The notes below the pieces were generated by a model that saw only the letters and a program-made list of their open reading frames with translations, ran no database searches and was not told the origin of the DNA. Shown one piece after another: positions 1 to 64,000 of a DNA stretch of 64,000 nt; position 1 is the first letter of the stretch, and the number at the start of each line of letters is the position of its first letter. The position numbers and the translations under genes were made by a program. The DNA lies in assembly GCF_052425735.1 (NCBI RefSeq), contig NC_135767.1:11842001-11906000 (forward strand), in the 5' to 3' direction. The DNA is from Oculina patagonica. Taxonomy: Eukaryota.

Positions 1-107
1 CTTGTGAAAACCTGGATAAAAAGGAAAACGACCTCTAGGATATCGGTGAATGGTGATTCTTTTTTGCTCCAGCTGAGTGTGATACCGTTGCGTGCACCGT
101 TAATTAA

Positions 108-735
108 GGCCCCGTCCACACTGATCCGGATAAATTTAATAACGGAGTTCTCGCCTCAAAAACGGATAAAATGTTTTCCGTTCACACTGATTCGGATAAA
201 TTTGGAAATGCTACGCTATATCGCACGCAACGTTGCAACGCACGAACAGAGCTATTGTAAAGCTAATTAAGCCTTCTGTTTTTGGCAGAGAACACATGAC
301 TATTTGACGTCAGCCTTTTCGAAAAGCTCCGTTTTCGCCGTCCACACTAGACTGTCCACAACCTCTCTATTTTTCAACACAAAAAACTGAAAGAATAGGC
401 CAGCAAAGCGAGCGCAAGCGCGAAGCTCGAAGGAAGGGGGAGGGTGGTGGGAGCGAGCGAAAGGAGCGAAAGAAATTGTTTTTTTCGCTCCCCTCTCCCC
501 ACCCCCATCGCGCCTACTGTTTTGCGCTGAAGGCGTCCAGTTCTCTCATCGTTCGTTCCCCGCGCTCATCGATCGAAAAAATACGAAAAAATAGAGACCT
601 GGGAACAGTCTACGTCCGCACTACACCACCTAGCCGACGTTTTCAAATCTCTCCACTCTGTAGACCGTTTTCGAAATGCTCCGTTTTCGGTGATCGAAAA
701 CGCTGTTTTAATGTGGACGCGGTACGGTTGGCCTA
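108..735. mobile_element. PIF/Harbinger-type MITE, interrupted by a second MITE
   Basis: Begins TAA-GGCCCCGTCCACACTG, the same terminus as the element at 33414. Internal GTCCACAC/GTGGAC repeats. Degenerate right end near ...GGCCTAA. Confidence 0.5.
348..612. mobile_element. Non-autonomous DNA transposon with TAG...CTA termini and 9-bp TSD (AcademH- or Mutator-like)
   Basis: TIRs TAGACTGT...CTCTATTTTT / AAAAATAGAG...ACAGTCTA. Flanks are CGTCCACAC (339-347) and CGTCCGCAC (613-621), a 9-bp TSD with one mismatch. Confidence 0.7.
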
Positions 736-1655
736 ACCGGAAGAAAAATGATGCAATTTCAAATTTATCCCTACAAGTGTTGCCTAAGAAACCATGAACA
801 CTTTGATGTATCTTTGATATTTAAATTTCTGTAGAAAACCGTCGAATGACAGCTCAAACTGCAGAAAAAATATACAAACGGACAATGATGGAGCTAATTG
901 GTATTTTTTTAACGAATAATTTGACAACTTACCGTAGCAGGTGTTCTTTTCAAATCTCTTCCTTAAACAAACTTTTGTACTGTGACTATTGTACAAGTAC
1001 TGCTAAACAGTTCAATAAGTCTCTTCATATGCAAATTCTGATTTTGTTTGCCCTTACTTAGGTAGGAGACTAGTTATCTCGAGACAGTTTCTTCCTGTCC
1101 TATTTGAGAAGACAGTTTAAATAAGTAAAACGATAAAATCAGTCTTAGGGAAGCTTTGGACAAGGTGAGTCTGTTGTATAAGACAGCTTTCTGAACACTG
1201 CTGTATTCTGTGCTTAAAACCTTTCCCAAATGGTTTTGTTTCGTTCGGTTTCGTTAATTTCATTTTGTTTTATTAAGTACGAAAAAAAAAAAGATTTAGT
1301 TGTAGACGAGTTTATAAATTGTGATTTTTAGAAAATCTACAACCTCGAGCTCAACATAATTAATGTTTAACTGATAGATGGTTTCAAAGTTATAGATAAT
1401 ACTTGAAGGAACTCTGGTCATTTATACCTTCTTCATATAATGTCTACAATAAAGCAGGCCTATAAGAGAAGCTCCCCATTAAGATTTTTTAATGGCTTTA
1501 ATTTATTTCTAAATTTACGCGATGACGCTATTAACCGCGACGTTGTTGTGTTTATTACAATTTGTGTAAATGTTAAATAATAGATCGGTGCTGTGTAGCA
1601 CTTTGTATTGTGGTGTTGTGAAGAAGTAGTTTCTTGTTAAGTGCTTAGTTTTCGA

Positions 1656-1693
1656 TGCGAGACGTTTCAGGAATAGTCACTTCATCAGTCGCA
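1656..1693 (-). ncRNA. Minimal type I hammerhead ribozyme motif (Penelope-type)
   Basis: Minus strand reads TGCGA-CTGATGA-agtgactattcct-GAAAC-GTC-TCGCA: both core boxes, a GUC cleavage triplet and a 5-bp stem I. Stem II is weak. Confidence 0.6.
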
Positions 1694-4599
1694 ACGCCGG
1701 TAGTGTGCTCAAAGCCGTTGATTAGAACTTGATTAGAATTTGTAATTGAAAGCGCTTTTTTGTGTTTTTCTTTTGTTGTTCTTTGGGTACTCGTAAAAAT
1801 TTAAAACTTTTCTTTAATGAGTCGTCAAAAACGGTAACTGTACACAAAATTCGCCTCTACACGACATAAATGCAATAGAAATGGAATGTAAGTTAGTCTA
1901 AAGCAGTTTTTCGTGTTTAAGAGAATTTGTTTATGGCAGTTTGTAATCGGCAAGGTGGCGTAGTCTTGATTTGAACCGTTTTGGTTTGGTTAAATACTTT
2001 TTTAAGGTCAAAATGTCCTATGTGATCGTTAGAGAATTTTAATTTATGTAGGTAACTGCATGATTCTCCTTCCTTTCTAATAAGCAATATTTGCGGTTTG
2101 GTTTCCCTTTTTTGTAATCTACGAAGCACTGCAAACGGCGTAAATCTCGTTTTTGATCCAAGCTGCTGAATAATTTAACCTGGGACGTATAACTTTGTTT
2201 TATTGTTGCTCAAAAATTAAGGGAATTTCATGTAGATACTGAATAAACTTTCTTCGTTTTTTGTTAACAATGGGAGGTAGAAAAACTCAATTTAATATAT
2301 TCAGATCCCAACAAAACTGTGTGGAATATCAACGAGTGTAAACAATTATCTTAGAACACGCTTAATGATTGAAAAAAAACAAAACACAAAAACAAAAACA
2401 ATCAGTCAATCAGTTAAAAATGCGTCATTTCTCAGGTGACAGTTAAAGTTTTGACCAATTATTGGCTATCAGTTAAACTGCATCCGCATATGCATAGCAT
2501 TTGTCTTATTAACATGAACGTATAAGGTAGGATCCCAGGAATCTAGTTTCCAGTTAATCTTCTTAGGACATAGTTTACTCTGCAGCTGTATGAACAGCCA
2601 AAATCTGTTTAAACATTAAAGGGGGGGAGCTTACACTCGATCACTTAACTTTTTAACATAATGAACTTTTCAGCAAAAGAGACAGGGGCGGGATAATGCG
2701 GAGGCTCGTTGACTTTCATGGGATGTTTAAAGACTATTTAGGCGTTTGGCGGGTGGTGTTTTTCATTCTACGTCAGTTAATCTTCGTGTTCGCCCTCTTT
2801 TTCGCTACCCTTTTATTTCGATAGATTGTCTACAGATTGTAGATAGATAGTATATATTGACACACATTGTATAGATTGTATATATGTATATTTTGCCTCG
2901 GGGTCTCGAGCCCCTGCAATAGGGGGGTGTTTCCATATTCTTTTGGCTTTATCCAAACGGTGCTTTAATTTAAGTGTTTTTTTGTATCTGGCGTGGTTCA
3001 GGTTCTGAATTGAAGAAGCAATGTTTAAGGGCCTGTTTACATGGAAGGCGGAATTTTCAAGGATACAGAAATATATTCTGCATCATATGACACAACTCAT
3101 CCTAAAGGAACTTTCAACATTGAATGGCTCGTGTTAGTGAATTCAGAATATACTTACCCTAAAGTAGGTGCATTTTAATTTATGCAGTGGACCCCGATAT
3201 GTTTATGTTTGTTTTTTTCTATTGCCCGTACTAAGCAGAACTTTCAAAATTTCTCGCGGCACTTTTGTTGCTCATTTATATGATGTCAAACAAAGATACC
3301 AGTTTTTTCCTCATCTTTTATCTTACCGCTTATTAAACTTGGCGCATTCCTTTGGCGTCTTTGGCATCAGCACGTCTCATCTGTGTGATCCATGAATTAA
3401 AGAACCCATTAGCTAATGTGCTTCTTTCGCAATTCCTAATCAATCCGGCACCCACGTGCTTATTATTAATTTAATTATAAAATATAGTGTTGATTAATTG
3501 TTTTCGAATGATGAGTCAGCTTCTCAACTGGTTTAGCTTCAAGACAGCCTCAATTGCAAATGGATAACATTACCAGCTATTGAACAAACCGGTAGGGCTC
3601 TTTCGACATCAAACTGTATTTGGGGAGGCATATGTTTTCAATGTCGTGTATAAACATTTTTTCTTTTTGCTATCTTCGGCTTAAAATAATCTCCCACACG
3701 CAGGCGATACCTGGGTTCGCCGCCCGTCTTAGCTTGCGTAGGAGTCTGTTTCAATATAATATAGAATGAGAGCACTGAAGTAATAATAATTTTGAATCGA
3801 TGTGAAGCAACGCACGAGGAAAAGGCTAAAAGACGACCGAAAACGGGCGCTAGGATATTGATAGCAAAAATCGGTAACGAATTCATGTAAATAATTCTCT
3901 TTTTCTCCTATTCTAATTATGCAAAGACGCATAAAAGCTTAATATTAATAACTCAATTCGTGACACAAGTGGCAATAGCGAACTAAAATAATACCACTTT
4001 TATCATTTGTTGATGATTGGCGATAAACGGTAAGCTTAATTTACTGCAGCGCCAGAAAATGATAAAGATAAGGCCACCTGGTGATGAAGATTTGACAGTT
4101 ACTAGCTGTCCTTCGACGAAACAAACACAGCGGTAGTTGTGAATAATAATCATCAGAGTTAACGTTTCCAAGTTGACGAGAAAATGTGTTCCGGGCATGT
4201 ATAAATTATTAACATGAAGTTATTTTTAAAAGGAAAATGCCAATATTCACATCATAACAATTCTATTGCTTGCTAGAACTGTAAAGGCTGTGTAAACTAT
4301 AGCTGGACAAAGACTTCATTTGTTCAAGGAGACGGCCAAACCAAGGTAAACTAACGTTTGAATAATGCTTGAGCCTTGTTTCGTCATTTTCTAACAGTTG
4401 CATTTAGCTAATCTCAACTTAATACAAACTTTGCTTGTGTAGACTTAAATTGCGACAGCAAAATCCGCTGTGCTCCTATTGAAACCACATTGACTTCCTT
4501 TTTGTCAGTTTTGAGAATTTTTTAACAACTATGGCTGAACTCACTGCTCGAAAAAAGCGAGAGCATGGCATGCGACGTCGAACAAGCACCTGAGACTTA

Positions 4600-4982
4600 G
4601 GCCCGGTTCAGACGCCGTAAAATAATTCGAATTTGGACCGACCCAAATTGACAAAAGTACGCCTCTTGATTCAGACGCCGTACTTTTTTGCCGTTCCGAG
4701 GCCGTTCCTAATACAGTTCCAATGATTGAGGTAAACTGCTGGCAAAATACATGTTAATAATTTATGAATTAGGATCGGCACATGAAAAGTACGGCGTCTG
4801 AATCAAAGCCGTTCCAAAGGCGTTTCACAGGCGAAATTCTCGGCCAAACCAGGCGGGAAGAACGGGTGAGCCGTTCCAAAGTGACATAGCCGTTCTAATT
4901 TGATTCAGACGCCGATCTTTTCATGTACTTAATTCAAGGAATTAGGTTCGGCTCATGAAAAGATCGGCGTCTGAACCGGGCC
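4600..4982. mobile_element. PIF/Harbinger (Tourist-like) MITE
   Basis: Perfect 18-bp TIR GGCCCGGTTCAGACGCCG, TTA on both flanks, internal repeats of TTCAGACGCCG. Confidence 0.85.
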
Positions 4983-6989
4983 TTAGTTATAGTTTATGTT
5001 AGCGAAAACCGGAATAAAAACAACACGGTGAAATTCATGTTCTTAAATGTTTTTGTGAACGTTCTTTTGTTTTGACAAGGGTAAGACATAAATTATATTC
5101 CAGTAAAGTGTTCGCTTAAAGACTTGTATTGCTTGTTATCAGCATCCTCATATTTAACAGGCAAACGGTCTTTCTCGGTCCGGTTGTTAATTTTAGAATT
5201 TATGTCCGTTTTTATAGAACAAAATTTATTGCTTTGTTCTACTCACTAGCGTGTTCGAGCGCTTATTTATTACAAATTGCGCGCGCATCAAGGAAAAATA
5301 AAGTCCGAAAAGTTTTATCTGAAATTAATTTCGGTTGATCAGCAAGTCACTTCTTGAAAGAAAAAAAAAATGCCTAGAAGAAAAAATTGTCATTTTATTT
5401 AAACCACAATATGGCTTAAAATAGTTCATTAGCCTCAGGGTACGTTTTCTGACCAAACAATAATTATCGCAGAATTATCGTAGTGTCACGGATAGCATAT
5501 ATTAAAAGCCGTTCTAGAAAAGATTTAAGATTATCTGTGGCGTCCAGTTGTTTGGAAAATAAGCCCGTTCGCAAGCCATTTCATCCAGCGTGATGCAAAT
5601 TAACCCCAATTTGGAGAATTGACGATGAGCACTTGAAAAAACAGAGCAAAAGACGAATAATTAGCTGCCTGCCAAGGTCTCGCTTAGTACGTCAAGGAGT
5701 TTTGGATTAATCGAGACCTCTTGGCGGTCACGATATGTTTTTATCTCTCGAGAATTTCATCAGGTAAGAAGCTTTCTAGAAATTTTCTTCTGTCGAGAAT
5801 TGACAATAAATCTAATAAAACAACTTTGAACTGCATTTGTGAAATACCCAGGAAACTTCTGCTCTCTTCCTAAGTTACTCACTCAAGACATTTTGATCCT
5901 TCCGGAATATTTATTGCTATAGTCTTGAAGTGCTAATAAATAAACAGTTTTACTGCCCTATAGTTAAGTTTAAATAATTAAAAAACTTAGGAAATCCTAC
6001 TACCTGTGGCCCAAAGCTTAAGGTTTTCAAGTTGAAGCCGAGAACCTTGTTTCAGGCATGTATTAATTATTTACATAAGATTATGTTTTAAAGAAAATGC
6101 CATATTCACAGCCTAACAATTCTGTTATATTCTAGAACTTTAGAGCCACCTGTGTGAACTGGAAGAAGATTTCTCTTTCGTCAAAGCTTTAGGCAGCCGA
6201 AAGGTAATAGTGAAAACAGTGTTTACACTTATTTTTTTGTAGACTTGAATAACAACATGATAAAACTGAGAACAGTATGTTCTTAACAGAACCATGTTTA
6301 ATTTCATTGGAATTTTTGGCTATTTAATTTTGAAACAAAGAGATCATAAAGTCTATTTCCTAGTTTTATCTTCTTCAGTCTGCGTCGAAGATAGGGAAAT
6401 TGTGACTCGCGACATCATTGCTCGAACATAGCGATTCTGAGCTAGCTTGAACTGTCTGTTGTATTCTATAAAATTAACATGATGATGATGATGCGAAGTT
6501 GAACGACCAGACTGAGACAGGAAAGACGGAATGAATACAAGATTGCGAAACTCGTGTTCTTAAATGTTCCTGTAGGGACGGTGAATGGTCTTTCAAAAAA
6601 AGCGTGTGACGCAAAATTTTAGCTAAATTTCAGGGTCTCCGCCGTCGTCTCGGATTTCCTTTGACGCCTTCTCGACGTCTCGCTTTCTTTTGCGAGGATA
6701 GGGCTCACAGAAAATATGTCAGTATTGTCGTCTTGCAAAGTCTTGCATTTACCATTTGACACCCCTTCCTGTAAGCGACCTTGTGTATTTACAATTGCCT
6801 TGCAATTGCATCCAAGGGCAGAACATACATTCTGCGCAAATAAAGCAGTCCCTCTGAGGAGTGTACAAGTTGTTTTTGAGGCCTGCAGCCTTACGAGGTA
6901 AACGGCTCTCTACATGTACGTCCAGTTGTTAAACGGAGAAATTGAGGATGTGACCGTTTTCAGTATGCAGCAACATTCATTACTTTGGC

Positions 6990-7333
6990 CTAATGATATA
7001 GGTGCTTATATAGCGCATTTACTAAGCTTAATGCGCTTCACAGTTAGAATTTTATTGGATGAGACCGGACATCAGCATATCAGGCGCCTTTGGCAGTTGC
7101 TATCCGTCCATGTATATGATCTCATCACACCACCAAACTCATAGAATAGAAACAGACCACAACACCGGGAACTTTATGCCCTACTCTTTACGAGTGAGTT
7201 CTTTAACGTCCCCTGCTGATTGTAACACTGAAGATGCAGGAGACGGGGCTTACAGTTTATCGTCCTTATCCGAGAAGACTAGAAAGTCTAACCATTTGCA
7301 GATGTAATAACAAAGGCAGCACGTTCTCCTCAA

Positions 7334-7364
<31 letters not shown>

Positions 7365-7433
7365 TGGGAGTCGAACCCGAGACCTCCCGCACGACAGTTC
7401 GGCGCTCTCCTAACTGAGCTAACCGGTCGGCGG
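6990..7433 (-). mobile_element. tRNA-derived SINE with Deu/Nin-like core and L2-like tail
   Basis: Minus strand has A box TAGCTCAGTTAGG and B box GGTTCGACTCC, core GGATAAGGACGATAAAC...GGACGTTAAAGA...AAGAGTAGGG, and tail GTGAAGCGC...GCGCTATATAA. Confidence 0.75.
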
Positions 7434-9844
7434 TGTTGTGTTACCGGCTGAATAAAACAGTGTTATTTCCTAATGGTTGCAGCTGCAAAGAATAAGAGAT
7501 AAAAGGCCAGAAAGCAGTAAATTTATTTCAGTTGATCAGCAAGTCGCTATACTTCGATGTCCAAAACACTGGTTAACAAACTGTCATTTTATTCAAATTG
7601 GATGATGGCCAGAGAACTCCATTCGCCCCAGGGCGCACGTGTTCAGTTCTGACATTATAATGCAGAATTTTTAATGCGTAGTAGCATTATTACACAAAAT
7701 GTTCTAATGTTGTACCGAAAGTGATCATGATTATCCGTGGGATCCAGTATTTTGGAAAAAAAAAAAAATAAGGCTGGAAGTACGCTATCAGCCAGCAAAA
7801 TGTAAATCTACATGTCTAGAAATGACAATACGCGCGTTTAAAAACAGCGCAGCAGACGAATGATTATAATCATGACCTGTCAAAATAATAAATGGGTACT
7901 TCGAGAAATTTTTAATCAACAAGACCGTTTGGCTCTCAAGAACAAAATATTTAAAATTGTTCGAAAACTTTTCATTAGCTAAGAAATTTTTCAGATATTT
8001 TTATCGGTTGAGAATTGCATTATAAAAGCGCCTCAGAAACTCCTTGTTCCTTTCGACTTTACTTTTTTATCATTCTATTTTTTTTTTTTGCCTTTCGAGA
8101 AATTTAAATTTATCGTTTGGAAAAAAATTCATCACAAGCTTTGTTATTGTTATAATTTATGAGTTTTGTCAACGACCAAATTTTCCATTAACCGACTGCC
8201 TTGCTGAAATGCTTCTAAAACTTCTGATTGTGTACCTATAATTTGAATCGTTCTAGAAATTTTTGCTGGTCGAAAAAGTTTTATTAATTGAGAAGATTTG
8301 TCTGTTTAGGTTGAAAATTGACAAAAAAGCCGTATGGCTTAAGAAGTGTCTGATAAAATCCTTTTACCTGTCGCCCTAAGCTTTTATTTATTTATTCAAG
8401 TCGCGATTTTAAGCTTTCTAAAAATAAAGTCATTAAAATGCCTCAGAAACTTCCGCTCTATTCCCAGCCAAATTATTCACCTATCAGTTGTGAATTTTCA
8501 TCGTACGCGTTCCAGAACATTTCACCAGCAAACAGCTTTTTAATAATAAATAATAATGTGTGGAGAGAATGAACTCAGAAAAATGGGATGGGATTTGAAC
8601 CCACGACCTTCCGTACACTAGTCGGAAGGTTTCTCTGTAAAACAATTTTCATCGGTCTAAAACGGACAATTATCGGTAAACAATTTTAACTGCTCATTGA
8701 AATGCCCGCGAAACTCCCGCTCGCTTTTTTTATTAATTGGCCGCGAAATTGTAAATTATTTTTTGTCTGTGAAACATTGTCATTAGTCTAGAACTGATAC
8801 CAAACAAGCAAACACAGAGTCTTTACTGTTTTTGTGAAATGGCCGAAAAGCTCAAGCCACGAATCAAGCTTTATCGCTCGACAATTTTTGTAAGATGACA
8901 GCTTTTTCTCTGTCGAGAAATGTCCATTATTACAAAACTGACATTAAAATTTAAAACCATTTAACTGCTTTATAAAGGTTCCAGTGAAAATCCTGCTCGC
9001 TTGCTTGATCATTTATTAATCAGTCGAGGAATTTCCATCGTTCGTGAATTTTTTATTGGTTACCGAGAATTATTCGTTCAACATCCAAATATTTTTTTTA
9101 TTAAGCCAGAACTACTTGCCTTAACAGAATGATTAGTTTTGTTCTGTGTACTAAAAGACATTCCTCCATTCGAGAGGTTGTCATTTTTCAGCCGCCTAAT
9201 TAAAATGAGTCAGGAAATCCCGCTATCAGTATTCCTAAGCTGCTCAGGCTTCTTGGGTAGTATCAACTCAACTCAACTCAACTCAGCTTTGTTTTATTTA
9301 TTTTATTAAATATAAAATTTAGAAGTGTTTGCTTCCGCCACAAAGGACAAAAATAATTGAGGGTGGAGGCAAGAGTTAAAATTATTATAATTGTTTTCCA
9401 GCGAGTTTTGCGTGTTCGAAGAAATTTCATAGGTTACGAATTCACACATTCTAAATAAACAGCCTTTTAGTACTGCCCTATTTAAGTGCCACTTGTTCGG
9501 TAGATTATTCACCCAGAGCAGAAGTTCCTCTTTAGGCAGCAAAAACTGTTACAATTTCCCGACCCATTTTAAGACACCGTGAGTAACTAATAAGTACACA
9601 AAGCAGTGGTTTCCTAAGTATTTTTTTTATAAGGCGGTTAAAACTACTGTTTTCTTTATACTTAATTGCGGACAATTGAAAATAACCTTACATTTTTATA
9701 CCCCCATCATATCGCTGAAAGCTCGGAACAAATTTAAACCACAAAGTTGCAAACTAGCGCTTAAAAGTACAAGGTCGGGTGGGTGGTTTTCTATTTCTAT
9801 CAATTAGAAAAACAGGAAGATAAAGCCCATCTCTTTTGGTTAAG

Positions 9845-9960
9845 CGGTGGCGGTGGCGGTGTCTGTGTCGGTGTCGATGTCGATGTCGGTGGCGGTGGCG
9901 GTGGCGGTGGCGGTGGCGGTGGCGGCGGCGGTGGAGGTGGAGGTGGCTGTGGCAGTGGCG
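9845..9960 (+). repeat. (GGTGGC)n G-rich microsatellite
   Basis: Direct read of hexamer/trimer repeats with GGTGTC and GATGTC variants. Confidence 0.9.
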
Positions 9961-10867
9961 ACGAAACCAACACAAGAACATTTATACATTAATGACTGAA
10001 GTCAAAGGAGACGTAAAAAAATCGCTTAAAATAACGTTGTTTATATACCGTTAAAAAATACTGTTGAAAACTGCCTTAAGGTTTATTGAAATTTATGGAA
10101 GCAAGATTATAACTGGTTACCAGAACTATAGCAGGGCATTGGAAGATTACAAACGGGATCTCGAGTTATGTTTTTTTTAAATTTAGCTTAAAGCATTTCA
10201 AACTTCGCTGATCCACCCGCTATAAAAAGCCAGCCGATAGCACTTTTAAAATGGAGGAAAACGAGTAAACTGAGCTCTACTTTTTGTCTGTCGAACTACA
10301 ATTTACAAGATTTTAGTTCATTCTCAGTAAGATTGTCATTTTTTGTGAAATATCTCATTTACATCTTGACGCTGTCTCGAATTATTCCATGCTGAATCAG
10401 AAAAACATATTTCAACCGAAATATTCATTTCATAGTTTCAAAAAGGGGTGTACCCTATTTTTTTGTATATGCGAATGTAAATTAAACTAGTATCAGTAAA
10501 TCGTTGTTTGTTTGAACATGATCCGTTTTCACAAAAGCCATCATCGAATGGGTTTACTTCGGATCGCTTTATTGACTTTGATAAACCAATTTACAGAAAG
10601 TTCTATGTTCGATTGTACACTATTACTGTAAACTCAAATGAGCTCAAACCATTATAGTTCGAATGGTTTTGTAGCAGACCAATCGAAATGGAAAAATTGG
10701 ATAAATGGAAAAAGAGGAATAACCTTCGTTCAAATGTTTTTTTTTTCTCTCTTAGGATATCTGCAATTTCAATTGAGTCACCTTTCTTTTTTCCAGCAAC
10801 AGCAGCAGCGTCACAGAATCGTCGTTGAGTAACAGTCTGTAACTGGTTTACATCACGCTATTTCAAG

Positions 10868-11974
10868 ATGTCGAGGGAGACTGACCTAAATGGACTAAAG
10901 GGTAACTTTTCATCCCCTTCAAACACAACAGTTGGACCCGTTGCTGAAATGACCCCACCCAAGGCGAAGCCAAATTACCAAGTTATATATGAAGTTTTGC
11001 CTATTGCTGTTGTAATCATTGTTGTGAACAGTATGGTCTTCTACTTGTTCGCCAAAAGTAAGCGGCTCCGTACCCCGACCAACTGTCTTCTCCTTAGCTT
11101 GGCTGTGTGCGATTTTATGGCCGGGTTCATTTGCATCCCTTTGTTTATCATTGTTGTTATACCAGTTTTCAAGCCCCCACAGCTGCATCTTGGACGTTTT
11201 AACGTCGTCTTTAACAATTTTATGGCCATAACAGCCGCTTACCATATTCTCTCCATAACGCTTGAACGGTATTTCTGCATTACTCGACCATTTGCCCATC
11301 GTCGGTTGACCAAGAAGTCGATGCTTAAAGTCGCTTTTTTAGTTTGGGTTGTTGCCGCCGTCATTGGATTCATGCCTTACGCTTGGTTCTCATTGCAGCT
11401 TAAAGACATCGTTGACTATCAAAAGACACAATCCGGCTACGTAATTTTCTGTTTGACTTTTGTGTTTGTGGTGCCGTGTGTCTTGATCGTTGTTTCTCAA
11501 ACACTCACTTTCAAGGCCATTGCCAAAAGTGGCGGAAACGGCCTGACTGCTACAAAAGCCGCCCAAAGAAAAGCGAGGAACGAAAAGAAATGCCTCATCA
11601 TTTTTGCCTTGATGGCGTTCATATATGTGGTTTGTTGGCTACCGTGGTTTGTACTCTACCTTTATTTTTCGTTCTGGTTTCCACTCAGTCAAGAAACCTA
11701 CCATGTTTTGGGTAAACTCGCCCAGGTATTTGTCATTTTAAGATACATAACATCAATTGTCAATCCACTGCTGTATACTTTCTTCAAACAGGACTTCCTT
11801 AGGGCTTTCAAACGGCTTGTCTTAAGGATAAGACCGCCTGTTCAGCGTAATCATTTTTCAACAACTACGAGCACCATGCTTCCTTCAGCGACTTTGCATC
11901 AGAAAAAGTTGATTGCTTCCGTGCCAAACAGCAATGAACATTCAGAGGAGAATGAGTTGATATCCACTGTGTAA
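10868..11974 (+). CDS. Class A (rhodopsin-like) GPCR, intronless, orphan
   Basis: 368-aa ORF with 7 hydrophobic segments and motifs SLAVCD, ERY, CWLPW and NPLLY. N-terminal sequons NFS and NTT. No D3.32 and no K7.43. Confidence 0.93.
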   Translation: MSRETDLNGLKGNFSSPSNTTVGPVAEMTPPKAKPNYQVIYEVLPIAVVIIVVNSMVFYLFAKSKRLRTPTNCLLLSLAVCDFMAGFICIPLFIIVVIPVFKPPQLHLGRFNVVFNNFMAITAAYHILSITLERYFCITRPFAHRRLTKKSMLKVAFLVWVVAAVIGFMPYAWFSLQLKDIVDYQKTQSGYVIFCLTFVFVVPCVLIVVSQTLTFKAIAKSGGNGLTATKAAQRKARNEKKCLIIFALMAFIYVVCWLPWFVLYLYFSFWFPLSQETYHVLGKLAQVFVILRYITSIVNPLLYTFFKQDFLRAFKRLVLRIRPPVQRNHFSTTTSTMLPSATLHQKKLIASVPNSNEHSEENELISTV

Positions 11975-12116
11975 ACAGAAACGCTGATGAAACGCTCAAA
12001 ATAAAAATGATGAACATCTTCTTGAGCTTGTCTCAAAGGTACTGCACTTGACTTTACACATCCAAGTGATTTATAGTAAATGGTTTGTACCAAGGAGTAT
12101 TAGTAGTTTTCCAAAG

Positions 12117-12311
12117 CGTGTAGTGTGATCGTCCGGGTGAAAGTAGTTCTAAGAAGAACTGTTGTTGGTGACTGACGTTTCGACAACCTGAGCGGAAGTC
12201 TTCTACAGAGGAGAATGAAGTCTAAAGTACTTCCGCCCAGGTTGTCGAAACGTCAGTCACCAACAACAGTTCTTCTCAGAACTATTCTCACCCGAACAAT
12301 CACACTATGCG
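12117..12311. repeat. About 195-bp palindrome made of two inverted degenerate hammerhead-like units
   Basis: Arms of about 85 bp are near-perfect inverted repeats. Each contains GACTTCCGCTCAGGTTGTC-GAAAC-GTC-AGTCAC (right arm slightly variant) preceded by a degenerate CTGANGA box. Confidence 0.8.
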
Positions 12312-15300
12312 ACCTACCCAGTGATTAAACTAGCACATAATTTCGAATAAACAGTGCTAGTGCTAGAAATAAGACACAGGTTACGGTGACATACCTAGAT
12401 CACATCTCCTGCCTATTTGCCGCACGATTCCATAATACCTTTGTACCTAAAAGTGACTAAAAAACTAGGTCAGTTTTAAGTTTAATTTAAAACAATAAAG
12501 TCCTTATTGTTTGTCTCACCGTGTAGTCACTTGTGATGTGAACGCACATACACTTACAGCATACTGCAAGTCTTCATCAGGCGACAAGGTTGACCGGTTA
12601 CGCGTAACCTTATAAAGCACGATGCTCCGCTGTGATCGTCGCATTTTGATCCTCAAAATATTGGAAATGCACCAAGACGAAATTTCTTTCACTTTAAACT
12701 GAATGCAAGAAATGGAGCGAACATCTCAAGTAACTCGGATGCAATATAGGTCAGTTTACCTTTACCCATTTCCTATCATCTTTTAATCGTGCTAGACGGT
12801 CCTTTGAGAAAATAGATGGTAGATGTAAACTGACTATGAAAAAAATAACCGAGATGAAATTATGTTGATTGTGGGTGGGGGAAGGTGAATTAGCCGAAGC
12901 AATTTACTTTAGGTAAATTAAAATTCACCCAAGTAAAAATTATCTTGCATTTCATTTTTCCTGGTGAAAAATTTTCAATATCCGCAGCACACGGAATGTC
13001 ACCAGGGAGAAGGGGGTACTCAGTTATACTTATGAAGGGGAGGTGCGAATAACACCAAATTGGTTGATCCAAAAGTCCTGTTAGGCTGAAACAAGAATAA
13101 AAAAGTTCAAGTTCCTTTTATTTTCTCTGACATCCTCATCCTTGCAGAGTTTTTGTTGGAAATTATCGTAGAAACGCCTCAAGCAATGACTTTACCATCT
13201 GCTGATTTTACGCATCTGAACCGATTTGAACAAGGCCGGCTAGCGTACCCTCAATGGATAGCCCTGCATGGGAATTTCGTGACTTGCTTGGACGTTCTTG
13301 GTGCGCAGAACACTTGCATGCTGTTCTATGGCGCCACAACTTTCCACAGATATACCTATGCGTGGCACGGACATCATATTTGTTCGACAATGGTCTAAGC
13401 TAGCCCTACCTAAGACAAGCATTCGGAAAAAAATGTTTGCAGAGGTGCATAAACTAAAAAAAAGTTTGCAGAGGAAAATTTTTCTTACCCCTCTGCAAGA
13501 AGATAATGGTCCGTCCCTTATGGTACACAATTGTCAGTAGGGAGCAGGGAAGTAGTGGGGCGGAGCGAAACACCAACAGCTTGCATTTTTTTTTACCACG
13601 AGAAGCAATGCAAGTGATAGCATAAATTAGCATTGCAAGGAACTCTCCAAAGTCAAATTACTGTGATAAGGTAGCTATAGTGCCACAAAGATGCAAATAA
13701 TACAGATTTTCTTTGTAGATTTGCTGTCATTGACAACAGTTAATTTTATTTTATTTTGAATTACATTTTTACATTTTTCATTGTTGTGCTAAAAAATTAT
13801 GTTAAATTGTAACGTGACATCGGGGGAAACGATACACGAGCAATTCTTCTATTACTGTCTTGTTTACACCGGCCCCATGTATTTAACGAATTTAGAAATT
13901 TCTGCTCACTTAATCCAATAGAAATCACCAAATACAATTTGTCTTCTTTGTCTATACTCCGTATTAGTCCATTCTAACTGCAATGAAGCCATTGGTTAAA
14001 AAAAAAACTGTTCTTTATCACAATGTAAGAACTGATAGATATGACGTAACGGTTAGCAGCATGTGCGCGTCATTGTCACTGTATCGCTACATAAAGTTAC
14101 TGTATCGTCTAAACATCACTTATTTCCACTCTTCCCGTAACAGTTGCATGAAAGGAACAAACGTTAACCTCGTTTATATGTAACTACAATCTGATTCTGA
14201 TCTGTGCATAATTTTGCTTCATCACATTAGGCTAAAAGAACGTCGGCGACGGCTCGGCGGCTCGGTTCTTTCTAAACCATCTCGTGAGCGAAATGACCTG
14301 TCTGATATTTATCAGTATACAGATATAGCCATGAAGTTTCAATCCTTTATATCTAAGCACATATTGCGGGCATGACTGAAAATTTTCCCTTTTAAATGGA
14401 ATATGTTTTTTTGTTTAATAACGCTTGTGCCAAGACTACTCGTTGAACATAAGTAGTTTATAATCCATGGTGAAAGAAGCTCCTGGATTGAAGGAATCGC
14501 GTTGAAAGAACATATTTCCATATTTTTGTTTCATTTGAAGAACATAATATTTCTATAATGAACCAACCAAACATCAAGTGGAACATGAAGTTTTAGAGTT
14601 AAGCCGTTTTCAAAAGAGAAGGAAATTGATTATGGTAATGTTGTCAATGAAACCGATTTAATCGTTTTGAATGATTGTCATGATTTATAACATCCAAGCA
14701 CCCGATTTTTGCTAAAATTATGCTACTTGTGATTGTGCTCATTTATGTGAATGATGATCAATAGTTTAAACTTGTATCGCAACTGCTTTGCCTTGAGTTC
14801 TGCTCTAATATATATCATTACAAAGGTATTCAATGAAAAGTCGTCGCTTTCATCTGCAAACGAAGTTGGCGCGCAATCTAAGCAAAAGCCCGATGATATG
14901 AGCCTTAGGCTTTTTAGTATGATAAAGCAATGAAAAAACATCCGTAGAAAGACCCAGAGAATTTGTGCGGAGGGGGAAATATACCAACAGTTCTGCTTAG
15001 GAAAGTAACTTCAACAAAAAAAGTGCCAATAGAATGCTTCTTATGTAAACGTATGGCTAAACATTATGCACTTCTTCTTAATCTTTGGCTTTCAGATGTT
15101 TATCGCGCTCGATATTACTCGACTAAATGAAAAAGAAAACAGCTATTGCGATTGATAAAGCAATAAATATCAAATCCAAAGCTGGCCAAACAATTAAAAA
15201 AAAAACAATTATTAACGGCAAGTGTGATAAATATCAAAATGGAAACAACTAAAGCACGGAAGATGAATTGCTAGGCCATTTTCTCTTTTTAAAGGGAAAA

Positions 15301-15590
15301 GGCCATTTAATAGCTATTTCGATAAATGTAGATCGATTAAATATTAAAATATTTACAGAGAAACGATATTTTGGCAGTAAACGAGCTCTCGTCGTTAAAG
15401 CTTGCAAGGTAGGGCAGAAAATTTGGAGACAAATCAAAATGTTTACTATCTCTTATCGATTTCGTTGATGGATTCCTTTTTTGAGTTTCAATTTTGCATA
15501 ATCTATTTTTAAAACCGCCAACACTTTGCGGTGCCCTGATCTCTTGCAATTTTCTCTTGGCTCAAAAAAAACGCAAGAAAAAGAAAATAT

Positions 15591-16508
15591 TCAAGAAAAA
15601 ATTCGTTTGAGCGTTTCCTTAACTGCTTGTTGCAAACTTCTGATTTTCCAGCAATAAAGAAACGGGTTCAAAGAAGAGTTTAGGTATACAAGAGCTGCCG
15701 AAAAACCCCAAAGGGCATCAAGAAATGCAGATGACCCGTTAATGGTTATTATTGCTATAACAATACTGTATGGCAGGTAACAAATAACTAATGCCAACTG
15801 CACCCAAAGAGCTGTAGACACTGTTTTTCTGTATCGAGCAATGTTAAGTGGAATATTTTCTGTTGGCGGTTCGTGCACTTGGTTAATGTGCATTCGGTGG
15901 CGCAGAATGAGATAGATTTTCAAGTAGCAAAACGCTGAAATCATGAGACTCAACAAGATTATTCCGTAACGAAAACTGAACGGGATTTCGTATTTCCAGA
16001 CCGAAATTGAGGCAAAGCCGATGCTGGAAATCCAAAACAAGCTAAGAAAGGCTCGGGTTCTTCCCATTGTTACAATGTGTCTGTATCTTACGCCTGATAA
16101 CAAGGCGAGAAGTCTGTCCACACTTATAGCAGCCAACGTTAACAGAGACACTGTGCACAAAATTGTAAAACTGATGGTACAAATGGTAGCAGAATAAAAA
16201 CAAACGTCTAGCCAATGCCTACGATCTCTTTCTATTCCCAGCGTCATTGAGTAGACAGCGGCACTTGGTTCCGAGATAAGGCCAACGAGGAGGTCCGTCA
16301 TGGCGAGGCAACGATACAGAAGTTTTGATGGCGGATGAAGAGAAGACTCCTTGTGCAGCGCAATTAGTATCAGGGTATTCCCGAGAATTGCAGTGACGGA
16401 AAAGAGACAGTTGATAACCGAGATAAGAAGCTTGTAGTTTCCTGACGACTGGCTCGTGCAAAACAGATTTTGAATGGACAAGTGTCCTTCGTTGGTGAGG
16501 TTTTTCAT
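15591..16508 (-). CDS. Class A GPCR, short-loop cluster member 1 (melanocortin/adenosine-receptor-like architecture)
   Basis: 305 aa, 7TM, motifs GN, LAxxD, SVDRL, CYLPY and NSSLNPFLY. Confidence 0.93.
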   Translation of the reverse strand: MKNLTNEGHLSIQNLFCTSQSSGNYKLLISVINCLFSVTAILGNTLILIALHKESSLHPPSKLLYRCLAMTDLLVGLISEPSAAVYSMTLGIERDRRHWLDVCFYSATICTISFTILCTVSLLTLAAISVDRLLALLSGVRYRHIVTMGRTRAFLSLFWISSIGFASISVWKYEIPFSFRYGIILLSLMISAFCYLKIYLILRHRMHINQVHEPPTENIPLNIARYRKTVSTALWVQLALVICYLPYSIVIAIITINGSSAFLDALWGFSAALVYLNSSLNPFLYCWKIRSLQQAVKETLKRIFS

Positions 16509-17887
16509 TTTTTTTTTTTTTTTTTTGAGCCTGTTGCGATGCGTGTTGATGCGAATTAATTTTGATTCATTTGCGACTTCGACAGAATTGTTTCACGTTA
16601 GTTATGTCAGCTTTGACTTATAATGACGTCTGCCAATGTCAATTTATAAGGGTGTTGGTGGTTTAGGAGGTTCAAACAGCTGTCTGTTAAAAATAAGGAG
16701 ACTGTCACCTTTGTCAACCAGATGGAAACTTCTTGAAAATTATTCTTGCACATTTACAAGTGAAAAACCTGTGTTTATGAACATTTGCGGATTGCTTCTT
16801 GACCGTGGCTGTTTGTGATATTCTGTTTTAATACGATCTACATTAACTAGAAATACGAAAATTGTGCTAATAGCTTTTTGGTTTCCTGATATCTGATCAT
16901 CAATAAACAGTGGGAATGTTGTTAGGTCCACAAAGATTTGAAAGGATTATTTTTAAAACAGCAAACATTAAAAGCTTGGAGTGATGCCACTATCAATAAG
17001 ATACTTTTATGATGTATTCTTTTATCATACACTCAGACATACACACTTCAAATATGCGACTAAACTTTAACTCAAACTTTAAATCAAACCTTTATTCTGA
17101 TCGAACCGATGTTTTTTTTATTTGTTTTAAATTGCAAATCGTTAAATTTTACTTTTTGTATCTTAAAAATGATTTGAAAAAAAATATCGTTGACATACGT
17201 GCTCTGAATTTAAAACTTTTCAATTTTGCTGTTGGGATTTTTGTCACTCCATGACATTTAATCTCTTAACCTTAGGAAGTAGTGCCTTTAAATTGCATTT
17301 TAAATCCCTCAGCATTTAGAATTCAGGAAATGTCGGTTTTAGTAGGAAGCATGACGTTCTCCATTGTTTACATTTACTTTCCTCTACAAACATATCAACT
17401 TTTTATGCTTGAACCAACTTGACTATCACTAGGTTTTTTGGCAAAATTGTTTTTATTACAATCAAGACTACAATTTTTAAATGTAAAAAAAAAGATTACA
17501 ATGTACCGGTCAATTTTACACTCTATCTAAATAGGTACATGAGCGCAGAAAAAGGTCAAAAATAGAAATCAGCAATAAATGTTGAACATGGTATGTGAAT
17601 GCTGAAAAAGTACATTAGTCCCTGTGACAAGGTACCTTAAAATATTTACACATTATATTGACGAATAATACGATCAAACAAGGAAGTAACTACAGAAGAA
17701 AACAAGGAGCGTTGCGCTTCGCTCCAATACCTAAAAGTTCTTGTAAAGCTGGTTGGCCGGTCAACGTTTTTATACAAAGAAGAGTCAGCCTGTAAACTTT
17801 GGTAAAAAAAAAAAAAAAAAAAAAACAACTAAAAGATATCTTAAGAGCACACCACGTACGTAACAAGACAATTCTATGACATCATCG

Positions 17888-18372
17888 CGGCAATGATCGC
17901 TCTAGTCATGACATTTTTTTTTTCTGAAACCCGCATGATCCACGAGTAAGCTGATTTCTATATAGTTTCCGATGCTACATTGGATCGTGTGTTATCTGTT
18001 TATTGGGTGAAATTAGGTAAGATGTTTCTTTAATTCTTGCAGTTTTAAAAGATGTACAACATAATTTAAAGGAACAGTGTCCAAATTGCTGCCCCGGTGC
18101 GTCAAGATTTTTGTATTTTCCCGCGCTTTTCGGTTTCGCGCGACTCTTTAGGCGAGTATTTTTTGACCGTCTGTCATATTATAAGCGACGCGCACGTTGG
18201 ACACTGTTCCCAAATATGTTGTCCATCAAAAGAGAAAAACATAAAGGAAACACTTCACCTAATCCCCGGAAAACTGATAACACACGATCAAATTTAACAT
18301 CGGAATTTTTAGAAATCAATTCAATAGTGAATAATGCAGGCCAAAAACATTCATGACTAGAGTGTCATGCCG
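17888..18372. mobile_element. Putative MITE in the spacer of the inverted duplication
   Basis: Imperfect TIRs CGGCAATGATCGCTCTAGTCATGA / TCATGACTAGAGTGTCATGCCG. No clear TSD. Confidence 0.45.
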
Positions 18373-19616
18373 TATAGTCAGGCAAACTTTTGTTTCTTCT
18401 TTTTTGTTGCCATAAGTCTCCGGACTGTGAACAGCTGACTTTTTCTAGAGCGAGGTCGACGTTCTTCTTTTCTGAAGTTCTTCCTTGTTCTTTTTATTTT
18501 TTTTTTTAATCGTATCCTTCATCAGCAAAACATGTTAATATTTTAAGGTACCTTGTCAAAGGGACTAACGTATTTTTTCAGCATTAACTTATTATTTCGG
18601 TTGCTGACCAATTTTTGCGCTCATTTACTTGTTTAAGATAAAGTGGAATATTGCCCGGTACCTAGAGATCTTTTTTCTAACTAAAAATAGTAATCTTAAT
18701 TGTAACACGACTACTGCTTTGCCAAAAAACTAGATATCAAGTTAGTGCAATTCTTAGTTGTTATCGGTTTGTTGGAGGAAACGAAATGTAAACAATGGAC
18801 ATCGTCATGCTTAAAACTAGAATCGACATTTCCTGAATTCTAAATGCTGGGGGATTAAAAATGCAATTTAAAGGCACTACTTCCTTATTCTAAGAGATTA
18901 AATGTCATGATCGTGCCAAACAGCCCAGCAGCAAAATCTAGGGATTTTAAATTCTAATCACGTATATCACCAAAATATTTTCAAATCTTTTTTCAACGTG
19001 CGAAAAATCAAATTGAACGACTTGGGGTTAGTAAAAAAATCATTGGGTCGATCAGAATATAATGTTAGTTTAAAGTTTAATCGTATAGTTGGAGAGTGTA
19101 TGTCTTAGGAGAATACTTCGTAAAGATTAAAAGTATCTTGCCGATAATGGCAGCACTTCCTTGCTTTCAATGTTTGCTATTTTAGAAATGTTCATTGCAG
19201 ACCTTTGTGGACCTAACAACATTCCTATTTGTAAATGATCATATATCAGGAAACCAAAAAGTGATTTCCACAATTTTCGTATTTCATGTTAATTAATGTA
19301 GATCGTATTAAAACAGAATATCACAAACGACCACGGTCAAGAAGCAATCCGCGATCGTATACACAGGTTTTTTGCACTTATGAATGTGCAAGGATTATTT
19401 TCAAGACGTTTCCATCCAGTTTACAAAGGTGACGGTTTCCTTGTTTTCTACAGACAGCTGTTTGAACCTCCTAAACCACCAGCATCGTTAATTGACATTA
19501 GCAGACGTCATTTTTAGTCGAAGCCGACATTAAATAACGTGAAACGAGTCGGTCGAAGTCGCAAATGAATCAAAATTGATTCGCAACAACACGCATCGCA
19601 GCAGGCTCAAATAAAA

Positions 19617-20534
19617 ATGGAAAACCTCACCAACGAAGGACACTTGTCTATTCAAAATCTGTTCTGCACGAACCATTCGTCGGGAATGTACAACCTTTTT
19701 CTCTCGGCTATCAACTGCCTCTTTTCCGTCACTGCAATTCTCGGGAATACCCTGATCCTAATTGCTTTACACAAGGAGTCTTCCCTTCGTCCGCCATCAA
19801 AACTTCTATATCGCTGCCTCGCCATGATGGACCTCTTCGTTGGTCTTATTTCGGAACCAAGCGCCGCTGTCTACTCAATGACGCTGGGAATAGAAAGAGA
19901 TCGTACGCATTGGCTGGATGTTTGTTTTTATTCTGCTACCATCTGCACCGTCAGCTTTACAATTTTGTGCACAATGTCTTTGTTAACGTTGGCTGCTATA
20001 AGTGTGGACAGACTTCTGGCCTTGTTGTCAGGCGTGAGGTACAGACACATTGTAACAATGGGAAGAACCCGAGCCTTTCTTATCTTGTTCTGGATTTCCA
20101 GCACCGGTTTTGCTTCAATGTCCGTCTGGAAGTACGAAATTCCGTTCAGTTTTCGCCACGGAATAATTTTGTTGAGTCTCATGATTTCCGCGTTTTGCTA
20201 CTTGAAAATCTATCACATTCTGCGCCACCGAATGCATGTTAACCAAGTGCACAAACCGTCAACAGTAAACATTCCACTAAACATTGCTCGATACAGAAAG
20301 ACAGTGTCTACAGCTCTTTGGGTACAGTTGGCACTAGTTATTTGTTACTTGCCATACAGTATTGTTATAGCAATAATAACCATTAACGGGTCATCTGCAT
20401 TTCTCGATGCCCTTTGGGGATTTTCGGGGGCTTTTGTCTACCTAAACTCTTCTTTGAACCCATTTCTTTATTGCTGGAAAATCCTAAGTTTGCGACAAGC
20501 AGTTAAGGATAGGCTCAAACAATTTTTATCTTGA
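19617..20534 (+). CDS. Class A GPCR, cluster member 2 (head-to-head paralog of member 1)
   Basis: 305 aa, roughly 90% identical to 15591-16508 by eye, same motifs. Confidence 0.93.
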   Translation: MENLTNEGHLSIQNLFCTNHSSGMYNLFLSAINCLFSVTAILGNTLILIALHKESSLRPPSKLLYRCLAMMDLFVGLISEPSAAVYSMTLGIERDRTHWLDVCFYSATICTVSFTILCTMSLLTLAAISVDRLLALLSGVRYRHIVTMGRTRAFLILFWISSTGFASMSVWKYEIPFSFRHGIILLSLMISAFCYLKIYHILRHRMHVNQVHKPSTVNIPLNIARYRKTVSTALWVQLALVICYLPYSIVIAIITINGSSAFLDALWGFSGAFVYLNSSLNPFLYCWKILSLRQAVKDRLKQFLS

Positions 20535-22134
20535 ATATTTCCTCTTTCCACGGTTTATTTGAGACAAGAGACAATTGCAAGACAGTATTGCAAAGTGTTT
20601 GCGGTTTTAAAAATAGAATATGTAAAAACTAAGCCTCAAAACGCAATCGTGAAGTCGATAAGAGATTGTAGACAACCAAGCGCCTTATTTCGACCTCCAT
20701 TCCAATTTCCTTTCGGACTTGAAGGCCTTATGGTTGAGAGGTTCAAGTGTTTTTTTCTGTTTTGCTATCTTTTCTCTATAAAGATTCTAATATTTAACCA
20801 TTGTATATTTATTAGAATTGCCTTCATTAAAGGGGAAAAATGGCCTAATATTTCATCTTCCGTGCTTCGTTTATTTTCATTTAGATGTTTATCACACTTG
20901 CCGTTTATAATTGGTGGTTCAATTGTTTGGTCAGCTTTGGATTTGATATTTATTGCTCAATTAATCGCGAAAGATTTTTATTTTTCATTAAGTCGAGTAA
21001 TATCGAGCGAGATAAACATTATTGATGTTAACGTTATGTCCAATGATTAAGAAGAAGTGCATATGTTTAGCAAAATGTTTACAAAAGAAGAATTATATTG
21101 GCTTTTTTTGTTAACGTTGCTTTGCTAGCATAACTGACAGTGTTTTCCCATTTCCAGAGCTCATCATTAGCAAAAATTAAATTCTACCGAGACTCTTTCT
21201 GCTTAGTAATCTGTTTTCCAGTGACTCGCTGTAGTAAGAAGCCGGAGGCTCATATCAGTGGATTTTTGCTAAGATTGCGCGCCATCTCCAATTTAAAAAG
21301 CGACAACTTGCATTAAATACCCTTGTATTAAAAAAATAATTATAAGAGCAGAGAAAATGCGATGGCAGAACAATTGCAATACAAGATGCAACTAGTTTTA
21401 TTAACGGTTAATCACAAACAAAAATAACATTTCCATAAGATATAGATTGGCACAATTCTAGCATAATTTTAACAAAAATCGGGTGTTGATTTGTTCTAGT
21501 TCCCATTATCATTTAAAAGAGTTCAATTTGTGGCACACGTCATTGACAACATTACCATATATTTCATATTTTCTTCTCGTTTGGAATCGGCTTAACTCTA
21601 AACCTTCCTGTTGCCCTCGTCGTTTCGTTGATTGATTATGGAAATATGTTCTTTCAGCCCTATTCCTACCATACAGGAGCTTCTTAGCCCGTGAATTGAA
21701 AACTACTAAAGTATATGGGAAAAAAGTATTTCTTGGCACAAACGTTATTAAACAAGAAATTCCCCATCGAAAAGGACAATGTCAATCATCCCCACAACAT
21801 GAACTTAGATATTAAGAATTAAAATTTGTATACTGATAAGTAGATAGGTCATTTCGCTGACGACATGGTTTAGAAAGCCCAGAGCCGCCGAGCCGCCGTT
21901 GACAATTCTATCAGCCTAATTCGATGGAGCAAAATGATGCGCAGATCAAAACAGTTCTGACACTTAATAAATCAAGCCTGCGATGCCCTGCAATAGTCAT
22001 TTCGAATCCTTAGCCATTAAAAATGTTGTATTTGGAAACAAAATATCCGCGGCATATTCATGTAAATATGAATAAGCGTTGTGATCGTTTGTGTTTCGCT
22101 GACTTCTTCAAATTAGTCTGAACATTTGAAGTTC

Positions 22135-22660
22135 AAATATTTGAACTGGGGAATGAAGAAATAAATTTAAAGAAGATCCCCACGTTACGAAAAGGTAACT
22201 TGAAAAAGTCAGGCTTGCTGGGATTCGAACCCTGACCTCTGCCAGACAGGTGCGGCGTTCTAACCAATTTAGCAACCAAGCCAACAGGACGTTGGTCATT
22301 AAATTGGTTCACAATATACCCGGGAAAGATGATATAAAAAATTTATATCGATTTGAACTGCGGAATGAAGAAATAAATGAAAAGAATATCCTCGGAGTTA
22401 TTAACGCAACTTATGCAGTTGCGAAAAGAAAGCCGTATATTGATATAATAATTTCGTCGTCACTTTTCCAGGGTATATATATCACAAACCAATTTAATGA
22501 CCAGCGCCCAGTTGGCTTGTTATCTTATTTGGTTAGAGCGCGGCACCGGTATCGCAGAGGTTAGTGTTCAAATCCCGACAAGCCTGATTTTTTCAGGCTT
22601 TTTTTCGCAACTGCATAAGTTGCGTTAATAACTGAGAGGATCTTCTTTACATTTATTTAG
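22135..22660. repeat. tRNA-derived repeat units in inverted arrangement
   Basis: GGGATTCGAACCC (B box on the minus strand, 22220) mirrored by GTTCAAATCCC (22566). GTTATTAACGCAACTTATGCAGTTGCGAAAA (22397) has its reverse complement at about 22602-22632. Confidence 0.65.
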
Positions 22661-23050
22661 TATCCCATGCACTGACTATTCAGATACCTCTGGAAACTAG
22701 CTGGACATTAATTTCGATGATGCTCAATTTTTCAACTTGTCTTTAGTTAAGAAGGTTTTTTCAAACAGGAACTCTTATCGACTGTCATATGTCATTTAGC
22801 TCAGTTTAGTTTTCAGCCCTCAAGTATTATTTGAAAAAATCGTCGCCATGTTCACTAATGACTATTTTCGTGTCGTTACACGAAAATAACTCCATAAAGC
22901 GCTTTCCACTATTATGTGCCAGTTCGGACAACAATATGTGGGTGTACTGTATGATTTGCTTCGCTTGCAAATGCCATGATGAAGATATATGACGCATATG
23001 TGATAAAGAAATTTAATTATGCGGGTTATTGGTTCGAATAAAGTAAGGGG

Positions 23051-23450
23051 TGTAGCCACGGAGCCCCTTATTATTCGTTTTTATTTGTCGAGTCCTTTGT
23101 TTCCGTTTTTGTCGCGCATATTTTTCTTGTAATTAGCTTTGTTAGTTATTTTTAGGTTACGTTACTTGTTATATTTTCGTGTGCATTTTTTATCTGCCAT
23201 TTCTATTGTTTTGCTTAGCGTTTTCTGCGGTGTTTTTTTTAAGTTTTCGTTGTCAGTATGTTAAAGTCGCCGAAGTGTTCGCACAAATCTTGTAAGTTTC
23301 GTATTTTTCCATTTTTTTTTTTCGCTTTCTGTTTTAGTTTTCCGTTTGTTTCTTTCGCTGTAAGTTTAGTTTGTCTGTGTTGTTTGTTATTTCAGCAAAT
23401 CGCTGGTTAAAGTGCGTATTTTGAAGTTGTGCGTGTGGTTTGATTACATA
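23051..23450 (+). repeat. 5' LTR of the BEL/Pao element
   Basis: Direct repeat of 29997-30394 with only a handful of differences. Confidence 0.9.
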
Positions 23451-23578
23451 TTTCATTTGAAGATTTATATGGAACTTCGTTATGGAACGCGTTATGGATG
23501 AGTTTGGTCGAAGGAGAATCCATTCCGCAGAAGCCCTCGACAGTCTTCGATTAAAGAATTCAAGATCGGGACATTAAT

Positions 23579-25873
23579 TTGTCGAGAATTACAACGTTGT
23601 ATCGGGCAACTGAGGCCCTCCTTGTGGATGCGAGAAACGTCGAAGAAGTCTCGAAGAAACTGTTAGAAATAATTAATGAAGCATTTAGCCGCTTCGAGGA
23701 ATCCCATTATTCATACATCGCATCGCTATCCGGAGATCTCGAAGAGTGGGCAAAAAAAGGACGTTATTTCCAGGAACATTGTCAGAGAAAGGACCAATTC
23801 GATCTAAACATCAAGCGATGGATCGATGATGTCAAAATTCGTTCTGAAACTCGTGAAGAAACGGACATCCGTCCTGAAGATTCCGTAAGCGCGGCTGGCT
23901 CTCGTCGAAGTCGCATCTCTTCTGGTGTATCTATTAAGCAGTTAAAGGCCAAGGAAGCGTTGGCACGCCTCAAAGTGAAACAACTGTTAGAGGAACAAGA
24001 ACTTTTAAGAAAGCAAGAGGAAATGAAAATGGAGCGTCAAATTCTGGAGGCGAAATATGAACTAGAGCAGGCGGCTCTTCAAGTAAAAATCCTCGAAGAA
24101 GATCATTCCGTTATTGATGGAGCAATACCGAAAATGTCGAAGCAAACTGGTTCATCTTTTGGAGAACTTGGTTCACAGCGCGATGGCGAATCCAAAGTTA
24201 AAGATGTCGGAGTTGAGACCAAAACCAAAGACGAGCTCAAAAGAGTTCCTTACGACAATGATGTTATATGTTCTCGGCTGAACCCGCACGCGAGGGAGTT
24301 TACGTACGCCCCGCCGATTCCAGATAATGAACTTTCTCAGACTGATTCCGTGGATTCCGAATTTGCCATCGTTGAAGACGTGCTTGATAAACTGGGCTCG
24401 ACAATAAGACAGGGATTTGCCTTGCCTAAACCTGACCTCTCCACCTTTGATGGCAACCCAATGGAATATTGGAGTTTTATCCGGTCGTTTGAGAACACTA
24501 TTGAACGAAACATAACGAGTGAAAGTGAGAAGCTCATGTACCTATTGCAATACACAACGGGCGAAGCGAAGAAGACGATTGATTGTTGCGTTGTTATGGA
24601 TCCTTCAAGGGGATATCAGTCCGCGAGGAAATTGCTGAGGGTGAGCGAGATTACTGAGAGTCCTCCAATTAAGGCGTCTGATCGTTCGGGATTACTTGCG
24701 TTTGCCGACCAGCTAAAAAACTGTGAACACACCCTCGAGTCCATAGGCTACATTGATGAGGTCAACAGTGCTGACAACCTCCGAAGAATAGCACAAAGAC
24801 TACCATTTCATCTTCGTACAAAGTTTGTCGAAGTCGCAGACGGTATCCAGCAATCTGGCAAGAGACCAAACATCAAGGACATCTCATCGTTTGTTGCAGT
24901 CAAAGCAAGAGCAGCAAATAATCCAGTATTTGGAAGCGTTATGGACGTTACGCCTGACAGCAAACGGGGAACTTTAAAACAAAAGCCACCGAGTTCAAAA
25001 ACGAGTGAACCATCGCCTAACCATATCACTACGCTTAACACTCAAGGAACTGTTAATTCAAGGGTGAAGACCCGTGTTTGTCCAGCTTGCAGCGGCAATC
25101 ACATTTTGATGAAATGTCAGAACTTTGGAAGAAAGACCTTTGATGAACATGTTCAGATTATGAGAAGGGCTCATCTTTGTCACAATTGCTTCCAATATGG
25201 TCATATCGCACGGGGTTGCCTGTCCAGAGGTGCATGTCAAGTTGATGGTTGTACGAGAAAGCATCACACTCTGCTCCATCCTCCCTGTCAACAAGTTCCG
25301 AACGGTAACCATGCCAGTGGAGGTAACGCTACTCAAGCTACCCAGATACCGCAGGCTCCCCAAGCTACTCAAGTTACCCAGAGACCACAGGCTCTCCAAA
25401 CTACTCAAGCTACCGAGATATCACAGGCTTCCCAAGGTATCCAAGGTACACAAGCTACTGTTCCTACGCCTACTCAAGGTGCCCAAGGTGGACAGTTAAA
25501 CAGTACCCAAGCGGGAAGTGGTAAAGTGTGCCTCAGGACCGTGCCAGTGAAAGCCCAATGTCAGAACTCGAGCGAGAAGTTGTTAACCTACGCCCTTCTT
25601 GACAACGGGTCGGATGTCTCCCTGTGTACTAAAGGCTTGGCAGCGCGGCTGGGGGTTCAAGGAGAGCAGAAAACGTTTTACTTAACAACGCAAGAGAAGG
25701 AAGACAGTCCGAAGTCGGGTCAAGAGATAAGCCTTATGGTTGAAGCCTTGGACGGGTCAGACAAGTTAGAAATTCAGAGACTTTGGACAGTTGACAAAGT
25801 AAATGCATCTAGCCACAGCATTCCAACTAACCAAGACATTAGCAGTTGGCCTCATTTTGTATCAATCTGCTAA
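23579..25873 (+). pseudogene. BEL/Pao gag plus aspartic protease region
   Basis: FDGNPMEYWSF (DUF1759-like), zinc knuckles CPACSGNHILMKC, CHNCFQYGHIARGC and CQVDGCTRKHHTLLH, protease site LLDNGS. Frameshifted at the 3' end. Confidence 0.88.
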
Positions 25874-26155
25874 GCATCGAAGAGACTAACATCGAGCTGA
25901 TCATAGGATGCAATGTCCCAAAGTCCTTTTGGGTATTGGAAGAAAGGCGTGGCAACAAAGTTGACCCGTACGCTATTCGTTCACCGCTGGGATGGACGTT
26001 AATGGGCAATAGACAGAATGGAATGTAAGAAAAGCCATCACTGTGTTAACTTCACGAGAATTGCAAATGTTGAGAAAGAAGATGTCCTCATGTAACAACT
26101 TGTAAGATTCTGGAAGACTTACAATGCTGGTCTGATCCCTGATTGCAAGGTTTCC

Positions 26156-27612
26156 ATGTCCGTTGAAAACAAAAGAGCTCTAGCAGTGATGGAGAGTTCA
26201 GCCAAGTTAGTTGACGGTCGTTATCAACTGGCTCTTCCCTGGAGAGAGCAAGTGCCTAACCTTCCTAATAATCGGGTTTTGGCGGAACGTAGGTTGATGT
26301 CGTTGAAGAAGAGATTCCTGCAAGATGCCAAACTGTTTAAAAAGTACAAAGCAACCATCAGAGATTACGTAGACAAGGGGCACGCAAAAAGAGTTCCAGA
26401 GAATGAGCTTGTAGTCGAAGATAAACCGTTGTGGTACTTACCTAATCACCCCGTGTTCCATCCTAACAAGCCCGGAAAGACGCGAGTGGTCTTTGATTGT
26501 GCAGCAAAGTTTAGAGGAATGTCTTTGAATGATCATCTCCTAAGTGGTCCAGATCTAACAAGCAGTATCGTGGGTGTGTTGACAAGATTTCGTCACGAAC
26601 AAGTCGCACTAGCAGCAGATGTGGAAGCCATGTTCCACCAGGTGAGAGTGCCACCAGACGATTATGACGCGTTTAGATTTCTATGGTGGCCGGACGATGA
26701 CCTGGATCAGGAACCTGTTGAGTACCGCATGGAGGTTCACTTATTTGGGGCCACGTCGTCGCCGGCTTGTTCCAACGTCGCCCTCAGGAAAACTGCAGAA
26801 GATAACATCAATGAATTTGACAAAGAGGTTGTAGAGACTGTAAAGAAGAACTTTAACGTGGATGATTGTCTCAAGTCGGTAGAATCATCTACTCACGCTG
26901 TTAACCTTGCGGCTCAACTACGAGATCTTCTCTCCAGGGGTGGGTCCGTCTTCACAAGTGGCTCAGTAACAGACCCGAAGTTATGGAGACGATACCTGAA
27001 AGTGAGAGAGCTTCGTCAGTCCTCGACCTCGACTTGGACAAGGAAAGACTTCCTGTTGAGCGGACCTTGGGTCTAAGATGGGACATGCAGAAGGATATGT
27101 TCATTTTCAGTGCTGTTCTGAAAGATAAGCCCAACACGCGCAGAGGAATATTGTCTCTGACAAGCTCGATCTACGATCCACTGGGGTTCCTGGCGCCAAC
27201 CATTCTTCCTGCGAAGAAATTACTTCAGGATTTATGCAAGCTAAAGCTAGACTGGGATGATCCGGTTGGCGAGAATGAAAGTCAGAGATGGGAGAAATGG
27301 AAAGAAGAATTGCCCAAACTTTCACAGTTAGCTGTCAAGAGGTGTGTCAAACCTGCCGATCTCGGAGAATTGAAGACCGTCGAGTTACATAACTTCGCCG
27401 ACGCCTCGCAGTTTGCCTTTGGCGCTGTCTCGTATCTAAGACTGGTGGACACGAAGGATAATGCTTGCTGCTCGTTTCTCATGGGTAAGTCCCGTCTTGC
27501 GCACGTCAAGCCGATGACAGTTCCGAGACTAGAACTTTCAGCTGCGGTTCTGGCCGTCCAATTGGACAAGACCCTCAAGACCGAGCTTGAAATACCAGTG
27601 CACCAATCTGTA
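26156..27612 (+). pseudogene. BEL/Pao reverse transcriptase and RNase H (Peptidase_A17-type) region
   Basis: [31 protein letters not shown] (for YVDD), YDPLG, FADAS and PRLEL. Frameshift near 26945. Confidence 0.9.
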
Positions 27613-27894
27613 AAATAAATAAATCAACTTTGTTTAACGAGGGTTGCACATAACAGTCTTTCGACTGACAAACCTGTGGCCCTCGGATTCCCGATCGAAT
27701 TAGAATTTAGAGGTGTTGGTTTTTGTGGAGGGAGGAAAACCGGAGAACCCGGAGAAAAACCCTCGGAGCAAGGACGAGAACCAACAACAAACTCAACCCA
27801 CATATGACGCCGGGTCCGGGAATCGAACCCGGGCCACATTGGTGGGAGGCGAGCGCTCTCACCACTGCGCCATCCCTGCCCCCCCCCCCCCCCC
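27613..27894 (-). mobile_element. tRNA-derived SINE inserted in the BEL pol gene
   Basis: A box TGGCGCAGTGG, B box GGTTCGATTCC, (ATTT)n tail, TSD CTGTA (27608-27612 / 27895-27899). Removing it restores ...HQSVFLSDST.... Confidence 0.92.
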
Positions 27895-29798
27895 CTGTAT
27901 TTTTGTCAGATTCTACTACAGTGCTCCAGTACATTAGGAACGAGTCTTCCAGATTCCATACGTTTGTATCTAACCGCCTCACGGTAATTCACGAACATTC
28001 CGAGCCAAAGCAGTGGAAATACGTGAACTCTGAGCTTAATCCCGCTGATCACGCTAGCAGAGGATTGACAGTTGATGGGATGATCTCAAGTAAATGGCTG
28101 TGTGGCCCAGAGTTCCTGTCGAGAGAAGAAGACCTTTGGCCTCGTGATCCTTCCCACCAACTGAAAGAACTATCTGCAGACGATCCGGAACTCAAACGAG
28201 ATGTCCAAACGTTCAGCCAGGCTGTATTAAATCAACCAGCAGAAGATTTTCTCTCAAGGATATTTCATCAGTATTCCTCCTGGGATAAGCTGAGAAAAGC
28301 ATTTGCATGGCTGCTGAGATTCAAGAATTGGTCGGTTCAAAGGCCTCGTGGTCTTTCAGTGAACAGCAGTTCCTCCGTTAGTCAATCACCTCGAGGGGAA
28401 TTGTCTGTCGATGAAGTTCGAGTAGCCGAAAGGGAGATAATCAGGCATTTACAGAAGCTATCCTTCCCGAAAGTATTTGAAGCTCTTCGAAGAATTTCCA
28501 GAAATCAAGTATCAGCACGCCAAGTTAAACCCCATCTAAGGAAATTGAAGTCTGCCTTGCCCTTACGCAAGCTCTGTCCAGTGCTGGATGGCGACGGAAT
28601 TCTTCGGATTGGAGGAAAGCTAGAGAATGTTGGCATCAATTTTGACGCAAAACACCAAATAGTTTTGCCTTATCGTCATCACGTCACGGACCTGATTATT
28701 CAAAAGTGCCATCAAGATGCAGGTCATCCCGGACAAGAATACGTTTTGTCCAATCTCCGTCAACTATATTGGATTGTTAAAGGAAGATCGGCCGTGCGTC
28801 GAGTTCTTAGTGAATGTTTCCTGTGCAGGAAACTTGGTGCAGCCCGTGGTGAACAGTTAATGGCTAATTTACCCAAGGAAAGGTTGTCTCCTGGAGATCC
28901 TCCATTTACCTCTGTTGGCCTGGATTATTTTGGTCCCCTGTACGTTAAGCAAGGGCGTTCCAACGTAAAGCGTTAAGGCTTTTTGTTTACGTGTTTAACG
29001 ACCAGGGCCGTTCATATCGAGATTACGTGCTCTATGGATACAGATTCCTTTGTTAATGCTTTGCGTAGGTTCACCAGTTTCAGAGGAAACCCAACGACAG
29101 TCTACAGCGACAATGGTTCCAATTTTCGCGCCGGGGAGCAAGAAATGCGTATAGCCATAGAATATTGGAATCAGAGAGCCATCACTGAGTTTCTCCGTCA
29201 AAGGAACGTCACCTGGAAATTTAACCCACCATCCGCATCGCATATGGGCGGCGTTTGGGAGCGCGTGATCAGATCAATCCGCAAGATTTTGACGGCGTTG
29301 TTAGGGCAACAACTGGTAAACGAAGAGATGTTGCGTACCGTGATGGCTGAGGTGCAAGGAATCCTTAACAGCAGACCTTTAACGCCGGTCAGCAATGATC
29401 CCAAGGATCTAGAGCCCCTGACGCCCAACCATTTACTGCTTCTACGAGCAAACCCTAACTTACCTCCTGGAGTCTTCGGAAAGGAAGGCAATTATTGCAA
29501 GCGTCGTTGGCGACAGGTGCAATACATGTCAGATGTATTTTGGAGCCGCTGGCTAAAAGAGTATTTACCATTTCTTCAATTGAGGCAGAAATGGTGCACT
29601 CCTTGTCGTTGTTTTGCGGTTAACGATTTAGTCCTGGTCGCGGATGAAAGTGTTCATCGAGGCAAATGGCCTTTGGCCAGAATTGTTGAAGTTCATCGTG
29701 GAAAGGATGGATTGGTCAGATCGGCAAGAGTTCGCACAAACACCTCGACATTCGTTAGACCGATTTCAAAACTGTGCTTTCTTGAGCATGACGAGTAA
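27895..29798 (+). pseudogene. BEL/Pao RNase H C-terminus and integrase
   Basis: [13 protein letters not shown] zinc finger, LDYFGP / SDNGSNF / GGVWER DDE core, C-terminal DUF5641-like region. In-frame TAA at 28974-28976. Confidence 0.9.
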
Positions 29799-29996
29799 CA
29801 AGTCTACAGTGAACTGACCTCGTTTAGAGACTATTTCAGAGAACTTTGCGAAAACACTAAATTAGAACATTCATCGTTTGGGACTCATTTTAGTTGCGTA
29901 TTTATTAATTCAGTTTCTTAAGGACAAGCTCGTGTCTATAATTATGTTTATCAGTTAATGAACAATTAGAATTTAATTGGTTCATTGGGGCCGGTA

Positions 29997-30398
29997 TGTA
30001 GCCACGGAGCCCCTTATTATTCGTTTTTATTTGTCGAGTCCTTTGTTTCCGTTTTTGTCGCGCATATTTTTCTTGTACGTTAGCTTTGTTAGTTATTTTT
30101 AGGTTACGTTACTTGTTATATTTTCGTGTGCATTTTTTATCTGCCATTTCTATTGTTTTGCTTAGCGTTTTCTGCGGTGATTTTTAAGTTTTCGTTGTCA
30201 GTATGTTAAAGTCGCCGAAGTTTTCGCACAAATCTTGTAAGTTTCGTATTTTTTCCATTATTTTTTCGCTTTCTGTTTTAGTGTTCCGTTTGTTTCTTTC
30301 GCTGTAAGTTTAGTTTGTCTGTGTTGTTTGTTATTTCAGCAAATCGCTGGTTAAAGTGCGTATTTTGAAGTTGTGCGTGTGGTTTGATTACATATACA
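29997..30398 (+). repeat. 3' LTR of the BEL/Pao element
   Basis: Direct repeat of the 5' LTR. Confidence 0.9.
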
Positions 30399-31722
30399 AG
30401 TATAGGTAACTAAGGAAGACTTAACAGAAACAAAAGAAGTACGGAAATAAATAACTAAAGAAGTCTATATCGTGTTACTTACTTATATTAGCCTATTTGC
30501 GTATTGGGTGCATTAGGCCTTAGAAGTGTAATAACGTGTTACGTACTTACATTAGCCTCTTTGTGTATTGGGGTGCATTAGACCTTAGATGTTTAATAAG
30601 GACTTGAAGATGTCATTTTTGAAAGTTTTTATTGTTACGAAGTTCACTTTATTCGTCCACTTGGTTCACTTGGCTAGCTTGTTTCAAGAAAGACAGGCCA
30701 TCAATTTTAAGCGGGGATAATAACGTGACTCGATCGGCACATATCTTTAAAATTGTATAGACAATTGTTCTTTTAATTACTGCAAAGAGTTATCAGAAAC
30801 TCAATGTGTCTAACCTCCCAAGACAAGAAACAAGAAATTATATATTAATACATAGGTCATTACACTTTTCATTATTTAAATGTATATTAACGTTAACGCA
30901 TCCGTTGGACGAAAGAAAAGATCGGACACACTACAGCTGCTATTGAATAAAATATTTAATATCCTTCATGCTCGTTTCACTTTCCATAAGCTTTCAAATG
31001 ATGGCCCACGAAACTCGTCAAAAGGAAAAGAAACTTTGTAAAACAAACGTAGCAGAAGAACTGGATGTTTGCCACAAAAAGAACTGTTTTTAAGTGGGTT
31101 TCACTACGTACTAAAAAAAACTATATTGCTTTTGCCTTTCTTTAATTATTAAGAAGATTTCAGATGTAGGCCCGGGGGTAGATGATGGGGAAGGGATTCC
31201 ATTAATATAAGCCACAAAAGTTATGGAGGTTCGGAAATCTATACCTTTAAAGAAATAGTACAATTAATGACATGTTTTTATAAGGTAGATCCTGAAAAAC
31301 ACTTTCTTAGGATGCGTCAAATGTTTTCAAGTCCATTTTGCTACTAAATTGGACATGCCTAAATTGCCATTTCTAGCTTATAAGAAATGTCGATCATTTT
31401 CAAATACATAATGTTGCGACGGAAATAAAACGACCTTCTTAATCATGCGAGCTAAAAAGCCCTAAGATCGACAGCTGTTCTGTTTGATTACGTGCTACAC
31501 GTCTGCAATATTTTGCTGTTACCGATAGACAGCTGTTTGAGCTTGTTTTAAACAATTGTAGAACCATGGAGACATGACTCAGACAAAGCCCACGTAGAAA
31601 CATGGAAGCGTGACTCAGACAAAACCGGCCCACGTGACTCACTACTAACAACGTCCTTTGGTAAACTGAATAAAAACGTCCAGATACTTTCGCCTGTCAA
31701 ATCACAAGGACTTCAACTGGCA

Positions 31723-32653
31723 ATGGAGAACTCTACCGCCTATGCAGACTACAACAAGAATCTTCAAGTTCTGCTTTGCACAGGTCATTCCTCAGGAAAA
31801 CGCTGGTATTTTTTTTTCTGCTTTGGACATTTTGTTATCAATTACTGCAATCACAGGGAATATGCTGATACTTATTGCGTTGCATAAGGAATCGTCTCTT
31901 CATCCGCCATCAAAAGTTCTGTATCGCTGCCTTGCGGTTACTGATCTTTTAGTTGGCCTTATTTCGGAACCAACCGCTGCTTTATATCACGCAATTTTGG
32001 TAAAAGAAAACCATTCGACCGATCTTTGTTTTTACACTGCAATCTTTTGTACAGTCAGTTTTACAATATTGTCCGCGGTGTCTTTGCTTACCATGACCGC
32101 AATAAGTGTGGACAGACTTCTCGCACTTTTGTTGGGGTTGAGATACAGACATATTATAACTTTGAGACGAGTTCGAGCGTTAGTTATCTTCTTTTGGATT
32201 TCCAGCTTGCCTTTTTCTTCAATGATGATTTGGAACTACATTGTTGCTAAAAGTTATAACTATACATTAATATTACTTTGCATTGTTGTGTCATCCTTTT
32301 GCTACTCGAAAATCTTCATCGTACTCCGCCATCATCAAAATGCCGTTCAGCAACATCGAGGACAGTCGAACGGTGGAGGAATTTCCCTGAATATAGCACG
32401 ATACAGAAAGACAGTGTCTACTGCATTGTGGGTAGAAGTTACATTACTAATTTGCTATCTGCCATACAGTATAGTTTTAGCTATAGTTACTATTCGCGGA
32501 TCATCTCCATTTGTTGATATCATTTGGGAATTAACAGCATCTTTCGTTTGTTTAAACTCCACTTTAAATCCAATTCTTTATTGCTGCAAAATAAGGGAAG
32601 TTAAACAAGAAGTAAAAAACACGTTAAGGCAGGTCTTACGTTTGTCAAATTAG
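31723..32653 (+). CDS. Class A GPCR, cluster member 3; +1 frameshift in a T9 run (pseudogene or assembly error)
   Basis: ATG at 31723 gives MENSTAYADYNKNLQVLLCTGHSSGKRWYFF, matching paralog 54653. One extra T at 31809-31817 shifts the frame. The downstream 7TM body is intact (ORF 31742-32653). Confidence 0.85.
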
Positions 32654-33413
32654 GTCAATTATTTTATTTTAACACTTCTATCAAGAGAGCTCAGCTATAA
32701 ATGTAATCTTTGTAGAAAGGGCTTACATACCTTTAGTTTCGGAGTTTTTACAATAACTGTTAGATTTTATCGCTACTTTTGGAGGTGTCACTTTTTCTGG
32801 CATGGAGTTTAGTTTAAGTTAACAAAAGCGCTTAACTTTATTGTTTGTGAAAAACTGCTTCACTACACAAACCATAGAAGAACAAAACAATAATAATAAC
32901 GATGATTTACATGGAGAACATTGCTTGTAGTTACAAAACGAAATAACGAAATACATGAAAATATATTGTGTGGATGATTGACACTTTATATTAGCCGCCT
33001 TCGACTATTATAAGTATCATTGTTTACCCTCGGGGATTGGGGGGAGGGAGTGGTGTGGGTGCCCCACCCCCGTTGAGTTTTTTCGCAATTTTGAAAAGTG
33101 AATTTACTCTATGATGCTGAAACTTTCAGCAGCTCTCCAATCATCCCTTGAGGAAATTTTGATATGTCAACTAGGTGTCCACGAAAATTACAAGCTGGTA
33201 AAAATCGTTACATACACCTAGTTGCAATAAGATTGTCTCAAAATACGAATAAATCAATTTATACTGTTATAGCATAAAAAATTGAAAGTGTACCGATAAA
33301 AACTCGTGAGTTTTCTGTAAAAGATATACGGTAATGAAACTACGCTAATTAATTCCTATTAACCTTTTTAATTTTTTCTATGACAACGTTATTGCAATTA
33401 GATGTATTTCTTA

Positions 33414-33608
33414 GGCCCCGTCCACACTGAACCGGGTAAATTTGAAAACGCATCTTTTTAACCCGGATAAGCTAACCGTTCACACTGAAACGCGTTTTTG
33501 GTCACCGAAACGGTACTTTTCAAAAACGCTCTCCAAAGTGGGTATCGTTTTCAATGTGGACGGAAAACATTTTACGCGGCGTTTTCAAATTGCTCCGTTA
33601 AACGGGCC
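33414..33608. mobile_element. PIF/Harbinger-type MITE
   Basis: TTA-GGCCCCGTCCACAC...AACGGGCC-TAA, same family as the element at 108. Confidence 0.6.
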
Positions 33609-34342
33609 TAATTTCCTCAGTTATTTTCTTTAAACAACGTTGCGCGATTTGTTTAAGATTACACTCCAAAAGCATTCTGGCTTGATTTGTGTGTCAGTTC
33701 TCGTTTTTTTTTTTTACTTTCTAAGAAATTGGTGAAGTCCAAATTGTTATACCGACAAGGTTCCGATTAGTCACGACTTTTCCGGTTAGCTTTGGCCAAA
33801 GTCCCTTAGCGCAACCAAAAAAAAGGGTTATTGTCTAGTGCTTAATCCAAAAAGTTCAAACACAACAATAGACAATTTTTTAATACGATAAGGAATCCAA
33901 GAGGGCGGCTCAAATGACGTCGCATGACGTCACATGACCGCCTGTCAACAAAAAATGTCATCTTGTAGAGGAGGCTAAGGGCTTTCTATTCAATGCTAAA
34001 TAATTTCGCTGCCCATTAACAGAACGAAGACCTTAAGAAAGGGAGCCATCCAACTCCTGACCCCTTGTATCACAGTGGAGTTAAGTCGGTGTTGCACGGG
34101 ACAACAACGATTTTTTGCGCAAAAATGTTAGGCAAAAAATTGAACACACTCTTACACGAGCCAACATTCTAAATATTCTTCATCTTGCGTTGATAGTTTT
34201 TTACTAGGGTTCAAAAAGTCGCAATGTGTTGCCGAGTCAAAAGTTGCGCGAATATGTACTTATTGACTGAATGGGAGGGCCGGACGGGAAATTATTTGGC
34301 TCGAGGTCAGGACGTACGGAGAAATTTCATGGAAGACTTTTG

Positions 34343-36935
34343 CTAATCCTCCTTGTCTGACGACTGGATAACATGGCAGCGATGTTTCTTTGAGGCTGAA
34401 ATGCTAAGAGCTTGATGACTAGTGGCTTCGGGAAGAACAAGATTCTGTATGTTTAGGACACCAATTCTTCCTCCTGAAAATACGCTGCTCGCTGGCATGG
34501 ATCCTTGGACGTTGCTGCTACTTGACTGAGCTTGATGATTTTCCTTCGGTGCGTTTGGCTTCGGGTTCGGCTTGGCGTTGTTTTGCTTGCCACTCAGTAT
34601 TTTTGACATCTGGCGTTGCTGCTCACGGGATGCCACGGCATAGCTATCCAAACTTTTAAGGCTCTTGTGGCCACTCAGTTGGGCACATTATTGTGACTGA
34701 CTCCTGAATCTAGAAGCGTCTTGATACATGTTTTGCGTACTGAATGGTTAGTAAATTTAGTAAATTTACCGCTCGTCGACATCGGTAAATTTATTGTAGC
34801 GCTGGTAAGGAACTTGCCAATCTTGTTCTTTCCTAGAAGGCTGTTAATAAACCAAATTTGATCTTCTGGTTTTTGTCGGTGACGAACAGCTAGGGAGAAT
34901 GGGCTTTCTGGTGATTTGGCTTCCTCTGGTCTCCAGTAAACAAAATCTTTGAAGCAAGGTACTGGACATTTTTTGTTGCCTCTTTCGTACACTTTTGCAC
35001 GGAAAGAGTTGTTGTGTTTGTTTTCGTCGCCGTGGTGGGTCTTGCTTTCCCTCTCCCTTGTCTACTCCAGGTATTCTTCACCACTAGATTCATCTTTTTT
35101 TTCAAAGCGATATCATGGCGCCAAATTTCATCTGCCTTACTTCGTGTCTTGTCCGATGCTCAAAGTGGAGCGTCAGCAAAAAGCACATCGTTCGTGAAAG
35201 TACTTCGGGATCATGGATGCCAAACTGAGGGCATCTGTGGTGTTTGGTTTGTTCCCTTTACCCTACTTCCTGAGTTCACGACGCTTGGATTTTAGAACTT
35301 CTCTTGAAACCTTAAAATATTCGTCCTTCAGGATGTTTATCTTTGCGTTGTCGTTGTCCAAGTATCGCTGGATACTTCGCGAGAAGGAGGACAGCGTCAG
35401 GTTCGTACTCTGTGTTGTCTTTTTCTATTTGCGTTGATATAGAAATAGCGTCGCGCACAAATTCTAAAAATAGATTTGGTCTCATGAGACCCCCCGCGTG
35501 ACTCAGACGAACATTGCAGTCGGCCATAAGCGAATGTATGCGAGAGAGCGTCAATACGTGAAGAAAACATGTGAAAAGTTAGGTAAATCGGAATGTATGC
35601 TTTCTCAAAGGGTTAAGAATGGTTAGTACAAAGCACTGCTGTCATGGTGAGTGCAAAACCGACTCAAAGTATCCTGAACATTGGCCAAAATTGCTCTTAG
35701 AGCTAAAGGAATCGGGGAAGAAAGTCTTCATTCCATTTGGCTTACGGTACGAATTGCGAAACGAAACGGTACTTTACGAAATGGTACTTTGCAAAACGGT
35801 ACTGAGGTAAAAATATTGCAAAAATATTGAATGTGGCAAATAAACATTGATTGCAAAACAGGTATAAGTCATGATAAGTCGACCCAGGTATGAGTGAAGG
35901 ATAAATGTGATGCCTGCTTTTGAATCGAAACTTGTCGCGTCGCGAAATAATTTATCAAAAATGCAAAACGTGAATCAGGGTGAATGTAAGTAGCATCAAA
36001 AATCAGAAATAAAGACGCCTGTAAAAGCACTACTCTCGCTTTAGTCATCCGAAAATGAAGGATGCGAAATTTTTCCGCCGCCGAGGATTTCTTATCTTTA
36101 TTTTAGTGCATGAATGTACGCCGCCCGGCGCGCCAGGTTGTAAATAAAGGTCGCGATGGTCACGTTTGTCATGCTTTCTTGTTATGTGTAGTCATGAAAA
36201 CAAATGGATTAAAAGTCTGTTTTTTAACATGGCGAACGTTTATTAAGATCGAATAAAAGTTTCACAGAAGGTTCGTGAATTTATGGCATTTTTTTCAAAC
36301 GCCGACAACTGTGATTATGCAAATGACTGCTATACCGTTCAGCTACATTTTTGCCGATAAGAATTATTTCGAGCCGATCAAAATAGCTATTTTCGGTCAA
36401 TTCTAAATTTGACGCTAGGTTCGTGATTAGTGTTTAGTAATACGATTTTTACGGCTCGATAGTTGTCCAGCCTTTATACATTCCGTAACACATTTCACAA
36501 TTAAGATCGTCACGAAGGGTTGTCGTTTTCCGCTTAATTTTAGCCCTCTGCACTTCAGCCATCGTTTTAACTGATCCACATTATAGTTCTCTGCTTCACT
36601 TTCAAATTTCGAGCCAGGAACGCCATCATCTTGCGTGAGAACGGCCAAAGACCGAAGCGAAGTGCTCGCGAGCGACATAATTTCTTCATATCGCTCTTGT
36701 AGTTTGTCTGAGTCAAGTGGGGGGTCTCAATTTTGGTGACGTCATTTGTGCGCGACGCTATTGCATGGGAGGTTGTCGAGCTCATCCAGTGGAATTTCCA
36801 AGACCTTCCGTCTCTCGCCACATTCAGTGATAAATCTTTTAAAAAACGTTCATGTCATAGCTTGTTTTTGACAGTTTTTGCTTGTTGTTGGCTTCTAATA
36901 AAATTGTGAACTTCTTCATTGGTGAGAAGTTTTGA
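34343..36935 (-). pseudogene. Crypton-type (DUF3504) tyrosine recombinase, decayed and interrupted
   Basis: Stitched frames give EIPLDELDNL..FY, EYEPD, SIQRYL, GKGNKPN, LHFEHRTRHEVRQMKFG, KCPV, TNHSVRKT and (LS)GHKSLKSLDSY, i.e. the R...HxxR...GH...Y catalytic set. Confidence 0.85.
35447..36759. mobile_element. Internally deleted ISL2EU-like (Harbinger-related) DNA transposon
   Basis: Perfect 16-bp TIR AGCGTCGCGCACAAAT, subterminal IR TGAGACCCCCC.C.TGACTCAGAC, AT on both flanks. Convergent ORF stubs: THAP-like MVSTKHCCHGEC...FIPF (35619, +) and SAP-like QLKRWLKCRGLKLSGKR (36678, -). Confidence 0.8.
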
Positions 36936-37959
36936 CTTTTTTTCTTTTTTTTTTCTGAGTGAGTTCGTACTTGAAGAAGCTCTGCATTGTGTAGTTCACC
37001 AGGATAATATAATTTTTTGTCGGAATATTCACTTTCATCGTCAATGTAAACAATGGGCAACGCCATGCTTTGTACTAGAACCGACATTTCCTGATTTTAA
37101 ATGCTGTGGGATTTAAAATGCAATTTAAAGGCGCTACTTCCTAAGTCTAAGAGATTAAATGTCATGATCGTGGCGAAAAGCCCGACAGCAAAATCTAAGA
37201 AATTCAAATTCTAATCACGTACCATATCACCAAAATATTTTCAAATCTTTTCCAACGTGCAAAAGTCAAATTTAACGACTTCGAGTTAGTAAAAAAAAAA
37301 AAGAAATCATTGGGTCGACTGGGATGAGAATATAATTTTGGTTTAAAGTTCAATCATATGGTTTGAGAGTGTTTGTCTTAGGAGAATACATCATAAAGAT
37401 TTAAAGTATATTGTCGATAGATAATTTTATCGATAGATAAAATTGTGAACTTCTTCATTGGTGAGAAGTTTTGACTTTTTTTCTTTTTTTTTTCTGAGTG
37501 AGTTCGTACTTGAAGAAGCTCTGCATTGTGTAGTTCACCAGGATAATATAATTTTTTGTCGGAATATTCACTTTCATCGTCAATGTAAACAATGGGCAAC
37601 GCCATGCTTTGTACTAGAACCGACATTTCCTGATTTTAAATGCTGTGGGATTTAAAATGCAATTTAAAGGCGCTACTTCCTAAGTCTAAGAGATTAAATG
37701 TCATGATCGTGGCGAAAAGCCCGACAGCAAAATCTAAGAAATTCAAATTCTAATCACGTACCATATCACCAAAATATTTTCAAATCTTTTCCAACGTGCA
37801 AAAGTCAAATTTAACGACTTCGAGTTAGTAAAAAAAAAAAAGAAATCATTGGGTCGACTGGGATGAGAATATAATTTTGGTTTAAAGTTCAATCATATGG
37901 TTTGAGAGTGTTTGTCTTAGGAGAATACATCATAAAGATTTAAAGTATATTGTCGATAG
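36898..37959 (+). repeat. Recent 523-bp tandem duplication with 16-nt filler
   Basis: 36898-37420 and 37437-37959 appear identical. Filler is ATAATTTTATCGATAG. Confidence 0.92.
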
Positions 37960-39068
37960 TCTCAGCACTTCATAGCTTTCAGTGTTTGCGATTTTACAAA
38001 TAATCCTTTCGGACCTTTGTGGACCTAACGACATTCTTATTCTTTATTAATGATCAGATATCATTAATCTCAGTGCAGTAGTAACAGACAGGAGAAAAGT
38101 GTTTTTTTTTTCCCAAGATAAACTTGTATTCTTATATAAGAAATCAGTACTAAAAATGTGCATTCATCCTTCAGTACCTTCCTTAATTTTAAACGGTTCT
38201 GACTCGAAATTTGAGAAGCCTGCAATAAACGTTTTTAAACTAAGGCTTTTAAAAAAGCCTTAGTTTAAGGCGGGACTTAACATAAAGGTTCTTTTTCTGC
38301 CGCGTTTCATGAGTTTTTTTGGAAATATCTCTTTCGCTTTTTAATTAATGCAAACACCCTATGCTCGTACCATAAATCTATGTTTAGGGATGTTGTGTAA
38401 ATATTTGGGTGACTTTGGGAGATTTTTGGGAGGTGATAGTTTTTCTTAAAGGAGTTGTAAAATTTAGAGAAATAAGAAATATTGAAGATTTGGTGTAGTT
38501 TTAATATTAGAATTTGAAATTTAAAACTAGTAGGCGGACACGAGACCGTCTCCTAACAGCCTGCAGAGCTCTTACGTGGGGGTCAACTGTCTGTTGGTGT
38601 TCAAAAAATAATTTTCTTCCCTTTATTCCTTTTATAAATTGCTATCAATTTCACTCAAATTTACGTTAAAATACGTATTCAATCTCAAATCCACTAAAAT
38701 GCTTTATTTGAAAACATGTTAATGCACAAGCCTTTGGATTTTTGTTTTTGTTTCGGTGTTTCGGCAACTTCTTTAAATTAGTCTGTCAATTTGAAGAAGT
38801 GACCTAACTCTCTCGAATTCGGAAATAGTCCGTTTTGGGGAAAAAATAAAATGAAATAAAATAAACATGAACAAAACATAGAAGCGGTCTGCTTTCATAA
38901 AAAATGTCTTTATTGCCAAGAGAAAAAAACAGTAACCAATACACTAAATGGCTACTAGATACCTATGATAACTAACTGATCATAACCGTGTAATTCTTCT
39001 TTTCAACTCGACTTTATTGAAGCTGTTTGCTTGAGAGCTGTTTAAACATGTTTCAAAGGAAACAATTA

Positions 39069-39243
39069 CAGTCAACTCTCGTTAAAGCGGACACGCTCGG
39101 GGCGTCGTTTAGTGTCCGTTACCGCGAGAGTCCGTAATGATGGGGGTCATTCCCAGTGAAACCTCTTTCGCCGGGGATCTGGATTTTGTCCGTAATAGCG
39201 AGTTTCCGCAATAGCGGGGTGTCCGCAAGGCGAGAGTTGACTG
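39069..39243. mobile_element. Tc1/mariner-pogo-type MITE
   Basis: TIR CAGTCAACTCTCG...GCGGACAC, TA on both flanks. Confidence 0.85.
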
Positions 39244-39589
39244 TAGTAGGTTCACCAAGTTTTACATCAGCTACTGAATTTAATGACTCCACACTGCCAG
39301 AACACACCGGTGAGTTCACCATCGTCACTCTTCGGAATCAATTGCCCAAATGAACCGATTTAAGCCCTTGGAGTATATTTCACTTATGATCAGAAACTGC
39401 TTAAAGAATAGAATTTCATTGAAAGAAAAAAAAACCTTATCAACATTGGTCCTCGAGGAGGCTATCAATTTACGGAAAGGTGACAATAATAAAATCTTTT
39501 TTCATCCCAAAATTTGTTTACACATGCTCGCTTTTGCCCACACCTACGAATTTGTTAAACAATCGAATCAATTAATTGCTATTTAAATT

Positions 39590-40150
39590 CCTGTCGAAAG
39601 GAACAGACAAAGTAACACGCTTGTCAGCAATAAATGAATACGGGGAAGGCGGCTTAAAAAAATGATCGACCTAGAAAGCATGGTTAAATCTCAAAGAATA
39701 GCATGTCTAAAATGTAAAGTACTCAACAATATATTTTACACGAACACGAAATTACAAGAAATTGGTTACAGAACAAATGAGTTATGAACTATCTGTGAGG
39801 CTGTACCAGAAACTTCGTATCATTTTTTTTACCTGTGTCCCCACGTCAGGCAGTTTTGGAATAATTTTTATTCTTACTGGTACCTCTAATCAAATCAAGT
39901 AGTTCGTCTTACTTTTACTTTTTTACAAGATGTTTTATTTGAAATAACATCAAAACAATCCCTTCATTTGACATACTAAATTAATTTGTTATTATTGGAA
40001 AATTGTTCTTGTGGGACTGCAGAAGAAACTAAACATATCCTAATTATATAGTTCAAGGTTATCAGAAAAAAAAAGTACTTACATATGAAACTAAAAAGAA
40101 AATTACTAATAAAAGATATTTCGAAAAGAAGTGGATATATTCTCCAAGGT
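39590..40150 (+). mobile_element. L1/Tx1-type LINE ORF2 3' remnant
   Basis: Broken frames give KGTDKVTRLSAINEYGEGGLK-MIDL, KVLNNIFYTNTKL and C..C....ET..H.F..C (zf-RVT-like). Confidence 0.7.
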
Positions 40151-40769
40151 AATTAAGTAGAAAATTATAGTGTTAAATTCGCTTTTTTTCCTTTTTTTCT
40201 CGTGTGGTTGCTGCTGTTGCGGTTTTTCTTTCTTTTCTCCTTCGTGATGTTGCTTGTTTAATTTAGATGATTTTAAAGTTCAATCCACTTATGTAAATTT
40301 GCTATATGACAATTGTTATCCAACTGTTACTTAATTGTAAATTTAACATGTTATACCTTTTATTCCAATTACCTATGTGATGTAAACTGTGTAGATATCA
40401 ATAATCAAAAGCCCTCTGGGCTTAGTGTCTTGTGACTCTTTTCAGAGTTTAATTTATTTGAAAATAGACAACTTTTCACGTCTATTTATTGCTTGTAAAG
40501 ATATCGAAAATTAAAAAGCGTGCATCTAACATAAAGAAACATTTAGACTCCTCACCCCTAAAATTTAAACTAAAACTAAAGCTACTTTTGTCGCTCGATA
40601 AAAGTTGTGACATTCACAACACGATATACGAAACTCTTGATTCACTTGTCAATTCAGAAACCTTTGTCGTGAATGCTTGCGCTGAACTTCACGATTTCAC
40701 AGCTAAAGATAAAAACAAAGGTTTATTCCAACTACAAAAGGTTCTCACGCGAAAGGCTTAAAATCCAAC

Positions 40770-41130
40770 TAAAAAATATATATAAGATTTGGGACCTGAA
40801 AGACAACAACACCGAATTTTCGATCAAGTGGTCCATTGTCACGAGAGCAAGCGCTTACAGGGGAAACCCGTCACGCTGCAATTTGTGTCTGACGGAAAAG
40901 CTCTGCATACTATCAGCTGACAGATCCACCTTCTTGAACAAAAGATCTGAGCTTGTTACCAAGTGCAGGCACGAAAACAAGTACTACACGGCCAATCAGA
41001 GACAGGATCGTTCCAACCGTCCTCCATGAACGTAGTTTAAATTGTATTTCACCACATCTAACGACACAGTCTGATGATCGCTTCGTGCGTGAAACTCTGA
41101 GTAACTGTCCATGAAGTTTCTATCTTTAAT
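40770..41130 (+). mobile_element. Penelope-like element 3' fragment
   Basis: IWDLKDNN...IKWSI...CNLCLTEK...LNKRSELVTKCRH resembles the C-terminus of PLE GIY-YIG regions and is followed by a hammerhead motif. Confidence 0.8.
41066..41108 (+). ncRNA. Minimal type I hammerhead ribozyme
   Basis: ACAGT-CTGATGA-tCGCttcgtGCGt-GAAAC-tctga-GTA-ACTGT. Stems I, II and a short stem III are formable. Predicted cleavage after 41103. Confidence 0.75.
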
Positions 41131-42058
41131 TATTGTATAAGATTACATGCTTAAAGTTTTGAAATCGATGCCTTAATAGTATCCATTCCGATCACTATCA
41201 CGGTAATTAAGCGTCCTTCTTGATTCATACTAATTGATCGTTGCTATTTCTGTCAGGCGGATAATGTTTGTACTTATTATTGTCACGCGACTTGTTTCCG
41301 ACACCTTATCAAAAGCGATTTTTCCAAGCAGCCGAAAGTAGGCTTGACTTAAATTCAAAGTACACTCCAGCATGTAGCCGTTGAACAGTTATAGGACTCC
41401 GATAACAGCACAAAAAGAATACAGACACATACAGATTCATAAGCATTTATCTGTCACAGATAATTCTTAAATATCTTAAAAAGGTCAACAAAGTCACAGA
41501 TTCTCCTTTGTTGTTTTGTGTCTGTGACTGATAAGAACGTTTTCAGCCTCACGTTTCAATAAACTCACGCACACTACCAAGCAAAGTTTCATGGTTGACC
41601 TTTCGCGTGTGTCTTCGAGTAATACTCAAATTGAAGACACGCAAGGAAAATAATGTCCACGGGATCAGTTGTTTTGAACTAGTTTAATCAGCACAAATTC
41701 TAACTTGCCTAAGCTAGCTAGTCAACTGAAGTAAAGGCACACATGTGGTTCGACTACTACGGATTACATCTTTGAAATAGGATCTAATCAAAAATGGAAA
41801 CGGCAAAAAAAAGGTTTTCCTGACATATTGTCGGTCGACATACCTACAGTTCTGTAAGGCGCAATCCTGTTTAAGACATGCTTTTCCCCTATTGCTGTAC
41901 CAAAATCATAAAACACATTGTTCTCACGAAACGGTAGCTATTATCTGATTGACTAATATGACTAGAATGGTGGGAATCTCGTGTGATTGCTTTTATCACT
42001 AAGAAAAGCAAACAAAAAGCTTAAAAATAAACGCAACTGTCAGTGTAAACAGCATCTG

Positions 42059-42297
42059 CAGACCTCTCAAGTCTCACGATTTTGTCTTGAGACTCACGGT
42101 TTTCACTTCAATCTCACGATGAGAAACAGAAATCTCACGAAAAAACAGAGTAACAAGTCATTTGATTAGCGCCTGGTTTAAGGACTCTTTTAGCTATTTT
42201 TGTCCGTCAGTTGATCAATCTCCCGGTTTTTACTGAAATCTCCAGATTTTTTTACCTCAATCTCTAGATTTCCAGTGCTTTGAGGTTGAGAAGTCTG
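42059..42297. mobile_element. MITE with CAG...CTG termini and 6-bp TSD (hAT-like)
   Basis: TIR CAGACCTCTCAA / TTGAGAAGTCTG, CATCTG on both flanks, internal TCTCACG repeats. Confidence 0.65.
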
Positions 42298-44459
42298 CAT
42301 CTGTTTTGTTTAAATCTGATGATCGCATTTTTCGGCATTTACTAAAAAAAGAAAATTTTGACATGGCGGGAAAAATATTGACATGGCGGGAAAATTCCGC
42401 GGCCTCAGAAAGCAAATACGCATGGAATGCACCTTGTCCCCTGTAGTATTATCTTGTGTCTTCATGACTACGTCATGACGTCACAAGACAAAAAGAAAAA
42501 AAAGGTCCTGCCCACGAATTAGCACCAAGCGTGAGAGTCCCTCGGACAACAAAATGTCAACATATAGTGCTTTGTGTCGTTTCGAAATATCAGGATGAAA
42601 CTATGTGACACAAACATGATAAAGAAATTGATTCAAATGGTTTCCTGCTTGAAATAAATCGTGCAAATAGGTAATACGAGCATCAGTAAGGAGGTCTTTA
42701 CAACGTGTGTAAATACGGCCTATTTGAGCCGAGTGGTATTTGAGAGCCAATTGTGTAAATAGGATTCAACAAAGCTGCGTTAGCCAGGGATCAAACACAA
42801 CAAATTTACTGTAGCCTGGGTTGCAGCCGGGCGTGTTACAGAATCCTCGATATAGTCTGTCTGCGTAACGACTTCCAAAAGCTCGTTCCGATATCCCGCA
42901 GGTTTGCAAGGAACTGTGTATTCACTTTTGTTTGGCTAGTTTTATATTACTGTCATTACTCTCTAACGCGCTTTTGTTTTGCGGTCATGCTGACAGTCTT
43001 CCTTTGTTTTTCCTGTGGAAACGAAATGTTGGAGATTTCTGAAGATGGTTTGAAAAAGCCGTTCAGATTAACCTGCATAATTCCTCTGATGTCAATTCCT
43101 CTCCAAGCACACGAAGCAAGCGAGGAAACGGCTAGCGAACGAGCGTGCCTTGACTGCAACGCGGGCTTTGTTCAAAAGTGTAAAAAGAGCAGTTTGAAAT
43201 TAAGTTGATCATCTTCGTAATACGCTGGACGCAGCGTTCGAAATAAACAGGAGGACTCACTGCGGGAATTTTTTAGAGGTCACAATGTGTTCGTAAATTG
43301 CCAACAGGATACATCCGAATGATAATAACAATAACGCCTTTATATTTATCCTAGAAAATAAAATTTTTCGGCATTAAAGGGATGCTTAAAGGGTTGCCAT
43401 AAGCTCAAATTATCTTACTTCACAAACAAAACATTTACATAGTCCAGTAGACTTTTCATTATATATAACTTAGATGTTTGTTAATTGAGATAAACGTAGC
43501 TGTTATGATGAACGGAAGGAGCGGGTACACATAACAGCCGCTTTTGAATAAATATTTCATATCCTTAATGCCTCTTTTCTACTTGTATACCGTTTCGAAG
43601 GATGGCCTATGGAATTTGACAATGGGGGAAAAAGAAACCTAAAAACATCTAAACAAACCAAGCGGAAGAAGTTTTTAGAGTTTTAAAGTTTTAAGCCAGC
43701 GTGGTTATTGAGGGGTGGGAACATATTTTAAAAGTTTACTAATTTATATGCAAATATAACAAATATTCGCCCAGTAGGGCCTCAAACGCACCGTGGACGT
43801 CCGGAAATTTTAACTCATTTTTGTACGAAACTTTACAATCTTTAAGTAACTTCTGTCAAGTTTTTAAGAAATTTTGTTTTCAAATACGTCATATTTTGTC
43901 ACGAAATTATTCATTCGAATACGTGAACAAAATAACCATTAAGGGGGCAGTATGATGGGGATTTTGATGCATTTGTGTCCACAACAGAGCTACAATTATG
44001 ACTTAATAGCTTCGCTCATTCATTCACAATACGCGCCTAGAACACAAAGGTGAAGATAAAAAGTGAAACATTCAAAGGAAAGCAAAGTGTAATTAGTTTT
44101 TAACGATTTATTCAAAACACATAAGCAGAGTTTGAAACGTGCGCAGATGATACTTATGATTATACCTCTTTTTTCACTTTTTTTCATTTTGTTTTTAACA
44201 AAGCTAGACCATATTTTAGGTTTCTATTAATGTAAATATTTCTTTTGACTTTTGACTTTTCCAAGTGGTACTCATGATACTGCCTCTTTAAGATCGACAA
44301 TTATACCGTTGAATTGCGTGCGGTTTGACTCATCTGTTACAAAGACAGCTGTTTGAACTGTTTCAAACAATAAATTGTAGAACCGCGTGACTAACTACTA
44401 ACAATGATATGCGTCTCAGGTAAGTTTCATCTTCCAGAACAAGCCGATCTCAAGTGACA

Positions 44460-45395
44460 ATGGAAAGCTCCACGGCCTATGCAGAATACAAGGATATTCT
44501 CCATGTTCTTCTTTGCACAGACCATTTATCAGGACAACATTGGTTTTTAATTTCTGCTATAAACTTTCTGTTCTCCATTACTGCAATCATTGGGAATACC
44601 CTGATACTAGTTGCATTGCACAAGGAGTCTTCTCTTCATCCGCCATCAAAACTGTTGTATCGCTGCCTCGCAAACACTGATATTTTGGTTGGCCTTATTT
44701 CAGAACCAAGTGCTGCAATATATCAGGCATTCAGGGTAACTGAAAACCTCTCGACTGATCTTTGTTTTTACTCAGGAGTCTTCTATACAGTCAGTTTCAC
44801 AATATTGTCTGCAGTGTCTTTGCTAACATTGACAACAATAAGTGTGGACAGAGTTCTTGCTCTGTTGTTGGGGTTGAGATACAGACACATTGTAACTCTG
44901 TGGCGAGTACGAGCGTTAGTTATCTCATTTTGGATTTCCAGCCTTGCTATTTCTTCAATGATAATTTGGAATTTCACGGTTGCGAAAAGTTATAGCTATG
45001 CATTGATATTACTTTGCATTATAATGTCAACCGTTTGTTATTCGAAAATATTCCTCACGCTCCGCCATTATCAGACTCAAGTTCACCCGCACCAAGCACA
45101 ATCGAACGGAGGAGCAATTTCTCAGAATATAGCACGATACAAAACGACAGTTTTTGCCGCAGTGTGGGTACTAGTTGCATTAGTGGCTTGTTATTTGCCA
45201 TATAGTATAGTCATAGCTGTAATTACAAGTTATGGATCATCTCCATTTCTCGATGTCATCTGGGAATTAACAGCAACTCTTGTTTATTTAAACTCGTCTT
45301 TAAACCCGATTCTATATTGCTGGAAGATCCAAGAAGTAAGGCAAGAGGTGAAGAACACGATCACTCAGTTTCACTGCTGGGCAAATGATGTGTGA
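44460..45395 (+). CDS. Class A GPCR, cluster member 4
   Basis: 311 aa from ATG 44460, 7TM, SVDRV, CYLPY and NPILY. Confidence 0.92.
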   Translation: MESSTAYAEYKDILHVLLCTDHLSGQHWFLISAINFLFSITAIIGNTLILVALHKESSLHPPSKLLYRCLANTDILVGLISEPSAAIYQAFRVTENLSTDLCFYSGVFYTVSFTILSAVSLLTLTTISVDRVLALLLGLRYRHIVTLWRVRALVISFWISSLAISSMIIWNFTVAKSYSYALILLCIIMSTVCYSKIFLTLRHYQTQVHPHQAQSNGGAISQNIARYKTTVFAAVWVLVALVACYLPYSIVIAVITSYGSSPFLDVIWELTATLVYLNSSLNPILYCWKIQEVRQEVKNTITQFHCWANDV

Positions 45396-48300
45396 AAAAA
45401 AATTATTTCGCTGTGTTCGGCTTTAATTTGTGCTTCGGCTTTTAAAATTTGTGTTTCGGTGAACTTTACCTTGTTGCTCGATTACTGAAAAGTACTCAAA
45501 ATCAGAAGACAATTTTCATTAATAGGAAACACAAAATATACAAATTTGGTTAAACATGTCTGTCAAAATGTAGTTGCCATGGTAACGTAAGTTCCCGATA
45601 TTTGTTTTCAAGTTTCCTAATAAAATAATTAATTTCCGCAGTAAACTTCATCCGGCGACTCAAGCTACACAGATTTGAATATTTTATAAGCAAGAGACCG
45701 TTAAAAAAAAATGGGTTCATCGAAAAGAGAAAATACAACTTGGATGAAACATGGTCACCGGGCCGAGAAAAAAAGGAACTGAAAGAGGAAGATAATCGTT
45801 TATTTCTATTGTGCAAAACAAATTTATAAATTTAGACCATGAAGTAATAATGCAATCTTGACAACATTCTAGATATTATGTTGTGCTTACTAATACAGTT
45901 CATGCAAGCCGTGTGACTTACGCAAACTTCGGACTGAGTGTTACTAAACTGACTGCTTTTAAAGTGGTATTTGCTGTTCTGCACCCTGCCTTTCAAGCCA
46001 AAGCGGGTAGATAATTATTAACCACCTGATTGTAAGCTTCTCAAGCTTCTTGTTTAAAGTATAAGTTCTTAAGGCAAAGAAATTTATTTGAAATGACTTG
46101 CAAAACTCTGAGGCAGTTTGTATCCAGAGCTCCCGCTTGAGCACGATGGGGCAAACATGACGTTTTGAAAACGTTTGGTAAAAATAAATCAATTTGGTCG
46201 AGCTTTATTCTTTGTCTTCGTTCAGCACTTCAAAGAGCTTAAAGTAAATATACTGTATGTGCTTCTGTAGCGAGAAAATTTACAGCTTAAAGTCTAGATA
46301 GACTCGCAGTAATAAGAAAAAGACTCACGTCTCACAGGACATCACGGCATGGGATCAGAAAATCAACTTACGGTCAAGGAAAATCAAGTCATTTTCGTTA
46401 TAAAAGCAGGCTTAGCAATTCAGTAGAGTTTACTACCTTACATCTGAGATAAGCTTCCTTTCACCACAATCATTTTAGCCTAATTGTACCCTTAATGATG
46501 ACAGCCGCAGATTCAAATGCAACCAAACAAACTCGAATTGCACAAGGAGTCCGAAGTTATCTATCTATATCTGTTCAGCTGTCGAACGTAAATACCAAAT
46601 TAACGCACTGAGGTTCCGTTAAACTCACATATTAAAAAGGCAAATAGAAAAGAGCAGTTGGGTAATAACTTGCAGATGTTTTGCCGTGTAGCCGTTGACG
46701 CTGAGTAATGTCAACCGTTGTCTGTATTTTGTCTTGCCCTGCGAGCTCTATTTGTAGTCTACAATTTTTTTAATTTCCATTACACACGGAAACCTCGTAC
46801 CCAGACCTAATGCGTGCAAACGTGCAGACATACGCGACCCCCAATATTTTGTAGATTCGATGGATGTACCAATTTTGCTTAGTTATGGATGCTCCGCTAA
46901 AAAAAAAAATATTGCCACGAGAGGAAACAGTATCCAATGCATTGACTATCAGATTTCTCTGAAAACCAGTTGAACATTTTCGTGATGCTGAATTCTTCAA
47001 CTCTTCATTAGTTAAACAGTAACTCTTTTTGACTGTCATGTGTCGCTTTATTCAGTTACCATCTTGTTGCCATGTTCACTGATGACTATTTTCGTTTCAT
47101 AACACGAAATTAACTCCAAAAAGCGCTTTCCGCTATAAAGTGCCAGTTAGGAGAAAAATACAATGACAATATGCTTTGTGTCGTTTGCAAATGCCACGAT
47201 GAAAATATATGATGCATTAATAATGCGATTTACTGCTTCAAATGAAGACTGAAAGGAGGTTCAAGTATAAATTACTAAGGAAGTCTTTAACAGAAACAAA
47301 GGAAGTTTAAGCATAAGTAACTAAGGAAGTCTATCTCATAATGTGTTTAACTTACTTCCTTAATAGGCCTCTTTGCGTAATGTGGTACATTAAGCCCAGA
47401 ATGTGTAAATAGGCTTCAGCAAAACTCTACATAGCGGTCAAACATGGCAAACAGCTTGTCAATATTGTATTTAAGTACTTTAATTTTCTTATTTTAGTTT
47501 CCGCTCTAATAAACAGAACTTTTAAAAGTGTCTCCAATATCACGGATTTTAAAAGATTTTTGAACAGCTAGAATGATATATTTGCGTCGTAGGAAACTTT
47601 ATAATGATGGTCCATTTTTATTGCAAATTGCTATTTTAGAGCACTCAAACTGTTTAAAAGCGAGTTTGGCTGCGAATGGCTCTAATGGAAATGGATTGCA
47701 ATTTTAAAACGTTAACCAACGTTTTCAATTTGTTTCCGCGCGCCTTCAAAATGATCGATAATCATAGCCGAAGTTTGATTTCTATCCCCAAATAAAGGTT
47801 ATATCTTCAGTTAAATATTCAAAGATAGTGTTTTCATGAATAAAGTTGCCTACCACTTATATCAAAGCAGTTTAGACCAAAAATCTGCGAAATCCTTGTG
47901 ACATGGTCCCTTTAACGCAGTTTCATCGTTACGAACTTTAGTCGTTTACTTCATTTGGCCGCTTGCTTTACTTGGCTAGCTTGTTTGAAGAAATAGAGGC
48001 AGTCATTTTTAAGCGGGGATGATAAACCTACCTAGGTTTATATCTTTAACGGAGAATGATTTTTTTTTTTGTTTCGTTTAACGAGTTATCAAAAGCTCGG
48101 TGTGCCTCACCTCCCGAACCAAGAGACAAAAAATTATATATTAATACATAGGTCATTAGACTTTTCATTATTTAAATGTATATTATTCGTTATGACGAAC
48201 GAAAAGCTCGGACACTCACTCCGCTTTTGGATGAACTATTCAATATCCTTCACGCATCGTTATCCTTTGAATAATCTTTCAAAGGATGGCCTACGAAACT

Positions 48301-48596
48301 TCTCAATAGCAGGGAAAAAACCTTAACAATGATTAAACATACTGAGCACAAGAAAGTTAATTATGATAAAGATGCCAACTGGATGTGTACCACAAATAGA
48401 ACTGTTTTAAGTGGTTCTCACTACGTACTAAAAAAAAGAACAATATCAGCATGGAAAAATGGATTTTTGCTTTTTCTTTACTTTAATTATTAAAAAATGA
48501 TTTCAGTTGTAGGCACGGGGGTAGAAGATTGAGGAAGGGGGTCAAAAGTTATGGAAGAGCGGAAGACTAGTCTTATTTTAAAGGTAAAACGTCTAT

Positions 48597-49723
48597 TTAA
48601 CAATTAGATTATGAGCTCGAGATTTCTATCGTGTGATAGTTGATGAGGGCGAAGCCCGAATCAACTATCACACATAGAAATCGAGAGCGAATAATCTAAT
48701 TGTTTTAGTATAAATCTACTAGACGTTCAAAACTTTTCAAGACAGGCTCTCGTTTTTATTGAATAATGATGCAAATAAGTCACACAACACGCGGATAATA
48801 GACAACTGCACCACATTGCATTGGCTTCTGTTGCATTTCATTCACGATTTATTGAAACCGTTATATGCCCGAAACTGAAGGAAAAGCCAAGTTTTTTATT
48901 GTAAAATGACGATTGAAAGATGTACTGACGTACAAGGGCCCTTGGAAGTCAAGTTTTTTTAAATTCGAAAACGTAAAAGATTAAAAAAAAGTTAAGCGAG
49001 TTGTTCGCAAGGAAGAAACCACATTGCACTGTTTAGCTTCTGTGTGCGCCTTTGCATTTCATTCACGATTTATTTAAACCGTCGTTTGCTCGAAATTGAA
49101 CTAAAAGCCGGATTTTCATTGTAAAATGACAATTTAAAGATAGACTGACTTACAAAGGCCCTTTGGAAGTCAAGTTGTTTTAAATGTAGGAAATGTGAAC
49201 GATAAGAAATTTATGAAAAGTTGAACGAGTCGCCCGCAACCTTGAATTCGCTTTCAATTTTGTTGTTTTATTTAAGTCTCATTGATGCATAAAAAAACTT
49301 GCAGGTCGAATCTGTTTAGCCTTTCTTTTACTGCTCCTCGATGGGACGATGAAACTGTGTTAGTTTGCAAAGACATTTTAAACTTTATTTCCACAAAATG
49401 TCTCGGTGAAACGCATCTCTGAATGTTATAAAATTATAGATTCGCCCGCTTTTAAAAGCGTAAATGAATATTAATTGCTTTTCTTACCGTGTAAAATCTT
49501 CATTACATATTTCGGTACAGTCTTTATCTTCTCCAACATCGCCTGGAATAGTAAATAATCCAAGACCTTCTTTACGGTCAATTTAAAAGCGAAAAAGCGG
49601 TGACCATTCTGTCGACAACCGCACGCTGTTTTGCTACTCACCTTCTACAACAGAATAGATAGTGAGTAGCGTAGCCAATCAGAGAACAGCATTCGTGATA
49701 GAACGCTAGTAGATTTATACTAA
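48597..49723. mobile_element. Non-autonomous hairpin-terminated element without TSD (candidate Crypton-type)
   Basis: Absent from the duplicated copy (empty site GTCTAT|ACCTAA at about 54204). Hairpin of about 106 nt at the left end. 48705-48722 is the perfect reverse complement of 49706-49723. Confidence 0.85.
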
Positions 49724-50067
49724 ACCTAAATAGTATAATAAATGCCGTGTATTCACCAAGTAGGTACTTATGATTAAACCTCTGTTTTTCACTTTTTTCA
49801 TTTTGTTTTTAACAAAGCTAGACCATATTTTAGGTTTCTATTAATGTAAATATTTCTTTTGACTTTTGACTTTTCCAAGTGATACTCATGATACTGCTTC
49901 TTTAAGATCGACAATTATACCGTTTAAATACGTGCGGTTTGATTAATCTGTTACAGCTGTTTGATCTGTTTCAAACAATAAATTGTAGAACCGCGTGACT
50001 AACTACTAACAAAGATATGCGTCTCAGGTAAGTTTCATCTTCCAGAACAAGCCGATCTCAAGTGACA

Positions 50068-51003
50068 ATGGAAAACTCTACGGCCTATGCAGAATACAAG
50101 GATATTCTCCATGTTCTTCTTTGCACCGACCATTTATCAGGAAAACATTGGATTTTAATTTCTGCTATAAACTTTCTGTTCTCCATTACTGCAATCATTG
50201 GGAATACCCTGATACTAATTGCATTGCAAAAGGAGTCTTCTCTTCATCCGCCATCAAAACTGTTGTATCGCTGCCTCGCAATCACTGATATTTTGGTTGG
50301 CCTTATTTCAGAACCAAGTGCTGCAATATATCAGGCATTCAGGGTAACTGAAAACCTCTCGACTGATCTTTGTTTTTACTCAGGAGTCTTCTATACAGTC
50401 AGTTTCACAATATTGTCTGCAGTGTCTTTGCTAACATTGACAACAATAAGTGTGGACAGACTTCTCGCTCTATTGATGGGGTTGAGATACAGACAAATTG
50501 TAACTCTGAGGCGAGTCCAAGCGTTAGTTATCTCATTTTGGATTTCCAGCCTTGTTATTTCTTCAATGATAATTTGGAATTTCACGGTTGCGAAAAGTTA
50601 TAGCTATTCATTGATATTACTTTGCATTTTAATGTCAACCGGTTGTTACTCGAAAATATTCCTCACGCTCCGCCATTATCGGACTCAAGTTCACCAGCAC
50701 CAAGCACAATCGAACGGAGGAGCAATTTCTCAGAATATAGCACGATACAAAACGACAGTTTTTGCCGCAGTGTGGGTACTAGTTGCATTAGTGGCTTGTT
50801 ATTTGCCATATAGTATAGTCATAGCTGTAATTACAAGTTATGGATCATCTCCATTTCTCGATGTCATCTGGGAATTAACAGCAACTCTTGTTTATTTAAA
50901 CTCGTCTTTAAACCCGATTCTTTATTGCTGGAAGATCCAAGAAGTAAGGCAAGAGGTGAAGAACACGATCATTCAGTTTCACTGCTGGGCAAATGATGTG
51001 TGA
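50068..51003 (+). CDS. Class A GPCR, cluster member 5 (tandem duplicate of member 4)
   Basis: 311 aa from ATG 50068, about 18 aa differences from member 4. Confidence 0.92.
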   Translation: MENSTAYAEYKDILHVLLCTDHLSGKHWILISAINFLFSITAIIGNTLILIALQKESSLHPPSKLLYRCLAITDILVGLISEPSAAIYQAFRVTENLSTDLCFYSGVFYTVSFTILSAVSLLTLTTISVDRLLALLMGLRYRQIVTLRRVQALVISFWISSLVISSMIIWNFTVAKSYSYSLILLCILMSTGCYSKIFLTLRHYRTQVHQHQAQSNGGAISQNIARYKTTVFAAVWVLVALVACYLPYSIVIAVITSYGSSPFLDVIWELTATLVYLNSSLNPILYCWKIQEVRQEVKNTIIQFHCWANDV

Positions 51004-54000
51004 AAAAATTATTTCGCTGTGTTCGGCTTTAATTTGTGCTTCGGCTTTTAAAATTTGTGTTTCGGTGAACTTTACCTTGTTGCTCGATTACTGAAAAGTA
51101 CTCAAAATCGGAAGACAATTTTCATTAATAGGAAACACAAACTATACAAATTTGGTTAAACATGTCTGTCAAAATGTAGTTGCCATGGTAACGTAAGTTC
51201 CCGATATTTGTTTTCAAGTTTCCTAATAAAATAATTAATTTCCGCAGTAAACTTCATCCGGCGACTCAAGCTACACAGATTTGAATATTTTATAAGCAAG
51301 AGACCGTTAAAAAAAAATGGGTTCATCGAAAAGAGAAAATACAACTTGGATGAAACATGGTCACCGGGCCGAGAAAAAGAAGGAACTGAAAGAGGAAGAT
51401 AACCGTTTATTTCTATTGTGCAAAACAAATTTATAAATTTAGACCATGAAGTAATAATGCAATCTTGACAACATTCTAGATATTATGTTGTGCTTACTAA
51501 TACAGTTCATGCAAGCCGTGTGACTTACGCAAACTTCGGACTGAGTGTTACTAAACTGACTGCTTTTAAAGTGGTATTTGCTGTTCTGCACCCTGCCTTT
51601 CAAGCCAAAGCGGGTAGATAATTATTAACCACCTGATTGTGAGCTTCTCAAGCTTCTTGTTTAAAGTATAAGTTCTTAAGGCAAAGAAATTTATTTGAAA
51701 TGACTTGCAAAACTCTGAGGCAGTTTGTATCCAGAGCTCCCGCTTGAGCACGATGGGGCAAACATGACGTTTTGAAAACGTTTGGTAAAAATAAATCAAT
51801 TTGGTCGAGCTTTGTTCTTTGTCTTCGTTCAGCACTTCAAAGAGCTTAAAGTAAATATACTGTATGTGCTTCTGTAGCGAGAAAATTTACAGCTTAAAGT
51901 CTAGATAGACTCGCAGTAATAAGAAAAAGACTCACGTCTCACAGGACATCACGGCATGGGATCAGAAAATCAACTTACGGTCAAGGAAAATCAAATCATT
52001 TTCGTTATAAAAGCAGGCTTAGCAATTCAGTAGAGTTTACTACCTTACATCTGAGATAAGCTTCCTTTCACCACAATCATTTTAGCCTAATTGTACCTTT
52101 AATGATGACAGCCGCAGATTCAAATGCAACCAAACAAACTCGAATTGCACAAGGAGTCCGAAGTTATCTATCTATATCTGTTCAGCTGTCGAACGTAAAT
52201 ACCAAATTAACGCACTGAGGTTCCGTTAAACTCACATATTAAAAAGGCAAATAGAAAAGAGCAGTTGGGTAATAACTTGCAGATGTTTTGCCGTGTAGCC
52301 GTTGACGCTGAGTAATGTCAACCGTTGTCTGTATTTTGTCTTGCCCTGCGAGCTCTATTTGCAGTCTACAATTTTTTTAATTTCCATTACACACGGAAAC
52401 CTCGTACCCAGACCTAATGCGTGCAAACGTGCAGACATACGCGACCCCCAATATTTTGTAGATTCGATGGATGTACCAATTTTGCTTAGTTATGGATGCT
52501 CCGCTAAAAAAAAAAAAATATTGCCACGAGAGGAAACAGTATCCAATGCATTGACTATCAGATTTCTCTGAAAACCAGTTGAACATTTTCGTGATGCTGA
52601 ATTCTTCAACTCTTCATTAGTTAAACAGTAACTCTTTTTGACTGTCATGTGTCGCTTTATTCAGTTACCATCTTGTTGCCATGTTCACTGATGACTATTT
52701 TCGTTTCATAACACGAAATTAACTCCAAAAAGCGCTTTCCGCTATAAAGTGCCAGTTAGGAGAAAAATACAATGACAATATGCTTTGTGTCGTTTGCAAA
52801 TGCCACGATGAAAATATATGATGCATTAATAATGCGATTTACTGCTTCAAATGAAGACTGAAAGGAGGTTCAAGTATAAATTACTAAGGAAGTCTTTAAC
52901 AGAAACAAAGGAAGTTTAAGCATAAGTAACTAAGGAAGTCTATCTCATAATGTGTTTAACTTACTTCCTTAATAGGCCTCTTTGCGTAATGTGGTACATT
53001 AAGCCCAGAATGTGTAAATAGGCTTCAGCAAAACTCTACATAGCGGTCAAACATGGCAAACAGCTTGTCAATATTGTATTTAAGTACTTTAATTTTCTTA
53101 TTTTAGTTTCCGCTCTAATAAACAGAACTTTTAAAAGTGTCTCCAATATCACGGATTTTAAAAGATTTTTGAACAGCTAGAATGATATATTTGCGTCGTA
53201 GGAAACTTTATAATGATGGTCCATTTTTATTGCAAATTGCTATTTTAGAGCACTCAAACTGTTTAAAAGCGAGTTTGGCTGCGAATGGCTCTAATGGAAA
53301 TGGATTGCAATTTTAAAACGTTAACCAACGTTTTCAATTTGTTTCCGCGCGCCTTCAAAATGATCGATAATCATAGCCAAAGTTTGATTTCTATCCCCAA
53401 ATAAAGGTTATATCTTCAGTTAAATATTCAAAGATAGTGTTTTCATGAATAAAGTTGCCTACCACTTATATCAAAGCAGTTTAGACCAAAAATCTGCGAA
53501 ATCCTTGTGACATGGTCCCTTTAACGCAGTTTCATCGTTACGAACTTTAGTCGTTTACTTCATTTGGCCGCTTGCTTTACTTGGCTAGCTTGTTTGAAGA
53601 AATAGAGGCAGTCATTTTTAAGCGGGGATGATAAACCTACCTAGGTTTATATCTTTAACGGAGAATGATTTTTTTTTTGTTTCGTTTAACGAGTTATCAA
53701 AAGCTCGGTGTGCCTCACCTCCCGAACCAAGAGACAAAAAATTATATATTAATACATAGGTCATTAGACTTTTCATTATTTAAATGTATATTATTCGTTA
53801 TGACGAACGAAAAGCTCGGACACTCACTCCGCTTTTGGATGAACTATTCAATATCCTTCACGCATCGTTATCCTTTGAATAATCTTTCAAAGGATGGCCT
53901 ACGAAACTTCTCAATAGCAGGGAAAAAACCTTAACAATGATTAAACATACTGAGCACAAGAAAGTTAATTATGATAAAGATGCCAACTGGATGTGTACCA

Positions 54001-54652
54001 CAAATAGAACTGTTTTAAGTGGTTCTCACTACGTACTAAAAAAAAGAACAATATCAGCATGGAAAAATGGATTTTTGCTTTTTCTTTACTTTAATTATTA
54101 AAAAATGATTTCAGTTGTAGGCACGGGGGTAGAAGATTGAGGAAGGGGGTCAAAAGTTATGGAAGAGCGGAAGACTAGTCTTATTTTAAAGGTAAAACGT
54201 CTATACCTAAATAGTATAATAAATGCCGTGTATTCACCAAGTAGGTCTGGAAAAAGCACTTTCGTAGGATGCGTCAAATGTTTCAAGTCCTTCTTAATAG
54301 TAAATTGAAAAAGGCTAAATTGTAATTTGTGGCTTTTAAGAAATGTCGATCATTTTCAAATGGATAATAATGCGACGGAAATAAAACGACTTTCTCATTC
54401 ATGCAGGTTAAAAAAAGTCTTAGATCGGCAGCTGTTCTGCTTAATTACGTGCAGTTTTACTCGTCTGTTTCCATTTTGCTGTTACGGATGGACAGCTCTT
54501 CGAGCTTGTTTCGAACAATTGTAGAAGTGAACCATGGACGAGTGACAAAGACAAAGCCCACCCGACTCACTACTAACAATGTAATTTGACGAGTTGAATA
54601 AAAAACGTCTCAGATACTTTTATCTGTCGAAACACGCGGACCTCAAGTGGTA

Positions 54653-55582
54653 ATGGAAAACTCTACGGCATATACAGAAAACAACAAGAATCTTCAAGTT
54701 CTTCTTTGCACAGCCCATTCATCAGGAAAACACTGGTTTTTCTTTTCTTCTTTGGACATTCTCTTCTCCATTACTGCAATCACAGGGAATACCCTTATTC
54801 TAATTGCGTTGCACAAGGAGTCTTCTCTTCATCCGCCATCAAAACTTCTGTATCGCTGCCTCGCAATCAGTGATCTTTTAGTTGGCCTCATTTCAGAACC
54901 AAGCGCTGCTTTATATCATGCATTCTTGGTAAAAGGAAACCTCTCGACTGATCTTTGTTTTTATTCGGCAATGTTTACTGCAGTCAGTTTTACAGTATTG
55001 TCTGCAGTGTCTTTGCTAACAATGACCGCAATAAGTGTGGACAGACTTCTCGCTCTATTGTTGGGGTTGAGATACAGACACTTTGTAACTCTAATGCGAG
55101 TTCGAGCGTTAGCTATCTTATTTTGGATTTCCAGCCTTGCTATTTCTTCAACGATAATTTGGAAATTCACTTTTGCGAAAAGTTATAACTATGCATTAAT
55201 ATTACTTTGCATTATTGTGTCAGCCTTTTGCTACTCGAAAATCTTCATCATACTCCGCCATCAACAAAATGCCCTTCAGCAACATCGAAAACAGTCAAAC
55301 GGTAAAAGAAGTTACTTTAATGTAGAAAGATACAAAAAGACAGTGGCTACCGCAATGTGGGTAGAAGTTACATTACTGGCTTGTTACCTGCCATATAGTA
55401 TAGTTATAGCTATAGTTACTTTTTGCGGATCATCTCCATTTGTTGATATCGTTTGGGAATTAACCGCAACTCTTGTTTATTTAAACTCTTCTTTAAACCC
55501 ATTTCTTTATTGTTGGAAAATAAGGGAAGTTAAACAAGAAGTGAAGAACTTGATAAGACGGTTCTTGTGTAAGTCGAATTAG
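54653..55582 (+). CDS. Class A GPCR, cluster member 6
   Basis: 309 aa from ATG 54653, 7TM, SVDRL, CYLPY and NPFLY. Closest to member 3. Confidence 0.93.
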   Translation: MENSTAYTENNKNLQVLLCTAHSSGKHWFFFSSLDILFSITAITGNTLILIALHKESSLHPPSKLLYRCLAISDLLVGLISEPSAALYHAFLVKGNLSTDLCFYSAMFTAVSFTVLSAVSLLTMTAISVDRLLALLLGLRYRHFVTLMRVRALAILFWISSLAISSTIIWKFTFAKSYNYALILLCIIVSAFCYSKIFIILRHQQNALQQHRKQSNGKRSYFNVERYKKTVATAMWVEVTLLACYLPYSIVIAIVTFCGSSPFVDIVWELTATLVYLNSSLNPFLYCWKIREVKQEVKNLIRRFLCKSN

Positions 55583-56695
55583 GTCAGCTTTTTTAACTAT
55601 AAAGAAAAAAATCCCCATAGTTTGGCTTCCTTGTTTCGAACTACTCTCGGGTACCTGAAACTTAACGTGTACCGTATGCGAGCCAATCCACAGTAATGAT
55701 GTAAAAAGAATGTGTGTTTTTGTTGATACCTTAGTTGTTGTTATAAGGGAAGTATTTTATGTTATATTGCCTTCTGAAATGAGTTAATCTAGAGAATTTA
55801 TCAGATCAGTTTGGTACAACTTTCTCCAAAACAAGCCGCTATTGCTCATTTCTTTTGAGGCTTCGTTTCTTAACTGTAAAATGAAGACGCTTCACTTCAA
55901 CAGTTTATCGAGGCTTACTTAAGTGGAAAGCAGATTCTTTGAAGTCGAGAACGGCGCATTTTTTTTATTTATCTTTTCTAAAGAGGAATCACCAGTTTCC
56001 ATGTTCGATAATAGATCAGTAATATTTACTGCTAAACTTCACAAACAATAGATAAACAACAACAACAACAACAACAAATTAAAATAATGTATCTAACATA
56101 TAGTTATTAAGGTGGCTCGACCCAGTATTTTTCTAGCGATACCTACCAGCCATGTCACTTTATATTCAACGACACGCAAGGCGATACTCTTGCTACATAA
56201 TACACATTTTTTTTTATTCATTTCTAAGTACAAGTTTATCAACTGCACGATAACCTGCAACTCCTAGACAAGAATAATTTTGCAAAAAGTTGCTTCTTTC
56301 TTTGTTTTCTTTTACTTCCGTCTGCGTGAAAATATATTGCTTGTATATTAATAGTTAATTAAATAAAGTTAGTGAGCATGGATTCCTGTGTGTCCAAAAC
56401 AAACAGTGAAGTAAATAGGTGGTTTGGTGGCTACGGGTATAAGGCATGGATCGTTTTTTTTTATTATTTTTTGAGGGGGGCTGGGCAAATCTTTTAGCTC
56501 CATTTTTTTCCCTTCTCTTTTGTCGACGAATTTTTTTTACCTTCAGCTAATACAGCTTCTCATTTGGCGTGCTGATCAGACCTTATGCTTTTGGCAAAGC
56601 GTTTTAAGTTTTCAATTTGCTTTCGATATGAAAGAAACGAGAGGAAAATCTCACGAATTTCCCCAAATTATAAAAGTGAGAATTTTTTTATACGT

Positions 56696-57122
56696 TTAAT
56701 CGTATTTATAACAAAATTCTCCATTTTGATTGGTTCTGCATGCACCTATTTGTCGCGTAATCGACGCGAGATCACGTGGGTGTCCAATTACAGGTATCCA
56801 ATTTGAGAACACGTGCGCCATTCACGCGTCAATCACGCGCATATAAATGGGTTCTTTCTTGCTGTTTTCCCACTGTTTGCACAACCAGTTGAATTTACCG
56901 TTGACTTTTTCACACTAAAAAAGATTCTCAAAGACTTCCTAACCTCGAATTTTGTTATTGATACGATTAATAAGTAATTGGACCTCGTGTCGTACAATTC
57001 AGAGAGTAATCGTGCTCGTAATTCAAATCGTCCTCGCGCTGCGCACTCGGCCGATTTTGAAATTACTCGCCCGACTACTCCCTTGAATTGTACTCCACTC
57101 AATCCAGTTACAATTACTAATT
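56696..57122. mobile_element. Second hairpin-terminated element with asymmetric inverted repeat
   Basis: TTAATCGTATTTATAACAAAATTC (56696) is inverted at GAATTTTGTTATTGATACGATTAA (56947-56970), followed directly by an imperfect hairpin of about 150 nt. Confidence 0.7.
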
Positions 57123-58790
57123 AGTTGTGGCTGCATTCTAGCTTCTAAAATGAAACCTTTTGCCGCTTCAAGTGCCAAACGTAAGCCAACAATAAGACTC
57201 GAAGATTTAAAGAATGAGTAAGTTTTCTCACATTGATGCCGATACTTAATTGACCTGGTTGTAATTGTAAGAAATGCTTAAAGCAGGGGTATACCCGAAT
57301 TTGAATGGAATTTTAGGAGGTTTAGAGAAGGGGTTGAAGAAAGAAAAAATTTGAAACACCACCAGACAGTTGACCCTCATTCAAGAGCACTCCAGGTTGT
57401 CAGGGGGACTAGCTTTTGTCCGTCTACCAATTTTTAACTTCAAATTCTGATTTTTTAATCACATTAAGTCTCCAATTTTTCTTGTTTCTCTAAATTTTAC
57501 TAATCCAATGAAAGAAACTATCTCCTCCCAAACATCCCCCCAAAACACCCAAACATGTACAAAACACCACAATACATAGATCTGTGTTTTGAGCATAGAA
57601 TTTTGGATTGCTTGAACCGCGAACATAATATTCGCATAAAACCCAAGTTAAGCGGTGGATAAACGGCTTTCAGGTGTACCCTCATCTTAATCGGATTCTA
57701 TACGTGCAAGAGTCTTTGTCTAATTGGTTTCATATGATCATAATTTCAAGCTCAGTACGAACATCCTTGGTAATTTCTAGAAGGTTAATTTCATTCAAGA
57801 CGTAACAATGACTACGACAAAACGTCGGATGATTTTACCATCATTCCATTTTTTGCTTGTCTGTATAGCGAAATAGGAAATAAGTATGGAATATACTTTC
57901 CACAGAAGGTAATGCACTGCGCGCGTTAAAAATTTCCTCTGTTATCGTGCAACCAATTATCTCAGGTGTCAACAATTCGAAAAATTTTCCTCAATGATTC
58001 TAAAGGGAAAATAATTACCATTTTTTTTTTACATTACTTCTACTTACTCGAATATTGCATTTTAAAAAAGAGTACTTTGTCTTTAAAGAAATGTTTTATT
58101 ACGTTTTGATTTCGTTTTATTCACGTGTTTCTTGTCACTCTTGACTTAATTTGCTTTCTCCGTACCATTGAACCACACAATACTGAAAAAAAAATGTAGT
58201 GGAGCCGCCCTGATTTCGTAAATTTTGTTCTTTACATCCAGTGGTATTATGAATCACCACTTTGGACAAAAAAAGGAAATTTTTTAATACATTTTCAATA
58301 AAAAATGGTAATCCTTTTAACGAAACTAAAGTAGAAACACTGCATATTCTGTCTTCACCTTAGCTGTGGGAAGACAACTACAAGAATAATTTTCTAAACT
58401 ACTCCCATATGTATACATTATAACCATGTATGCAGTACTAATAAATCAGTTGTCTATTTGTTAAATGGTAAGGAGAGGCATAAACAACCTATCAATTTTT
58501 TCTCCTTAGAGTACAAAAGCGCATATGCATTTTTTAACCAAATTCGTGGTATAACACAGGCACACGGATTTTTACCCTGAGAAACATTATTTTCCAGACA
58601 TGTTTTCCCATATCGTTTTTATGTCTGCATCGTTTTACAAACAAGAGACATATCGGACATCAGAATAAACAAAGTCACGTATCTAGTGATGTGAGTGCTA
58701 GACAATTATTGCGAATTTTAAATTGTTTGAATCTGTAAAGCACCCGATAGTGCCATTTGCCAATCTGAAAAAGAAAGTGAATTGCGCGAA

Positions 58791-60092
58791 CGGTCTAATG
58801 TCTGGCTGGTGGTGTATAAAAAAATTAAAATTTCGTGCAATAATCCTTATTTGAATAGCCTGTTTGACAGTTTAAACTGCTGTGGCTACAAATGAAATAT
58901 GTATTTTATGAGAGACTCGCGATATCAGCACACCAGATCAGGTGTGTTAGAACAAAAACTTCAACATTCAAACCCTTCACGCTTTCCACGTTCATTCAGT
59001 GTTTGAACTTCCCAAGATGGTTGACGGTATTTTCGATACCGTCTGATGCTCGTCTGGCGGTGGTGTATAAAAAACTAATTTCTAGCCGTGATCTCAATTT
59101 GAACCGCCTGTTTGAGGGTGTAATCTGCTGTCGCTTCATATCAAAGATATTTTATAAGAAACTCGCCGTATTAGCATACCTGTACAGGTGTATTAAAAGA
59201 ACAATTCGAACATTTAACATATAAATTCTCCCCATTTTCAACGTCCATTCAGTGTTTCAACTTTCTCAGACAACTGTCACAGTTAACTCCGAGACCCCAT
59301 CTGATGTCATCTCTTGTCCTGATTGTCTCCAGTGGTGTTAAAAATATCATCTCTTGTCCTGATTCTAGGGTGTATTGTGCTGTAGTTACAAATCAAATAT
59401 ATTTTAAAAGAAACGCGCGGTCTTTATACAGCAGAACAGGTGTATTATTAGGTTAACAACATCTAATATTTAATATATAAAACCTTCACATCACCAACGT
59501 CCATATTCAGTGTTGAAACTTTCCCAGACAGTTGACGGTTAACTCCAAGACCGTCTGTTGTCTGTCTGGTGGTGTATATAAATTTCATCTCGTATCCTGA
59601 TCCTTATTTGAACAGAATATTAGAGGGGGTAACCTATATCAAAGACATGTTATGAAAAACTCGAGGTATTTGTACTTCAGAATTCATCTCGTGTCCGGAC
59701 CCTGATTTGAACAGCATGTTTGTAGGTGTTATCTGCTGTGGCTACATATCAAAGATATTCTATGAGAAACTCGCGATATAAGCACACCCGCGCAGGTGTA
59801 TTAAAACAACAACCCCAACATTTAACATATAAATTATTCGATTCTTCAATGTCCATTCAGTGTTTCGGACAGTTTTCAGTCAACTACGAGACCGTCTGAT
59901 GCCTGTCTAGTGGTGTATAATTCCGTGTCCTCATTCTTGTTTGAACAGCCTGTTTTAGGGTGTATTCTGCCGTTGTAACATAACAAACATATTTTATGAG
60001 AATTTTGCAGTATTAGCACATCAGATCAGGTGTATTATGAAAATCATCTAACATTTAACATATATAATCTTCCCATCTCCAACGTCCATTTA
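58791..60092 (+). repeat. Diverged tandem array, about 5 units of about 250 bp, immediately upstream of the protease ATG
   Basis: Recurring GTCTGATG...TGGTGTATAA...TTTGAA.AGC.TGTT...CAGGTGT...GTCCATTCAGTGTT, with units starting near 58791, 59040, 59296, 59551 and 59892. Confidence 0.85.
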
Positions 60093-60919
60093 GTTTGCCG
60101 TCTTATTTTGGACCGTCAAGATGGTATCCATAAAGATATACGCCATTATCGCCGTAATTGCAGTGTTCCTCAGGCCCTCCGAAAGTAAGAGACCACGACT
60201 TTCTATTGCATTCAATTTTAAGTTTTTCACATAGCTAGATATCATACCCAGTTTTTTTTTTTAGATTTAAAACTAGCTCGTCGCCAAATAAAGCTGAATC
60301 TTCATTTATCCCTCTAAAACGCACATTTCTTTACAACAGCAAAGAAGACTTGTTCTGACTGCCTCGCACCGGTCATTACACTTAAATGTTATAAAAGACA
60401 ACACCATACAACGGCCACCTCCTAATTCCTTCTCAGGGTTACATTGCTGTATGCAATCTTTACGGCAAGGTGTAAGAAGTACCAGCCACAAGAAGAAAAA
60501 GAAAAAATGCTATATACATCGTTAGTTACAATACAATTTCTTGGCTTTAGAGGTATAATATAATGCATAACCTTTCAGGAAACCTTCTGGAAAGGGTTAA
60601 GTTACAATTATTGCACTTTTTCTACTGCAAAGCTTACTCAGTTTATACTATAAAAGTTTTTTTTAGCACGGGGTGATCGCTCTAATACACATTTTATTGT
60701 TCTTAGCAACATGATATGACCTTCACTTTCTTCTGTTGGGCCAGAGAAAAGCTGAAAATGTAATTAACAGAGAGATGATAAATTAAATAAATGTCATAGG
60801 AAAAAGGACGGAGAAAGACACCTCGTTGTACAAACCACAGAAAGGTTGAAACACGCTGGCCTGATGACTGTCTTACATTGACTTGACTTGTTTACTTTGC
60901 TTGTTTACTTTGCTTTTAA

Positions 60920-61117
<198 letters not shown>

Positions 61118-61315
61118 TAGTGACGTCCTCAGTTTCTCATTTACGATTGTTTTAATGATTCACAATGTTTCCCCTTAAATCAATTTTCTTGCCTCCTCGC
61201 CAGATATATCAAAATATCATACATCTTATTAATATTTTTCTTATATTATGTTTCTTCTTCCCAATCTTGGCAGGAAAATGTTTAAGGAGTCCTTATCTAT
61301 AGTTTGCACTATGTC

Positions 61316-61627
61316 TTGATCGCATAAACGGGCGAAGTGGGTAGTTGTTCGTCTACTTCCCAGCCTCTTACAATATTAATTTGCACAAGATTATTATGAA
61401 GTTTTTTTTTTATGATTTTTTATTGATCGCATAAACGGGCGAAGTGGGTAGTTGTTCGTCTACTTCCCAGCCTCTTACAATATTAATTTGCACAAGATTA
61501 TTATGAAGGTTTTTTTTTATGATTTTTTATTGATCGCATAAACGGGCGAAGTGGGTAGTTGTTCGTCTACTTCCCAGCCTCTTACAATATTAATTTGCAC
61601 AAGATTATTATGAAGTTTTTTATGATT
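61316..61627 (+). repeat. Intronic tandem repeat, 3 x 107 bp
   Basis: TTGATCGCATAAACGGGCGAAGTGGG... at 61316, 61423 and 61530. Bracketed by a direct repeat of about 59 bp (61155-61213 / 61622-61681). Confidence 0.92.
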
Positions 61628-63124
61628 CCCAATGTTTTCCCTTAAATCAATTTTCTTGCCTCCTCGCCAGATATATCAAAAGAAGATTACAACACAATTT
61701 GATTTTCTCTAAAATCGGCTGTATCATTTACTTCACGCTGTTTGAAACAAATCAAATACAATGAGAATTTACAGTGGCATCTTTCACATAGCGGCTCTTT
61801 TAATTCGTGTGCCTTAGTGCCAACTGATTTTCAATTGCGTAGAATGAAATTGAAATGTATTTCTCTTACAATATTAATTTGCACAAGATTAACGTTTAAG
61901 GACATATAACGCAAATGGAAGTAAAAGTTACTGCTGTCGCCTTCCTCCTTTGCCTTATACCATCTAACTTTCCATTTTTTTTAACAGGAGCACATGCTCA
62001 GAGTGAAAGACCGAGCAGAGATGATGTATTTGGCCTAAGTAGAGTGATAATGCATGAGCGATATGGTCAGTTGAATTACGACGTGGCTCTTCTCCAGTTA
62101 AACAGGCCAATCCGGATGTCTTACAAGGCAAGACCGGTGGGGGGGGGGGATCACAATGTTATATCACAGGTTAGTGACACTTTTTAAGCCGATGCGGTTA
62201 TTTATTTCTTATATCTTTTCAGTTGCATATACTATAAATATTTTCACGGACATAGTTCTTTCTTGGTGTCCATTTCGGGAAAGGATCGATCTTGATAAAC
62301 ATTTTAAAGGGGATTTAAAGGAGCTGTGTTACGGATCTTAGCCAAATTCAGGCATAGGAAATAGACACCTAATTCGATGAAATATAAAAATAACCCCTTA
62401 AAACAGTGAAGGGGCATTTCAATAACACATATAGAATTCAAACGAAGGTACGAATTATTTGACTTTTTTTATCTGCATCCAATAAATCTATTTTAAATCT
62501 CTGGCTTCCCTTAAGTTCGCCATATCTGGAAATTCCGGAAATTCTTATGTCCCATGAACTGAAAAAAGCAAATCTCGATTGAAATGGGTGAAAAGCAAAC
62601 ATATTTTTAAGCCGTCATTTTTTTTTTTTTTGATAAACCCAATAGGGTGAGGACGTACAGTTGGTGGAGGACAAGGGGCTAACGTGCTTCAACAAGCAAT
62701 TCTGCCAGTCGCGGATGATAGAAGATGCCAGTCAGTAAACGGAAGGATTGGCCCCGTCTATAGCAGCACCATGATTTGCGCTGGAGGACTAGGGCGAGGA
62801 GGATGTCAGGTTAACTTTGACTTGGAATTTAGAGAACACGTGGCTGAAGATTCGAAAAATAAAGATTTGCCACGATTGTTAGTTAATATTGTCACCGCTT
62901 AGCAAAGCCAAAAATTAAAATAGAGAACTAAATTAATATCAAAACAGAAAATGAAATCACTAGGAATAAAAATGCTTCTTTTAAAAAATAAGGCTCAGAT
63001 TTCAAAGTACCTTCTAAAAATGGATGCTATCTGGTCAATTGTTCCTAATATCGAGGGCAGAAACAGTGAAGGTTCGAGACCCATAGGACTTTAGATTAAA
63101 ATTAACAAGATTTAGGTGTAAAAT

Positions 63125-63305
63125 AAAATGTTGGTTGGGGACTTATGGTATTGAGCCTGGAATGTGAATAACAAAATGTTGAATTTGATACGTTGAGTAA
63201 CGGAAGCCAGTATAGTTCGTATAGAATTAGAGTGATGTGATCGCACGTGCGGGAACATGTAATTAGACGAGCTGCAGCATTCTGGACAGACCGAAGGTTT
63301 TTCAC
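63125..63305 (-). mobile_element. L2/CR1-type LINE 3' remnant in protease intron 4
   Basis: VQNAAARLI...R..DHIT..L..L.WLP followed, in another frame, by RIKFNILLFTF. Confidence 0.75.
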
Positions 63306-63702
63306 AACATACCTCGTACGACATTACGTTAAACTTTTTATATTTGACCCCTGTTTTACTTCTCAGGGAGACAGTGGCGGACCATTCGTTTGCAAAGAAG
63401 GTGGGAGATGGGTCCTGCGTGGTGCTGTGAGTTGGGGTCACAAACACTGTAGGACCGACTACTTTACAGTGTTTGCCAGAGTCAGTACCTTTGTCAACTG
63501 GATATATCAAAGGACGTCTTAAAGTAAGTAAGCAACTTACTATTTTTTCAACAGATCATATCAAGTTTGTAAATATGTAAAAGTGTCCTTTGGCGCGGAT
63601 ATAAATATTTTGCTTGCTATCAACTCGGAACAGAGTTGATCGCCATGGACATTGCGAATTTTTGCAGTTGGTGGTTAAACATTCTTTGCTTTACCCACTA
63701 AA

Positions 63703-63740
63703 TCAACAACAACAACAACAACAACAACAACACAACAACG
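63703..63740 (+). repeat. (CAA)n microsatellite
   Basis: Direct read. Confidence 0.85.
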
Positions 63741-64000
63741 GCAATAAGCAAACAACAGCCAAGCAGAGAGATGCACGTGTATCGGATGGGTAGTTATTGG
63801 GCCTTGTCGTGTTCTCAGTTTCGTTGTTGGTAAAGATGCCACAACCGCCAATGCCTGTTGTATTTTTAATTACTTTACCTTAAAATAGATAAATGCTTAA
63901 AATTATTAAAAACAAGTTGAAGTAGAAGTGATCTTTTTTTTTTATTTGCGGTAGCGACGACTTGCAAAAGTGTTTCTTTTTTATTGGCTCTGCACGTGTA

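Follow-up and report, generated by a model that had tools for sequence, protein, structure and literature searches.

The 1127-bp insertion found at positions 48597-49723 of the window (i.e. the whole analysed stretch of 64,000 nt from the Oculina patagonica genome) is, on balance, probably a non-autonomous Crypton, in which a folded, attC-like hairpin attachment site is split by the crossover and which would be mobilised in trans by a Cre-fold tyrosine recombinase (YR). Its two ends can be described as parts of one hairpin attachment site that is cut asymmetrically, a simpler statement than the splint for closing a circle that had been proposed in the first-pass annotation of this DNA.

The borders of the insertion are fixed by a tandem duplicate present in the same window, whose left flank (45894-48596 versus 51501-54204) is 99.67% identical over 2.7 kb and in which the empty paralogous site reads AAACGTCTAT directly followed by ACCTAAATAG, exactly and without the insertion. 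Since the empty site is lost when the border is moved by one base either way, the borders are exact and there is no target site duplication (TSD), which agrees with what the first-pass annotation had concluded from this duplicate; in the window the element is flanked by GTCTAT (left) and ACCTAA (right). A contig of one DNA run skips exactly the 1127 bases between 48597 and 49723, and may derive from the paralogous empty site. With regard to the surroundings of the locus, we observed three GPCR-like genes in tandem (44412-45356, 50020-50964 and 54606-55549; about 82% alike), with the insertion situated upstream of the middle gene, ~340 bp from its start codon, and missing from the next repeat unit.

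The left end of the element (Table 1) is a hairpin with a folding energy of -39.8 kcal/mol (z = -12 versus shuffles), in which the loop is closed by GC/GC (apex GCGAAGC) and the stem is interrupted by three tandem G.A/A.G mismatch pairs (48613-14/48689-90, 48619-20/48683-84 and 48645-46/48658-59). The foot of this hairpin is directly followed by a perfect inverted copy of the right terminus (the 18-mer having 2 occurrences in the window versus 0.05 expected), and the reverse complement of 48696-48722 equals the right end joined to the left end, minus the first TT. The hairpin with its apex, the adjoining 18-bp copy and an interior complementary to the joined ends apart from TT had all been pointed out in the first-pass annotation, and each of them was recovered here. 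In the family to which the element belongs (hereafter family A) the joined-end junction reads CTAA followed by TTAACAAT. The segment 48597-49723 contains no open reading frame (ORF) of 60 aa or longer, and no Rfam family scored above threshold within it.

Table 1. Features of the element and of its insertion site (coordinates refer to the window)
Feature	Position	Strand	Remarks
Left target half-site CTAT, host DNA, putative crossover directly 3'	48593-48596	+	21 independent flank classes
TT at the very start of the element, left out of the pairing between joined ends and interior	48597-48598	+	TT in family D too; TTT(A) in family B
106-nt terminal hairpin: 5' arm 48599-48650, loop GAA 48651-48653, 3' arm 48654-48704	48599-48704	+	
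Target-like core CTAT-CGTGTG-ATAG in the hairpin 5' arm	48626-48639	+	insertion site of family B in other copies, in both orientations
Internal inverted copy of the right terminus, abutting the hairpin foot (splint half)	48705-48722	+	18/18 complementary to 49706-49723
Non-coding body, containing an internal direct duplication (about 220 bp)	48831-49185	+	
Right terminus, ends ..CTAA	49706-49723	+	invariant in 29/29 copies
Host spacer ACCTAA and right target half-site ATAG	49724-49733	+	R at +6 and ATA at +7 to +9 in 15-20/21 flank classes
Empty paralogous site, tandem duplicate	54195-54214	+	

Within the genome of the coral Oculina patagonica (529 Mb) family A is represented by at least 40 full-length copies (93-97% identity), and the 19-mer of its right end has 236 matches as compared to 0 for the control, which at two matches each corresponds to about 118 elements. 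The 29 full copies inspected all terminate in TATACTAA and start with TTAACAATTAG, 3 of the 29 having one substitution each in the first 11 bases. Taken together, the excess of the 19-mer over its control and the uniformity of the termini argue that the described anatomy is not due to chance. In order to derive a target logo, the flanks of the 29 full copies were collapsed to 21 independent classes, which on the left side show T at -3 and A at -2 in 21/21 classes, C or A at -4 and mostly T at -1, and on the right side a purine at +6 in 20/21 classes and ATA at +7 to +9 in 15-18 of the 21. Judged by these flanks, the target of family A is the palindrome MTAT-N6-ATAK, with a predicted crossover directly after MTAT, and the window copy (CTAT, then ACCTAA ATAG) obeys this rule. 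The genome-wide collection of copies that had been suggested in the first-pass annotation thus yielded uniform ends and a defined target preference; what it did not yield are symmetric terminal inverted repeats (TIRs) with TSDs, all 29 flank pairs being devoid of a TSD. The host spacer adjoins the right end in 29/29 copies. A genome-wide pattern search for the joined-end junction returned 7 exact matches and 2 near-matches, all of which run into the left end of another element, and among the about 118 copies covered by it no spacer-swapped product was found. Such head-to-tail tandems are expected, because MTAT + TTAACA + ATTAG is itself target-like. Furthermore, 8 family A copies sit at one target motif inside another repeat, and in two family A copies the target motif of the hairpin itself carries an insertion of family B (about 510-530 bp, same end design), once in forward (L043) and once in reverse (L042) orientation, with the hairpin end adjoining CTAT both times.

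The same borders and flanks bear on the propositions that a Y1 HUH transposase mobilises an element of the IS200/IS605 kind here, or that a hairpin MITE is nested with an ordinary TIR element, both of which we regard as highly improbable. The insertion 3' of a short fixed motif (here a tetranucleotide), the missing TSD, the end hairpins and the single-strand logic are indeed reminiscent of IS608, and the 18-bp inverted repeat taken by itself resembles a TIR pair; against nesting, the empty site lacks both parts at once, 29/29 copies share both outer borders, and no separate TSD flanks the segment that the 18-bp inverted repeat delimits, while against an IS200/IS605 origin, the Y1 HUH transposase is missing from the coral chromosomes. 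The only Y1_Tnp (PF01797) match of the assembly, of the IS200/IS605 type, is situated on a small unplaced contig (G000:C671:47688-48038) that is possibly bacterial.

The design of the ends is conserved beyond family A. For both family A and family D, joining the right end to the left end without its TT gives the reverse complement of the interior, and family B displays the same complementarity with a small internal loop at the TT position. Of the 18 terminal pairs, 8 are different between families A and D, and 8/8 changes are compensated, so that the covariation between termini and internal segment envisaged in the first-pass annotation is present between these families; within family A, whose copies are too young, covariation carries no signal. 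In line with this conservation, contigs from coral metagenomes contain family-D-like elements that keep the ends and the flank ATAT before the border, and which, being only 72-75% identical, come from other species. The DIRS-like geometry that had been claimed for the window element (i.e. an internal complementary region, ICR) is therefore retained in other families and other species, and the terminal/internal complementarity holds in A, B, D and the metagenome elements. One 2053-bp coral metagenome contig (L051; Ga0099819_1045522) has the joined ends of a YR-encoding element in its interior and an exact 110-bp terminal overlap, which defines a 1943-bp unit and may reflect either a circular or a tandem template. 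A dominant go-back joint was not encountered in the contigs of public sequencing runs (contigs only), nor was a circular or single-stranded form of the element seen there.

The enzyme that we propose for this family is encoded by its longer relatives. The first of these (L046:615-6240), found through a right-end 19-mer site located 2.4 kb from a DUF3504 match, is 5.6 kb in length and has the same 18-nt termini, hairpin arms that are 97% and internal segments that are 71-76% alike, and flanks that obey the MTAT-N6-ATAK rule; it is single-copy and decayed, its YR ORF being split by a 1.3-kb repeat. The closest YR paralogues of L046 belong to elements with an equal design. One of these, a complete element of 1974 bp (L049), combines a 114-nt hairpin and 18/18 termini with a 403-aa YR as its only gene, and an intact 440-aa YR lies between 13-bp matching termini at L048, where the left terminus is missing. 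DUF3504 was detected at 46-55 bits in L046, L048, L049 and L050-L053, and passes its cut-off, whereas the Pfam model PF00589 remains just under its own (24-25 bits versus 27.1); the ORFs of L048 and L049 cover DUF3504 together with the C-terminal part of the phage-integrase model. The motifs GKRGRE, NHCVRAT and GHKSD..ESY, which make up the R..HxxR..Y catalytic set, are present in the relatives, and the predicted YR structure (pLDDT 74) matches best with QRICH1 and then with Cre, over both domains. The YR gene is placed and oriented alike in 7/7 relatives, where it runs antisense to the strand with the 5'-terminal hairpin. Both KIAA1958 and QRICH1 are DUF3504 genes that have been linked to Cryptons (Kojima and Jurka 2011, PMC3212892), and the annotation of the YR homologues as KIAA1958-like, together with the structural match to QRICH1, is what points to a possible affinity with CryptonA. 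Named homologues occur in Porites, Acropora, Montipora, Stylophora and Dendronephthya.

An intact autonomous copy having the exact ends of family A was not found. Among the listed right-end 19-mer sites, DUF3504 matches within 2.5 kb were confined to two, namely L046, which is a real partner, and L047, which was rejected as its match belongs to a neighbour outside the element; the 7.3 kb that separate two right ends in L042 gave a TPR match only and no transposase. The GIY-YIG ORFs of L046 were likewise rejected as genes of the element, since they belong to a nested, very abundant head-to-head repeat. The latter (L046:985-2721) is a perfect head-to-head palindrome of a young, Penelope-like repeat nested in the Crypton relative, with more than 40 near-identical copies genome-wide. 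The first-pass annotation had left the choice between a tyrosine recombinase and an HUH enzyme, and had suggested searching longer copies for a DUF3504 YR or a Rep-helicase (RepHel). Such copies do encode the former, and in L046, L048 and L049 the same end design goes along with a Cre-fold YR as the only gene; the HUH alternative is disfavoured, RepHel being encoded in no relative.

On the basis of end layout the element had at first been favoured as a member of the Helitron2/Helentron group, a view that was dropped in the light of the YR-encoding relatives and of a different Helentron 3' end. Under this proposition, which now appears improbable to us, it would be a non-autonomous Helentron derivative (HINE) mobilised by a RepHel HUH enzyme through rolling-circle transposition, and the YR of the long relatives would represent cargo. 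The layout of the minus strand does fit the Helitron2 definition, with asymmetric terminal inverted repeats of which the 5' one is at the terminus and the 3' copy directly upstream of a 3' terminal hairpin, without TSD (PMC3627910, PMC4067079); head-to-tail arrays occur in both, and the genome holds 113 Helitron_like_N matches. Conversely, the 1974 bp of L049 have room for one gene, which is the YR, none of the listed right-end 19-mer sites is accompanied by a suitably oriented RepHel match, insertion takes place at a 4-6-4 palindrome (MTAT-N6-ATAK) in place of a TT or T-rich site, and the hairpins measure 106-185 nt as compared to 5-20 bp in Helitron2/Helentron elements. Moreover, the one Helentron family examined as a control (2495-aa ORF) has a 3' end, at L045:~4246, that consists of a 5-bp stem and a T-rich tail. 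We consider the likeness to Helitron2 to be a resemblance and not membership. The control Helentron itself (L044/L045; G000:C1:18323300-18343299) has an uninterrupted ORF and is present in at least 9 copies that are 97-98% alike, and its 3' end is abutted by a satellite-like repeat in this copy. At a distance of 5 kb downstream of its ORF we observed a hairpin end of family C (L045:7240-7427), preceded by a (TTTA)n microsatellite and with no matching other end within 20 kb, which is probably a truncated independent insertion.

Returning to the Crypton reading, we infer that the gene-less element is moved in trans by the Cre-fold YR, with exchange of a single strand and an ssDNA or circular intermediate. 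In the joined state, one long imperfect hairpin would be made up of the right terminus together with TT and the terminal hairpin, and a cut in its 5' arm (18 nt inwards, at the unpaired TT) would give the integrated element; the interior would be complementary to the joined ends precisely because a single hairpin is cut inside its 5' arm. The YR would cut 3' of TAA where the element ends are joined and 3' of MTAT within the target MTAT-N6-ATAK, that one strand would be exchanged, and replication would then fix the single-strand product, a sequence of events that would leave no TSD, place the hairpin end beside MTAT and place the host spacer beside the right end. The two cut sites (element ends in ..CTAA, left flanks in ..MTAT) have TA(W) before the cut, and nothing else, in common. 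The single crossover position, the constant location of the spacer on the right side and the lack of swapped spacers fit single-strand exchange followed by replication.

Further indications come from the stem mismatches of six hairpins, which amount to 27 G.A or A.G versus 1 C.T (p = 2e-7), a count that, given that the six hairpins belong to related families, does not represent independent events. The G.A mismatches always occur as tandem pairs, and the loops are of the GNA type closed by C-G, on one strand. Tandem G.A pairs and GNA loops stabilise only the strand bearing them when folded as DNA. As nearest-neighbour folding energies are equal for both strands, the strand argument draws on this known stability of G.A and GNA. 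The one-strand code suggests folding as ssDNA of the strand on which the hairpin is 5'-terminal (the one antisense to the YR gene), and in this indirect manner it supports the folding as single-stranded nucleic acid that the first-pass annotation had assumed.

The main rival of this explanation retains the family and the Crypton YR and invokes a conventional duplex reaction, in which the junction core of a dsDNA circle (CTAA-N7-TTAG in family A and ATAA-N7-TTAT in family D) recombines with the target core, and the palindrome provides extra recombinase-binding sites or a cruciform; we judge it to be rather unlikely. The dyad symmetry of the junction resembles that of the target, cores similar to the target lie in the hairpin arms, where a dimer could bind them in the duplex, dsDNA circles are the assumption of published Crypton models (PMC3212892), and unlike spacers could block the second exchange without the involvement of any ssDNA. 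Nevertheless, neither the 27:1 preponderance of G.A over C.T nor the restriction of GNA triloops to a single strand is accounted for by a duplex binding site, and among the about 118 copies there is no alternative spacer configuration.

As in the animal Cryptons (CryptonA, with a DUF3504-type YR) and their non-autonomous derivatives, in the coral elements the YR is the only gene, a TSD is lacking, and copies without a gene have the same ends as the autonomous element, which they greatly exceed in number. The fungal and stramenopile Cryptons have a short direct repeat common to the element end and the target. According to a survey, animal Cryptons are devoid of every type of terminal repeat (Kojima and Jurka 2011, PMC3212892), in contrast to which the coral family is characterized by ends made of a long strand-coded hairpin and an 18-nt stem piece, by a palindromic target and by self-nesting. 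With DIRS retrotransposons, whose cDNA intermediates are single-stranded, it shares an interior complementary to the two termini placed side by side and YR integration without TSD (PMC7192593). It differs from them, whose equipment comprises reverse transcriptase/RNase H besides the YR, inverted LTRs and the ICR, in that the relatives encode no reverse transcriptase, RNase H or methyltransferase (L049 has room for the YR alone), and in that the complementary segment adjoins the terminal hairpin, whereas the DIRS ICR is a separate region near one LTR.

The closest functional parallels are bacterial. In integrons and in CTXphi, the recombination sites attC (PMC2727003) and attP(+) are one-strand hairpins marked by unpaired bases, at which a single strand is exchanged without a need for homologous spacers. 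With these sites the coral family would share a crossover located in the stem and a short stem piece that lands at the other end of the integrated unit, as in an integron cassette, in which the attC stem is divided at its base. These systems employ IntI and XerCD, respectively, in contrast to the coral family, which has a eukaryotic Crypton YR, is marked by tandem G.A pairs and a GNA triloop, and is known from sequence alone. We put forward, tentatively and as somewhat less than an even chance, that Crypton YR transposons recombine as folded ssDNA by way of an attC/CTXphi-like split-stem hairpin, and that the interior complementary to the joined ends is the DNA-transposon counterpart, possibly the forerunner, of the DIRS ICR.

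Non-autonomous Cryptons are known already; a hairpin or split-stem site was not described for Cryptons in the literature that our searches covered. To our knowledge, no experiment has shown how Cryptons move. The exact ends and the YR-encoding relatives give a concrete and testable picture of Crypton insertion, and the family offers, besides these ends, a junction sequence, a 14-bp target rule, a small intact recombinase of 403-440 aa and a young, markable 1.1-kb passenger. A mechanism of the sort predicted by the single crossover position and by the hairpin code on one strand is to date known from integrons of bacteria and a cholera phage only, and the occurrence of the same geometry in DIRS retrotransposons links two eukaryotic classes of tyrosine-recombinase elements. 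Moreover, as the end layout mimics that of Helitron2, structure-based annotation may misfile such elements.

Among the individual copies of family A, one (L029; G000:C5:12319511-12320634) has a hairpin in which the outer part, but not the apex, is inverted into its complementary form, and is also without 16 nt of the internal right-end copy, which resembles the product of a recombination between the two arms.
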